Origin: Oikopleura dioica
Taxonomy: Eukaryota; Animalia; Chordata
Direction of reading: 5' to 3'
Length of the DNA: 64,000 bases
NCBI GenBank assembly: GCA_907165135.1
Contig: OU015567.1
Coordinates: forward strand, 6,634,001-6,698,000
A program made the translations under genes and the position numbers. This document shows positions 1 through 64,000 of the stretch, piece by piece; the first letter of the stretch is position 1; each line of letters opens with the position of its first letter. The notes beneath the pieces are model-generated. The model was not told where the DNA came from and searched no databases. It saw only the letters and a list, made by a program, of their open reading frames with translations.

Positions 1-598
1 CTTCATCTGCAGCTTTTCTTTGCATGATACTTCCTCTCTGAAATGGATTTTAATAGATATTCTGGTGGATAATGAATTACGATAGTAGTTTCTTGAATCG
101 CTCGACTTCGTTATGAGCCTCGGCAGCGGCAATTTTGTAGCGAGCAGCGTCGACTTCTGCTTTGATTCGGGTCTGGACATCTTCGATTGTTTCTTGCTTT
201 GGCTTTATTCGCGGCTGAGCGGTTTGTTGAAAATGATTTGGTGGAACGTTCTGCTGATAGTGTCGGTTCTGCTGATGGGATTGGCGAGGTGAAATTAGTG
301 GTGAATCGTTGCCCCATCTGTCCAGCAAAATCGCACCAGAAGCGGATCGTTCGAATGGAGGTAGTTCTGTTGGACTAGGGCCGTACGTCGTCGGGGAGGC
401 TCTAAAGAATTTATAGGGCAACGAAAGCACAAATGTTTCAAACCCTTTTCGATAGGTACTGTGTTGCTCTTTTTTGATTGATTCAGGACTCGTTTGTACC
501 GAGGCTATCTTGGGGCTTTTGATCGTGGAGCTTTCGGATTTTGGAGGTGAGATAGTGTCAGTAAGAAAGTCCAACGGGGTGAGCGGTTTTCGTGACAT
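1..598 (-). CDS. Hypothetical protein (S/P/Q-rich N-terminus, then coiled coil); 3' end runs off the window
   Basis: 173-aa ORF with a tag acceptor 1 nt before the ATG; a GT-AG intron at about 78-37 continues the frame (LLS|EEVSCKEKLQMK) to the window edge. Confidence 0.6.
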
Positions 599-670
599 TC
601 TAGTGTAAAGCTGACATAGTAAAAAAAAAGGATAGTTTCGTAATTTTTGGAAAATAAAAGGTAGAATTAA

Positions 671-868
671 TTATTTTTTCTTCATTAGGTCAGAAAGGAC
701 TTTTCTGTAGCAATTTTTAAACTGTTCAAATTCCCGTCGACAGTCGCCCTTTTGAATATCTTGCCAGCTGTTGACGCAGTTTCCGTAGACGATCGCTTCT
801 CGGCCGCAGCCAACGAGGGCTTCGGACATTTTGTGAATTGGTCGGGCTAGAGGTCGAGTTGGTTTCAT
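671..868 (-). CDS. NDUFAF8: Twin CX9C mitochondrial complex I assembly factor (NDUFAF8/C17orf89-like)
   Basis: 65 aa with CGREAIVYGNC and CRREFEQFKNC, matching the recalled NDUFAF8 pattern CGAEAAAYGRC...CAREFEALRSC; tttcag acceptor just upstream of the ATG. Confidence 0.8.
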   Translation of the reverse strand: MKPTRPLARPIHKMSEALVGCGREAIVYGNCVNSWQDIQKGDCRREFEQFKNCYRKVLSDLMKKK

Positions 869-1000
869 TTTCTGAAAGAAAAAGGGGTAAACGAAAGCTG
901 AAGTGAATGAAATGATGGTAGATGGATCGTTTGGAACATGAAGAAAGTCTTGAAGATGGGTGAGATAGCAATGAACCGTGAGAACTGATAAAGACGAATT

Positions 1001-3514
1001 CTAATTTGAGGGATCGAAAAGAGCGCTGATTTCCTCTTGAACTTGGGCAGGCGTAAAGACGAAATATTTAGTTGGCTTTGAGGTGAAATCGCTTTTCTTC
1101 TGCCCAGCTTCCCAGAGTTCCGTGTAACTCGATGTAAGTAGTCGACTGATTTCGTCCTTTAGATCGTTCCGTAAAGCTTCATCGGGAACCGTGAGAGTCT
1201 TACAGGTGCTGCTGAGCTCGGTGAATTTCGAATTGAAGTCCTGGAAATAATTAATTATTTATTTTTAGCGAAATAGGGACTAACCCGGAAAAGCTCCTTT
1301 AGTTTCTGTTTCTCGCCTCCAGAAACTTTACTCGTGCTCATTTTTATCTCTGACAGGTCGATTTTGCGCTAAAAAAGTACCGTCTATTGTCCACTAAATA
1401 AAATAAAACGCACCTTTATTTCAACCCAAAGGTCTAAAAACTCGTCCCGTCGTTTTTCCTCTTCAACTGCCAATTGATTGTTGACGAAATCATCATGAGT
1501 AGACTCGATGTGTTTTGAAAGCTTCGATGAAGTGAGCTTTTTGCAAATGTAATGCTGATTGTTCAAGAAAAATAGTTTCTTTCTCGTCTCGTCCGGGTAC
1601 TGGAAGCTTTTCGTTTGCGTGGCTAGGGCAATGGCACCGATGATTCCAACCATGTAGTCCGAAAATCCACCTTGTCGTTTTCCTGGCCCGAGGATTTTTG
1701 AGTTTGGTACATAAATTACATTTGAAACTGTCCAAATCAAGGAAGAGTATTACCATTTGCTATTTAAATCCCCGATTCCTGTATGCGTAAAGATTTGATT
1801 GACAAGCTCACTGTACTCTTCCAGCGAGTTCAAAAAATATAATGCATCTGAAATCAGATTATGCACCGTCGCATCGTCAGGCAAGTTGTTTTTCGGTTTA
1901 TCTTGCTGAACCATTTCTTGATAACGCTTATTTTTGATGCAAAATTAGTCCCTTATCAGATAATTTGATTGTTCATATCTGAGTTGAGCAACCTGTGTAG
2001 AAACCTGACTCAGGGCCTTATCCTCAAGCAGGTTCGCCAGAAAAAGGTTTTTCAGGACCCTGGCTCAGGTTTCTGCACAGGATTTCGTGCCCAGATTTGT
2101 ATTGATGCACCTTTCCTGGAGAACATCAGCAGCAGCGGACTCCATGTTCCGGAGAACTTGGGGAATAAATCGGCGATTTTCGTCTGAAGCAAATTGAAGA
2201 GCACTTGTAGCTTGGGACTGGATTTTCTGAAGAACTTGAAGCAAAGGACAGAGTTCGATAAAAGCGCCGAATTCTTCGTTGTCGCATCGATTTAGCTCTG
2301 CGAGAAGCTTGTCGGCTGTTAGATTCAGTTGAAAAACAGAGTTTGAGATGATTTTATCGAGCACGTCTCCGACTGTATTTTCGGGAAGGACTTCCTGTGC
2401 AACTTTTACTTCCCGATCTGCGAGGCGAACAAACGCTTGAAAGGCGATGGAAGTCGAGTAGACATTCAGGTCCACGGGCGCTGATTTCTTGGGATTCGGA
2501 GACGATCCCATTTCGGAAACGCTGAAGGACTTGTTGAGCGTCGATCGCATCGATAAAGTCCTCGAGAATTTGGACTTCCCGATGGACTTGCGCGCTTTTG
2601 TTGCTCTGCGAATGGTGAAGTTTTTCTTGGCCGGGGTTTCTTTTGAAACTGAGCTTTGGGCAGCTTCTTTGACGGCGGAAATGTTCTGGGCGAAGATTTG
2701 TTCTCTTGTTCGTGCGTAAGTGTCCGAAAATTCTAGAGGAAGTTTTAGATTTTTTCTCGCAGATTTAAGTTAGATCATCTAACCCTAACTTTCTTTAACT
2801 GACCGCTGATGGAGCCGAATCGCTCAAAAATCCACTCGCTCATTTTCTTCAGCTCATCCATCGTCTTCTCTGACTCCTCGTTGTTATCAATCAGGGAGAG
2901 TCCAGAAGAAAGAGCTGTAAGAAGAAATTTCGGATCCTCGCATGTCGCGCTCGATTTCAACAAAGCTTCGTAATACACGAGCAGTTTTTTCCGCCCGGTT
3001 TCGACGAGCGATGAGACCTTTCGGAGCTCCGGCGAGTCTGGAGATGATTTTTTGAAAAACTCCTCGGCTTCGAGTAAATCCGTCATTGCAGTTGTGTAGC
3101 GAACCACGTGTTCGGAAGGATCTGTATTGATGATCGCTTGATTTCGCTTGACGACATTGTGGTAGCCAATGACGTTTTCAATCGAATTCATCACTTTCCC
3201 GAGATTTTCTTGAAGGCGCTGGAGATCTTTCGTTTGCCGATGAACAGGAATCACTGCTTTTTCAAGCTTTTCAAGTCGCGATCCGAAGCTCTCGAGAATT
3301 CCGGACATTTGAGTTGTCATTTCCCTCGAGCTAAATACGAAAAATTATCAAGAGCTTATCCAAATTCCAAAATATTTGTTATCAGACATCATCTAGCTAA
3401 TTAACATCGCAGCTGCTTATCAATGACAGATTTTTCTGCTAATTCAAACTAATTAAGAGAGTGTCCTAATCTGATCTAGACGAGGCACTCTTTCCCGAAC
3501 ACCTGCTCGTTCAT
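1001..3514 (-). CDS. EXOC7: Exocyst complex component 7 (Exo70), multi-exon; 5' exon boundaries approximate
   Basis: SGILESFGSRLEKLEKAVIPVHRQTKDLQRLQEN, NLPDDATVH, KLFFLNNQHYI, C-terminal KYFVFTPAQVQEEISALFDPSN* match Exo70 motifs. Confidence 0.9.
1977..2096. mobile_element. CTGAGTCAG-family MITE in an EXOC7 intron
   Basis: GCAACCTGTGTAGAAACCTGACTCAGGG ... CCCTGGCTCAGGTTTCTGCACAGG inverted pair. Confidence 0.8.
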
Positions 3515-3563
3515 ATTTATACCCAAGAATCTAACCAAATGTATCACAATCAAAAAATCAAAA

Positions 3564-3905
3564 ATGAGTCAAACAATGACCCCAGTAAGCCGACGAAGAA
3601 AAAGCTCAGCTCCCGTTTTTGGTGAAGGAAAGCAGTGGACCCCGAAATTCCGAAGACATTCGCTCGTTCTCGACGAGCACGAATCAACTGATTTCCACAC
3701 AACGCCAGTAAAAGAGGGTACGAATCTGACATCCTTGAAAAAAATCAAGAAAACGCTGCGAAAAGTCCTCCGACTCCCCCGAAAATGCTCAAAAGCCCTC
3801 TTTCTCGACGAGGATCGAAAAGATTCATCGTCCTCTTCAGCCAACGAAATCTCCTCATCCCCCAACGAGTCGCTCATGTTTTGGGAAGAAAACTACGATG
3901 CCTAA
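3564..3905 (+). CDS. Hypothetical single-exon basic/Ser-rich protein, head-to-head with EXOC7
   Basis: 113-aa ORF after an AT-rich leader (caaaaATG), followed by AT-rich 3' sequence; no homology recognised. Confidence 0.5.
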   Translation: MSQTMTPVSRRRKSSAPVFGEGKQWTPKFRRHSLVLDEHESTDFHTTPVKEGTNLTSLKKIKKTLRKVLRLPRKCSKALFLDEDRKDSSSSSANEISSSPNESLMFWEENYDA

Positions 3906-4271
3906 GCATTACAATTTCAACCCCAATCTAGGGTTCAAAAATCTTTCAGTTCACAAGATTTCTTATTCATTCAGAAAACCAAGGTGAAAATTTTCTGATG
4001 TTCATGGACCATTCTGCCTTTCAAAAAAGTAAAAACTATCCTTTTTCTTTTACATTTGTCAGCGTGTATCTTTTTACCTCAACATGCAATTTCGTATCGC
4101 ATCGATCTTCTCCTGGTCTTTTGCTATTTGGCTTTCAATATCGCGTCTTCTCGATATTGCACAAAACTCCGTCATCTACAAAATTACGTGTCTTTTATTA
4201 TCTGTCCACTGAATGGTTTATACAGTCAATAGTCAAAATAAGAGTCGTTCGGTTAACAATTCGATTTCATT

Positions 4272-6872
4272 TTACTTCACTCGTTTCGCCTTCGTCTTCA
4301 ATGGATCGTTCGCTTTTCTCTTCTTGAGCAAGGCTTGCTTTTCTTTCGTCGACAGTCCCTTTTTGTGATAATTCTTGGTTTTCGATTTCAGCCGCGCGTT
4401 TTCGATATTCAGTGAGTTTTTGATTTGTGCGGGGAGCAGGTAAGTTGGAATATTCGCCAAATCGGATCGTTTCGACACTTTTTTCAAGTTTGCATCGTGT
4501 CGCAGCGCTAGCAGGTCGTTTTCATGTCGAGTAAAATACTCTTCCTAAAAAATGAAAGGAGATCTTCGAGGTTTTTATTTCATTATTTACCTGTAGTTTC
4601 TTTGAATTCAAGATCGCCTGTTTGATTTCGGCGACTCGGCTGTCTCGGATTGCTCTTTTGCTGCACTTGTCAAGCGCATCTGATGCTCTTCCTCTGAATA
4701 AATAAGTTAATTTAAACAGGAACTCAATGAAACAAGAAATTCCTACCTTAGACCTTCAACTTCTTCCATTTTGAACTTGAATCGATCAACAGGGATTCCC
4801 GTCACTTCCGTCACTTTATCCAGTACGTCTCTTTCTTCTTGCCCGATCATCAAATTAATGACTCGCCCTTTGTTGTCTCCTCTTGCTGTTCGCCCTGCTC
4901 GGTGAATGTACTGCTTGGCCGAAGTAGGGAAATCGAAGTTGATGACGTTGGAGACGTTCTGAAAGTCGATTCCTCTCGACACGCCGAATTCCCGATGATC
5001 TTCTTCTTGCGTTTTTGACTTTTTCTTCTTCGAATCTTTTTCCTAAAATCCAAGAGTTTAGAAAAAAACAAAGTTGAAAAGCGGGCCCACCTCTTTTTTA
5101 GCTTTCGTGTGTTCTCCTTCTTGAATTTCCTCATCCAGATCGACCTGATCGTTGGCAATCATGATGTCGAACTTTCCTTTATTGAACTGTTGCACTGCGT
5201 TGTGACGAGAAGCAGCGGCTAGTTCGGAGCTCAGGACAACTGAAGGTATTCCGAATTGCTTCAGGAAGAGTTTCAGCTTGTAACACCTAAAATTTCCGTA
5301 AAACAGATATTTTTGGCCGCTTTTTTGAAGCCGATTGGGCTGCACAATCTGTGTAGAGATCTGAGTAACTCATATTCCCTTTTTTCAACCCCTTTTTTAC
5401 CTATTTGTTCCACAAGCAAAGACAAGCGATTTTCCTCTGACGATTCTCAACTTGAGAAAGCTCAAAATCACCAAGTACTTTTCAAAGTCTTCGTTCAAAT
5501 TAATCTGATATTGCTGGAGAACTTCCGCGTTCGGCAACGAGGAGTCGTCGAGCTTGAGCGTTACTGGATTCCGAAGCGCTAGTTTCTTCATTTTTTCGAC
5601 TTGTTCTGAGAGGGTGGCGGACATGAGGAAGGATTGCTGCGTTCCAGGGAGATATGTGACGATTTCCGCGACCATTTTGTCGTTTCCGAATCCGAAGAGA
5701 AGATCGGCTTCGTCCAGGACCATGACTGAGAGTTCTTCGAGGGAGAGACGCTCCGATTTTAGCGCATTTAGGATTCTGGAAAGAAAAAAATAAGCTTTTG
5801 AAAAATGCTTTTTTCAATTATTACCTTCCAGGAGTTCCGATCACGATGGATGCGGAAATAGCTGATTCAGACTCAACTTCTGATCCAAGCTCGTAAATTG
5901 AAATCGAATCGAGGCATTTGACACAGAGTTCTCGGACGACAGCTTCGATTTGCGAACATAACTCCCTCGTAGGGCCGATTATTAGAGCACGGGAGCTGGG
6001 GATGTGGAGGATTCGCTGGACAATCGGGATCAAGTACGCACCGGTTTTTCCAGAGCCAGTTCGGGCCTTGGCCAGAATGTCTTTTCCTTTCAGAGCGATT
6101 GGCAACCCGGCTTCTTGGATTTCTGTCGGCTCTTTCCAACCTTTACAGTGTTTTTCAATCCGAAATTTAGCGAAAATGGCTTCTCAAAAAAAGCGTTATC
6201 GCTTCTTTAGTAGGAAAAGATGCCCTAGTTTTTGTCGTCCTTGATCTAGGATCGACAAATGCCCCCGAAATCCGGATCGGGTTTTCGTCGGATTTCCTTG
6301 AAGTCTGATTTTTCCGATCGGGTTTTTGTCGGGTTTTCGTCGGGTTTTTGTCGGGTTTTTATCGGATTTTTGTAGGGTATTTTTCGGGTTTTTGTAGGGT
6401 ATTTTTCGGGTTTTTGTAGGGTATTTTTCGGGTTTTTATCGGGTCTTTGTCGGGTTCTTGTCGGGTTTTCACAACACTAAAGTTGATACAAGTAGAATGA
6501 ATCCAAATCGGCGAAACTAGACAGAATTTTTGGTTTACAGAATTTCGGGTACTATCTTTAATCAGATTGATGAGTAGATCTGAAGAGAAACCCGACGAAA
6601 ATACCCTACAAAAATCCGATAAATGACCCTATAAAAACCCGATTTTGTAGGGTCGCCAGAATTTCAGCATCGGGTTTTTGTAGGGTCGGCAGAATCCAAC
6701 AAAAACCCGACAAAAACGTCGGTTTTCGATCGGGTGTCGGGTGGGACTTGTCGATCCTAGTCCTTGATTTCAAAACATTTCCTAGTGCAGCGATCCCAGC
6801 CAAAATTCTTGGGTCAAGTCCGAAGGAATTCCACTGCGCGATTTCCTGCGTTTCCTCCCCCGCTTCTGACAT
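4272..6872 (-). CDS. DDX56: DEAD-box RNA helicase DDX56/Dbp9
   Basis: GWKEPTEIQ, ARTGSGKT, VLDEADLL, SAT, SRGIDFQNVSNVINFDFP, YIHRAGRTARG and a basic C-terminus ending NDPLKTKAKRVK. Confidence 0.95.
6246..6760. mobile_element. Non-autonomous DNA transposon (hAT-like MITE) in DDX56 intron 1
   Basis: 13-bp perfect TIR CTAGGATCGACAA; 8-bp direct repeat TCCTTGAT at 6238-6245 and 6761-6768; internal CGGGTTTT subterminal repeats in opposite orientations. Confidence 0.9.
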
Positions 6873-7032
6873 TTTTCCGAATTCGGCTTCTATGAAAACA
6901 AAACAATTGTGAAACTTTTTTTTTTATTTATATATTACGTTTTTGAAATGTGGATTTTTTTAAGTTTTTAGAAAAACAGGAATGAGTGAAGTGAGGCAGA
7001 AAATGTAGTGAATATTGATTTTTTCGTGAGTT

Positions 7033-9136
7033 TCAAGTTGTGTATGTGTCAGGGCTGAAAATGTGAGGAGCAGGTTCTTCCGCTGAAGGGTTGATGATCG
7101 CTTGGACATCTTTGATGAACGACTGAAGAGTCATCGCGTTCTTCGTGGATTGAACCAGCTGCTCGAGGAGTTCATCGTCCGACTCAGTTTCGGACTCGGA
7201 GCTCGACGAGGAGGATTCGGCGCTTTCTTCCAGCTAAAGAGTCGAATGAAAAAGCGTTTTAAAAATGGTTTTTCATTACCAAGTCTCGCCAATTTTGAAC
7301 TTCGGGCAATTTCGGCTGTGCCTTTGGCGCAGGTTTTCTGGCTATTCTTCGCTTTCCACGAGTGACTTCGGTTTCATGAGCAGAATCGTCAGGAGCGCTC
7401 TGGCTTTTTCGGCCTCTGACGATCGTGTGAGTTTTGTTGCTCGCGCGGACAAGGGTGCGAGTTTTTGACGAACTCTCTTCCTCGAAATCGAGGCTTCTAT
7501 TCGCAGCGGCTTCTGTTTTTAGTTCATCAAGAATTTCTTCAAGCGAAATTTGGACCTGAGCTCAGCAACCTGAGTCAGGCCCTGAAGGGGCAAAATCGCT
7601 AATTTTGATGAACAGTTCCTTTCACAATCGTCGGATTTCCTTCCCCTGCTCTCACCAGCGTGACCGTCTTGGACGGACTCGTTCTATCTGCTCCATTCGA
7701 AGCCCTGTAAATCGTCCGCGTTTTGGACTGCGACTCCGTTTGATCCACTCCTCTCATGATTGTGCGCGTTTTGTTTCCCTTGACGATGGTTCTTGTCTTT
7801 GAATTTGGCGAACTCGCGAATTGCGAATCTGCACAGCCTCGGACGATTGTTCTTGTTGAGTCGCCGATGCTTTTTCGATTTTGAGTTGGCTTTTTTAAAG
7901 GTTGAAAAGGGAACTTTTTCATGAAAAAATTGATTCATTTTCTTGAAAATTTCATGAAACAATAAAACTTTTCAACCCTTTCCTCAACAGGCGCTGTTTC
8001 AGAAAAAACATTCTTCCGATTTCTCCTCAATCTGAAATGCTGCGATTCGTTCCTCAATCCTCGCATTTGCGCGAGCGGCACGGGCGACCACTGTTCCGAT
8101 TTCCTCGGTTTCTTCGATTTGGTCAAATCGATCATTCCGTTCTTTGTTGATAAGGGCTTCTTCTTGGCGCTTGGAAAAGTCGAGTTTGGAACGATCGGAT
8201 CGTTGAAAAGGTCATCAAAGGTGAGATTTTTCGATGACGAGTTGTTTCGTCTTTGCCGGATTTCAAAAATTCTATAAAATTTAAAGAAATTAAATTAATA
8301 GAAGATTTTTCAAATCCGAATTTCCTATCGAAGGACCTATTTGACTTTTCGTGGAATTTCCTCGCTTTGCTCTTTATCAAGTTCTCCTGCGACGAGTCCG
8401 AGTGTTGGTAATAATCGTGAATCGAGTCTGCCGACGAATCTCGCATCACATCATACACAGGGACGCTTCTCTTCGCTCGAACAGTTCTATTCCGCGGCTT
8501 TTTAATAATCACAGCTTTGTCGGATCGCGCATCGGAATTTTCTTCTTCTCTTGGAACGTCGAAGGTCTCGTTGTTCGCAACTCCTGGCTTCGGAAGAGTC
8601 TCGTCGTCGCCGCTTGAATTCATGATCGACGAAACATCGTCTTCGTCTTCCGATAAGTGCACTTGCTGGTTCACTTTTCTGGATTTTCACCAAGTTCTCG
8701 AATACAGGGAGCTCAGCCTGGGCTCGGCAACCAGTGTAGAAAACCTGAGTCAGGGTCTGAAAGATCTTGAATGTAAAAACGAAGCCGCGAAGCGGCTTTT
8801 CAATGAAAATCTTTCAGACCCTCACTCAGGTTTCTTCACAGGCTGCCTGATGGTTTCAGCCAATCAAAAACCCGTATTTTTGGAAATATCTTGTTTTCAA
8901 ATACGAGTTTCTGATTCGCTAAATAGCCTTTTTTCCATGAAATCCGTTCCTGATTGAGTCCTGTGATCATTTGTCGACTCCAGCGTTTCTCCAATCGTAT
9001 CCGAATTCTCATCAGACGAATCCCTCGTGACACTCTTCACCGGAATGATCCTTCTTCTCTTGACTGTCCGACTTCTTCGCTCTTGTAAGTCTGTTTCTCG
9101 ATTTTTCGGCGTCGACCATCGCTCCCGATCTCTCAT
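7033..9136 (-). CDS. Hypothetical low-complexity protein with eight KTRTIVRG-like repeats and an acidic C-terminus
   Basis: Exons joined by eye: MRDRERWSTP..., NQQVHLSEDEDD..., repeat exons 7599-7922 and about 7290-7555, terminal ELEESAESSSSSSESETESDD...TYTT*. Confidence 0.65.
8718..8848. mobile_element. CTGAGTCAG-family MITE, intronic
   Basis: CTGGGCTCGGCAACCAGTGTAGAAAACCTGAGTCAGGG, central AAGCCGCGAAGCGGCTT, inverted CTCAGGTTTC. Confidence 0.8.
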
Positions 9137-9231
9137 ATTTTCTGAAACACTTTTATAAAAAATTACTTTCTTTTTAAAAAATAGTCGCAATAAATTTTCA
9201 CTTTCACTATTTCGAATGATTCAATTTTCGA

Positions 9232-9290
9232 GCGCCGCGCTGATTGGCTCGCGCGCTCGCTTGATGACGTCACTGGCGGAGGAAAATCTC
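9232..9290. promoter_or_regulatory. Bidirectional promoter: CCAAT box in GC-rich E2F-like context plus CRE (TGACGTCA)
   Basis: GCGCCGCGCTGATTGGCTCGCGCGC and TGACGTCA between divergent ATGs at 9136 and 9350. Confidence 0.5.
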
Positions 9291-9349
9291 CCCGTGATAC
9301 GAAAAAAATCGGAATTGATAAGTAATTGAAAAGACTGAAAACACCTTCA

Positions 9350-10278
9350 ATGATTAGAGGCTTACTTTCTAAGAGGCGGCTTTTTCTCAATCACAAAATG
9401 GTCTTTGTCGTCAATTCTAAGCTAAAGAAAGGTCAAAATTATTCATTATTTTTGATTAAAGTCTTTATCAAAATAACGAGTACTAAATCTTCTATAAGTC
9501 GACGACTTAAAGTCGTTATGCACTTTTTCCCAGGCGCGGGACTTACCATTTGTCTTTGATCTCGTCCTCATTTCATTTCTTTCTCAACCCTTTTTCGACC
9601 TCCAAAAGACTCCAAAAGGTGATCTGGCCGTTGCCACTGCTGATGCTGCTGTCAAGGGTTTTAGCCGCCAAGTTGAAGTTCTCATGCTAATAAAAGTCTT
9701 CTAGAAAAGATTCCGTCTTTTCTCAAGATTTCGCGAGAATAGCCTGAGCTCGGCAACCTGTGTGGAAACCTGACTCAGGGTCTGAAAGAACTTTTAGCTC
9801 TGACTCAGAAATGGTACTTTTGCAAAGCCGCTTTGCGGCTTTCTTTTTTGGAAGAACTGCTACGCGGCTTTTCATTAAAGACCTTTCAGACCCTGACTCA
9901 GGTTTTTTACCGAGCCGAGCAACTAGTTTGATGGCTAAAATCCTTGTCCGCCAGTTGTTCCAAGAAACGAATGAAAAAACAAAAGTGCTTTATCTCGCCA
10001 GTGGCAGTACAAAAGTCATGCTCAAAGGTGGCGAGGAGTGTCTATTGTCGCTAGAATCTAAAGCCAAGGAGTTTGAGCTAAACCGAGTGGCTATTCAGAA
10101 TCAAAAAAGCGGAGAAATGATTTTACTCGCAATTGGCCCTGAGTTATTAGGGTCTAATCTTGCTCTTTTTTCCTCCTTGATTTCAATGTAGAAAATCCTA
10201 TCTTTTACGATTGATTAGACCCAAAACAAGAGCGCTACAGAAATCGACAGAGTAACTGGCCATTTAAAACTTTTGTAA
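9350..10278 (+). CDS. Peptidyl-tRNA hydrolase 2 (PTH2)-fold protein with degenerate active site
   Basis: Spliced: KMVFVVNSKLKKG|DLAVATADAAVKGF...GSTKVMLKG...ILLAIGP...EIDRVTGHLKLL*; follows PTH2 KMILVV, AAV, KVVVK, LGIGP, IDKVTGHLKLY. Confidence 0.8.
9744..9921. mobile_element. CTGAGTCAG-family MITE in PTH2-like intron
   Basis: Same TIR, internal AAGCCGCTTTGCGGCTT. Confidence 0.8.
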
Positions 10279-10395
10279 TTCGTCTTTGATCCCAAAAGGG
10301 CACAAATATTTAACCGCACCTGCAAATAACTACAGAGTTATTCAAAATTCTTCTTCAAAGGCACATTTTTCCACTGTTATCTTTTTAGAGAAAAG

Positions 10396-12192
10396 ATGAG
10401 TTTTGAACGCGCGGCTGGAACGAAGCAGGTCAAGTACGGAACGGCCGGTTTTCGCGGACCAGCTAACGATGGCCAAATGGGCTTTATTGTCAAAAGGTCG
10501 GGAATTACCGCGGCTTTGAGATCGAGAAAGTTGGGCAAGGCAACTGGCTTGATGATTACTGCTTCTCACAATCCTGTTCAAGACAACGGCGTCAAGGTTT
10601 GCCAAAGATCTTATTTTTGAAATCAACTTTGGAAAAGGTAACAGAGCCTCTTGGTGAAATGCTCGTCCCAAGTTGGGAAGGTCTCGCCACAAATCTGACC
10701 AATGCAGATGACCTCAATGCTGAGGTCGAAAAAATCATCAAAGACGAGGAAATTTGCTCTTCCTCCGAAGGACTTGTCGTTCTTGGCCGAGATACTCGAC
10801 CAAGCAGGTAATTTACTGTAACTGAGTCTTTGTTAATTTTCCATAGCTCCGAATTATCGTATGCCGCTGCTGAGGGGATCATCCAGGCTCAGTCTAGATC
10901 TCTGAATTTAGGCGTTGTAACAACACCGCAACTTCACTACTTAACCTACAAAATCAACACGGGAACGCCCGTCTTCAAGCTCGACTTGGATCTGTATTAT
11001 TCCGATTTCACCAATGCCTTTTTGGAAATCACCAAGGTACAAATCTTCGTCCAAAAACCACCCTATTTTAATGTAGAATTCTGCCAATCTCGGTAACCTT
11101 GTGGTCGACTGCGCCAATGGCGTCGGTCATTTAGCCGGAGCTCAGTTCGCCAAGCGGCTCGAGTCAAAGGTCAATGTCAAGCTGACTAATGTCGGAGATG
11201 GGCAGCTCAATCATGAGTGCGGAGCCGATTTTGTCAAAACTGGCCAAAGGTAATCGCACAAATACCGGATGAAAACATCAAAAACATACTGTATATCTTG
11301 CTTCAAAAACTCGCTTATCTGATAATCATCATCATCCAAGAGCTCCAGTTGGATCCGAAATGGAAGAGGGCGTGCGATACTGCTCAGTAGACGGCGATGC
11401 TGATCGACTGGTCTATTACTTTTTGAGAAATGGAAAGTTCTTCCTCCTTGATGGCGACAGAATCGCTTGCTTGATCGCTACTTATCTTCAAAAACGTCTC
11501 GGAGAGGTATGTTTTCGAACTCGATCAAAAAAAGCAGTCCTTTTTGAAAGGAGACATCGGTTAACTTCGGCGTCGTTCAAACTGCTTATGCCAACGGAGC
11601 GAGCACCAACTACTTATCCTCTCTTGGAATCAAAACTGTTTGCACCAAGACCGGCGTGAAACACCTCCACCACGCCGCTTTGGACTTCGACATCGGTGTT
11701 TACTTCGAGGCAAATGGCCACGGAACCGTGCTTTTCAACGAATCCGCGATCGGAAAACTCGAAAAAGAAGGCCAGACGGAAATTCTAGCGCTCGCCAAAC
11801 TCGTCAATCAAACTGTCGGTGATGCCTTCTCCGATATGCTCGCTGTCGAAGCTGTCTTGCATTTACTCAACTGGAGCATTGAGGATTGGGCGGCGATGTA
11901 CTCCGACTATCCAAATCGACTCATGAAGGTCAAAATCGCCAACCGAGCGGATATCCAAGTGACTAACGCTGAAAGAACTTGCCTGGCTCCAGCTGGTCTT
12001 CAGGAGAAACTCGACGCCCTGGTCGCCCCAGTGACGAACGGAAGATCATTTGTGCGAGCAAGTGGAACGGAAGATGTCGTCCGAGTCTACGCAGAAGCCG
12101 ACACTGCCGAGAACTGTAATAAATTGTCCATCGACGTGGCAAATTTAGTTTACGACATGGCAAATGGTCAAGGCGACAAACCATCACTGTGA
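10396..12192 (+). CDS. PGM3: Phosphoacetylglucosamine mutase
   Basis: YGTAGFR, MITASHNP..DNGVK, DCANGVG, DGDADR, VQTAYANG, GVYFEANGHG, RSFVRASGTEDVVRVYAEA. Confidence 0.97.
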
Positions 12193-12493
12193 ATCTCTTT
12201 TGACAGAATATTCAGTTGTCAATTCCGGGCAAAATCAATTCAATCATAATAATTTGCACAATTTCTGTATTTTCCAAAACAGTTCTTTTCGCAAATAAAT
12301 TAAAAATATTAAAATTTATATGAAGCTAAAAATTGAGAAAATTGAAACTGGGAAAAATGCTGGCTGCAAGTTTTTTTTTCTTTTAATATTTTCATCAATA
12401 CAGTTTTTTATGTTTCTAAGCGTTCTAGTGAGAAGAAGTTTTGATTGATTATTCACAATATTCATTATTTTTTGGCGGGGCTTGGTACTAGTA

Positions 12494-13899
12494 CTAGCTG
12501 AACTCGGTGATTTTTGGCGTTGAGTTTGAGCTGCTGCCAACGATGATTCGTTGTAGCTCTTCTTTGACCCGGCGCTCGACTTCTTCGTCGATGTGTTCTT
12601 TGACCATTTGTTCCATCGAGCGACTGGATTTGCTCAGCGATCTAGATGATTAAACAGTCATTTAGCAATTGAGGTCAGTCCAGGTCAGCTAGAAGCTCAT
12701 TTACCTCGTGGAATAAACCCTTTTAGGCTCGCGTTCGTTGTCTACCGCTAAAATAGCATTATCCTCTGAAATGAAGCTTGGCGGCTCTATCAGCGAGTCT
12801 TCTTCGTTACTGTAGCTTTTCATCCGCCCCATGCTTCTGTAAGAGCGGAGACTTGACCGTGACCCGTATCGAAGTGGAGATTTATAACTGATTGATAAAG
12901 TGCTGGGATTTGAAAACAAAAAACTTACGGACTAGCAGGCGAATTATCGTAGTAAAGGGGCGTTTCTATCGGCTTTCCTGCGTACTAAACCGGTTTCAGT
13001 TAATTTTCCTGAGTGCTGCTTTAAGTCTTTTTTTACCTGTGGATTGTAGAGCATGAGCTTTGAGGAATTTGGAATGTCGAGGCTTAATTCGCGATGGACT
13101 TGAACCGCCTTGCCGGATTTGACGGACGGGAGCGTTCCATTACTGTAGTTGGAGCTTTTCCTTACTGGGCCTTGGGAGCCTTCGGATTACTGTCATGGGA
13201 AAAATATGCAATAAACGTACCCAAGTACTGCTCGCGCTGGATATAAGACATTTGAGGCTGTAAGCTTGGATCGTAGAGGGTTCCGCTTTCTATGTGCTGC
13301 TCAACTGGTTGACAAATATTGGATTTTCTCAAGGGCTTCCTTAACAAGGCATTCAATTTCATTGGGAATTTCAAGTGTTCTTAGAAAGAAGATGAGCATT
13401 CGGGACATTCGGGGACATTCGGGACATTCAGGGATATTGGGGACATTCAGGGACATTTGGGAAACTCGGGGACATAGGGGACATAACAAGCGTCTACCAG
13501 AAAATCATTGTTTGGAGCTCAAATCAACCGTTTCCTTATCACTTTTGGCTTTACAACAGCATTTGTTAATCGAATAAGCGAGAATGACGAGTAAAAAGAT
13601 GGCACCACCAATATAGACCCAGCCATATTTGTTGAAATCCAGATAAAGAGAAGCTGCTCCGTGAGGATCAGTAAATGTATACTGAGAATTAAGCCCCGTC
13701 TGTTTTGACTTAAATAGAACAAAAAAAAAGGAATAATGATCCTCTCCTTCCGTGATTGGTGCTTGCGTTGGCGGTGGCGTCGGTGGTGGCTGAACTTCTT
13801 CGGAAAATAAGTTTCCCTGAATATTAATAAAAATAAGACGCTTTGATGGTTTGTTTGTCCCATCAAAAATTGATCAACTAAACTAAGAATTCTTACCAT
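12494..13899 (-). CDS. Hypothetical single-pass membrane protein with long Ser-rich cytoplasmic tail
   Basis: ATG|GT intron then GNLFSEEVQPPPTPPP; TM GWVYIGGAIFLLVILAYSI followed by KCCCKAK; downstream exons can be joined in frame to EEVERRVKEELQRII...EFS*. Confidence 0.55.
13397..13487. repeat. Short tandem repeat of a 9-10 nt GGGACATTC unit, probably intronic
   Basis: About nine degenerate GGGACATT(C) units visible directly. Confidence 0.85.
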
Positions 13900-14207
13900 G
13901 AATAAGCTTCTTTTTTTCGCCTTCACCAAACCATAATCTCTTAAATAACGCGTCGCCAAAGTCCCGTTTCTCTCCTCTTGTTCAATTGTTTCAACAAAAA
14001 TCGTTTCTCTCCTTTGTCAAATTCCGAATTCTTGAATTCCGTGGTCGATTTCTTGGTGCTTTCTTTCTCCTTTCTTCTTTCTTTACTCAACACTCGAGGA
14101 GCATCATTTTTCGTAAGTTACATATTAACTCAGTGACTCGGCGCGGGCTCGGCTCATGAGAGTGATACTGTCGGATTTTCAATGCTGAAAACTGCACTTG
14201 AATGGAT

Positions 14208-14560
14208 TCAAACGGCTGTGAAAATAAAGCGATTTGCCTCATAATAAATACGTCCTCCTTTTGTTATTAAATTTGCGATCCCGGCCTTTTCATCAAAATC
14301 AAAATTAAAAATTGATGTCTTGAAAGTTTCCTCTTTTAATATTTTTAATAAAGCAAAAGCAAAAATGTTTGAAAAACTCTGAATTCGTGAAATCCAGCTC
14401 CATTTGTCCGCGACGCAATAATCTCCTTTCATCGAGCACTCACGCCACATGATGGCGTTTCTGGGCAGTTAGTCCGTAAGCCTTGATTATTTTTGAAACA
14501 ATCTTCGGCCAAAGTTAAAAATTGGAGAAACAACGTCTTGAAAGATTAATTTAGCCGGGT
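14208..14560 (-). CDS. Possible small hypothetical gene divergent from the PLC gene
   Basis: 80-aa ORF 14208-14450 with protein-like composition and a plausible upstream exon; not homology-supported. Confidence 0.3.
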
Positions 14561-14722
14561 CTCTACTAGAAAGAGTTGAATTCAATATGTTTTTTGAGCA
14601 ATTTGTTTAGTTAAAAAAAGCAAGCTAGGGTCGTTGAAATTTCAGGAATATGGGAACGAGCATCTGTAGACGTAAAAGCTCATGTACATCGATCCAATCA
14701 TTCTCTTGTCATTTGAAAGAAA

Positions 14723-16677
14723 ATGGGGAAATTGCCGGAAGAGAAATACAAGGGGGATCATCACGTAGATCCGGAGGGAAATAAAGTTAGCGTTTCGAAG
14801 AAATCACGATGTAGAAAATTCTGCTGCCGGTAATTTTTCTCGAATTCTAGGGTGCTGAAATTTCGAAACGTTCAGTTTCTTTGCTGTTACTTTTGGACTC
14901 CTTACGACTTATATTTCAACGATTCTGATCGTTTACAAACGGGTTCAAAAAAGAATCGCTATTGACGTAGTTTTAATGCTTTTGACTGACAGATTAGATA
15001 CAGTAGTAATTAAGCCCCTCTTTTGAACCCTCTTTCTCAGACGCTGGACCTTCCAACTCAAGGAGGCTCGGATAATTACTGCGACTCATTCTACGTCGAG
15101 CCATCCTCCTCAGTTGGCCCGTATCTTTATGACAATACGTTTGATATTTCGTCACCGATCGATTGGTCAGATTCAGGCGGAGAAAATGCTCTTAATAAGT
15201 TCAGGCCAGGTTCTTTTAGATTGGGCTCGGAAGACTGTGTAGAAACCTGAGTCAGGGTCCTAAGAAAGCCGCGCTAGAATTTGCGAAAATAGATCAAGGT
15301 GGCTTTTTCGGCGAAGCCGCTTTGCGGCTTCGTTTGAAGAAAAGCCGCTACGCGGCTTTTTATTTTGGATCTTTACTCAGGTTTCTTTCAAGTCCAACTT
15401 TGACACATTAGAATCGATCAAGAACCTGTTTACCAGAGCCATCGGAACTCACAATTCCTACCACCGACAACAGTATCCAGGTTCCCCAACGTACTGGGCG
15501 AACTGGTGGGCTCGGGCGATCCCAGACTGGAGTTATGAACACCCACCTTTGACCCAGCAATTTTCGATGGGCTGGCGAACGCTTGAACTTGACTTTCACA
15601 TGCGAAAGAAGGCCTCGCTCATTTATCACATTCAAATGTGGGATCAGCTGACTAACGAGTGCACATGCGCCGCATCATGCTTTAAATTGATCAACGATTG
15701 GTCGGAGGCGAACGCGGGTCACTTCCCCTTGTTCATCATGCTTGAGCCGAAATTATTGGGATTTCTTGAAGACTCTGAAGCGATGAGGGAAGAAATAACG
15801 CTCGAAAAACTGCTGCTCTTCGAACAATTGGCGATTCAGAGCTTTGGAAACAAGATCGTCACTCCAGGTTTTAATCAAATTCAATGAAATCAAGGAAGAG
15901 ACCATCGCCGTTTTCAGACGCCCTCCGGAACGGAAAAGAGTCAGTTCTCGCTTCGATTCAAGAAAGTGGCTGGCCAAGTGTTGAGAATTTCTACGGAAAG
16001 ATTTTCTTTATCATTTGGAAGGAGATTGACAACGAATTGATCCAGCTGTACATTGAAAACACGAATGGCTTGGAAGGCCGAGCATTTTTCCCGTACCAAT
16101 ATTTTGGGAACAGATACGAAGGCGGTGGAATCACTCCATTCCGTAAGTTGAACGATTCATAGAATGAAAGAACTTGTAATAAAGTGAATATGGATGGGCC
16201 GCAATCCGAAACCATTGATGCTCGGAAAGAGGGCTTTATCACTAGAGTGCGAATGAATACAGGCCCGGTTACAGTTCGCTTTAGTTCACATGGATCGAAG
16301 CAGTGAGAACGTCGTGGAAGCGCTTGAAGAAGGATTTATCGCTAGAATTCGAATGAATACAGGATGGTTATTGCACGTCTCTTGCTCTTTAATTTTCGTC
16401 AAAAGTTATGTAACCATTAAAAGTGCCCGGTTTGTCCCCAGATGACACTGGTGAAAGCGACGGTCGTTATGAAGACTCAGTTAATCAGGTCTTGCATCAA
16501 TTACAGCTTTTTCCGTTATCAGGATGAATTATTTAGGGCGGTAATATCATCTCATTCGACCAAAGATACGACTACTGCTGGGAACTGCTCAAGAATGACG
16601 AACGATGCGAAGTGTTCACGCCAGCTGGTGATAAAAATGCAAAAGTCTGCAAGTGGACTTATAATTCTGATCAATAA
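14723..16677 (+). CDS. Type II membrane PI-PLC X-box protein of the bacterial Ca2+-dependent family (Streptomyces SaPLC1-like, Pfam PI-PLC-C1)
   Basis: MGKLPEEK...CCR|FFAVTFGLLTTYISTILIVY (TM); IGTHNSYH, WSYEHPPLTQQFSMGWRTLELDFH, YHIQMWD, WSEANAGHFPLFIMLEPK, SGWPSVENFYGKIFF, GFIARIR, GGNIISFD. Confidence 0.8.
15221..15388. mobile_element. CTGAGTCAG-family MITE in PLC intron
   Basis: GGGCTCGG..CTGTGTAGAAACCTGAGTCAGGG plus AAGCCGC/GCGGCTT hairpins. Confidence 0.75.
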
Positions 16678-16781
16678 ATTGAAGGAAAAAGCGAATTCAA
16701 AGGGCTGAGATGCATTCTTGATTTTCCAGTTTATTATCACTGTCGAAAATGACCAGTAATGGCGAACAGAGTTTCTATTCA

Positions 16782-17300
16782 GCAATGAGCTCGGTGAGTT
16801 TCATCATGGCGGCTTGAAAGTCCCGGAGCGCGTTGATCGATTCCACGGCAGCTCTTCCAAACTCCTCCGCCAAAACGCCTAAAAATTTCAAATAGAATAG
16901 CGGAAAAGAGAAATAATATTTATATCATACCAGCTTCTTCGCTTTTGCCATTGAAATTGTCGCTCTTGTTGGCTCGATCCAAGAACTAAAAAAACTGCGT
17001 TATTATCTAAGCAACAAGATCATCTGATCACCTTTTGGGCGCAAACAGTGGCGATATGCTTGTCCATATTTCGTTTTTTGACATCTTCTTGGGTTGTTTT
17101 GATGAACTGGCCAATCGCTTCTTGGAGGTTCTTTTGTAAGTTAGAAAAAGGGTCGAACATTGATGATTTGATAACATAGATGAGATTATATTTATGATTT
17201 TTGTAACTTTCCTCAAAGCCTCGTTCGTAGTTTTTCTCGATGATCTCAGTGCAGACAGAGAGCAGGTCTTTTCATGATCATCAAAATTAACCAAATTTAC
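16782..17300 (-). CDS. 3' exons of a hypothetical helical protein
   Basis: GT-AG exons give EAIGQFIKTTQEDVKKRNMDKHIATVCAQK|FLDRANKSDNFNGKSEEA|GVLAEEFGRAAVESINALRDFQAAMMKLTELIAE*; 5' end not resolved. Confidence 0.5.
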
Positions 17301-17924
17301 GACTGTGAAAATCCATTACAGTAAAAAATAATTACAGTTCTATCAATTTTTTCTTAATCATTCCCTGAGTTATCTTCGTTCTCTCGAGATGACATGTTGT
17401 TCGAGTATTAAAAATTGGCCAAAATGCTTTGAATTTCTCTAACAAAGATATGAAGTGATGGATGTTTTTGTGCCAGGCATATAATCTAGAAAAAAAATAC
17501 AAACAACAATTATGGTCTTTTCGATTTCGAAGATTCCGGATTTCGTCTGTTGCTAAGAATATAATCAATAATTTTACTATTGTTTTAATTGAATTATATA
17601 AATTTCTTTTTGCAAAAATAAACTACTGTATACAAGGAATTCAATAAAAACTAATTAAAACCGTGCCTGGTCTAAGCTTCAACGTCTCCTGGGAGCATCA
17701 CAATGAATGACAAGTCTACGAAAGTGGTCACTTTTGTGCTTCGATAGCTGCGTCCACAGGCTGCACTAAATTTATTGTTCTTTTACGGTGTCTTAAACTG
17801 TGCGATAAAAAAACTTTCGCTAATTCGTATTTGTCTCCGTGCGGTTTAGAGAGGACACCTTTTTCACGAAGACTTTGTTCAACAAGATGGATATGTTGGG
17901 GAAGATCAACAGAAGACTCAGGAA

Positions 17925-18168
17925 CTGGGCTCGGCAACCTGTCTCGAAAAGCTGAGTCAGGTTTAGAATCTGAACAGCTAGAATTAAAAGCCGCCCAGCT
18001 GCTTTCTTAAGGGTGTCAACATCGATTGAGTAAGGGTATGTCTCATAGCTAATAGCTAACGCTGAAAATCGATGTTGACACCCTTAATATCGAAGCAGCC
18101 ACGCGGCTTTAAATTTTGCTGTTCAGCTAAACCTGAGTCAGGTTTTCTACACAGGTTGCCGAGCCAAG
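17925..18168. mobile_element. CTGAGTCAG-family MITE carrying a nested TTAA-flanked element
   Basis: Outer TIR GGCTCGGCAACCTGT...CTGAGTCAGG / CCTGAGTCAGG...ACAGGTTGCCGAGCC. Confidence 0.85.
18011..18083. mobile_element. 73-bp mini inverted-repeat element with TTAA flanks
   Basis: 17-bp perfect TIR GGGTGTCAACATCGATT; TTAA at 18007-18010 and 18084-18087. Confidence 0.8.
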
Positions 18169-18299
18169 CTCAGGAAGGTTTCTCGATAATTAACCCTTTT
18201 TGATTAATCCTTTGAACTTGAATTTCTCCGAGCTAATTAGCTAAAGAAAGCTTATTGATTAAAATCAAAATCGACACCCTTTTGTTTAAATTTCTTGAA

Positions 18300-19605
18300 A
18301 CTCAATTAAAGTCTTCAGCAAACAAAAGCTCCTTCTCAAGAAGAAGGAACACTGATCGACCGGATAAGTATGCGAAAAAGATTCTCTTGAAAAAAATCTT
18401 CACCCAAGCAGCATTTTCAAAGAGCGTTTGAGCATTTGGCCAAGCTCAAAAGTCCCTTGTGACAGATTAAAGCAGCGCGGCAAACAAGCGCCAAGATAGC
18501 TAAACTAACCGTGCGAAATTTAAAACTCAGATTGACAATTTTCTATTTTTTCTTTCTTTTAGAAGAGATTTTTAGTACTTTTTAGCCTTTGATCCATACA
18601 GGAAAAGTTTGACTTTCTAGTGACAGCCTCGACCTTCAGGAATGAACCATCAAAAGTCAACCTTGAAAAAAGAACAGAAGAGAAGATAAACGCGGTTCAT
18701 AATCTCGTCGGAAACTTGATGTCGGACCCGGTAATCTTCCTTGATTTCATCTTTTAATTTTCGCTGGAAATAAAATAGTTACAAAAATAATATAACTGTC
18801 GAAAATCAAGAAGCCGCTTTCGGCTTTGAGCGAAACAAGAAGAAAAAGCCGCGCGACGCGCGGCTTCCGTCTTTTTTGTCTCGAAGCCGCATGCGGCTTC
18901 TCGATTTTTGACAGTAATTTCACTTAAGTAACTATTTTATTTCTAGCGAAAATTGGTCAGTTAGAAATTAGAATCACTGTATTTTCAACCATTTAGCATT
19001 CAATAATTCAGAATAATTAATCAAGCATAAAAGGCACCCTTCATTGTGAATTAATAATGAATCAATTCTGAACGAAGCAAAAACACGATCGATGAAAATC
19101 CCGTAAATATTTACTCAAGCGTAATACAGGCTTTGTAATACAGTCCATTGTACCCAAAGAAGCACGAAATTAAAACCGCTTCTGACAGTTCTCCCATTTT
19201 CTAACTGTTTTTCAGCGACGAAGCCGAAGAGCATCATCAGCGACAACGCGAATCACTGGCAGTCGGCTGCAGTCGAAGGCAGATTCAAATGCAGAACGGC
19301 AGATGGGTTTTGTTGAAGTTTTTGTTCACCAGTGATTATAAAAGATTAGAGAAGCAGATTCGCGACGATGTCTTCCTAGAACTCGAGTGCGAGAAGACCT
19401 TCGCGACCAATGCCTTTTACTTTTGCCCGTTCATTGGGTAAGGCGAATTTGAATACCCCTTTTCGGATTCCACAATTCTAGCTTTCTCGCGAGAAACAGA
19501 ATCAAGGAAGCGACAAAGATGTTCGACATCGGCTCTTACGAAAGCTGTGTCCGGGAAGCCAAGAATGCCTTCAAATATGCCACGATTACGTTCACGCTTG
19601 GGTAA
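18300..19605 (+). CDS. Hypothetical multi-exon gene (boundaries approximate)
   Basis: Short open exons with splice sites, e.g. FRNEPSKVNLEKRTEEKINAVHNLVGNLMSDP, DYKRLEKQIRDDVFLELECEKTFATNAFYFCPFI, FLARNRIKEATKMFDIGSYESCVREAKNAFKYATITFTLG*. Confidence 0.45.
18757..18953. repeat. Fold-back element of the AAGCCGC/GCGGCTT family, intronic
   Basis: TTTCGCTGGAAATAAAATAGTTAC...GTAACTATTTTATTTCTAGCGAAA outer inverted repeat with three internal AAGCCGC-n-GCGGCTT hairpins. Confidence 0.8.
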
Positions 19606-19685
19606 AATTTTACTTAATTAAAAATATTTTTTAAATTTATTTTAAAAATAATTGTCAATATTCCGCAAAATTAAGCAAACAGATT

Positions 19686-19926
19686 CGGGAACGGTCGGTT
19701 ACAATACCAAAGATTTTTGGTATTCCAATACCAAAATTTGGTATTCCAATACCAATTTTTTCTTAATAATTCTGATTTTTTGTCCTTGGAATAATTAAAA
19801 ACACTCCTAAAGTGTCTTATTTTACAGGCGCGGAGCGCACCTCCGAGCATTTTGTCCACGAAATTGAAATTTTTTTGCCGACTTTGGTATTGGAATACCA
19901 ATTGGTATTGTAACCGACCGTTTCCC
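19686..19926. mobile_element. MITE with 8-bp target-site duplication
   Basis: TIR GGGAA(A)CGGTCGGTTACAATACCAA at both ends; AACAGATT at 19678-19685 and 19927-19934; internal TTGGTATT/AATACCAA repeats. Confidence 0.9.
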
Positions 19927-20845
19927 AACAGATTAGGCTTCAATTGAAAATATGATCCATAAAAATAACGGAATATGATAGGGGAAGCTACTGAAACTTC
20001 AGTCAAAAATGGCTAAATCGTTGTTCACACCCTTAACTGGTCTTAATATCATTATTCAGAACGCTTATCTACTTCACGACGATTATTTCGCTGCTTTTAT
20101 ACTACTTCGCCGATTGAAAGCAATTTTAATTCATGCAAATAAATTCCCAGTGCCATTACTTTTGCTTTTGAATTTTACTATTTGAAATCCTATAATTATT
20201 TATTTTATAAAAAATAAGAGCTCTGCGAATTAGAATTAATGGATGAAGTAAGCATTTTCTTGATTGCCCAAAGTTGATGCTAACATCAAGCTGATAGTGC
20301 AATTAGTATGATACTTGGAATTCAAATAAGCGTCGAGTTTGGAACTATAACATTGGAACAATGTTAGCTAAATACAGAGCGCACGTGGCCATACTTCCGA
20401 GAGTACGTACATCGATGAGGGTTGTTTTTAAAGATTTTCGTTGAAAATTGGGGAAGCGGCTGGTCACTCTACCAATTTCGGTAAAAAATACCAAGTTTTG
20501 GTAATCAATTACGAATAAGAGGTTTTTGAAAGGGCTTGATCATTTTAATACCCAAAAATGAATAATTGGTCGACCTAAAATTTCATCTTTATTACTAAAG
20601 CTTTCTGTTTCATCATTTTTGGTGAGTGTGAGAGATTTTCTTCACAACTAGCCTAGTTGAACTAGGGAATATAATTTCGTAAGAGTTGACCCAGATAGTG
20701 CTAGCAGACAATTTTACGCCGGCACTAGTTGTTTTGCTCTAGAGCTCACCTAGCGGGCGCGCGCTGTTATCAGCACTTTTGCGATATAAAATCGTACTGC
20801 GGGGACGATTAAATTATCATCCAGAGAGAAAACTTTGGTAGTAAG

Positions 20846-21918
20846 ATGAAGGTAAGATTTTTATGAAGATTCTTTTGGTAAAATTTTCCTAGCCTTTCGT
20901 CGCAGCCATCGCAGCATCTGCTTCTGTAAATGCGCAAATGTCCGCAAACGATGCCTGGACCGACGTCGCCGCGGCCTACACCGATCTTTACGACGCTGTT
21001 CACGACGCATACGTAGGCACCGGCAAAAAGCAAGCAGTGAAGAAGGCCAATCGAGTGGGAGACTTCTACAACAAAGTCAACAACTTTCCCGGACGAGTGT
21101 CGGCATCCTGCGCCGAATTCGCCGGCTCTGGTGACCCCGCCGCATTCGTTCCTCCCTACTACGACAGTGAGGACATTTGCCACTCGATCAACAACTTCAT
21201 TGCCTCTGTGACGAGCTACCACGACGCTTACGTCTGCATGGATGATGTCGACCTGACCGCCAACAACGGCTGGGCTCCGCACAAGATGATCAGAACCATT
21301 CAGCGACAGCGCAACATGCTTTTCAACAGAAAGCTCAAGCAACTCCAGTGCAGCCTGCCAATCGCGCCAACACCACCTCCCTGCGACAGCAACCCATGCG
21401 ACGGCCTCAGCAACTGCTACACCCTCATCGACGGCTGCGCCATCGCCCCCGTCCGAGATACCTCGCTAGGACCCGTCCCTGCTGCGATTTCTTACAAGAT
21501 CTCGGCTGAAGTTTTCTGCGACCATAGCGGAACTGAGAGCCAGTTCCAGAACATTCTTTTCTTAGGCGCCGATGTCTGGGAAGACGGCGTCGGAGATCGA
21601 CTCTTTGTGCTTAGCAAAGGCAGTGGATGGCAAAAGATCCACTTCGTGATCAATAAAGGCGACAACGCGGGATTCGTGACATACCATGATTTCGCCTGCG
21701 TCGACGGCGAATGGAACACTTACGCTCTCGAAGTTCAAAATAGCCCCTTCAGTTCCAGCGATGTCGACTTCACTGCAACTGTCGATGGCAATGTCGTGAT
21801 GCAGGGAAGCTACCCCTTGACCGGAGAGGGCTTCGGCGATCTCCAAGTCTACTCCTCCAACCCGCTCCATACCGCTGCACCTCACAAAGTGCGAAACTTC
21901 TTTTATCAAACTTTGTAA
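20846..21918 (+). CDS. Secreted protein: signal peptide, helical N-domain, small Cys-rich module, beta-rich C-domain (oikosin-like candidate)
   Basis: ATGAAG|intron 20852-20892|PFVAAIAASASVNAQ; 326-aa open exon with strong C-ending codon bias; TATAAAA at about 20784. Confidence 0.75.
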
Positions 21919-22054
21919 AAGTTTTGTCTTTCGCTCCCAATAATAGACAAACTTATCTGTTTCCCTCTGTCAACGACAAGAAACTCCCTTTTCGAATATC
22001 TTCTTTTTCCGTCGGAATAAATAATATTAATAATAATATATAAAAATATATTTT

Positions 22055-22438
22055 GAGTGAAATTACAAAATAGTGCATTTTGACCCCTCCTTCTGGCAAT
22101 CTTTTCGAGCAGTATTCACAATTTAATTAGGTTGTATAATACATAAATAAAAAGCCTATAGCCTTTTCTAGGGGGATTTGTATTAAAAAGATAGAAAAAA
22201 CGAATCAAAAAAGCCATTTGGTCACGATAAAGACACTACAGTTTTACGAAAATTCGAGTGCACTTCCGGTCGGATAATTCAATTTCATAGCTTATTTTTT
22301 TACAATTTTTATCAAAATCCCCCTAGAAGAGCCTCTTAGCTTTCTAATGGTATAATATGAAGAATTATTGAATTGTTTTAGTACTCGAAAAGATTGCCAG
22401 ACGGAGGGGTCAAAATGCACTATTTTGTAATTTCTCTC
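22055..22438. mobile_element. Fold-back MITE with long TIRs (Mutator-like)
   Basis: GAGTGAAATTACAAAATAGTGCATTTTGACCCCTCC...TCTGGCAATCTTTTCGAG inverted at the other end, further CTAGGGGGATTT/AAATCCCCCTAG match; flanked both sides by AAAATATATTTT. Confidence 0.85.
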
Positions 22439-22499
22439 AAAATATATTTTTTTCGTCCTATTCAGATCAAAATGCTTGTATTTTTTCTTATTTTCCGCA

Positions 22500-23853
22500 G
22501 CTAGAATTTCTTAGATCTTCACTTTCTCGAGAACTCAAATCGCGCGCTGAAAAATTCTCGAGAACTTTGAATCAGATGAGTCAGCCCAACTCGGATTCGC
22601 CGGTTCATTTCCAAAAGCCCATTTCCTGAAGCAGAGGAGAGACAAAAAAAAGCGGCGAAGATGCCGAAGTCTGAATCAGTGAAAAGAGAAAGTATCCCGA
22701 TAGTACCCGTGGATATCTTTGGCCACACTCACAGACCATTGCTAGTAGAGGAAACGGCACTGATGGACAAGTAATGCCTTCTTTTTCGCCAATCGGTTTC
22801 AACCACTTTTCAGAAACAACAAGAAATCGCCGATCAAACGAAAAACCGCCAACGCAGATGATCCCGTTCCATTCGAAGCGCTTCCCGTCGACTTGAAAAT
22901 TCAGCAAATCATTTACCACCTGCTCGTGGCGGATCTCGACAGCGACATGGACTGTGATTTCCGGCCTTGGTCGTTCTCCGATCCAAAAGAAAGTTTGACT
23001 GGCATTTGAAGATTCAGGGTTATGAACTATTTCCGTACTTTTTGTACAAAGCGGTAATATTGAATTGAATGAAATTTTTTATTGAAATTTTTTGATTGAA
23101 GGTTTGGGATGATGACTTTGACCCAATTCAATGGGGAGATCACATGCATGGAGAGACAATCGTTGTCAATTTTCACATGCTCTTCCAGGTAAAAAGAAAT
23201 CCTTTCTGCTTCGAAAACGCCCCTTTTAGCTGGCTCAAGGATGCAGAGTCGCAGGAAAAGAAGTCGGCCGAGCTCCCGAGTACGTCGACAACTACGGCCC
23301 AGGCGATGACATGAACAACCGACTCCAGCACAATCTCGTCAACATCTTTGGCTTCAACGACATCGGCGTCGGCAACGTCGAGGATGAAAGAAATCTCAAC
23401 CAGATCTACCAAACAAGTACATCTCTCACCCATTCACAAGATTCTTCATTTACATTTTAGACCAAGCTTTCTTCTGGAAACTCGACCAGCTCTGCGAAAA
23501 ATACAACCTGGATTCATTTTCATCGTGGCACGAATTCCACCACGCCGATTTCTTCAAGAATGGTAACAGAAAAAACCTTTCTTTTTTTCATTATTTTTTC
23601 AGACAACCCAAAAATCGAAGATCGCCACCGCCCGAAGCGAAAGAACTCCAAGTTCTTCAAAATCTGCCAGACGCTCAAGACCGACTATCGCGTTCGAAAG
23701 CAAGGGCTAGAAACGAGTGGCTGGGCTGTGGAGCAAGCAAGGCCCTACCGAGGACGACAGATCAAGGCGGAACACAAGCCGAATCCATATCGAACCGAGC
23801 AGTCAGGTTCGATGATGATGCCCATGGATGTCGTCCCAATTGCATACGGATAG
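22500..23853 (+). CDS. Hypothetical multi-exon protein (start approximate)
   Basis: Open exons such as LKIQQIIYHLLVADLDSDMDCDF, VWDDDFDPIQWGDHMHGE, NRLQHNLVNIFGFNDIGVG, FFWKLDQLCEKYNL and last exon ending PMDVVPIAYG*. Confidence 0.55.
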
Positions 23854-23904
23854 GCAACGAGTTCTCTTAATCATTTACCAACCCGGTTAGTTACTTTTCA
23901 ATCA

Positions 23905-25810
23905 TTTAATTTGTGCCCTTGAAATAAACGACTGCCAGAAATAATTGAGTGGCCTCTTTCGCGTTGGCCTCGTAAAAGATTGTGCATGTTCCCACATGGA
24001 ACTTATCCTTTCTTCCCGCTGCGGTTACTACCGTCGCTTCTAAATATTTGGCCGAGTTTCCAAAGAAAAATTCGCTTCCAAATTTATATGACCATCCTTT
24101 ACTTTTCTACAGCACAACCTGGGCTCGCACCCTGTGTAGAAAACCTGAGTCAGGTTTTGAAGATTATAGATGATAAGCCGCGTAGCGGCTTTTTTAAAAA
24201 TGTAGCGGCTTTTCATTTGACTCGTTCATAACTCTGATTCAATCTTTATAATCAGGTTGCCGAGCCCAGATTACAGTACATTGAAAGCTAATCTTCACTA
24301 GTGCATTTTACCCACCTTCGAGCTTTGCAAGGGCTGAGTCCCAAGAGAGACGAAAGAGAAGAAAAGGGACCAAGCGGATGTCGTTACTCGAGAGGAGGCT
24401 TCCCACGGGTGAACGTTAAATCTTTATAGTCAGGGAAAGCAGCTGGCAAAGTTAATTCTTATTGCGACTCAACGCCAGGCGCATCATTTTGAAAGGGATA
24501 TAATATTGATATTTCTATTCATGCATTGACTTTATTTGATGATGGGAAAAAGGGCGCAGTGGAGAAATGTTAAATTTGTATCAATGGAGCGTTTAATGTC
24601 GTTGGCAGTTACAATTTGTGACTCAGAAGATTCTGAAGAGCTTCTATGAAAAGTCGCGTAGCGGCTTTTTTTTAAACGAAGCCGCGCAGCGGCTTCGCCA
24701 TAATTCAAAAATATGTTGTGATGCTGATTTCGCAAAGCCGCTTCGCGGCTTCTTCTTTAAAAAAGCCGCTACGCGGCTTTTCATTTCGATCTTTCAGAAC
24801 CCTGACTCAGGTTCTCTACACAGGTCACGGAGCTCAGTTAGTATGGGTTCGTAAATTGACGGAAAATGCCATAAAATCGTTTTTGCCGAAGTCGGATAAG
24901 ATCAGAGGGCAGCGAAACGGAATGGACTTTGGTGGTGTGGCCCGGTTATGTTACGACATCCGGTCATAAAGCTACTGCTTGGAGGTTTGCTCATTTTCCT
25001 CGCAACGGGTAGACAGTGCTCTAAATTATCAGCTGTGAAGAAGAGTGGCACGGGTCTTGATTTTGCCTCTTCCGGAGGAGAAAAATGAGAGTCCCGGAAG
25101 AAGGGAATTCGCTGGGGAAAAAGTTGGGAATCAAAGGGAACCGCGCGTGCTCCGTTTTTGCGTTTATTAGAGTCAGAAGCGGAGCAGTACCTATTGATCG
25201 GCATGGAACTCGGCATGGCGCAGCGTGAGACTTTGATAATGATTAGAGGAGGGTGCCGAGGAACTCAGTATGTACCGAGTCTGACCATAAAATCCGTCAC
25301 TCACTCTCTTTTTTTCAATGTCAATTTAGAAAATATTCTTCTGAAAAAGCAAAAGCAGTAAAAATTCTGATCAACTTTCAGCAAAAGAATCGTTCCAGCT
25401 CGAAAGTGTACTTCCGCGGTAAACTTACGAGCAGCGATTTGAAATTATGAAACTTGTCAGTTCCGCCGCGACCTTCAGCGTTGTCGGGGAATTCTCCGCG
25501 ACTTGTCTTTTTTGATATCAATTGCAATGCTGGCGTCGCCGGGGCGCAAATTTACTTATCACGGGTTTATTCGTTATACTTTGTTCGATAAGCGACCGCC
25601 ATGTCGAGGATGAGAGACGCCAGTGACGAAATGAAGCGAACTGAAGAGTGGACTCGGACGAGAACGGATCAGGATTGAACTCAAAGCTAAGCGAAATTCG
25701 TTCAAGATGGAGAAGATCAAGAATTTTGAAGAAAAAGAGGGAAAAATGAAGTTTATCTTCGTCAAAAATTGTGCCTTCGGAAAGCTTTTCTTTTCCTTGG
25801 CTTGGCAACC
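23905..25810 (-). CDS. Probable hypothetical gene(s), structure unresolved
   Basis: Terminal exon-like KGWSYKFGSEFFFGNSAKYLEATVVTAAGRKDKFHVGTCTIFYEANAKEATQLFLAVVYFKGTN* plus several upstream open stretches. Confidence 0.3.
24119..24269. mobile_element. CTGAGTCAG-family MITE (further copies about 24618-24838 and 25801-25860)
   Basis: CTGGGCTCGCACCCTGTGTAGAAAACCTGAGTCAGG ... CAGGTTGCCGAGCCCAG. Confidence 0.8.
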
Positions 25811-27192
25811 TGTGTTGAATCCTGAGTCAGGGTCCTGACACAGGTTTTTACGCAGGTCCCCTTGGCTTTCTTTTTTTTTCTCTGGGTAAAACCTGTTTTT
25901 ATTTGATGTCTATAGCGCGAATTCAAAGCGTTCACGAGGTATTTTGTTGTCTGTAAATTTGCATTTTATTTTGTTAGTTATTTCCTATGGTCTCGGTGAA
26001 TAGCCAATGAAAGAAAATTGATTGTGCCACAAAATCTGAGTAAAAGACCGAGTAAAATCTTCATTCTGCAGTAAACCCAATTCATGATCAATAAATGCTC
26101 GCGAAAATGTATCACACGCGGCGCTTTATGATTCCATTAACGACGATAACCGTGAATTGTTAGGGGTTAATATGATGATTTTACACGCGTATAAAGACGC
26201 TTATAGGGTCAGATAGCGGGCCTCAATACCAGCTACTACCGAGCTGACCGGATAGGAGTCAAAGAGCAACTGCCCAATGAATTTGGCGATGAATACAAAT
26301 GAATGAAAATCAGAGGCGTATAAAAAAAAGACTGATAGAAGAAGCTACTGATAATGCTTTGTTGGATAGTCGAATTGCCCTTTTTAATCCTAGTGATGAA
26401 TTATGAATCCATAAAATTCATAACAATAATGCCCATTTGACAGCTATGCCTTCATAAATCTCCATTGTAACATAAAATTTAAAGACCTCTCTTTCTATAT
26501 ATTTACCGGTCCTAAAACGCAGAAAGCTTGTACTATATTTCTGGCGATAGCTACTTTGCCACCTGCACTTAAACTTTTTTGCTGGCGCAAATATCCTCGT
26601 GACCTTTTTTTGAATGGAAAATTTGCAGCTCGATTTGCCTGGCCATTGCTTATCGCTTGATATCGTTGCGGATTGCGGAGAGCCATGCAGGGTGGGATTC
26701 GTGGCACAAGATGGCGCATCGAGCAATTTGGATGCATGGCTCTTCGTCTTCTCGTTGAATGCAAGGAGGAACAACCAGTGGCGCCGCTGGGTGGCGCTGC
26801 GATCGAGCTCGCTCAGCGTGCTCAAGCCATGGATCGCAGCTCCGGCGGCCTCTACACAAAGTCGTAAATCGTCCGTTGCCCGACAGCTTTCGCGCGTTTG
26901 CCGTCCTCGCAGATCCGACAGATCAATTAATCACCAAACTTGAGACACTAACTCGGAACTTCCCTGAACCCTTTTTTCACAATCGAGCAAAAACAAGAGA
27001 CCTGCCTTTATCAATTGCAAGAAGAACTAAAAAAGAGTACAGAAAAGGAGATTGGTCAAAAACTCTTGGTCAAACTGGTCGCATGACCCAGTGTGAAGCC
27101 AGGAATTTTGCGGTAAGTCCAGATTTTTTCTTTCTCTCTTCCTTGATTTCAATTTTCAACGCGTCGGAAACTCATTAAAATTGTAGCAAATT

Positions 27193-30100
27193 ATGAACCC
27201 TGGAAACTTGCAGCCCAAGTACGAAGACGGAAACGGCTCGACAGGCTCCTTCGCCTCGATGAACTCAGAAAGCCATGCCCATTCAATTGGCATGCCTGCC
27301 ACGAGCGGGTTAAGCTGGGCCCCACCGGTTTCTACCGTCGGCGGTCTTCGGGAAGGCAACTTGTTTGACCACACCAACAGGTAAACGCGCCCATATAAAG
27401 GGGTAAGCTACCAAGCTACCCAAATGGCCTTATTAAAGTCCGAACGCTGTGTGCCTTAACCTATCTATTATTGCCTATAAATTGAGCATTAAACTACAGA
27501 CCTCACAAGTGTCTTCACTCGTTGCCCAGAAAAATGAACGCGAAATTGTAAGTGAAACTTTTTCGAAAAAAGAAAGAGAAAGATTAAGCTGCCAATAAAG
27601 AACTTTTATTCGGCTGTTAAAATAAATATTAATTATAGATTTATATTTTACTAAGCATTTATTGATAATAAATGTAGACAAGTGATTAAAAAAGGCATTG
27701 TTGTAGGAAAGCGGGGCAGGTTCAATTTAGCGAGATTGGTATTTTATGACATTTGTGAGAGCTGGTTAATTTATTGAATTCATAGCCTAGGGATTCGGCC
27801 ACAAGGTTTTGTCGATTGTCGTTTAATTGGTCTGTTTTAGCCAACCAAAATTGGAACCGCCATCGGTAGATCCTAACTCGAATCCTTCATCGGCAGAATC
27901 GCCCCTGATTGGCAACGTCTACGCGAATATTTACGAAAATAGAGTTTTGGTAAGACCATTTTTTCCGCTGAAAGTTGGAAAATAAAATTTTCAGCAGGGA
28001 AACCAGCCGATGTTCGCGCACAATCCAGGCTTCATGCATCGCGAAATGCCCGGCCAACAGCCCTTCTACCATCCGTAAGTGAATTTGTGCAGCTTTGAGA
28101 AATGCCAAATTATTTATCGCAACGTTGATAAAAATTCAGTAAATATTAACCGACGTGCTAATTAAATACTAGCAGGAAGTTCGAGTCCTTCAATTCGCTA
28201 AATCAGAATTGCGCTTCAATTCTGCTTTTCTTTTCTCATCTTTGAAACCTTCCGGGAGACCTTTGCTCAGTACCAAAGTCTTTCGCAAGGTCAGCATTTC
28301 GGGGCGGAGGGTAAACAGCGCCGCCGCTAAAATTGTAAACATCTAATTGGCCAAACATTTTTTTTATGACTCGAGATCAGCGAAGGTCTCTTTGAAGTTT
28401 AAATGACCTTCATTGGACTTATAACTTATAACTTATGGCCATTCTGATAATGATTACGAGGGAATTAGCAACTATAACTTTGTTCTTAGAAATATCATCC
28501 GACCAGGGGGCTGGCCACATGTCATGGATCCCTACTCGCAGTCTGGCATGCCTTTTCACTCGACTTTCCCAGGTAAGAAATTTTTTCTGCTACATTTTTT
28601 CACGACTTCCGGGAGAATTTAAGGTCTTCCTGAGTGACTCAAACTTGCTAAGCTTGATTCGCCCCGCGACAGAATATTGAGTCCCCTTTTTTCTTCTTTG
28701 GAAATTTGAATGTCTACGTAAATTTTCCGTGGATACGATATCGGTTGATAAGATGTCCAGAGTTTACCTCAGCAATGAATTTTACTAGTCCTCAAATAGA
28801 CAAAGGCACCAGCCGCAGGGCGATATCGTAAATGACACCCTTGAGGCGTCAGCAATTCATCAGGAATGTAAGAAACTAACTCTATAAAGAGCCTATAAAT
28901 GCAGGTCAAGCCCTTTGACTTCCGCTTCTGATATTATTTCTGCGCCCCATAAGAAATATATGGAGTCGTTTTCGTGATTTATGTGACGCAAATGGGCGCG
29001 ATGGCAAGATTTATGACTGCCTCGTGTTGTTAAAGTTTTCATCGAGCATAAAAAGTAAGCTAGCGCGAGTCAGAAATGATGATCATAAACTTGGATTATT
29101 GCGCGATCCGTTTAATCATATAAATCAGTTCACGATGTAAAGCTGTGGCTCGCAAATCACACCAGTTCTTTCGGCAATATTTGTGGTTTCTTACTATTTT
29201 ACAATTTTACGATTCTTAGATTATTTCGTGATTAATGAAGCCGACAAAGTCTACTCTTTCTTGATTGCAAGGAGCAATCGCCACTTTTGTCCCTTTTCAA
29301 CGGGGAAAAATTAGACTCTTAGTGTCTCTTTTAGAGTGTACCCCTAGTTGTTATGGCATTTGGGCACACACGTGGCGATGCCCATTGCCATTTGGCTACA
29401 TGTTTGACAAGTAGACAGTCCCGTAAATTCTCACCTCAATCATTTTCCGATCAGAATTGACTTTCACAGAATAAAAATTATTTGAAACATAAAGCAGTAA
29501 AAGTAAGCTCAAGAAAGAAGATACAAAGATTTAAAATTGACGAGCTACTTTTTTCAAATCGCGAAATAGCGACGGAAGTCGCAAACTTTTTACATGCTAT
29601 TGTAAAACCAACTTAACGTCAAGTAACAACCCTAACCTGCCTCATAACTTACACGTAAAATTGGAGCCTCGCTCATAATTATACAATTGTCGACTAATTT
29701 CTTCGTTAACCAAACCTTCTTGTTTTTACCCCACATTTTAACCGGCCAATTTTCAACTTCAAATTCCAGTTTGAAGTTTCCCCTACAAACTGGGCTTGAA
29801 AACCTGTGTAAAAACCTGAGTCAGGCTCTGAAAGAGCTTAGATAAAAAGCCGCTTTGCGGCTTTATAGTAACTAAAGCCGCAGAGCGGCTTCGCCTGAGT
29901 CTTACAACAGACAATAATTGTCATCTGAGTCAGAGCCTGAGTCAGGTTTTCTACACAGGTTTCGAAGGCCTTGAAAATGAATACCCGAATCCGCGTATTT
30001 TGCAATGATTCGTCGCTTCTTTCACCCCGGAAGTGTTTCGTTCCCTCGGTGGAGTGGTTGACGTTCTGGGCACACACATAAAAACTCTTCGATAAATCGA

Positions 30101-31189
30101 GCTCCTTTTGTGAAGGTGTTATTCCAACACATAAATTTCATGCTCAAAGCGCTTTTCTTTGCGCTCGTCAAACATAATGTAGGAATCTCCAATTCAAAAA
30201 GAAGCAATACACAATTCTGCTTGTAAGCCCATCATGCTGCACAAGCGGTAACAGGGGGTTATAAAAAAATTTCGACAATTTGAAATTAGAGTTTTATCGA
30301 CCTAGACTCACGGGGCGGCGTGATGAAAAGGGCTGGGCCGAGGAAACTTCCAATCCTGTCGGAAGCGTTCACTTAACGAGATCAATTTATGACCCTTGGG
30401 CCTCATACTGTGCGGCTCTGTTTGAAACGGCAGTATTAAAGCATGACACACAAAAACACCCTTTTATACTAGATAACTTCGAGTAAGCTCTTGTTACAGC
30501 TACATAAGTAGAAATCTGAGTCAGAACCTGAACAGCTCAAATGAAATATAATAGTTTCAATTAATCCTCAAATAATATCGAAGCCGCTTTGCGGCTTCGT
30601 TTTAAAAAGCCGCGACGCGGCTTTTCATTCGAGCTGTTCATATTCTGACTCAGGTTTCTGCAGATTTTCGATCCAAGAGTAATAAGCTAATCAACCTCTT
30701 TTAGGACTCTATTCTTATCCAATGCACACAGCGATCCGCAAGAAGCGCCAGCCCTACTCAAAGCAGCAAACTCGCCAGCTAGAACAAGAGTACGCCCAGA
30801 ACAAGTTCATCACGAGGCAAAAGAGGGAGCAGATTTCTCGAGATCTGAGCCTGACTGATCGACAAGTCAAGATCTGGTTTCAAAATCGACGAGTCAAGGA
30901 AAAGAAGGTAAGCGTCCTTTTTCCTTAATTTTCTCGACCACGTGATTGTGTGATCAAAAAAGCTAATTGATAACAGATTGAGCAGGAACGAGAGCGAAAG
31001 GAAAGCCACGGCGGAAGCAGCGGAAGCGCAGTTGGAAACGGTGGAGGTTCCGCCGAGATGGCCGATGATCCCGAAAGCCCGCATTCTTCATTCGCCGGAC
31101 TGGGCATGAGCACGGACAATTTTGGCCAAGAAACAGACGCACTTGGCCACGATGGAACAATCAAGTCGGAAGTACTGAAAAACTGCTAA
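27193..31189 (+). CDS. Hox13: Posterior Hox (Abd-B class, Hox13-like) transcription factor; exons 27193-27380, 27841-27949, 27995-28074, 28490-28572, 30705-30907, 30977-31189
   Basis: Homeodomain [57 protein letters not shown] (EYA.NKFIT and VKEKK are paralog-group-13 type); all six exons join in frame via GT-AG. Confidence 0.85.
29790..29970. mobile_element. CTGAGTCAG-family MITE in Hox intron 4 (second copy about 30508-30663)
   Basis: AACCTGTGTAAAAACCTGAGTCAGG ... CCTGAGTCAGGTTTTCTACACAGGTT with internal hairpins. Confidence 0.8.
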
Positions 31190-31427
31190 ATAGCGAATCG
31201 GACGATTGGCTTCTTACTGACCTCCTGTCTGTGCTGTAGATAAAACTTAATTTTTGAAAATAATTTGTCTCTTGAAAATATTTATCAAAACTGATCCCTG
31301 TACTGGTTGAATCCATTATTTTTACTTTGCCAATTTTGTGTTTTTAAATTATTGTAATTATAATGCTCAAGCAACTGCCCCTCTTCCGGTGCTCCAAAAA
31401 TAAATAAAAAATGATAAAAAAATGTTA

Positions 31428-31552
31428 GTCTTCCTTGATATCAATGATTTGGGATGGTAGGATGGAAAAATTTGTTTTCTAGAACGATATTTGATCAAAA
31501 ACAGTTTTCGAATTTATAATTATAATTAAGGTTTTGATTTATTGAGGTAAGT
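31428..31552 (+). promoter_or_regulatory. Promoter module repeated before all four array genes (also about 32620-32785, 33488-33624, 34490-34627)
   Basis: GTCTTCCTTGATATCAATGAT ... TTTCTAGAA ... ATAATTA(A/T)GGTTT(T/C)GAT(T/C)TATTGAGGT(A/T)AG in each copy. Confidence 0.85.
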
Positions 31553-31608
31553 TTGATATTTTTGCAGCATCTTCTGGCGAGTTTCTTGAGTTTTCAGAAT
31601 TCGCAAAG

Positions 31609-32500
31609 ATGGTCGAGACCAGAAACCAGAGTAGAGAGCGTGGCCAAATGGAGCAGTTTTTTCACAGCTTGCTCCAAACGAACCCACTGTCAAGCTTGAC
31701 GCTGAGAATCGTGCGCGACCGCTACAAGGCTGAATTCAACAAAGATCAGGACTTGTCGCCTCCCCAGTTCAAAACACTAAGATGCGTGGTGGACGAAATT
31801 GCGAAGGCGGAGATGAACAGAAAATTCAGCTCTATGGTATTTTTTCTTATTGTATTTCTATACATTATTATTCTACATTGTATTTTTCTGAATTTATGCT
31901 CTGATTTTTTGAATAATAGTGAATAAGGGTATCGACGGAATCAAACTTGAAGAAGCACGGAAAATCATCGAAGAAGAAATTGATTCAATGACGCGCAAGT
32001 TGGACGGTAAAGATGACCAGACGAGGAATAGGCTCGAATTATGTCGGAAATTGAACGACTCTTTTCGACTACTGGAGTCCAAGCTTGAGAAAAACGACGT
32101 CGAAGTAAGAAAATTATGATTATGTTTGAATCCTCGATACCTTTGATAATTAAATATACTTCAGGAGAAACAACAAATAGCCCAGTTTTTAATTGAAGCT
32201 GCAGAAAAGTTGAAAGGCATCAGAGAACGCAGAGCTCGAACCGATCGTAAAAAAGCACTGATTGAAGAAGAACTAGCCCGGGCGGAAATCGAGGAGGCGG
32301 AACTCAAACGACTTGAAACAAAGACCAAACGTCATTATTATGAGATATTTTGTATAAAGACATTTGAATGCGATCAAGATGAAGTTGCTGCTGATCAAGA
32401 AGAAGAGATTGAAAGACACTTTGCCGCAGTAATAAGAGCTAGCGAGGAGACAAACAAAATTCTCAACGACTTCGAGTCGCGATCAAAAATGTGGGAATGA
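31609..32500 (+). CDS. Array copy 1: HIRIP3-N/DEK_C-like domain plus coiled coil (3 exons, about 246 aa)
   Basis: Exons 31609-31836, 31928-32104, 32165-32500 join in frame; RERGQMEQFFHSLLQTNPLSSLTLRIVRDRY. Confidence 0.8.
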
Positions 32501-32852
32501 ACGTTCTCATTTCCTTTCCTGTTTCTGATTTTTATTAATTTTTCTTTTTCAGTTCCACTTAATTTTCTCTGCATTAAATTACGGAAAAAAAGCATCAAAA
32601 AGCAGCAAAAAATATGTGAGTCTTCCTTGATATCAATGATACATACGGTATGTAACATACCATATATCTATAACTGCCAGGAACTCCGAGAGTCGGTTAA
32701 CAAAGAGGATGAAAAATATGCTTTCTAGAATGATTTTTGGCCAAACAAGTCTCTAGGTTGAGGAGTTATAATTATGGTTTTGATTTATTGAGGTTAGTTT
32801 TATCTTCTGGCGAGATTCCTAAGTGTCTCCGATTTAAGGTCTTTCTGCAACG

Positions 32853-33447
32853 ATGGTAGACCAGAGAGAGCGCGGACAAATGGAGCGGTTTGTCCGCCAC
32901 TTGTTCCAGACGATCCCAATTGCGAGCTTGACGCAGAGAATTGTGCGCGACCGCTACAAGGCCGAATTCAGCGTAGATCAGGGATTCACGGCAAACCAGG
33001 CTGAAACACTCAGATCTATTGTAGTCGACTTCGCGAAGGCCGAGATGGACAAAGGCTTCAAACTTTCCATCATCAAGGTATTTAAGAGATTCAAAAAATT
33101 AATACAAATTCACATTAATTTACTTATTTCAGAGCCGCCTCAAAGACAAGATCCATGACCACGAGCGTGGAATAGAAGAAGATACTGAAGAATTAGCCCG
33201 CATTGAAGAAAGAAAAGCCAAGCTTGAAGAGAGAAACGCCCGCCGGAAAAAAGAACTGGCCACGATGCAGATCCTACAGCGTTTTCAAGCGGTGATTGAC
33301 CGTACTTTAGATGATGCTCCAGATTTTTCAGAGCAGATTGAAAGTCTGAGAGAACTCTCTCTGAAAAACGCGAAAGAGGTTTTCAAGATGTTCCAAGAAG
33401 ATGTTGACAGAATTTCCGACGATTTTTCCTATTTGCAGTTATATTAA
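32853..33447 (+). CDS. Array copy 2: HIRIP3-N/DEK_C-like domain plus coiled coil (about 179 aa)
   Basis: Exons 32853-33077 and 33133-33447; RERGQMERFVRHLFQTIPIASLTQRIVRDRY. Confidence 0.8.
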
Positions 33448-33677
33448 TTTTTAAAAAATAAAAAAAAATGGTTTTCAAAAACATGAGTCTTCCTTGATCT
33501 CAATGATGTTTGACGGCAGGAGAGTCTGACAGGATCAAAAAATCTGTTTTCTAGAACAATCTTTAGGAGCAATTGGTTTTTTGGTCTACAGTCGTTATAA
33601 TTAAGGTTTCGATTTATTGAGGTAAGCTCGATATTTTTGCATAACTATTTGGTAAGTTTCTCGAGTTTCTTTGAACG

Positions 33678-34305
33678 ATGGTGGAGACCAGAGAGCAGAG
33701 AAGAGTGCGCGGACAAATGGAGAACTTTGTCCGCTACTTGACGAAGATAATGCCACGGTCAAGCTTGACGCAAAAAATCCTGCGCGACTCCTTCAAGCTC
33801 ATAATATTCAAGAAGCAGATGACGGTTGCCCATTATGAAACACTAGAACGCGTATTCGTCGAGGTTTCCAAGGAAGAACCGAACAAAGACTTCCAAGATT
33901 CCGAATGGAAGGTATTTTGTCTTATTAAACATTAAATTTTTAATAAACATTCATTGATTTCAGACCCGGCTTAGAGAAACTGTCTTCAAGGTTCTCCGTC
34001 AACAACGTAAATTGGAACAGCAAAATGAAGACTTAGCCCGCCTAAATGAAGAAGTCGCCCGCAAGAAAAGAAAAGTGGCCGTGGAGAAGATGCTGCACGA
34101 CAAACTCGACCGACTCAGAGAGCAAATTGATCTTCACCTTGACCAACTTGAACGAATTATTCGTCATTATTCTTTAGCTCCTCCAGAGAAGGTCGCGACT
34201 CTAACAACACTCGCTCTGGAAAGAGTTCACGATGTTATCAAAGTACTTTGGCAGGAATTTGAAAGAATTCACGATGAGTTATCCGCTATTCCCGACGATC
34301 AGTAA
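33678..34305 (+). CDS. Array copy 3: HIRIP3-N/DEK_C-like domain plus coiled coil (about 191 aa)
   Basis: Exons 33678-33911 and 33964-34305; RVRGQMENFVRYLTKIMPRSSLTQKILRD. Confidence 0.8.
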
Positions 34306-34695
34306 TTTTAATTTTCTATCTAAAGCGACTTTTTTTATTAATAAACAGCCAACAGATTGCATTTGAAATTTTGCGTTTTTTTATTTTATCCAGAGGGTGG
34401 CGACAATCTTTTTATCCAGGGTAAAGGCCTGCTTTTATCGGTATTAATTTCGTTTTCCAGTGCTAAAATAAGAAAAAATAAAAAAATGAGTCTTCCTTGA
34501 TATCAATGATGTTTGACGGCAGGAGAGTCTGAGAGGATAAAAAAAATCTGTTTTCTAGAACAATCTTTACGAGCAATTAGTTTTTTGGTTGATCGTAATA
34601 ATTAAGGTTTTGATCTATTGAGGTAAGTTTGATTTTTTACATTATCGTATTATCGAGTATTCTTGAGTTTGTCGAATTAAGGTCTTTCCGCAACA

Positions 34696-35320
34696 ATGGT
34701 CGAGACCAGAAAGCAGAGAAGAGCGCGCAGACAAATGGAGCAATTTGTCCGCTTCTTGACAATGATAATGCCACTATCAAGTTTGACGGAGAAATCGGTG
34801 CGCGACCTGTACAAGCTCGAATCCGAGAAGCAGATCACGGATTCCCAGTCTAAAGCCTTGAGATGCATCGTCAGCAACCTTGCAAACATAAAGCACAACA
34901 AAGAATTAAGAGCTTCCAGATCCAAGGTTATTTTTTCTTGCCAACTATACCTTACTAAATTATTATTTACTTTAGACCCGGCTGAGAGAAAAAATGTTCA
35001 AGTATCTCAACAGTCAACGTGAAAAAGAACAGACAGAGAAGGAACTAACCCGCATTAAAAAAGAACTCGCCCGCGAAAAAAGAATACTGGCCGCGGAGGA
35101 GAAGCTCTTAGCAAAACTTAAAAAAGTGGAAGTTCAACTCGAACTTCACTTAGCCGAATATGAAAGGATTCCGGATCGTCCATGGATCATTGCTCCAGGA
35201 AAGATCGAGACCTTGACAGTGCTCGCTCACGATAAAGTTCTCGATGTTATGGCAAGACTAGAGCAAGAGTTTGACAGAACTCACGACCAGTTAAATGCAA
35301 TCCCCAACGATCTTTTCTGA
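34696..35320 (+). CDS. Array copy 4: HIRIP3-N/DEK_C-like domain plus coiled coil (about 191 aa)
   Basis: Exons 34696-34926 and 34976-35320; RARRQMEQFVRFLTMIMPLSSLTEKSVRDLY. Confidence 0.8.
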
Positions 35321-35480
35321 CTTTTCTTTTTCTGATCTATCAATTTTTGTTCGCATTATATTTTGAATAAACATTCAGCAAAGCGCGAAGTGTTTTTTTT
35401 CAGAATTTAGTTTGAAAATAAACTTCGAACGTTAATTGAAATTCAATTATTGAATAGTAAGATTTTATTGAAAAAAAGAG

Positions 35481-36691
35481 CTATTCCAGTGCAAGAATGA
35501 TCTGCTTTTTCGCGAGTTCTTCGATTTCCGAGTAGGTCGCAAGAGTTTCCAGATTATCGAGCATGACTCCTTCGAATGCGGAGAGTTCCATACCAGATTT
35601 GAGGCGAACGGAGAGGATCTTTCCTTTTGAACAAGTAATGATTGAATCTTCCGTTTCCAGCGTAAATTTAGGTGTTTGGCCAAAGATCCATTTCCATCTC
35701 TTCAGCTCTTCCACTCTTTCTTGAATCTCGTCAAGCTCTTCTGGATTCACTATTTCGACGTTTTCAAAATTTTCTTCATAAGTTTTGCCCCAGTTTTTCG
35801 CCAGCGAAGTCTCCAGCGCTTGATTATCGTTGATTCCAACATCAGAAAGGGTTTTCACATCGACGCGGAGGGAGCGAGTAGCACTAGTTTCGATGTCGGA
35901 GTTGGAGGTCAGAACTTGATTTAAAATTCCAACATCGGAATCAACAAGGAGAGTGCAATGATGAAGCGCTTCCAATCTCAACAATCGCGCCGCGCTGCCG
36001 GAAATCTTCCACTTTTGATCTAAAGAACAGATTTAATTCAAAATCGAGAAGCCGCACGCGGCTTCGAGTCTTGGCTGAATAAAAGCCGCGTAGCGGCCTA
36101 TTAAAAAACGATGCAGCATAGCAATAATTATATTATTATAATTATTTCGTTGCCGAGCTCAGCTTCGAATAAAAGGAAACTTCGTGCTGCTCTTTTATAT
36201 TGCTCGAAGCCGCAAGCGGCTTCTCGATTTGCAGAACTGAATCATACCTAGAATAATATCGTCCCTATCGTTTACAAAAACATTCGTCTCGGGCATCAGG
36301 CTCTTTACAGCGTCGCAAATGATTCCCAAGTTCTTCTTTCGGCTGTATTCTTTGCGAGACGTTATGAAGGACAAGTTGATATTCCCGGATCATGATAAAC
36401 AGTTCCGCCGCCAGAAACTCTTCTCGCGATGTTTATGTGGTTTTCTTTCGCAAAGGGGACGTTTATCTCCAGCCAGGGGTTTTGGAAGCGACCGATGACC
36501 ACACTCGGCCTGTTTCTCTTTTTCTAGGGTTGAAAAGAGCGCTTGAACTTGGCCGGAAAATAGCTTTAATTCAACCCTAGCCAGAGGAACAAAATAGGAC
36601 TTTGGGTAGCTCTGAATCTCTTCTGAAACAGGAACTCTTCATATGCCAAATTTGTGTAAACGCAGTTCGAAACCGATCTTACCACCGACAT
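35481..36691 (-). CDS. LIPT1: Lipoyltransferase 1 (one apparent 1-nt frameshift near 36383)
   Basis: [64 protein letters not shown]. Confidence 0.85.
36040..36235. repeat. AAGCCGC/GCGGCTT fold-back element in LIPT1 intron (relatives about 37285-37470, 38862-38965, 40777-40905)
   Basis: AATCGAGAAGCCGC ... GCGGCTTCTCGATT inverted ends with several internal mini-hairpins. Confidence 0.75.
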
Positions 36692-37705
36692 TTTTCTAAA
36701 TCAAGTCGAATGAATTTAAATTCTTCTGAATAAAATCTTTTGAATATATTCTTTTTTAACTTAAAAACATCAAATTCGTTCGCAGCTTCTTCATCTATCA
36801 ACTCTTTCAATTTAAAATTCAACCCCAATTGTTCCGCGAAATTGAGATTTTTAGGAGCGAATGAATCAAGGAAGAATTGCGAGTCTTCGAAAAGAAAAAG
36901 AGCTCTTTCGCCGAGTTCTGAAGGATGAGAAAGGAAGTAGTCATCTTGGACAGTTTTTGAAACGCGAAAAGTTCGATCCAAAGAAAACTTTTTCAAAATA
37001 AACTTTGGATAGCCTCGGTCCATTCCGACGAAAGACTGAATCTTTGAAGGCAAAATTAAAGAAATATAAAGGGCAGAGAGGCAGAAACCAGCAGTGAATC
37101 CAGTTGCGAGCTTGAAGAAACGAGAATCAATCGGGAAAATGCGCAGAAATCGGGGGAGAATGAAACTTCCAGTGATAAGAGACGCTTCTTTTTTGTAGAA
37201 TTCCGTGATTTCTGCTCGCTCTTGAAGGGAAATTGGTATCTTTGGAGGGTTTTATTTTTCAATTGTTCGCTTCAAAAAGCTTACGAACGAGAAGCCGCTT
37301 GCGGCTTCGAGCAAAATTATTTTCAAGCCGCGCGAAATGCGGCTTTTCCGTCTTTTTCTACTCGAACTTCAAGCGGCTCCGGAATTTCTCCTATTTGAGT
37401 CCGTTAAAAGACGGCTTCGTGCGGCTTAGACATAACTTTGCTCGAAGCCGCAGCGGCTTCTCGATTATGAATTGAAATTTGTTTTCTTTTGTAACCCTTT
37501 CCAATCGAAGATCTTCTCGGACTGGAAACAACTGCACTTTCTGCTCGCTTGTTCTAGATGAAAATATAGACTGAGCATGTTTTATTGTAGCACTTACACG
37601 GCTGACTTCATGATCCGATGCTTGATGTTTGAAGAAACGGAGGGAATTGCTTCAGAGGGGAATTCTTTAGAGGCGAGTCGGCGGACATATTCATTCATTC
37701 AGCGC
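36679..37705 (-). CDS. Hypothetical protein immediately upstream of LIPT1 (possible membrane segment)
   Basis: MNEYVRRLASKEF... first exon, hydrophobic FFKLATGFTAGFCLSAL exon, 124-aa last ORF ending LEKCRW*. Confidence 0.45.
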
Positions 37706-37905
37706 TTTTTCTGAAAAGGTAAATATGATAAGAAGACGGTCATTTTAACGGAAAGCTAAAAATAAGGGTCCCTCTCAATGGATACCGTTAAAGTGGGGAC
37801 CCAACGCTATAATCCTAAGTTGAATCAAATAGAAGGTGGCCTTGTTCATCCTCTAAATTGCTGCATTTGTTGCCTTGTTAACCCTTGGGCCACGTATCCT
37901 TACTC

Positions 37906-38015
37906 AGGGCTCGCCAACTTGTGCAGGAAACCTGAGTCAGTATTTCTGATTGGAATGGTAATTTTGCGAAGCTTTCAGAATCTGACTCAGGTTTTCTACA
38001 CAGGTTGCCGAGCCC
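37906..38015. mobile_element. CTGAGTCAG-family MITE, intergenic
   Basis: GGGCTCGCCAACTTGTGCAGGAAACCTGAGTCAG ... CTGACTCAGGTTTTCTACACAGGTTGCCGAGCCC. Confidence 0.8.
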
Positions 38016-38308
38016 CGAGTAAGAATACGAGTAAGCGAGGATGGACAAGGCAAAACATGCAGCATGTTAGAGGATAAACAAGGATACGTGCATTTTACTC
38101 ATGAAAATTAATCATCAGAAACAATCAATCAAAATCAAGCAAAGCTTCAAAGAACAAAATAATTAGCTAATAAATCATAAATGATCAAAAAACAAAATAA
38201 ACAGCTGTCAAATTAAGGTTCACAAGTCGAATTGCCTCAGGAAGAAAAAAAGTGGCTGGAATCCAAGAAATCCCTTTTCTCTTTCGAAAAGGACAAATAG
38301 CTGGGCGA

Positions 38309-38370
38309 GCGCGGCGCTGATTGGCTCCCGCTCGAACAACGGAATAAATCGCTTCAAATCGACTTCAAAA
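38309..38370 (+). promoter_or_regulatory. CCAAT box plus tandem TTCAAA (CHR-like) promoter of the Emi-type gene
   Basis: GCGCGGCGCTGATTGGCTC followed by CTTCAAATCGACTTCAAAA about 45 bp upstream of the ATG. Confidence 0.5.
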
Positions 38371-38410
38371 AGACGAAGAAAAAGGAAAAGAGAGAGAAAT
38401 CACGAAAAAA

Positions 38411-39724
38411 ATGGATTTGGATGATTCGGGATTTATTTCGCCGCAGCAAAAAGAAGAAGCTTTGGAGACGAAAAATTCGAAAATCGACGAAAACAAAAAC
38501 AGCTCGTTTCTGAGTCTAACGCCAGCTAGAGATGTAAAAGTCTGTTTTCCGACGAGAAGATCAAGAAGAGCAAAAAGAAGAAGCGAAAACCTCATCGAAC
38601 CAGCTCATTTACTCGTAAGAAATCAATTTTTTGCTCACTTTGTTAAATCAAAATTTAGACAAAATCACCGAAAAAGATAGAAGGTCAACTTCAAGCGCTG
38701 AAATCGCCGACCAAGACTGAATCAAAGAAAGAATCGTTGGGAGATTTGGCGAACAAAGTTGGCAGAAATCCCGAAATCGTCAAGGTCATCCTCTCGTCCA
38801 TGTCCGTTCAGGATCAACTAAAGGTCAGAAATATGAAGTTATTCCATTTATCATTGAAAATCACGAAGCCGCTTGCGGCTTCGAAAAAAAAAAGGCAGAA
38901 AAGCCGCGTTCGCTTGACTTGAGTTTTCGTTTACTCGAGTCCGCAAGCGGCTTCATGATTTCAGTGAAAATTCGAATGACGTTTTATTAAATGATTCTAG
39001 TGCTCCTGGGTCAGCAAAACCTGGCGAAAAGAAGTAGAGCTCTCTTGCAAACCAGTCGCCAGCTACAAAATCCAACTGAAAGAAAACTTCGAATTCGCCG
39101 AAATGAACAAAGAGAACTCTCCGAATTCCTCCAGATCTTCTCGAAACTCATCCCAGAACTCGTCTCTGAATCTCGAAAACGATGGTTCTCTCAATTCCAC
39201 TCCTCCATTGCCCGAAAAGAGCCCGAAGAAAAAGGAGGAACAAGTCTTGACGCCGGTCGAAAACAATCTTCCTCGAACCAGTCCTTCCACGCCGAAGAAG
39301 CTTGCAGATACAAGTCTTTCACCAGGTTGGTCATTTGCTGATTGCTTCCTGAAATTTTATTTTCCTTTTCAGTCTCTCGAATGCTCCTGAACAAACCATC
39401 AGCAAACAAGGGGAAAGACATGACGGAGATAGAAGTTCGAGCGAAAATGGAAGACGGAGACTCCATCGTCAAATGCCCTTTCTGCTTTCATCCTTGTCGA
39501 AAAACGCCGAAAACTAAAGGAAACAGAGGTAGGCCAACTTTTCCGTCGCTCACATTACCTTCTTTCCAGGAATCTGCTACAACAGCCAATGCCTTCGCGA
39601 ATTCTGCGGCACTTGCCGAAAACAACACTCTTCGAAAGAAACCTGCTGCGTCGCCTCCAAGTCGGTCCGCCGCCTCTTCAACTCTCCGGAAGACAAGTCC
39701 AAGACTACAGTACGACGCCTTTGA
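38411..39724 (+). CDS. FBXO5/FBXO43: Emi1/Emi2 (FBXO5/FBXO43/Rca1) APC/C inhibitor
   Basis: F-box NPEIVKVILSSMSVQDQLK|CSWVSKTWR, zinc-binding region CPFCFHPC...CYNSQCLREFCGTCRKQH...C, and terminal RL tail KSKTTVRRL*. Confidence 0.85.
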
Positions 39725-40176
39725 ATTTCAATCAGAATTCGATCAATTTGAAAGAAAAAATCAAGCCCTGAAGATTCGAAAGTAGTTCACTTAAAAACAT
39801 ATTTATACTGTCATTTTTATTATTACTGTCACATTCCTGACTTCGAAAACATTTCCTGAATCAATCTTTTTAAAAAATATAATTCCAATTTTCCAAAATT
39901 GAACTTTCTTGTGTCTGTAATGAGTCATCATTTTTCGTCGATTGAGAGCGAAATCGGCAAGGCCGGGTATGTGCAATACCAAGAAAAGCACCGGTTTTGC
40001 ACAAAAACCACGTCCTTTCCGACCAGCTCGGGTACAAAATTCTTTCTGCGATATTTCTAAGAAAACAGGTTCAAGAAAAACTCCATCCTCATATTCTAGA
40101 ATCGAGGGATGTTATGTAACATTCTCGGAAAAAAGTGGCCTTGAGTTTCAGATCATCTGAATTTTGTTTCGATTTT

Positions 40177-40247
40177 GTGAGAAATCAAACCAATCAGATT
40201 TCCTCAATTGAAAATTTTGATGAATCTGATTGGCTCACATTTCTCAC
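40177..40247. repeat. Small CCAAT-containing inverted repeat
   Basis: GTGAGAAAT...CCAATCAGATT / AATCTGATTGG...ATTTCTCAC. Confidence 0.65.
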
Positions 40248-40955
40248 GAGAAATCAGAAAATTCCAGGTCGATCATTAGTTTTCTTTCCTGTAGAAAATC
40301 TCTTCTCTTTTTCTGAGAAATGAAAAAGAGAAAAGTAAGCGTCAGTAGCGTTAAAAATTGGCGATGGCAAAGTGCCAGACTCACCAAAATCGTAAATTGA
40401 AGAAACTCGCTTCTCAAATATTGAAATTGAAAAATCATCTTCTTTTTTCTCCCGTTCAAGATTAACCCCCTTTTAACGACTCTATTTTTTCCACGAAATC
40501 AAGGAAGAAAAATCCTCTTTTTTTCTCTCTCTTTGAAAAGTACTAAAAGCGAAAAAACGGAAAAGGAAGAGGAAAAAGTAGTGAGAGGCGAGAATCGAGC
40601 TCCACGCAATTTCTGCGCGACCAATTAGCTCATCAACTGAATCAGCTGAAAAGAAGCAAAATCAATTTTCACAAATTTCGACCAAAAAATACGCCCACGA
40701 GTTCCTTAATTGTCTTCCGCAAACATTACCTCAGCAACTGACTAAGAGGCTCTTGAAATTTCAAAGAAGTGAATTTGTGACAAAAATTAGCCGCGCGCGG
40801 CTTTTTGCAAATTCTTTATCAATTGATAAAGAATCAGAATTTATCGAAATTTTAAGTAATAACTTTTCGATAAATTTTGAATGTAAAAAGCCGCGCGCGG
40901 CTAATTTTCAATGATCATTGTGAATGTTGAAATTTTAATTACAGGGCTTTGCGGC

Positions 40956-42147
40956 TCAGAATAATAATTTATACAGTAAAAGTGCAAGTACGTTAGCATT
41001 GATCTTCGTTTTACTCGTAGATCCATTCATAAATCGATTGTGTTCCAAAGTGGCGTTGTAAACGATCGGTTCTGTAGAAAGCTTCTTCTGTAACAGTTCT
41101 TCTATATCTCCTCGGAAAAAGGAAAGCCTCGTGTAAACTCCTGGCTTTCCGGGAGTTCCGCAATCTCTTGGGCCGTAGGAGACAGCTCCGTAGAGAAGGA
41201 AGGCGTTTTCAGTCGTGTTGCAGTAAAGAGGACCTCCTGAGTCGCCCTGGCAGCTGTCTGATACTCGAGGACCGGATAGATCAACGGAAGGATCGTTGGA
41301 GACAAACTCGTTCCCGAGAGCGCAGATTTGAGTCCTAAAAGAATAACTTGTTCGCTGGAAGCCCCTCCAACACTCACTTGTTGTCGATGTCTTTCCATCC
41401 CTTCGAACAGGTTTCAAAGTCGACGATCTTGACCAGCGCTTGTCTGACAACGGTTGAACTCTTGCCCAGCTCCGTCATTCCCCACCCAGCGACGAAACAA
41501 GTCGCCCCAGCAGGAACTCGATCCTCGTCGGAAATGGAAATCAACGCGACTCGATCTTCAAACGGATCGAAGGGAGTTTCAAGCTCGAGCAGTGCCAAAT
41601 CGTATTGAACCTTTTCATCGTCCCAGCGTCTTTCGATGTGGATTCCCCCTCGTTTGACTTGTTTTAAAACTCCTTGGCGCTGTTCTGGATGCCCTCCCCA
41701 AACTCCTATCTGGCTGAAGTTGAAATTGATGAGTTAGTAACTGAAATAATGAACGATCTGGCTCACTAACCTCGAATCAGCCAAGCCATTATCAAAGCAA
41801 TGAGCAGCGGAGAGCACCCACCCAGGGTCAATTAAACTTCCAGCGCAAATTTCAGTTCGGCCAGACTTACGGATCGCTATAAGAATAGTCTTTGGCGGGT
41901 TCAAACTGTACTTATGAACATAGACATCAATAGATAGATGGACCCAAGCCCATGGAATCCGGAAAGGAAGATTTTGTTCTTCACCTCCATAAATTCTCGT
42001 GTAGATTTCTTCTGCTTCTTTCGTAACTGTCTTTTTTGGGGAATAAATTTGAAAAAATCAGTTGAAAAAGCAGAATTTCCTTCCTGTTCCTTCGCAGAAA
42101 ACCGCGGAAAGAAGCGATAAAATCAACAATTTACGAATTCTTCTCAT
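40956..42147 (-). CDS. Trypsin-like serine protease (S1A) with signal peptide and hydrophobic, GPI-like tail
   Basis: [68 protein letters not shown]-terminal [11 protein letters not shown]. Confidence 0.9.
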
Positions 42148-42720
42148 AATCTCTGTATCTCTGATCGAAGCTTTCAGCTTGGAATTTTTCTCCAAAACAA
42201 ACGTTTATTTTCTGTTTTTTTTTTCTCTTTCTTCTGTTCTCAAGTCCAAAACTTTTGAACCATACAAAGACCAGCTGAACGAGCGAGCGAGCGTCTCTTT
42301 TGTTCAGCAATTTAGCTAGTAGCTACTGGTTGCTCTGTTTTGAAATAAATCAGTACTTGTTTTTCTGGCTAGAGGTTTATTTTCGTGAAAAATTCGCGGG
42401 ATTAAAGTGTCGTAAAACTGAGGAGAGTGGATATTCAAGGGAACACATAAAATGAGAAGATTGATAATTTTGAGTGACTCAGACGAGGAGTAGCTTTTAT
42501 TACCTAAGAGTACAGAAAGAGAGTCTTTCTAAAGAACCACAAGTCCGGATATAGCCTATGTCTGAATTTAACGTCGGTGCATTTTTAGCAGTTCTTTATT
42601 CAAACGATATTTCGGAGAATTCCGACGTGATGCGTTCTGAATGCATAAATTCACCAAGCTATCATGATAAATGTTTCGCTGTGGGATCAGAATCGCGAAC
42701 TTGAAGATAGAGATTGAAGG

Positions 42721-45700
42721 ATGCGCGTGTTCTCAGGGAAAGGGGTTTAGTTTAATTCAACTTATCAACATTTCTAGTAAATGGCAAGTTTAACCCACTG
42801 TAGCACTCGCTGCGAGCGCCGCCTTCGCGCAGTCAGAGCAGTTCGAAGATGACTACCAAGTCAGAGGCATGATGGGAATCTCCTCCACCAAGGTCGAACA
42901 GTACTGGCCAGTCAATGGCTGCAAGAAGGACTCGCACTGCTGGCCCGCGCAGATCAGAGCTTTTGCTGGTTGGCGACAGAGTTCTGCGAGAAATCTCGCT
43001 TGCGATGGAAAGAAAGGAACCTGCAAGTGCAGATTGGGATTTATGGATGCTGATGATAATCCGATGAATGGATGTGAGAAGTCGATCTCTGAGAAAAAGG
43101 TTTGGTGGTCGTAAAGTTCTTGTTTGAAAGAAAGACCTAGTGCCCCTTTGGAAAATGCAGAGAATGGGGCAACAATGTAGGTCCTGGGGAACAATGTGGG
43201 GACTGGAAGGGACTCTTCTGCGCTCAGGATGGATTCTGCTGCGAATGCAAATGGGGTCTCAACGAAAAAGGATACTGTAACACTCAAAGTACTTAATTTA
43301 TCCAAATAATTTTTATATCTATTTCAAGAGAACTTCGAGGCTGCTAAAAGTTCTTGCGCCTGCAAACTCGAGTGCGATCTTTCCGGTGAGAACTGCGACA
43401 TCAAATGTCCAGATAGCTGCAACACCGACTGCGGTGCTGATGGCTGTCCCTATCCAAACAGATCCAAGTGCGACAATGGAACCTGTTCTTGCAAAAATTC
43501 ATTCAGTGAAATAAATAAATTCGCTACTTCTGGCAATGTCCTTGCACGTAAGTTTCTCGAATTTACTAAAAGCTTACTTCTTTCTTCTAAGATACGCTTG
43601 AGCGTTGCGCTAAATCTGGCTCTTCTTACAATTCCGCAGCTCCAGGATGTACCTGCGATCTTCAATGTACTGGAGGCGGACAAGGTCGAGAATGCGAAGT
43701 CTCTTGCTCAGAGTACTGCCCTGGTGCGGCCGTCCTCGCTGTCGATGATTATGGAACTTGCGTCTGTCAGTTTGTCGATGGCGCTATTCAATGCTCTTCC
43801 TCTTGTATCGAAGAAGAAACAACGACGACCACTACAACCACCACAACGACGACAACAACGACAACAACGACCACTGAGGATCCATACGAGAGCACCACGA
43901 CAAAATACTACACAACAACATCGCAGGTAAAGCGCTCGCTCCCCTTGTTTTGTTCGAACAAGTTATTTTCGAAAGTTGTACACAACTGAAGGCACGACCT
44001 CTACAACTTCGGACCCTTACTACACACACACGCACACTACAGGCTTAGATACTACTACAACTGATTATAAGGAAACGACCATGGGTGATTCGTACGGCGG
44101 CAATCCTTACGCACCAGAATCGACGAACGCTCCTGCTCCTGCGAGTACAACTAACGCTGATGAAACAACAACAGAGACAACAACAACGACTGGAACGACA
44201 ACAACGACAGCCACATCAACAACCGCAGAAATTGCCGCCAACAGCACTACTTCGGCAGTGGCTTCCTCGACAGCAGCTCCAATTGTTGACCCTTATGCAC
44301 CTGCAATGAATACCACGACTGGAGCTCCTGCAGCTTCGACAACAACTGTTGGAGGTAACAATCCATATGCACCTGACATGAACACGACCGCCTCTGCATC
44401 GACAAGTGCACCAGGATCAACCACGACAAAGGACCCTTATGCATCGACTACGACTGATGGCGGAGCGGGACCCGCTCCTGGCACAACAACTGGGGCAGTT
44501 TCTAGTACTACTGGTGCCGTTTCTAGCACTACTGGTGCAGCTTCAAGCACAATGGCTCCTACCACCACAACTCCTGTATGCAATTGTACTTGCGAGGTCA
44601 TCTGCAACCGATTTACAAAGATCGGTGATGTAATTGACAAAAATTGCGAAGTTGTCTGTAGTCCTGGATGCAGCGATCCGTCGTGCCCTGGTACAACAAC
44701 CACTGCTGCCATTGCTTCAACAACTACTGCGGCTGTCGCGTCTACCACTGCTGCACCTCCCGCATCTACTACTGCTGCACCCCCCGCTTCGACAACGACG
44801 GCGCCTATTAATACCAACATCTGGGGAGGATGGGGAATGCTCGCTTGTGCGGACGGTGTTTGGTGCCCAATGAGCACATCTTGCCACGATTCAGCCGCCG
44901 GAGCCGTCTGCATCTGTAACAATGCTACTGACGTTCTCCACCCATCTGGTCTATGCTGCGCTGCTGAATGCACTGGTGTGATTGGTTGCGGAGCCGGCGA
45001 CGCTACTTGTGAGTGTGACTGTGGATCAGCTGCAACTACTGAACCAGACACTACAACTGCTACAACAACAGCCACTACGACCACGACATTCACCACGACA
45101 ACATCTAGTCAAGCGGCAGTTGTTTCATCGACTACTGGAGCCTGTACTTGTACTGTAGTCTGCCGAGCAGGTCTTTTGCCAGGAGATAGTCTCGACCAAA
45201 AGTGTAATGTCGTTTGCACAGGTGATTGCGGATCTTCCGCTTCCACAACAGCCGCTCCCGCATCAACTACAGCCGCTCCTGCATCAACGTCAGCTGCTCC
45301 TGCATCAACAACTGCAGCGCCAGTCGTGACTACAACCGCTGCTCCAGTCGTAACAACGACTTCCGCTGCTGCCGCCGTGACAACTACTGCCGCGCCACCA
45401 GCTCCTCAGCCAAGTGCACCAACCACGACAGCTCCAACTTGTTCATGCGAGGTTGTATGCCCAGGCTTAGTTCGTGTAAGTGCTGGAGATACTATCGGTA
45501 AAAACTGCGAAGTTGTCTGCACTGGAGACTGCACAGAGGCAACTACAACAACTACAGCGTCTCCACTTGGTCTTATTACTCAGCCACCGACAACAACAAC
45601 AAAAACTACCACTACTACAACAACAACAACTACTACTACTACTACGACTACTACGACAACAACTACAACCACAACAACTACGACAACTACAACGACGACA

Positions 45701-47277
45701 ACAACTACCACTACTACTACGACAACAACTACGACAACAACTACAACGACGACAACGACGACAACAACAACTACTACTACCACGACGACGACGACAACTA
45801 CGACGACTACTACCACTACGACAACCACCACAACTACGACTACAACAACTACAACAACAACAACGACGACGACGACAACGACAACAACTACCACAACTAC
45901 CAGCTCCACTCCAGATGTACAAACTACGGCGAATTGCCTAGATACATGCACTGTCGAATGCAGCCGTGAATTGCCTGGATTCATCGAAGAAAGAAACTGT
46001 GCAGTTGTCTGTACCAACAATTGTTCCCGCTCTACAAAGGTCTTCCCAATTTCTTCTTCCGCAATGGACCAAGTTTGCCCGGAAAGATCTCTTCTCCAAG
46101 AAAATCTCGAATCCGGTCTCCAATGTGCTGAGCCAAATGTGGATCAATGTACAAGCGCTAACAAATGCTCCTCGTACGCTACATGCGAAGATTTGTGCGA
46201 TGTAAGTGGAGAAAGAAACTATGCTTGTCGATGCAAACCAGGGTAAATACTAATCCAATATCATCCGACTTAGACTCTGTTAATATAGATACACTGGAAA
46301 CGGCGTCATTTGCGAGCCAAAGATCTCAGAAGAGACCTGTGACTCAACTATTCTCAACCAGTTCAAGAACAACCTTCGACCTCTTCCAATTACTGACGTC
46401 TTCAAGCCAAAGGTTCTTTCAGGCCACAACTCCGTTATGATCGAGCTTCAAACTCCAATGAAAAAATTCCTCCTCGGAAGCAAGAAATACACAGGTTTCA
46501 TCGAATTCAACCGACAAAACTGTGGCGCCAAATTCATCCGGTAATCATCTTTCTGTTCTGTTTATCTATCAAAATTCTAGTGGTCTCACTCAAGGATCCG
46601 TCAATGTCAATATCTTTGATACTTACAATCAAGGCCTCCAGATGGATCGAGTTTATGATGTTCAGGGGACTAAGGTTTGACTGATGAAGAATTGAGGGAG
46701 TAAAAAATTCTATTCCTAGGGCGTTTACTTCAAGAAGGCTTTTGGAGAAAGCTCAATGGCTGTCATTCAATACACCAAGAAAATCGCAAGTCTCAAGGAT
46801 TACGCTCTTGAAAACGGTCTTTCTGTCGACCAAAATGCTTTGGAAGTTGGACAAGGTATTCATTTTTGATCAAACTTGAGTATTCATATTTTTAGTCTTC
46901 AAGAAGGGACGATTTGCTCCACTTCGAGACATTCTCTACGTCTCTATCGCTGGCGACATGGTCAACGATTCTCCAGCTGGCATGGCTGATGCTTTCGCGG
47001 TGAGTTATATTCACATTGACAGCACTTACCGTATATGTTCTTGTAGGAGTGCTTCAATCCAAAGAACATCCGACTGAGCCTCTGGAACGATAGAATCGAC
47101 AACGGCGACGATGACAGATTCAACGACGACTACAACATTCTCTCCACAGACGCGACCAAGTGTTACGTAATGAGCAGATTTGCCAAGGTCGCCGCTCAGG
47201 GCAGTCTTACCTGCTCTGAAGGTGACTTCGCCAGCGTCGTCGACAATGAAATGTCTTACTGTACAATCAGAAAGTAA
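42721..47277 (+). CDS. Large secreted mucin-like glycoprotein with Cys-rich modules, 99-Thr run, EGF domain and C-terminal globular region
   Basis: Signal MRVFS|ALAASAAFAQ; EGF-like N-terminal modules; 756-aa exon 43976-46242 rich in T/A/P; NVDQC...CRCKPG EGF; spliced C-terminus ending SYCTIRK*. Confidence 0.85.
45605..45901 (+). repeat. Coding poly-threonine tract (99 consecutive ACN codons)
   Basis: ACA/ACT/ACG/ACC mosaic, uninterrupted for 297 nt. Confidence 0.95.
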
Positions 47278-48317
47278 ATATCAGTTGAAATACAACAATT
47301 TTTCAATTTCTAATTTCAATAAATGCCAAATAAAAGAAATAAAAAAGTGAGAATCGGGCGGTCATAAATTTTTAAACAACAATCTGAAAGAAAGATCCAG
47401 CAAGAAAGGGATAGCTGGATAAAAAATCAGCGAACTTGTCCTTCATTCCTTTTTCAGTTTGACAGAGTTCTGCAAACCGCTCGACAGTTCAATTATAAAA
47501 AAGCGCCGCACATTGATGATGAAATGCTTTTGAATATTCACCGCCCACTTCTCAATGATAATTTAGCTGGACTGCAGCTTCCCAAATGCATTTTTGAGCG
47601 AAACTTTCGGAGAATTTTTTCAAAGAGAAATCATAGAAGAGACTATTTTCTGAAGATTGAAGACTCTTTCCGTGAGTTATGAAGTCAATCTTTGTTTTTG
47701 TATTTTCGAAGATGTTTCTGTATGTATGTTTACAGGCGAATAGCGCCGTCTATACAGGCGAACTTCTGTAAGAGAAGGGACAAGCGCTTGGCCACGTCAA
47801 TTAATGCATTTTGATTAGAGTGTACGGGCTTCCACTAAGTGACGGTTCGAAGAGATTCTGAATACTTGGCACGACCGACAAGGAATTATTCAACACTTTT
47901 GTTAAACTCTCTGGTAACGCCTGGGGATCGAGTCTATTGAATACACTGTACTCTGTAAGTGTGGCGAGAATTCGAAGCGATTATAAGAGATATCTTTTTA
48001 TAAGAGAAAATCTCTTTAGAATTATGGTAAGAATAAGTACTTTGTCAGATGTAGTAGAACAGATCAGATCAAATACCATGTTATATAATATAATATTGGG
48101 GTTGGATATAACATGCTTCTGAGCTAAGAATCAAGCTAAAACTATTGCATGTATAATGTTATAATGCAGGTGATGCAAATAACTTTAAATTATAAACTAT
48201 AAACTATACTCAGTGCAGTTTAATACAATCGATTCTGAGCGACCAAATACCCAAGCAATTATTATTATTATCTCTTTATAAAAGAGACGAATTAAGGATC
48301 TCTTTTCAAACATCGAA

Positions 48318-50232
48318 ATGGCAGTTCAACTTTGCAGTACAAAAGCTTCGAATCACGAAAAACACGACGGAAGATATTTCAAACTCAAGTCGTCGAAATT
48401 GCTGTTTATGATTGTTCTTTACATCGTTTTTCTCCTCATTGGTGCTGGCGTCTTCAACTTTATCGAGCAAAAAGCAGAGGTAAAATTCGAATGAGTGGAT
48501 GTAGTTTAATTTTTCACCAGCATCAACGATGTAAAACAAGTCGCGACACTGTTCGCCAAGCGGTTGACAAAATGACCGATGAGTATTTCTACCTCTTGAA
48601 TGTCAATTTGAAGATTTGTAAAGGGATCAAGGCGGTGAAAGAAGGCGACACGTCTGAATTTAACGCGGTTCTTTTGGAAGGGCTTTTGAATAATTTTTCA
48701 TTGAATAATAATCGATTCGAAAAAGAAGCCAAATATAAGTCGTACATCTACGATTGGGCAGCGACAAACTGTTCGCGAGAAGGGCAACGAATCTTTTCCG
48801 AAAAGTCCGATCTCTACAACAAGCAAGAGGATACTGCGAACGAGTTCCAACAACTTTGGGGAACAGTAATGCAAAAGTCCGACCTGAAACATTTCGACGA
48901 CGAAGTCTTCACTATCAGTGGAAAGGTGCTGAATAAAATCGTCAAAACATCGGCCGAGTTTTCGATTAAAAATTATATGGAAATACGAGAAAACTGCGGG
49001 CAAAAGCAAAGGCTGAGAAATGAATTAACCGTATACTCTTTGCTAGTATACTATCTACTAAGGATATATCAACTAGTAGCTAAAATTATCGATATTCAGC
49101 CATTTTCAAGTGGTCATTCAATAATGCATTTTTCTTCGCTGGCACACTTGCGTCAACTAAGGTTTGAAAAATAACATCAAAAATAAAGTTGAAAATACAG
49201 TTTTTCAAACCTTCTGACAGCCATTGGATATGGAAATCTAACGCCTTCAACGCAATTTGGCAAAGTTTTCTGTCTAGTTTTTATTCTATTTGGCATTCCT
49301 TATTTTGGCCTGCTCATGCGCGAAATGTCACAATTCATTAATGACCTTCTATGTGAATTAAGGAACTGGCTGTTTGTTCATTGCTTTTGTACCATGTCCA
49401 TTTAAGCAGCTCGGGTTAAGAAATGAGATCGAAGACTACTTTCTCAAGACACTGCCGTATTATACGCTTCCATCGACTTATATTATGATTGGAGTCGTTT
49501 TCCTGATTTTGATTCCGAGCTGGATTTTTGCGACAATGGAAGATTGGAGCTTTGGGGACTCGTTTTATTTCGGAATGATTTCGTTGTCGACGATTGGATT
49601 TGGCGATTTTGTTCCTAATATGAATCCGCCTCTAAAACACGCAGGTACTTTTCTATTGTCAAAAGGCCTCACTGTATAATTCCCTCAACTCACTGCTATC
49701 TACTGTATTGCCTCTAAAATTTTCATTCAGAAAAGGTTTATGAGCCTGACGACTGCTTGTCAGCAATAATCAAGCCGATGCCAGAAGATCCCAATGAAAT
49801 CGACGACACTTGTCAGAAAACCAAGTGGCCGCATTCGATCGAGATCATCTTCTCATCATATCGCCTTGCTGTCTTCTTTTGGATTCTTCTGGGCCTTGTC
49901 TGGCTCAGTGGCGTAGTCAGCTTAGAATCGGGTTGAATACCTTCAAATATAATTAATTCACGCTTTGCTGTATTCAACGCTGGTAAGTCGTTAATGGAAT
50001 CGGCCAAAGCAGGGAGCTAGCAAAACGGCTTCATTCTTACGGCCATTCGAAAATCACCAGGTCGAGAAGAGGAAGCTTGAAGAAGTCGGAATCAATTCCA
50101 GAGTCCATGTCCTTGCCAACGATAACTTTATCAACAGACTTGTCAGCGATGGATCGAGATTCTAGCGCAACAACTACGACGACTGTAAAAGCGAGAAAAC
50201 CTCTTCAACTGACTGTATCAAACGCTCTGTAA
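48318..50232 (+). CDS. Two-pore-domain potassium channel (K2P/KCNK family)
   Basis: M1 LLFMIVLYIVFLLIGAGVFNFIE, P1 WSFNNAFFFAGTLAS|TIGYG, GKVFCLVFILFGIP, P2 WSFGDSFYFGMISLSTIGFGDFVP, M4 FFWILLGLVWLSGVV. Confidence 0.9.
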
Positions 50233-50330
50233 ATATTTTGAGCTCAGGTTAACATGTAAATATCCATTCACAGAATCAGAAATTTGAATATATTTGAATA
50301 AAGGGTCGAAGGGTCGAAAATCATAATTAA

Positions 50331-51710
50331 TTAATCAAGCTCCCAGGTAAGGTCATCTTCTTTCGGGACTCGGAATTCTTTCATTACTTCGGCAGAGAGT
50401 CCTTTTTCATAAAGTTCTTTTAATTCTTCCGCAGAATATTTCTTGACGTTTTCAAACTTGAGCTTATGATTCATTCTTCGATGATCATGTTTTGGAAGAA
50501 CAACATTTGTTCCCGAATCTGCGAGTAGAAGAGGCGGTTCGTTGCTCGTTGCGACCGGCTCTCCCATCTCATTTTGCTGGATCCTGTAGCGAAGGAAGTC
50601 CTTGTTATGGCTCTTCGAGAGTGCACTTTCGTTCGTTGATATCCAGGGGCATGTTTTATTCGTCCCGTACTTTTGCTGCAGCTCGTCTTTGAAGTGGTAG
50701 TTGAATAGGAGCCATTCGATTTCGTCCACGTTTCGTTCCTCGTTGAGTTCATCTTGTTTCTCGTTGGTTTTTGAGAGAAAATGCGAAGTAATCGTTTTGA
50801 ATTTGTATCCAGCGGTGTGGAGCTCGCAGAAGAGCTGTTTTCGATCAAACTTTGAAGACTTGAAACGCTCATCGTATAAGGGAATGTTTCTTCTTGCGAT
50901 AAAATATGGCACTTGCTTCTCGGTACCGAATGATGTCAGCGATGATTCGTCAAGTTCATCATCCAAAAGAAAGGATCTTTCAAAAGCATTAGCATCCTTT
51001 TCTTTTTGAGAAAGTAAGTAGACTTCTCTCACATCATCAGAGTCCCATAAATCATGAGTTTCGATGAATTCAATGAAGTCAGCACGAAGATCTTTGCTCG
51101 GAACCACATCTGAGTCGATTTGAAGAGCAAATTCTGAATGAGCCCCTGATTGACCAACATTTCTCAAAATATTCCACGGAATGTTCCATTGAACAACAGG
51201 ATACATTTTCAACGCTTCGAAAATATTCTCGCACGGCATTGAATCTCTCAGCTCAGTTTCAGCACTAAGATCAGCGGGCTCTTCAGCAGGGTAGACAAAA
51301 TGGAACGTCACTCGGTTTCTTATTTCGCTGTTGCAGTCCGTGAGCTTGTCAATTATCGCTGAGGCAAAAGAAGCATCAAGACCAGGGCAAAAGATTGAAT
51401 ACGAAACTGGGCCAGTGAAGCTCTCCAATAACTGAGGAAGATGAGCGAGAGTTTTGAGAGTACTTTGAGTGACGAGAGTCAAATCATTCCACTCCCAACT
51501 TTCCCCGAAATTCCGATCATCTGTTTTGTAAAATCGTATGATTCTATATTCGCCAGAGTAATCATAAGTTTCTCCGGCAAATAATCTTCCTAGATTACTG
51601 TCTTCATTCGCAAATTTAACTTTCCTCTGTTTCTCATGAGACCTTCTTGTTAAAAATGCAATTTCCAGGAAAATCACAAGAGCTAGAAAAGCAGAAAGCG
51701 TCGAAATCAT
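50331..51710 (-). CDS. Intronless type II membrane glycosyltransferase family 49 (B4GAT1/LARGE-like), divergent
   Basis: N-terminal TM, DLTLVTQST, FTGPVSYSIF, PWNILRNVG, QIDSDVVPS, PLYDERF, QLFCELHTAGYKF. Confidence 0.8.
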   Translation of the reverse strand: MISTLSAFLALVIFLEIAFLTRRSHEKQRKVKFANEDSNLGRLFAGETYDYSGEYRIIRFYKTDDRNFGESWEWNDLTLVTQSTLKTLAHLPQLLESFTGPVSYSIFCPGLDASFASAIIDKLTDCNSEIRNRVTFHFVYPAEEPADLSAETELRDSMPCENIFEALKMYPVVQWNIPWNILRNVGQSGAHSEFALQIDSDVVPSKDLRADFIEFIETHDLWDSDDVREVYLLSQKEKDANAFERSFLLDDELDESSLTSFGTEKQVPYFIARRNIPLYDERFKSSKFDRKQLFCELHTAGYKFKTITSHFLSKTNEKQDELNEERNVDEIEWLLFNYHFKDELQQKYGTNKTCPWISTNESALSKSHNKDFLRYRIQQNEMGEPVATSNEPPLLLADSGTNVVLPKHDHRRMNHKLKFENVKKYSAEELKELYEKGLSAEVMKEFRVPKEDDLTWELD

Positions 51711-54067
51711 GTTTTCTCTTTGCGAGCTTTTACATTTTTGATGTCAGAACGGGGGTTCACAAAAACTCTGAGTTAAATAGCCGCGAGCCAAATTTCTAGT
51801 GAAAGCCCGGCGCAGCGCATACAATTCAAATCGTTTTCAATATTGTTTAAAGATAGTACTGTTACTGATTTAGACAGCCGTGAATATCAATTGCGCGCAC
51901 CGATTTTTCAGAAATGCGATTTCGATCGGAGATCTCTGTCAATTGTTGCACTTTTCAAGCATTTTTATTAGTGCAATATCATAAAAATTAGTTTCTTTTA
52001 ACGCTGTGCCATGTAGTCTTCCCACGAGGAGTAGGATGGGCCGGAACGAGATCGTATCGTATCTGAACAAGGTGTCAACGGAAGTTATCAAATTCATAAC
52101 TTGGCATATTTGTCCACTCCTCCATTGGGTAAGCCTTTCTTTCTTACACCCTGGGTGTCGAAGCATCCATAACCGGATGGATTTAGGAATAAACATAAAG
52201 CTCCCTTGCATAAATATCTCCACTCGAGTGTAGCAAGCAATACAGCAGATCTTACCGATTCTATATCTCAGATCACGCGCCCTCTCTCGCAACTCTAGCG
52301 TATTCAATCGGTTCTGGGCCATTTCGTGTCGCAAGAAATCCGTCTTCCGGCCTATATCTTTATCGCCGTTCCATAACAACAATTAATTTTCCCCTTCGAC
52401 GAACACTCACTCCTATCTTATCACTTCAACAATACACAGCTGTCAGTGTGAGAAAACTTTTGTGATAAGAAGTTTGGAACGGCCGTGCCTGTAGTTGCTT
52501 TGATACAGTTGTTGATGCTCCGCTGGAGACGGACGTCGGAAGCGAATTGGTTGTCCATACTGGAGCGGACAGTAGTCGTGATACTGTAACTTGGTCTGTT
52601 TCTTAGAAAGGCTTTGATCGTTAATGATTTGATTGATAAGCAAAATTTACTGATAAGCCGTTCCTGAAAACGGTTCCGAAACTTTCAGAGCTGTTTCTTA
52701 TTGAAGTGGCAGTAGCATTACGACTGTAATTTCTGCTGCTGGCACTACTGTATGAAGAAGAAACGTAGCTGCTTGATGAGCTGGGAGAGGTACTCACAGT
52801 AGGAAATGATCGATAAGCATTTCTATAAGAACTTAATTGGGGTTGATGAGCTGTCAACAATATCGCAGCAGGGCGCGTCTCCGGTTAGACTTAGATTTGG
52901 TTAACATTAACTCGCATGCTGCATGCAGGTCACCCTGTCAATGTCACGTGAGTGATTGACCCCGTCTCCTGGTGTACGAAGATTGGCTTCCAGAAACTGA
53001 ACTTATCAGTCGAGATGAATAGGAGGAAGATGTCCTACTGGGTGGAGTTGATACTGAACGAAAAGGAATACTCTCGAGAAAATAAAAGCTTGAGTACTTC
53101 GTGAGGAAAATCGCGAAAACGAGTAGTCATCTCCCCATCGCCTCGTCATGAAATTTTAGAGCTCTGTTCTTGTTTCTTCGCTCCTCTTGAAAATTTCGTT
53201 TTTGAATTCCAGTTTGAGCGCTGAAAGCACGCATTCCTTTTTTGATCCCTCGGGTTCGCTCGAGACTAAGACTGTTGTTCGTGAAATCTGTCGAATCAGT
53301 AGAACTCAGACTTTGTCATAAATCCTTCAGTTAGGTGTTAATATTTTTGTATCCTTTTGGAGTCTGATTCATTCCTGCTCTTGGGCAGTTGAATGAATTA
53401 TTCTCTCTTGAATTTTTTGAACGGAAACGAGGTCATATTTATGATCCCTTTCAAATTGCCGATCTACCTGTTTTATGCATGTAATAGCTTCAACATGGCC
53501 ATAAAATTGTCCAAATGTAAACATCTATCGACGCCCGCAGAGGATATCAAAGGTTTCATATGCGACCATATGGACGGAGCGTCTAATCTGTTACCATATC
53601 AAATAGATTCATATCAGAGCGTCGCTGATCCTTTTGCTCGACAGGTGTTCTTACAAATGATGTGGAGTTTTTATGCACTGAATAAATGAAATGGAAGACT
53701 CAAATTTTATTAAGAGAATAGAAGTCTTGCATCTTGGGCGATCAAAATAAGGAGTTTCCTTGGCAAGGAATCCTTGCTGTTTCAGAATTATAAAGGAATC
53801 CTGTTTTCTGACTGTTTTCGGGAGAAATCGGAAAGACCTGCCAACCCAATTAATGTCCATCGGCACAGTTTGAGAATATTTATGGAGAATTTTCATAATC
53901 TGATATTTGTTTTCCGAAAATTTCAATTTACAAGAATAGAACTCGCACAAAAACTTTTGAGTTGATTCTAATCAGAACAAGTCGGCATCACTTTCAGATC
54001 TGTCGCAGCTGTTCCGACCAATTAACCTTGCCTAATTGCGGCACCGCGCGCTTGCACGCCCACCACG

Positions 54068-54661
54068 ATGGCGCTGTTCAACCTGCGCGGGATATTTAAA
54101 AGCACCCTTTTTGCTCCTCCATCAGAAAAATCACTAAAACCTAAAAAACTCGCGATGCCAACGCTTATCCAACGAATTGTCGATCCTGTAGTTGTTCCTG
54201 CTCCAGCTCATTTCGACTTTCCGATTCTAGAAGAAACAGAGTACAAGCGAAGCCATCAAAAAGAGGGATATCTTTACAACTACTCCGGATACGGCCTTGA
54301 TCTTACAGAGACGAAACCAGTCGGACGAAAGCGAGTGAGAAGCAAAGACACACTTCTTACTTTCATGCAAATCGCCCAGCAACTCATGCTCATCAAGTCT
54401 TCCGAAACTGGCGAATTTCTATCAATCAGCCCTCGAGGAAAAGTGAAATCTCTTCCCCTTCCCACTCAAGGATCTCTTTGGAAAATCACCAAGAAAGCTA
54501 GCCACTCGAACTTTCATTCCCTCACCAACAAAGCTACCAACTGCGTTCTTTCCATCAACCGTCGAGGAAAAGTCCGATGCCGAAAAGAAAAGAGCAGTCA
54601 AAAGAAGAAATCAACAAGCTTCCTGCCAATTGCTACGAAACGCTTTGGAAGACGCTACTGA
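54068..54661 (+). CDS. Intronless divergent fibroblast growth factor (beta-trefoil; possibly FGF9/16/20 lineage)
   Basis: YLYNYSGYGL, LMLIKSSETGEFLSISPRGKV, CVLSINRRGKVR, STSFLPI follow the FGF core pattern (LYCRTGFHL, ISIRGVDSGLYLGMNERG, YVALNKDG, THFLP). Confidence 0.7.
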   Translation: MALFNLRGIFKSTLFAPPSEKSLKPKKLAMPTLIQRIVDPVVVPAPAHFDFPILEETEYKRSHQKEGYLYNYSGYGLDLTETKPVGRKRVRSKDTLLTFMQIAQQLMLIKSSETGEFLSISPRGKVKSLPLPTQGSLWKITKKASHSNFHSLTNKATNCVLSINRRGKVRCRKEKSSQKKKSTSFLPIATKRFGRRY

Positions 54662-55043
54662 TTCTTTAATTCCAAAGATTCTGAAAATTTCTTCTGTAGA
54701 TGCATTTTTATTTAAATCTAAATGTTCAAAAAGTTCAACAAAGAAAATAACACAAAAGATAAAAAATCATCTCTTTTTTATCTTCTATTTGAAAAGCGAT
54801 TTTCTCACATCATTGAACTTTCATTATATTAATTTAACCTAACAACAGTCGTTGTAAACATACAGATTGTTTTGCAGAGAGAAAATACGCTCAAAACCCT
54901 TCCATAAACAGTAATAACCGGGGAGCACATAACCTCAAATGATGGAGATACGGAGATAAGGACCACAGTCGTCCCATGTTCAGTTTTGCTGACCCCGACA
55001 GAAGTGAGCGGGGTCAAATTGATTGGTCTAGGAGTTTAGCGGT

Positions 55044-56242
55044 TTAGCTGCTCTTCTGGAAAGCGTCGGTGATAAAGAGCTTTCCGAGAGACTTGGTGGC
55101 GAGATCGGCGACGGCATCAGTGTATTCCTTCATCTGGACGCTTCGGAGCATCGGTTCGATTCGGCTTGGTGCTTCAGGAAGTTTGTGCACTTGGTTAACC
55201 TAAAATCGTTTGAAAAACGGGCTAAATACAAGGAAAACCTCATCGAGTGGAAGCTCTTCCTGTCCATTAGCCCGTCGCTGTTCATTTTCTTGTCGTCGCT
55301 TAGCGAGCCAGCTTTGTCGTTGCTGTTGGTTTTTAGCAGTGAGCTTTTGGAATTGATTGAATCTGTTCGAGTCGTTGACGACTTCATCTACAACTCGGTC
55401 GAGGAGCCTTAATTTTATAAGAAGGGAGGAAGGAGAACGGTAATTACTTGAGGTGTCTTTCCAAGGAAGCAGAAGTTGCCGGCTCGAGGAAAGATTTTCG
55501 GGGGTTGAAGGAGTCGCGATCTTCAAGGTCGAAAATAAGCATGTTTGCGAGGAAGGAAGTCTTCAACGCAACCGGGATTTCTTCGAAAATATCCTAAAAA
55601 TGCCTCTTTCCAAAATGAAAATGAAGAGTATTCGATACCTTGGTGCTGATTTTGCCATCTCGGAGTTCTTTCAAAGTAGGCTCAGGCCAGTAATCATTCT
55701 CGGCGTCATAGTTGATCATGTCGATGTAGTCCTGGGAGATTCGGAAAGCTCGGAAGGAGCACTGACCTTGGGCAGTTTTCAGAGGATCGTAGACGAGCAC
55801 GGTCGACTCGGTCAAGTTCATCTGCGATTGATGGTTACTTCCATTGTGTTTTAAAATGTGGAATACCTGGAAAGAGACCAAGTTGTTCAAGAAGGAGCGA
55901 GTGAAGATCTCGGAGTTGAGGGAGCTCGTGTACCAGCCGACTTGGAGGTGATCGCATCCCTTTTCTCGGATATACTTGAGGTAGTCGAGAGCGTAGCGCT
56001 CTGGCTCATCGTACGAATCGTCAGTGTCAACTGGGCTCGGGATCGAATGGGTAACTTCGAGGACGTTGCTGCTTCGGTCGATGTAACCAGTCAATTGACC
56101 CTTTAAATTTTGTGAAAGGCTGAATGCAATTGTTGCTTACGATTCTATCTTCATCCTGCGCGCGCTCGTCGTTGAAGCATTTAGCGATTTGGAGAGCAAC
56201 GACTGGATCAATCTGCACCTGTTCAATCGGCGATGCAACCAT
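55044..56242 (-). CDS. EIF3H: Eukaryotic translation initiation factor 3 subunit H
   Basis: VQIDPVVALQIAKC, LEVTHSIP, DHLQVGWY, TVLVYDPLKTAQG, FKIATPSTPENL, PSLLI, KLFI. Confidence 0.9.
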
Positions 56243-56403
56243 GTCTTCAAGAAAACAACTTGAGTCATATCAACAGAGGTTTATTTTTTGGTAAAAGCGT
56301 GTTTTTTCGAAACAGTCAACATTTTTTATCGACGGTAGAACTCAATAAATAACAGAGAGAAGGGAATTTCGTTTTTCTCGAGTTTCGACTATTTTTCAGT
56401 TGC

Positions 56404-56680
56404 TTAGATGCCGCAGACGCCGACGCCGATGGCCTTGAGGTCTTCCCAGACGGCGATCATCATGATGGTCATAATGGCGCCACCGACGTAGTTGACGGAT
56501 TCCATGGTGGAGCAGAAGGGAGAGTTCTGCCACTGTCGGGCGACGGTGAAGTCAACTCCGCCGGTCTTTTTCTAAAGAAGATTGAGTTTGGGAAAGAACT
56601 TCTTTTGGGAAACTTACGGTGTACTGTGGGAGCTTGACAGTTCGGACGGAGACTCGGGCAAGTTTCTGGACGGCACGCAT
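56404..56680 (-). CDS. 76-aa mitochondrial single-TM protein, COX8-like (absent from the ORF track)
   Basis: Exons 56680-56618 and 56571-56404: MRAVQKLARVSVRTVKLPQYT|KKTGG...STMESVNYVGGAIMTIMMIAVWEDLKAIGVGVCGI*; Arg-rich presequence, strong codon bias. Confidence 0.65.
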
Positions 56681-56959
56681 GGTTCTAAAAGTGTTTTTTT
56701 CAATGGCTTGGTTTCCGAATAATGAATTAATTATTAGAAAGACATACGAATTGCACTAGACATTGCCCTTGAATTGAATTTTTTGGACACGGAAACTTAA
56801 ATTTTCAGTAACAAGTAGTAGCTGCTCTTGATTATCTGAGAAAAACAACAATGAACAGGTGAACTTTCTCAAGCAAGAAAAAATTCGAGAAGGAATAAGA
56901 ATGGAGGGGATTTTCAATAGAAGAATGCTTGAATTTTTAAAAGGTAAATGGAAAAATTA

Positions 56960-59852
56960 TTAATCGAAGGAGATTAGTTGAGCTTCCTCAACCGGCTCTG
57001 GCTGGGGCTGAGCTTGTGCTGCTGGAGCGGGTTGAGGAACTTCGTGAGTAGGAACTTGAGGCATTTGGGGGATCTCTTGGGGGATCATCTGAGGCTGGGG
57101 AGGGCCGCCATGCCCTTGGGGATTCTGTGGCTGGGCTTGAGGATCGTATTGATGATAGCTTTGTTGTTGATATCCTGGAAAGATAAGTGTTAGTTGAAAT
57201 TAGATTGGTTTGAGTACCTTCTGGCGGAATATCCTGTCCCGGTGGAGGATAAAACGTTTGTTGCTGCCCGGGAACAGGTTGTGCTCCGTACTGCATCTGC
57301 CCGTGATAAGAAGGACCAGGAATAATCTGCGAAACGGGCTGGCCGTACTGCGAGGCGGGTGGGAACGTCTGCTGCATGTGGCGTTGCATTTGAAGCGCTC
57401 TGGAAGCTTCTCGTGTTGCTTGAAGTTGGGCTTGACTTTCAGCCATTCGGGCAAGGTTTGCTGCGCGCTGGTTCTCGAGGAATTCGCGCTTTTTCTGACG
57501 CATCAGCTCCAACTTTTGAGCTAAATAAAAAAAATTTATATTACGAAGAAAAAATACTGTTTTCTTTCATAAATAACTTACCAAGTAGAATCTGTCGCTG
57601 ACGTTCGGCCTCCTCGGCCTTTCGCCGCATTTCGGCTTTATGCTCTGTTCGCAGCGCATTGAGCGCGTTTCTTGCTTCGTGGATCATAGTCACCTAACAA
57701 ATACAAAACTGCGCGCCAAATTCAAATAATGAGGGAAAAGTTCTTACCTTGTCGTTGAGCTGCTCCCAGTGGGTTCGGCGTTCTTCGGCCTCTGCCATAT
57801 GCTGCAATAGAGTTGGTTGAAGATTTGAGACTTGTTGAAACAGAGTTTGTACAGTTGTATCGCTGGCAATCGGCTTTCCTCGCGCTGAAAATGAGATTTA
57901 TTTAAAATTCTACAATGATTCCCTTCGAAAACGCCTTTTTTATCCGACTTTTCTGCTCGAAAAAAGCATCGCTATCGTAAGAAATACCAGTAGTAGAATT
58001 TACCTTGGTTAGCTCGCATTCTGTTGGCAAAGATATCAAGAGAAGCGGACAAATTCTTCAAGAACTTTGCCTTTTCTTCCTTCTTCTTCTTATCTTCCTC
58101 GCTCTCACCGGACTGGAGGACAAATTCTTTCATATCTGGACTCGTGGTGCCAGTCGTTGCTTCGTTGTTTTCTACAGATGGGTGCGATTCTTCGGAATAA
58201 GGAGGAACTTCTTCTGTGGCTTTGTTTCGCTCTTCCCAATATGATCGATCGAGGTATTTCTGGAGGTTTTCGTCGTCTTCTGCTTCAAGGTTCGGCAACG
58301 CCTCCTCTGAAGAACTGTAACTTCTCGTAAATGCTCGAAATGTACCTGGTGTTTCAGTCTCTTCTGTTCGCTGAAGCTCGTCCGGATAGGAAGGTGGCGG
58401 GGCGGCTGCTTCAATGTTGGCTTTTTTATTCTGCTCCGCTTCGTCTAGCGACAGTGCAAGAGCCAATTCTAGCTCTTCTTGTTCTCTCAGGCGCAGTTCC
58501 TAAAAACGCCTTTTAATTCGGCCAGTTATTTTTAACCGTAGTAGATATCGTTTTGCCCGGTGGGCGATTTAGACTCTAAATTTTTCCAGATCTAAATCAA
58601 TTCCCCTATTTTACCTCATCTTTGGCTTTCTGCCTGCTTGCAGCTTTTGCTTCCTTTTGTTGAGAGCGTTTTGCATAATGCGCCAGAGCAGCGGCTTCGT
58701 TATTCTGCCAAGCATGCTCGTCCTCGAAAGTCACTCGTCTGTTGGAATTGCGCGATGATGAAGCTCGAAGACCCTGTAGTGATTCGTAGCAAGAGTCACA
58801 AACACGCACGGGTTTTTCAATGCCGAATCTAGAAATGAATTAAATCTTGGTCATGCAAAAGTCAGTCAGAATCGGGTTTGGTCTTCTTTCAATAAAGAAA
58901 ATTTACTTTGGAATGGTTGATGATTTTGATGAGCACTTTTCGCAGAAGATATTTCCACAGGCTCGGCAATGATGTTTTCTGTTGAATGTTGTGAAGGCTG
59001 CCTAAAGGTATTTCAAGATAATATCGGGTAGTTGGGTTGTTTCGGTGATAATTGACCTCGTGAGGTCATAGTCGTCTGTTGATCTCTGCTCCGCTGGGCA
59101 GAAATACATGTAAAAGCGTGTTACGTCAGAGAGCTAGGTTTAGAATAATTACGAATATCTACATTATGTGTTCAGTAGACCGTCGTGTTTTTTAATCATC
59201 CGTGGCTTTAAGCCCCGAAAAATAATTATAAATACTTCGATTTTCCTTCTAACTTATGGTTCTTCAAATCATACCTTGCAGTTGAAGCACTCATCCCCTT
59301 CTTTCCAAACAGGGGCGACAGCTGCATCGACAATAAGTTCGTTGTCTCCTTGTAACTCTGGGAAATCGTATCCTTCCGCTTTCATGACGTTGAAAACATC
59401 TGTGGCGACTTTGAACTCGGCTTTGGTGCGCCCTGCTATCCCCCAGAGCTGGATCATTTCCAGGATTTTCTTGGTTACATCTTCTGATACGCTTCCTTTC
59501 TTTCAAAAAGGGATGAAACTTTTTATTATCGTGGAAATGATTCAATTGATGATCCCCTTTCCTGGACAGTATCTCTAAACTGCTCCAACAGCTCATGTTT
59601 GATCACTTCTTGATGAACCGGCGGGCCGCAATTTTTTACTACAGTATCAAGGACGCAAAAGCCATAGAATTGCTGGTATGGGTTTGTGTGATTCAAAGTT
59701 TTGAGAATGTAAGAGACTGCTTCTCGAGCTTTGATTTCGTTGCCTCTGATCATGTCGCAAAGTTGAAGCATTGCCTGCCAGTCTGGTTCGAGCAAAGTGT
59801 TGGCGGTGCATTTGTCCAGGAGCTTTTCGAAGTTGGATTTGAAAATACCCAT
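56960..59852 (-). CDS. HGS: Hrs / HGF-regulated tyrosine kinase substrate (VHS, FYVE, UIM, coiled coil, P/Q-rich tail)
   Basis: [62 protein letters not shown], terminal AQLISFD*. Confidence 0.95.
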
Positions 59853-60100
59853 TCTTTGATCAATTCTTATGTTCAAATGTCAATATTAGTCTTCTATGAT
59901 TTCAAGAAAAAGACGAAATTTACAGTTATTCGCTACTGGTGCTTTCTCTTTCTGAAATTGCTCAGCTACGAAGAAAAAAGGGATGAGAGCTATTTCAGAA
60001 AGAAAAAGTATCGAAAAAGAGGAAAGGGTATTTGAAGAAAATCAAGAAAAGTGTGCAGTAAAAGCTGAAGAGTAAATGTTAAAGAGAATAGAAGGGGATT

Positions 60101-60311
60101 TCATTTGACTTTGAGAACTACTAAAAGAAACGTAATGAATAGAATGATGAGAACAAAAAAGATGTCGAGGGGCGCGCTGTGTTCGACTCCAGTGGCGAAG
60201 AGGGCAGCTCCAAGGATGCAGATGAAAAACGGCAGGACGAGAAGTCCTTTCAAAAGGGGCTAAAAGCGATGGTTTGTCAAAAAGATTGGAGTGTTTTTTT
60301 ACCTCAAACAT
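60101..60311 (-). CDS. Small two-TM membrane peptide (about 55 aa after removing a 43-nt intron)
   Basis: ATGTTTGAG|gt...ag|PLLKGLLVLPFFICILGAALFATGVEHSAPLDIFFVLIILFITFLLVVLKVK*. Confidence 0.5.
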
Positions 60312-60514
60312 GGTTTTACCAGTCTTGGGCCTTCATAACTCGAGTTTGTACAATTTGAAATCGATTCTAGCGCGGCATAAAAGCGGTAGAAAGTTGCTCT
60401 CTTTCTCTCTGAAAATTCCGTTTACGAGCTTATATTTATAGAAAAATAATTCTCATTTGGTGAGTACAAAAGTAGAGGTAAAAAAATAATACAGGACTCC
60501 TGGAGTGATAATAG

Positions 60515-63500
60515 TTAGGCGCATTTTTCGTTGAACTTTTCGACGACTTCTGAAAACAGTCTAAAATCGGTTAGAGAGCGTCTCTTTTCTAAGAAAATGT
60601 ACCTCTTGGAAATGGCAGATTCTTTATTAGTCGAGGCTGGGAAGGTACTCAAAACGGTCTTGAAAGTGCTCTTGATCGACATGGTCAGTTGAGAATTCCT
60701 CTGAAAACGAGTGATGAAAATAGGGAGCTTTTTTAGCTTGTACCTTATCAACAATATTGAGGAATAATTTGGCAATATGCGTAGCTAATTCCCAGTCCTC
60801 GAATTCGACTATCGCTGCTTTCAGATTTTCAATTCCACTTTGCTCATTCCGTAATAAAGAAGGCAAAAGATCGAAGTTGGAAGACAAGTTGGTGAGAATG
60901 CCGACAGTGTACGAAACAAGAGTAGAATCAGGTGATTCCAGAAAGGTGACAAACAACGCCAAGTCGATTTCTTTGACGATTATTGATTTGACCGTTTCTT
61001 CGCGAGAAAGATTCGCGAGCGCGCGACAGACTTCGCAGACCGTAGACAGTTTTGAGTTGAGAAGACAACTGACCATTACTTTCATGATTTCTTCCATTTG
61101 AAGCGCGGAGTTTTTAGGAAAGAAGAAGCATGTATTTGTGATGACTGTAACACTAAATCTTGTGATTTCGTCTGGCCGGCCGAACCAACTTTTGCTCTCG
61201 ACAGAGCATTTCAGGACGTCGACTACTTTTCTCATGAGACCGCTTTCGTCTAGCACTGACTTCGCTGTTGCCTCTTCCAGGGACAAATTCGCGCAAACAC
61301 GCAATGCTTTTAACAAAACATCTTCTTCCTCCTTTGCTAGTTTATCATTAGCCGTTGCTCGCTTGAGATACAAACTCAGAACGCGTCGAACTGTAGCCAA
61401 GAATTTCAGATTATGAATCGAGTTCACCGCAGCATTTCCAACTGCAAAGAGGAAGTGGACAATCAGGCTTGGACTGCGGATGAATTTTTCTATTCCTTGC
61501 GCTATATGCAGTATCCATTTGGGTTCGATACTGTGGATCAGCGAGCAGACATTTGGATTATTCGTTGCTAAAAAAGGGTTTTAGTATTTATTCAAGGGGG
61601 AACTATTTAAGATCAAGCGGCTCTAGTTCGTCTTCTATGATTGTAAGAGAAGGATAAAAAGAGACAGCCGATTGCGATTTTCATCACAAAATTCTGCCTA
61701 TTTTTAAGCGTAAAAATAACGAAAAGCAAAAAAATAGACAGGAAGCAAGAGCTGAGTTTAAATAAATTCCATTGAAAAAATAAACTTTATTTCCGCTTAA
61801 CTACTTATTTCGCGGTAATACGTTAAATTCTTATCGTATATAATCAAGCTCTCTCGAGTATGAACCACCAATAAAAAAAAATGATCTCGTTGACAGAGTT
61901 TTTCCAGCACTTCACCCCTGAGCAAGCGGCTAGGTTTCAAAATGCTCTCAAGGATCTCAAAGAATCCTACGACATTCTTGATGCTGAGCAGAGGGAATTC
62001 TTCATTAGTCAATTTGTTGCGGCTATATCCGGTGATGCCCAAGATGGCCAAAATGACAATGTTGACGGCAATAAGGTGCCCAAAATGCCCGTTAATCCAG
62101 TAACAGAGGATCTCGTCTATCGTTTTACGAACGCCTTTGGACTCAATGTACCTCTTTATGAATTGTTCGGCTGAGATGGCGAAAAAACTCTTCATCATCA
62201 TTTTGATTCTAATTTGAAAAGAAGAAAATGGGAAAAAAACCTTTTTCTGTCTTTTAAAATTTTAATTGAAACAAAAACATGGCTATACCAGTCTTGTTAC
62301 TTCAAAACTTGAGTTAAAAAAAAGAAAAATAAACTTCATAAAAAGAGTTCTTTGGAACTGACTTTATGAGTGAAAAATAGACAGGAAGAATAAGCCGGGT
62401 CCATATTTAATAAAATAGCTTAACTTCCGCCTGGATCCGTATATAATCAAGCTTTATCGAGCGAGGACAACATTGAGAAAAGAAACATGATCTCGTTTCA
62501 AGAGTTTTTTGAGGGGCTAAAGCCTGAGCAAGTTGCTAAGTTTCACAATGCTTTCAGGGATCTCAAAGAAACCTTTGAGATTCTAAATGATGCGCAGAAG
62601 GAGTTTTTCGATGCAATGCTTCGTGAGGCTGTCATGGGAGATGACAACGACAGTTACAGTACACATGTTACAGAAGAGGATATTGAAAAAAGATTCAATA
62701 AAATACAAAACAATACGATGTCATCGAACTCATTCAGTCAGTTAGAGCGTCGATTTAAAGAGGCCATAAACGAAGCCTATAAGTATTCAGTACCATCAAT
62801 CTATGGTGTGCTGTCTCCAAGAGACAAACCTATAGTTTCTGTCAAACATAAAAAAATCGAAATATAATTCAGATTAATCGAATAAAAAAAACAATAAAGA
62901 TTAATACAAAAAACTCTCTTTTCCTGTCTATTTTCAATTATTTTACATATTTGAGAAATGTACATAGAAATGACTTACTTTTGCTTAGCAATCTAGCGAC
63001 AATGAAAGTAATATCTTCAGAATCGGAGAACACGCGCAGGGATTTGAAGCACGATTGGAATAAATTCGGACTTTCTTCAATTGCTTTCGCTGTGGTGTTG
63101 ACATTCAAGAGTTCTCTGAGAACAAGGAGGAGGAATTGAACTCGTCTTTCGTTCCCCTTTTGAAGGAGAAAGGTCCCTTCTGCTTCTAACCGCTCTGTTT
63201 CTAGGAGAATGCGACTGACAGCTCGTTCTATTTGGTTGGGAAGAGAGATCTGACATGCTTCTGCAGCTTGAACTAGACGAGATGGATTAGACATGACGAG
63301 ATCTTTGAGGGAAATTATCAGCATTTCATCCGCTTCGGATATTTTTGAGATCAAACACTCGGCCATTTCGCTGGTTGAAAAGAAGAAATCCGCGTCTCTG
63401 GATAATTTGTAGATTTGAGTTCCATACACGGATAGATTAACTGGGCCCAGTTCGATGCGTTTCATTATTCTGACTATTTCTGCTCGCTGAAGTGGCTAGA

Positions 63501-64000
63501 AAAGAGACGGTAAAGACAGAAAAGAGACGAAAAGACACCTTTGATTCGGGGTAAGCAAGCATTGAAGAGCATATTGATAAGATACTTTCTTGATTCTTGG
63601 AAATACTTTTCGGCCTTTCGTCCATTTTTGCTATCAGTTTTGAAGAAAGAGACAATTGGGCGTCAAGAGCTGACTAGAAATCAGGTAAAAATTGGTTCTT
63701 CGAATAAAGCTTACGTTTTTCATTGTCTTGACGAACTGAGTTAGTCCGGTCGAATTTGCTTCTAGGCTACTGACTACTGAAACTGATCGAAGAAGAGAAT
63801 TCTCCGGTGAATCTCTATCTTTAGAGCCGATGGGTTGGAGCCTCGAAGGTCGCGTTTGCAGAGAGCCTGTTTTAGGCCTCCGCTCATTTTGGATGATCCG
63901 AGGAGTTCTTCTTCCAGACAAGCTTTCTAAAGGGAAGGTATAAAGAGAGTCATTTGGAGACATAGAAAAGTCTCTTTCGAATGAAGAGACCTTGTAGATC
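60515..64000 (-). CDS. ARMC2: Armadillo-repeat protein ARMC2-like; 5' end beyond the window
   Basis: NLSVYGTQIYKLSR, LIVHFLFAVGN, EDVLLKALRVCANLS, EVCRALANLSRE, YTVGILTNLS, DWELATHIAKLFLN parallel recalled ARMC2 repeats. Confidence 0.75.
61881..62174 (+). CDS. Orphan 97-aa protein, nested paralog A (antisense within ARMC2 intron)
   Basis: MISLTEFFQHFTPEQAARFQNALKDLKESYDILDAEQREFF; upstream GTATATAATCAAGCT. Confidence 0.7.
   Translation: MISLTEFFQHFTPEQAARFQNALKDLKESYDILDAEQREFFISQFVAAISGDAQDGQNDNVDGNKVPKMPVNPVTEDLVYRFTNAFGLNVPLYELFG
62487..62867 (+). CDS. Orphan 126-aa protein, nested paralog B (antisense within ARMC2 intron)
   Basis: MISFQEFFEGLKPEQVAKFHNAFRDLKETFEILNDAQKEFF; same upstream GTATATAATCAAGCT. 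Confidence 0.7.
   Translation: MISFQEFFEGLKPEQVAKFHNAFRDLKETFEILNDAQKEFFDAMLREAVMGDDNDSYSTHVTEEDIEKRFNKIQNNTMSSNSFSQLERRFKEAINEAYKYSVPSIYGVLSPRDKPIVSVKHKKIEI

Follow-up and report, generated by a model that had tools for sequence, protein, structure and literature searches.

The Ca-dependent PI-PLC-like gene g5796 of Oikopleura dioica carries two tandemly duplicated copies of its sixth exon, E6a and E6b. We conclude, with a probability of about 0.72, that the two copies are mutually exclusive and that their joint inclusion in one mRNA is probably blocked by the short spacer between them. The gene occupies positions 14723..16677 (+) of the window, the whole stretch of 64,000 nucleotides that was analyzed, which belongs to chr2 of O. 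dioica OKI2018_I69.

The gene and its two deposited isoforms

In a profile search, the exons flanking the duplication match the Pfam family PF16670 (Ca-dependent PI-PLC), with an E-value of 3e-18 on E4, and the product of g5796 is membrane-anchored and resembles a Ca-dependent PI-PLC. Orthologous metagenome contigs were recovered by a word search that used exon 4 as the query. Using a spliced contig as the query, we then recovered two GenBank proteins of O. dioica OKI2018_I69, both derived from g5796: g5796.t1 (CAG5111492.1, designated P0014), which carries E6a, and g5796.t2 (CAG5111493.1, designated P0005), which carries E6b. Each protein is 433 residues long, and all 13 residues that differ between them lie within exon 6. 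An eight-exon model of the window (Table 1) gives a spliced translation exactly equal to P0014 when E6a is used and to P0005 when E6b is used. An alternative start of E4 at 15381 is ruled out by the spliced contig L008, described below, and by the GenBank proteins. The two PLC isoforms proposed in the original prediction are therefore deposited as g5796.t1 and g5796.t2, which differ in the choice of E6a or E6b alone, and both are already present in public gene models. The OKI2018 annotation was produced with AUGUSTUS using RNA-seq intron hints (PMC8008620); given how AUGUSTUS works, the t1 and t2 models are presumably each backed by RNA-seq hints of their own. A full-text literature search returned no papers on mutually exclusive exons in Oikopleura.

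Table 1. Exons, introns and candidate pairing arms of g5796, in positions of the window
Feature	Positions	Strand	Remarks
E1	14723-14829	+	model reproducing P0014/P0005
E2	14876-14966	+	model reproducing P0014/P0005
E3	15041-15204	+	model reproducing P0014/P0005
E4	15437-15867	+	model reproducing P0014/P0005
E5	15918-16142	+	canonical GT donor at 16143; ends in phase 1; splices to E6a or E6b
E6a	16185-16262	+	(L)NMDGPQSETIDARKEGFITRVRMNT; GC donor at 16263; isoform t1
Spacer	16263-16284	+	22 nt; 5' arm GGTTACA; likely branch site TTAC; E6b acceptor AG
E6b	16285-16362	+	(L)HMDRSSENVVEALEEGFIARIRMNT; GA donor at 16363; isoform t2
E6b-E7 intron	16363-16423	+	61 nt, GA-AG; 5' arm ATGGTTAT at 16364-16371
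Shared 3' arm	~16408-16416	+	TGTAACCAT; common to the 61-nt GA-AG and the 161-nt GC-AG (E6a-E7) introns
E7	16424-16488	+	first 18 nt encode VPGLSP; seen in P0005, P0014, L008, L011, P0016
E8	16537-16677	+	model reproducing P0014/P0005

E6a and E6b are tandem duplicates

The original prediction described two 78-nt exons entered in the same phase, preceded by AG acceptors, followed by non-canonical donors and separated by 22 nt. All of these features were found: both exons are entered in phase 1, the acceptors lie at 16183-84 and 16283-84, and the donors are GC at 16263 and GA at 16363, the first of them opening the 22-nt spacer. The period of exactly 100 nt that was also described is a property of the window's lineage, as the corresponding distances in two other lineages of the O. 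dioica complex, represented by contigs L002 and L001, are 105 and 112 nt. E6a and E6b are neighboring homologues that share length and phase; they are 62% identical in nucleotide sequence and 50% identical in amino acid sequence, with 13 of 26 residues differing. Each can be aligned, gap-free, with the exon that related species have in single copy, so that the resemblance reflects true paralogy and is not due to chance. No third copy of the exon and no paralogue of the gene were found within the window.

The more distant relatives (L004/P0006 and L010) contain a single-copy exon with no intron after it. Of its approximately 25 residues, 14-15 are identical to E6a versus 11-12 to E6b. The canonical phase-1 intron between E5 and E6 is common to the O. 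dioica lineages and to L004 and L010. The single copy in the relatives dates both the duplication and the gain of the intron that follows the exon to the O. dioica stem, before the three lineages compared here (OKI, L001 and L002) split. Neither non-canonical intron of the gene, E3-E4 or E6-E7, is present in L004 (5830-7210) or L010 (255-1235). An excess of non-canonical sites has been reported among newly gained introns of O. dioica (PMC4122922), a pattern that the absence of these introns from the relatives fits.

Each spliced sequence contains one copy

Mutually exclusive use, as originally proposed, is supported by every spliced sequence found: exactly one of the two exons is present in either deposited isoform and in each of three spliced sequences, at low depth. 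The JGI contig L008, which is 97-99% identical to the L002 lineage, is spliced E4-E5-E6b-E7-E8; it skips E6a and uses the upstream acceptor of E7. The Logan contig L011 (run ERR9850593) is 100% identical to the exon blocks of L001 and has the same B-form structure, and P0016 is a further B-form fragment. The predicted junction from E5 to E6b (16142 to 16285) is present in both L008 and L011. The downstream joint of the prediction was misplaced by 18 nt: the next exon had been expected at 16442, and E7 in fact starts at 16424, which adds the residues VPGLSP. This acceptor is attested by the five sequences named for E7 in Table 1 and by RNA-seq reads. In three runs, nine RNA-seq reads are split from 16306 to 16433, a pattern explained by an L001-type B-form mRNA with the 16424 acceptor being aligned to this window. 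The joint between E7 and E8 is also confirmed by RNA-seq reads.

The RNA runs X1 and X4-X6, filed under the same species label, are 90-95% alike to the window between 14500 and 17000. Their variants at 16452-16479 match the metagenome contig L001, and the runs derive from another cryptic lineage. With runs from another lineage, read alignment on this genome at default likeness misses most of the reads.

The B form accounts for the three assembled transcript sequences and for every informative read, and no A-form transcript was directly seen; when the C-terminal part of P0014 was used to look for fragments of the A form, only the B-form fragment P0016 was returned. For the reads, this absence is uninformative: alignment to the diverged lineage used a likeness threshold of 88%, and E6a of the window is 87% alike to that of L001, so that A-form reads would be rejected. 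One X4 read covering ~16176-16262 was discarded as evidence for the A form, as it includes ~9 nt of intron and is probably unspliced RNA. We also considered whether splicing might start at the GT that lies 4-5 nt beyond each non-canonical donor, and rejected this. Splicing there breaks the reading frame, which is backed by third-position substitution patterns, and contradicts the transcripts. Excision of the spacer between E6a and E6b was seen in none of the sequences found, at low depth; because rare forms are lost in contig assembly, occasional inclusion of both exons, or skipping of both, could have escaped.

Both copies are under purifying selection

The conservation check suggested in the original prediction gave a positive answer, as both the L001 and the L002 lineages carry both exons, each under purifying selection. 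Between OKI and L001 or L002, synonymous sites are near saturation (pS 0.71-0.75). E6a has accumulated 0 nonsynonymous and 6-13 synonymous changes (dN/dS 0; Fisher p 7e-5 to 4e-11), and its protein sequence is 100% identical in 4 loci from the three lineages. E6b is the faster-evolving copy, with 3-10.5 nonsynonymous and 5-10.5 synonymous changes (dN/dS 0.13-0.15; Fisher p 0.0005-0.011). The constitutive exons show 43-55 nonsynonymous and 93-161 synonymous changes, corresponding to a dN/dS of 0.03-0.08 that is undefined for the OKI-L002 pair, where synonymous sites are saturated. The substitution pattern of E6a and E6b indicates that both exons are translated.

These data bear on the question whether E6a is used at all. 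That every transcript sequence and informative read found is of the B form would be expected if E6b were the only exon in use, E6a being a silent relic and the t1 model an artefact of prediction. We consider this very improbable, because a relic would not be expected to keep an identical protein sequence in three lineages through 6-13 synonymous changes without a single nonsynonymous one, nor to retain across the lineages both its AG acceptor and its G[C/A] donor, and because the annotation that contains t1 was built with the intron hints mentioned above. We infer that the A form is truly used in vivo.

Among the relatives compared, the six extra codons at the start of E7 (VPGLSP, 16424-16441) occur only in the O. 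dioica lineages. In the three genomic lineages the peptide persists despite synonymous changes, with the serine codon switching between TCC, TCG and AGC; P0016 reads VPGLGP at this position.

The spacer is shorter than the introns of the gene

Between the two copies, OKI has a spacer of 22 nt, L002 one of 27 nt and L001 one of 34 nt. The real introns of g5796 range from 38 to 232 nt (n=18, three lineages), and the 34-nt spacer of L001 is thus merely 4 nt under the shortest of them. In O. dioica generally, the median intron is 49 nt long, the most frequent length being 47 nt (PMC8008620, PMC4122922). Each spacer contains a branch-site-like A ~12-13 nt before the E6b acceptor, the candidate in the window being TTAC at 13 nt, which places it ~8-21 nt from the E6a donor across the three lineages. 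From the difference between spacers of 22, 27 and 34 nt and real introns of at least 38 nt, steric exclusion by the short spacer is plausible.

The sequence of events that we propose is the following. One exon was tandemly duplicated in the common ancestor of the O. dioica complex, and each mRNA would take one of the copies, giving two 433-residue enzymes that are 13 residues apart. The 22-34 nt between the exons would be too short to be spliced out, probably blocking double inclusion, as the spliceosome parts assembling at the E6a donor and at the nearby E6b branch site would exclude each other. Retention of the spacer would cause a frameshift.

Double inclusion would require that the 22-34 nt spacer be removed as a micro-intron, yielding a protein with a repeated 26-residue unit. 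Although 78 + 78 nt stay in frame and the spacer does end in G[C/A]..AG, no transcript or gene model contains both exons, the spacer is shorter than every real intron of g5796, and a repeated strand-helix-strand unit would disrupt the barrel. This outcome is even more improbable than the disuse of E6a. Mutually exclusive use with a steric block is the reading that we prefer.

Comparison with known systems

E6a and E6b form a real and conserved pair of duplicated exons that are probably mutually exclusive, and the class of mechanism is known from nematodes and mammals. In C. elegans, mutually exclusive exons separated by short introns include egl-15 5B/5A (14 nt), let-2 9/10 (30 nt), bet-2, gly-5 and gly-6; the minimal intron there is ~40 nt, and no isoform with an excised intervening intron was found (PMC4165533). 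Like these cases, the g5796 pair consists of homologous tandem exons with a length that is a multiple of three, separated by an intervening intron of probably sub-minimal size. Unlike them, both alternative donors of g5796 are non-canonical (GC and GA), as is typical in O. dioica. In C. elegans exclusivity was tested by RT-PCR, whereas in g5796 it is read from sequences.

Exons 2 and 3 of alpha-tropomyosin are a case of steric interference. A steric-interference class of mutually exclusive exons has been described in human (PMC5740500). In g5796, the likely branch point for the downstream exon would be too near to the donor of the upstream one, as it is in alpha-tropomyosin and the human class. 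In mammals, however, the intron is long enough and the branch point alone is displaced, whereas in g5796 the entire spacer is 22-34 nt.

Docking-site and selector systems, such as those of Dscam, 14-3-3 zeta and ATE1, form a further group, for which an origin by tandem duplication has been described (PMC6071210, PMC7797038). As in these systems, g5796 has a shared element that is complementary to a copy beside each alternative exon, and the copies of the arm would have been made by the same duplication as the exons. The differences are that the g5796 arms are 6-8 bp long, fixed at the intron ends and overlapping the probable branch site, and that they show no covariation.

Candidate stems close the non-canonical introns

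Three donors of g5796 are non-canonical, all with GGT at +4/+5. The E3 donor is GC in OKI and GA in the other lineages, the E6a donor is GC but GA in L001, and the E6b donor is GA. Introns with these donors carry a complement of the GGT arm 8-11 nt before the AG. A GGTTA(C) arm follows E6a and another follows E6b, both complementary to a single TAACC arm situated 8-9 nt before the E7 acceptor; in docking-site terms, the two alternative exons each have a candidate selector that matches one common dock. The E3-E4 intron, whose real junction joins 15204 to 15437 with a non-GT donor, lies at 15205-15436 in the window, at 1646-1716 in L001 and at 968-1058 in L002, with its arms at +3/+5 and -9/-11.

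It is possible, though we regard it as doubtful, that competing stems mainly set exclusivity and exon choice: with two GGTTA arms and one TAACC arm, one donor at a time would be brought to E7, an arrangement compatible with a steric block. The arms pair over 6-8 bp in all three lineages, the energies of the arm-to-dock duplexes range from -6.3 to -11.9 kcal/mol (shuffle p of 0.008-0.08 in six arm tests that are not independent), and in each of the three lineages both the MFE and the centroid fold contain the closing stem. A stem scan detected no such stems in the canonical GT introns of g5796. The non-canonical E3-E4 intron has the same architecture, and its stem shows compensatory changes between lineages, OKI having CAGGTTCTT/AAGAACCTG versus GGTCAA/TTGACC in L002. 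Selector and docking sites have, moreover, been described as arising by tandem duplication (PMC6071210). Against this stands the invariance of the GGTT/AACC core, which leaves no covariation at the E6-E7 intron; TAAC may be conserved simply as a branch site and GGT as a U1-like site. The stems are also short, and the z-scores for folding of whole introns are not significant.

If the stems do act in this way, two GGUUA arms would compete for one UAACC arm that overlaps the E7 branch site, in the manner of a selector and its docking site. We suggest only tentatively that the duplication, in addition to the exon, copied the 5' arm of a stem-closed, newly gained non-canonical intron, and so would have created a minimal selector/docking switch. 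In that case, the structure-assisted non-GT introns of O. dioica would automatically make exon duplications mutually exclusive switches. The idea of competing arms is the sole potentially new element of this analysis. The preferred explanation of exclusivity continues to be the short spacer.

Exon 6 encodes a late element of the barrel

An AF2 model of the protein (pLDDT 69, pTM 0.71) has as its best Foldseek matches 5fyr (E 6.5e-14) and 3h4w, both Ca-dependent PI-PLC structures, and the gene product combines the PF16670 profile with the TIM-barrel fold known from the bacterial Ca-dependent PI-PLC. Both the GTHNSYH motif and the columns of R360 and R362 are conserved; the two arginines, both within exon 6, are nearly invariant. 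In the model, exon 6 corresponds to residues 340-365 and comprises a strand (339-342), a loop, a helix (347-354) and a second strand (358-363). This strand-helix-strand unit lies late in the barrel, in agreement with the late helix or strand named in the original prediction. The loop and helix of exon 6 account for 10/13 of the differences between the A and B forms. VPGLSP, at the start of E7, begins a low-confidence loop that is predicted to be disordered.

In the extremely compact genome of this chordate, the pair provides a clean and conserved case of probable mutually exclusive splicing, in which one enzyme gene gives rise to two variants of the barrel element bearing a conserved RxR motif. 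Its link to non-canonical, end-paired introns makes it a small testable system for the recognition of non-GT donors, one that could show how an exon duplication turns into an either/or switch. The practical impact of the finding is modest, since public gene models already contain both isoforms and since nematodes and mammals already provide examples of this class of mechanism.

Neighboring observations

A palindromic element, AGCCGC-NNN-GCGGCT, occurs 16 times in the window versus an expected 0.07, often as two hairpins 28 nt apart. Its sites include 15315-15357 and 14 others, e.g. 24652-24778, 29848-29890 and 30582-30622. The E3-E4 intron of g5796 holds two copies of the palindrome and is 232 nt long in OKI, compared with 71 and 91 nt in the other lineages; the two copies and the greater length make this look like a lineage-specific insertion of a MITE-like repeat.

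The contig L008 runs past the stop codon of g5796, and its positions 1380-1961 (~ window 16700-17200, minus strand) match L002 with a 42-nt gap. This gap is probably an intron of a convergent neighboring gene, and its occurrence within L008 suggests that the 3' ends of the two genes overlap.

Follow-up and report, generated by a model that had tools for sequence, protein, structure and literature searches.

Four co-oriented genes with intact frames (g1 to g4) lie on the + strand between positions 31609 and 35320 of the window, a stretch of 64,000 nucleotides from chromosome 2 (chr2) of Oikopleura dioica OKI2018_I69. A promoter module common to these genes, recognized from repeat families and a seven-way alignment, precedes each of them. 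The features are as follows.

31418..31608, + strand: g1 promoter/5′ module with three boxes, GTCTTCCTTGATATCAATGAT, TTTTCTAGAA and the TATA-like ATAATTAAGG; repeat families D2, D4-D6 and D8
31609..31836, + strand: g1 exon 1, Arg-rich N-terminal tail and three-helix DEK-C-like domain, 76 codons; ORF and GT donor
31928..32104, + strand: g1 exon 2, additional helical exon, 59 codons; among the paralogs only g5 also has one
32165..32500, + strand: g1 exon 3, charged helical tail including the stop codon; ATTAAA at 32573
32610..32852, + strand: g2 promoter/5′ module (repeat families and seven-way alignment)
32853..33077, + strand: g2 exon 1, N-terminal domain, 75 codons; public model CAG5111500.1
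33133..33447, + strand: g2 exon 2, tail including the stop codon; AATAAA at 33457
33477..33677, + strand: g3 promoter/5′ module (repeat families and seven-way alignment)
33678..33911, + strand: g3 exon 1, N-terminal domain, 78 codons
33964..34305, + strand: g3 exon 2, tail including the stop codon, with an RKKRK basic cluster; AATAAA at 34340
34480..34695, + strand: g4 promoter/5′ module (repeat families and seven-way alignment)
34696..34926, + strand: g4 exon 1, N-terminal domain, 77 codons, net charge +10
34976..35320, + strand: g4 exon 2, tail including the stop codon, sharing 47% identity with that of g3; AATAAA at 35366

The predicted proteins of g1, g2, g3 and g4 are 246, 179, 191 and 191 amino acids long, and their predicted N-termini read MVETR or MVDQR. 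Every predicted intron in these genes is a GT-AG intron in phase 0 (49-91 nt), and the first intron falls at an identical alignment position in all four, directly 3′ of the domain. Each gene has its own poly(A) signal, located 10-73 nt 3′ of the stop codon. The exon-1 peptides of g2, g3 and g4 are 44-57% identical to that of g1, and 17 columns are invariant. The additional exon 2 of g1 is 58-60% identical to exon 2 of g5, and its acceptor (AAG/GGT) is conserved. The splice sites of g1 and g2 are identical to those of the public gene models CAG5111499.1 and CAG5111500.1, respectively, and the public model of g6 likewise agrees. When public proteins were searched for words of the g3 tail, exon 2 of g3 gave 0 matches; public protein models seem to be missing for three of the six array-type genes (g3, g4 and g5).

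The genome of 64.3 Mb contains seven loci with the N-terminal domain (N-domain). In addition to the four window genes, two further copies (g5 and g6) are placed 46 kb upstream of them. The seventh locus, g7, is 3.2 Mb away on the same chromosome, where the N-domain and the intron belong to a protein of about 1,460 amino acids with a RIN13_N domain. A copy at C5:9.91 Mb was considered as a pseudogene; this idea was rejected because the TAA within the match falls in an intron. When 1.84 billion proteins were searched exhaustively with the N-domain profile by HMMER, 21 matches were obtained, one of which is a spurious repeat protein. All true matches are Oikopleura proteins or marine-metagenome ORFs, and they look like sequences from Oikopleura or other appendicularians; neither HIRIP3 nor DEK is among the 21 matches. 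Thus, in this search, the relatives lie only within a narrow lineage. Judged from these matches, the array-type genes (g1 to g6) form a family confined to the O. dioica species complex. In a midpoint-rooted tree of the N-domain (79 columns), the array genes group together in a single clade (95/96) adjoining the O. dioica g7-type sequences, with the N-domains of other species outside, and the g7-to-array direction depends on that rooting. A preliminary description of this DNA had reported a lineage-specific array of four co-oriented orphan genes of about 180-250 amino acids, with MV(E/D)(T/Q)R starts and a phase-0 intron at one position. These four genes were all found at their place, and the lineage-specific character holds. 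However, the array is larger than four genes, and the term "orphan" is half right, because the N-domain and the intron are also present in g7.

The gene g7 possesses the same N-domain and the same phase-0 intron after ...SKSK, together with an additional intron within the domain. Exon 2 of g7 is 68% identical to g1, which makes it the closest sequence relative of the domain. A full-length relative of g7 (P0012) has 1,463 amino acids with RIN13_N (PF27679) on record, and a search with words from the Cys-rich part of this protein returned P0012 alone. The g7-type protein and the array genes share the N-domain, the phase-0 intron 3′ of the domain and the chromosome. In contrast, the part behind the intron is unlike that of the array: a K/E-rich linker comes first, then RIN13_N, which is Cys-rich, and finally a long C-terminal region. 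Furthermore, unlike the array genes, g7 is single-copy, and a transcript-like contig of g7 exists. The gene g7 is the likely source of the N-terminal module. Because the module and the phase-0 intron are common to the array and g7, we propose that the array genes arose by partial duplication or exon shuffling at the DNA level, in which the 5′ end of g7 would have been joined to a new tail.

The C-terminal tails are homologous throughout the array family (BLASTP, 1e-5 to 1e-30). Thus, the C-termini, which had been described as divergent, belong together across the whole family. Outside the family, no tail relatives were found by word search, in the genome or in the ESM Atlas, and the feature search of the Atlas did not recognize the tail. 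Since BLASTP of the tails against P0012 detected no similarity, the tail is not derived from g7. The predicted tail is family-specific, highly charged and about 105-170 amino acids long. It is a mixed-charge helical sequence (net charge -6 to +12) and does not contain acidic or Ser tracts. The coiled-coil scaffold of the preliminary description is not established, because the heptad pattern is only weakly above shuffled sequences (z 1-2.8), whereas a coiled coil would be expected to keep a heptad periodicity well above shuffles for 28 residues or more. A crude score of the a/d positions gave z values from -0.4 to 2.8 against 300 shuffles. A complex prediction with two copies of the g3 tail had a score of 0.02, which was given no weight in either direction with regard to self-association. 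The sequence shows an ...ELAR... unit with a period of 21 nt.

The Pfam family DEK_C (PF08766) covers residues 309-375 of DEK (PDB 1q1v), and is also found in Uaf30/Spp27, Slingshot, and plant Chz1-like and PC4 proteins. The N-domain had been likened to DEK_C and, by a putative residue-for-residue alignment, to the N-terminal domain of HIRIP3, and we examined this likeness at the levels of structure and sequence. All searches used the exons one by one. The AlphaFold2 models of the domain (pLDDT 77 and 79) have three helices each. In the model with pLDDT 79, the helices span residues 5-24, 32-42 and 51-74, which corresponds to a three-helix bundle of DEK-C topology with about 55-70 residues. 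In the shape search of the ESM Atlas, match 1 was a chordate HIRIP3 cluster (TM 0.76, rmsd 1.7 Å, 68 of 76 residues aligned); both sides of this match are predicted models, and the search space comprises millions of Atlas clusters. DEK_C appeared in matches 2, 3, 4, 5 and 10 of the ten listed, and the TM and rmsd values of these clusters were 0.65-0.73 and 1.7-2.6 Å, respectively. Thus, the likeness to the HIRIP3-type N-terminal helical domain holds at the fold level only. Among solved structures, 1q1v was superposed on the N-domain model with TM values of 0.58/0.62 and an rmsd of 2.3 Å. When the first model was compared with 48,161 PDB chains, 1q1v ranked second and the UAF chain 7z0o_G twelfth. 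With the second model, FF domains were the best among solved chains (Z 6.5-6.7), and other small helical folds scored similarly. With Foldseek, neither model had a PDB match at E <= 0.001. The PDB matches for the predicted domain are not decisive.

In the sequence comparisons, Pfam DEK_C, with its gathering cut-off of 24.8 bits, matched four of the 21 members in a per-member scan (best E 6.7e-4), always under the cut-off; in another scan, P0016 scored 16.9 bits. It was the sole Pfam family matched by more than one member, and the matches covered HMM positions 10-52 of 54. The four exon-1 peptides of the window had no DEK_C match even at E 10, and Pfam scans of the single exon peptides gave only scattered sub-threshold noise of coiled-coil type. 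A six-frame scan of the genome with the DEK_C HMM missed the family, with Slingshot alone above the cut-off; thus, by sequence score, no family member qualifies for DEK_C. Profile searches of PDB sequences found no DEK and nothing relevant. When the family profile was compared by hhalign with the DEK_C exon of Slingshot, the sole bona fide DEK_C domain of this genome, significance was not reached (E 0.29); the 18 aligned columns fell where expected, on the loop and second-helix region. Across the 21 sequences, domain residues such as SSLT, D37 and L57 vary little or not at all. The exon-1 peptides have net charges of +1 to +10, and their N-terminal tail is Arg-rich; these two features are the pointers to a putative binding of double-stranded DNA or RNA. 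Taken together, the predicted models support a HIRIP3-N/DEK-C-like fold for the N-domain, whereas sequence statistics do not.

HIRIP3 is the top structural neighbor of the modelled domain, and the domain is N-terminal in both proteins; however, the exhaustive HMMER search gave no significant sequence match to HIRIP3. In HIRIP3, the domain is followed by regions rich in Glu and Ser and by a CHZ motif at the C-terminus (PMC10854748); the array proteins lack all three. The CHZ region of HIRIP3 (residues 403-527) is required for H2A-H2B binding, and no role has been assigned to the N-terminal half (PMC10854748). No exon peptide of the array genes matches the CHZ motif (PF09649), and the acidic (Glu-rich) central region of HIRIP3/Chz1 type is absent, both as had been noted before; the poly-Ser region is absent as well. 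The array proteins are therefore not histone chaperones of HIRIP3/Chz1 type. In the DEK_C proteins of the Atlas matches, the domain is accompanied by SWIB, CHZ or PC4; in the array, its partner is the charged helical tail, a combination that none of these matches shows. The DEK-C of DEK, a three-helix bundle, has an auxiliary role in the binding of dsDNA and RNA; it is strongly conserved and has been described as under-characterized (PMC13088671). In contrast, the array family has expanded in tandem and evolves fast. As the source of the domain, a HIRIP3 or DEK ortholog of this genome was also considered and was rejected: CHZ-motif genes are all under the cut-off (best 18.6 bits against 23.3), and the DEK_C model finds Slingshot alone.

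We consider that these genes are a tandem family in which a DEK-C-fold module was copied from g7 and combined with a new tail, and that they likely encode small nuclear proteins binding nucleic acid, chromatin or a partner (probability about 0.6). An array protein would consist of a short Arg-rich tail, a three-helix DEK-C-fold domain of about 65 residues and the family-specific charged helical tail. After the initial joining, copies may have spread by tandem duplication along with the promoter module of about 200 bp; since then, evolution would have been fast, involving birth-and-death turnover as well as recombination or gene conversion. In the nucleus, nucleic acid, chromatin or a partner may be bound through the DEK-C-like module and the basic tail. 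If the target is of the same kind as that of the N-terminus of the g7 protein, the array proteins could modulate or compete with the g7 protein, and the helical tail would provide self-association or a second interaction. A different explanation sees in the N-domain a generic bundle of three helices, of FF-like, winged-helix-like or new type, whose likeness to DEK-C/HIRIP3-N is convergent, so that the family would be a true orphan without informative relatives. The FF domains of FBP11 and CA150 (PDB 2cqn and 2k85) are likewise small helix bundles, and they include the best Z scores with the second model. However, Pfam FF was matched by no member even at E 10, HIRIP3 and DEK_C clusters take six of the ten listed Atlas matches, and the recurrence of DEK_C in Pfam and the ranks of 1q1v and 7z0o_G with the first model also argue against a generic bundle. 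This explanation seems unlikely to us. The preliminary description had suggested that the array proteins are dominant-negative competitors, which occupy the partners of the N-terminal domain of the H2A-H2B chaperone HIRIP3. The HIRIP3 cluster as best structural match and the missing CHZ histone-binding part would both be expected of such a decoy. Nevertheless, a dominant-negative effect on HIRIP3 is very improbable, because no CHZ-motif gene exceeds the cut-off in the genome: no HIRIP3 to compete with was detected, and, by sequence, the domain is closest to the RIN13_N protein of g7, not to HIRIP3.

The genome of O. dioica is extreme in its very fast turnover. Among paralogs, dN/dS ranges from 0.25 to 1.0, and in ortholog-like pairs from 0.43 to 0.78; the family is thus rapidly evolving, as had been claimed. 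A Tara contig (L018) carries a sequence that is ortholog-like to g2 (75% identical), a mosaic gene occupies the g1 slot in another lineage, and exon 2 of a g6-like copy on a Tara contig is interrupted by an in-frame stop. These genes might be mostly decaying or neutrally drifting copies of a promoter-plus-exon fragment, which are open by chance or recently dead and have no function. Values of dN/dS around 1 in several pairs (g2-g3, 0.97; g3-g6, 1.02; g1-g5 tail, 1.18), the stop in the g6-like copy and the lack of public protein models for g3, g4 and g5 are in line with this possibility. So is the near absence of RNA reads on the array: four runs under this species label (three oligo-dT RNA-seq, one single-cell), of unspecified strain and without a control stretch, gave 0-3 partial reads per run, none of which lay in coding exons, which falls short of testing expression. 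However, with a synonymous divergence of 0.4 to >2, all six genes still have frames open over 179-250 codons; their introns remain GT-AG and phase 0, and poly(A) signals and promoter module are retained as well. In other lineages, frame and intron are preserved in ortholog-like pairs at the dN/dS values given above, and the near-invariance of SSLT, D37 and L57 points in the same direction. We regard decay as distinctly unlikely. A further idea, for which we see a small chance, is that the array encodes "micro-protein" decoys, in which truncated targeting modules of the RIN13_N protein with a self-associating tail would titrate or redirect its binding to nucleic acid or partners. In that case, an ongoing conflict, with selfish DNA or in the germline for instance, would lie behind the amplification and diversification, and the array would serve as a natural experiment on the HIRIP3-N/DEK-C module, demonstrating it to be a targeting unit that is autonomous and transferable.

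If the tandem family descends from g7 as we propose, a DEK-C-like module of a large gene was copied and received a new tail, and then, within one species complex, two tandem clusters grew by amplification of this unit and its promoter. This would be a clean case of gene birth through partial duplication in a fast-turnover genome. The six paralogs and their orthologs, at 30-75% identity, are a natural variant set for asking what the module targets. Concerning the starts of these genes, the public models of g1, g2 and g6 begin 9-15 codons 3′ of the ATG proposed here, and the proposed ATG is conserved in five of the six array-type genes.

Four neighbouring genes (g1-g4) lie on the plus strand at 31609-35320, and each encodes an N-terminal domain (N-domain, exon 1) followed by a charged helical tail. 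What is new here is a DEK-C-like module on a novel tail, tandemly amplified and confined to one species complex. The structures below were deduced from ORFs and splice sites.

g1: 31609-31836, 31928-32104, 32165-32500; plus strand; three exons, 246 aa
g2: 32853-33077, 33133-33447; plus strand; 179 aa
g3: 33678-33911, 33964-34305; plus strand; 191 aa
g4: 34696-34926, 34976-35320; plus strand; 191 aa

The five introns, of 49-91 nt, all have GT-AG borders and phase 0; intron 1 directly follows the domain at the identical alignment column in all four genes. Because all introns are phase 0, the exons could be translated and searched one by one. A poly(A) signal (AATAAA or ATTAAA) is present 10-73 nt 3' of every stop codon. 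Public models exist for g1 (CAG5111499.1, g5802) and g2 (CAG5111500.1, g5803), and their splice sites are identical to ours. The four co-oriented genes with a phase-0 intron at a shared position were confirmed. In the two public models, translation begins at an internal Met, which lies 13 codons (g1) and 9 codons (g2) 3' of the proposed ATG. We prefer the upstream ATG because this codon and its GCAACGATG context are conserved across the family, because the residues that precede the internal Met are conserved, also in g7-type relatives (see below), and because the first helix in the structural model begins at residue 5. Immediately downstream of g4, a convergent 167-aa ORF (35481-35984, minus strand) is a putative part of a neighbouring gene.

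The 64.3-Mb assembly (19 contigs), in which the window occupies G000:C5:6634001-6698000, was searched in six frames with g1 exon 1 and then with a 21-sequence profile. Exactly seven N-domain loci were found, so the copy number in this genome is seven and not four. The three additional loci are as follows.

g5: L008 (G000:C5:6612001-6622000) 7686-6820; minus strand; three exons, including the extra middle exon of g1
g6: L008 (same stretch) 6530-5912; minus strand; two exons, public model g5780
g7: L009 (G000:C5:9904001-9914000; C5:~9.911 Mb) 7488-7414, 7184-7014, 6972-6604, 6559-~6190 onward; minus strand

The genes g5 and g6 are arranged head-to-tail about 46 kb upstream of g1 and thus beyond the window, in the orientation opposite to g1-g4. 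In the case of g7, a TAA within the match raised the idea of a broken copy, which was rejected: the TAA falls in an extra intron that divides the domain between …LLK and TMPLSS…. A phase-0 intron closes the g7 domain after …SKSK, matching the one that follows …SRSK in the array genes. On the 3' side of this shared intron, g7 encodes a K/E-rich linker and then a Cys-rich region, and the array tail is not there. Another intron follows …MHKG, after which the reading frame continues, beyond the four-exon model, as in P0012. This g7 relative (1,463 aa), recovered by the profile search described below, derives from an intronless, transcript-like 4.7-kb Logan contig. Because P0012 carries Pfam RIN13_N on record and an independent ESM Atlas feature search agrees with this assignment (score 0.86, 194 shared features), g7 is predicted to be a large RIN13_N-domain protein, the first ~80 residues of which are the array module.

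To define the range of the family, a HMMER profile from the seven N-domains was compared with 1.84 billion representative proteins (E <= 1e-3). Of the 21 matches, one was a spurious Ig-repeat protein. The others were public models of g1, g2 and g6, g7-type proteins, and short ORFs from Logan and ENA/Tara marine metagenomes; HIRIP3, DEK and other named DEK_C proteins were not among them. Because g3, g4 and g5 were absent from these matches and a word search with the g3 tail was empty, public protein models for these genes seem to be lacking. A midpoint-rooted maximum likelihood tree, built on a domain alignment of 79 columns, places all array-type sequences in a single clade (95/96), next to the g7-type sequences of O. 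dioica. N-domains that diverge further, and that presumably belong to other appendicularians, branch outside this grouping. The pairs g2-P0007, g3-P0005 and g6-P0009, in which the P-numbered proteins come from the profile search, indicate that the paralogs are older than the split of the sampled lineages. The genes had been called orphans, and this is half right: they are restricted to one species complex, but share their N-domain with g7. A divergent N-domain copy, P0036, was observed on a 17.9-kb ENA contig of a marine eukaryote (L017; 9968-10339 and 10966-11403), where it adjoins a NEDD4-like HECT ligase. The ORFs after P0036 are coiled-coil-like by eye and P0012-like sequence is absent from the contig; the module may have acquired helical tails on more than one occasion.

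The N-domain had been described as HIRIP3-N/DEK_C-like. In sequence comparisons, a Pfam scan of single exon peptides did not match DEK_C, the DEK_C HMM applied to the whole genome detected Slingshot (29 bits) and not the family loci, PDB profile searches were empty, and hhalign of the family against the Slingshot DEK_C exon was below significance. In a member-by-member scan, DEK_C was the sole Pfam family matched by more than one member (4/21, best E 6.7e-4); the match of P0016 covers HMM positions 10-52 of 54. An AF2 model from the 21-sequence alignment (pLDDT 79.4) has helices at 5-24, 32-42 and 51-74. When this model was compared by shape with ESM Atlas cluster representatives, the top row was "HIRA-interacting protein 3 isoform X2" (Chordata), with 68 residues aligned at an rmsd of 1.7 Å and a TM of 0.76 by query. 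DEK_C was annotated in the clusters of rows 2, 3, 4, 5 and 10 (SWIB+DEK_C twice, DEK_C alone, CHZ+DEK_C and PC4+DEK_C). From the Pfam recurrence and the shape search, we consider it probable (roughly 0.75) that the N-domain has the DEK-C/HIRIP3-N fold. The description stands for the predicted fold; the sequence statistics do not yet support it, and by the membership rule we do not count the family as a Pfam DEK_C member. On two different chromosomes (C4:3709354-3709464 and C1:15304845-15304955), ORFs that are almost identical in their first ~95 residues each score 20.5 bits for DEK_C, below the threshold; they are probably a repeated element and are unrelated to the family.

BLASTP shows the C-terminal exons of the six array genes to be homologous to one another (1e-5 to 1e-30). 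No tail relatives were found elsewhere in the genome outside the family, BLASTP against P0012 gave no similarity, no Pfam family reached the cut-off, the g3 tail had no match among 5.8 billion proteins, and the Atlas feature search did not recognise the tail. The tails contain 37-49% charged residues, an …ELAR… unit with 21-nt periodicity and a conserved terminal helix (…V.DV…L..EF[DE]R…); that of g3 has an RKKRK cluster. Because a crude heptad score gave only z = -0.4 to 2.8 over shuffles, the predicted coiled coil of the preliminary description is plausible, though unproven.

HIRIP3 requires its CHZ motif for H2A-H2B binding (PMC10854748). The array proteins are like HIRIP3 in the predicted fold of the N-domain, but CHZ was not found in the family exon peptides and no CHZ gene in the genome passed the cut-off. 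Therefore, a chaperone role, or dominant-negative competition with HIRIP3 as formerly proposed, is unlikely; the earlier interpretation as a whole is partly supported. The DEK-C of DEK is a three-helix bundle with auxiliary dsDNA and RNA binding (PMC13088671). The array proteins may be small and nuclear, with nucleic acid, chromatin or a partner as their ligand; three features agree with this, namely a basic N-terminal tail, a positive net charge of exon 1 (+1 to +10) and, in g3, an NLS-like cluster. The array N-domains have their closest relative in the g7 N-terminus, so the simplest model is that the array proteins would share the target of this N-terminus, modulating or competing with g7.

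A promoter-like module of ~200 bp precedes each of g1-g4.

31418-31608: module before g1
32610-32852: module before g2
33477-33677: module before g3
34480-34695: module before g4

It is present upstream of every array gene (partially in g5) and of a gene on L016, a 2153-nt Logan contig (SRR23998815) from an O. dioica-like lineage. The module contains a GTCTTCCTTGATATCAATGAT box, a TTTTCTAGAA box, a TATA-like ATAATTAAGG and then GATTTATTGAGGTAAGTT, and these boxes are conserved above much of the coding sequence; the first box includes a tiny ATG...TGA frame. This common module argues for putative co-regulation of the array genes. RNA-seq runs carrying the species label, mapped to the array alone, placed 0-3 partial reads per run, all on A-rich intergenic stretches; these counts are taken as evidence neither for nor against expression.

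Nei-Gojobori estimates of dN/dS among paralogs were 0.25-1.02 in exon 1 and 0.27-1.18 in the last exon; ortholog-like pairs gave 0.43-0.78. For example, g2 and a Tara contig are 75% identical (omega 0.51), and g3 and L016 are 60% identical in exon 1 (omega 0.43) and 31% in the tail (omega 0.78). Together with the few profile matches, these rates bear out a lineage-restricted, fast-evolving family. At synonymous sites, exon 1 differs less among the paralogs (pS 0.30-0.57) than the tail does (pS 0.34-0.83), and this, with the shared promoter module, suggests that the 5' half underwent gene conversion or spread later. L016, whose gene lies at 1475-1711 and 1756-2118, corresponds by synteny to the g1 slot: identity in the flank is 84-89%, and the alignment reaches ~115 nt into the g1 CDS, beyond which the contig carries a two-exon gene of g3 type. 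The gene is therefore a mosaic, g1-like and then g3-like, which points to exchange between array members by recombination or gene conversion. Exon 2 of a g6-like copy on a Tara contig (L020, 517 nt) is interrupted by an in-frame stop (…RRGK*LARAEK…), perhaps because the copy is a pseudogene allele or because low coverage produced an error; a second contig (L021) ends short of the stop site. The rates, the mosaic and the stop taken together, the array evolves by birth and death with recombination, while the genes keep their reading frames, introns and signals as well as the key residues of the domain.
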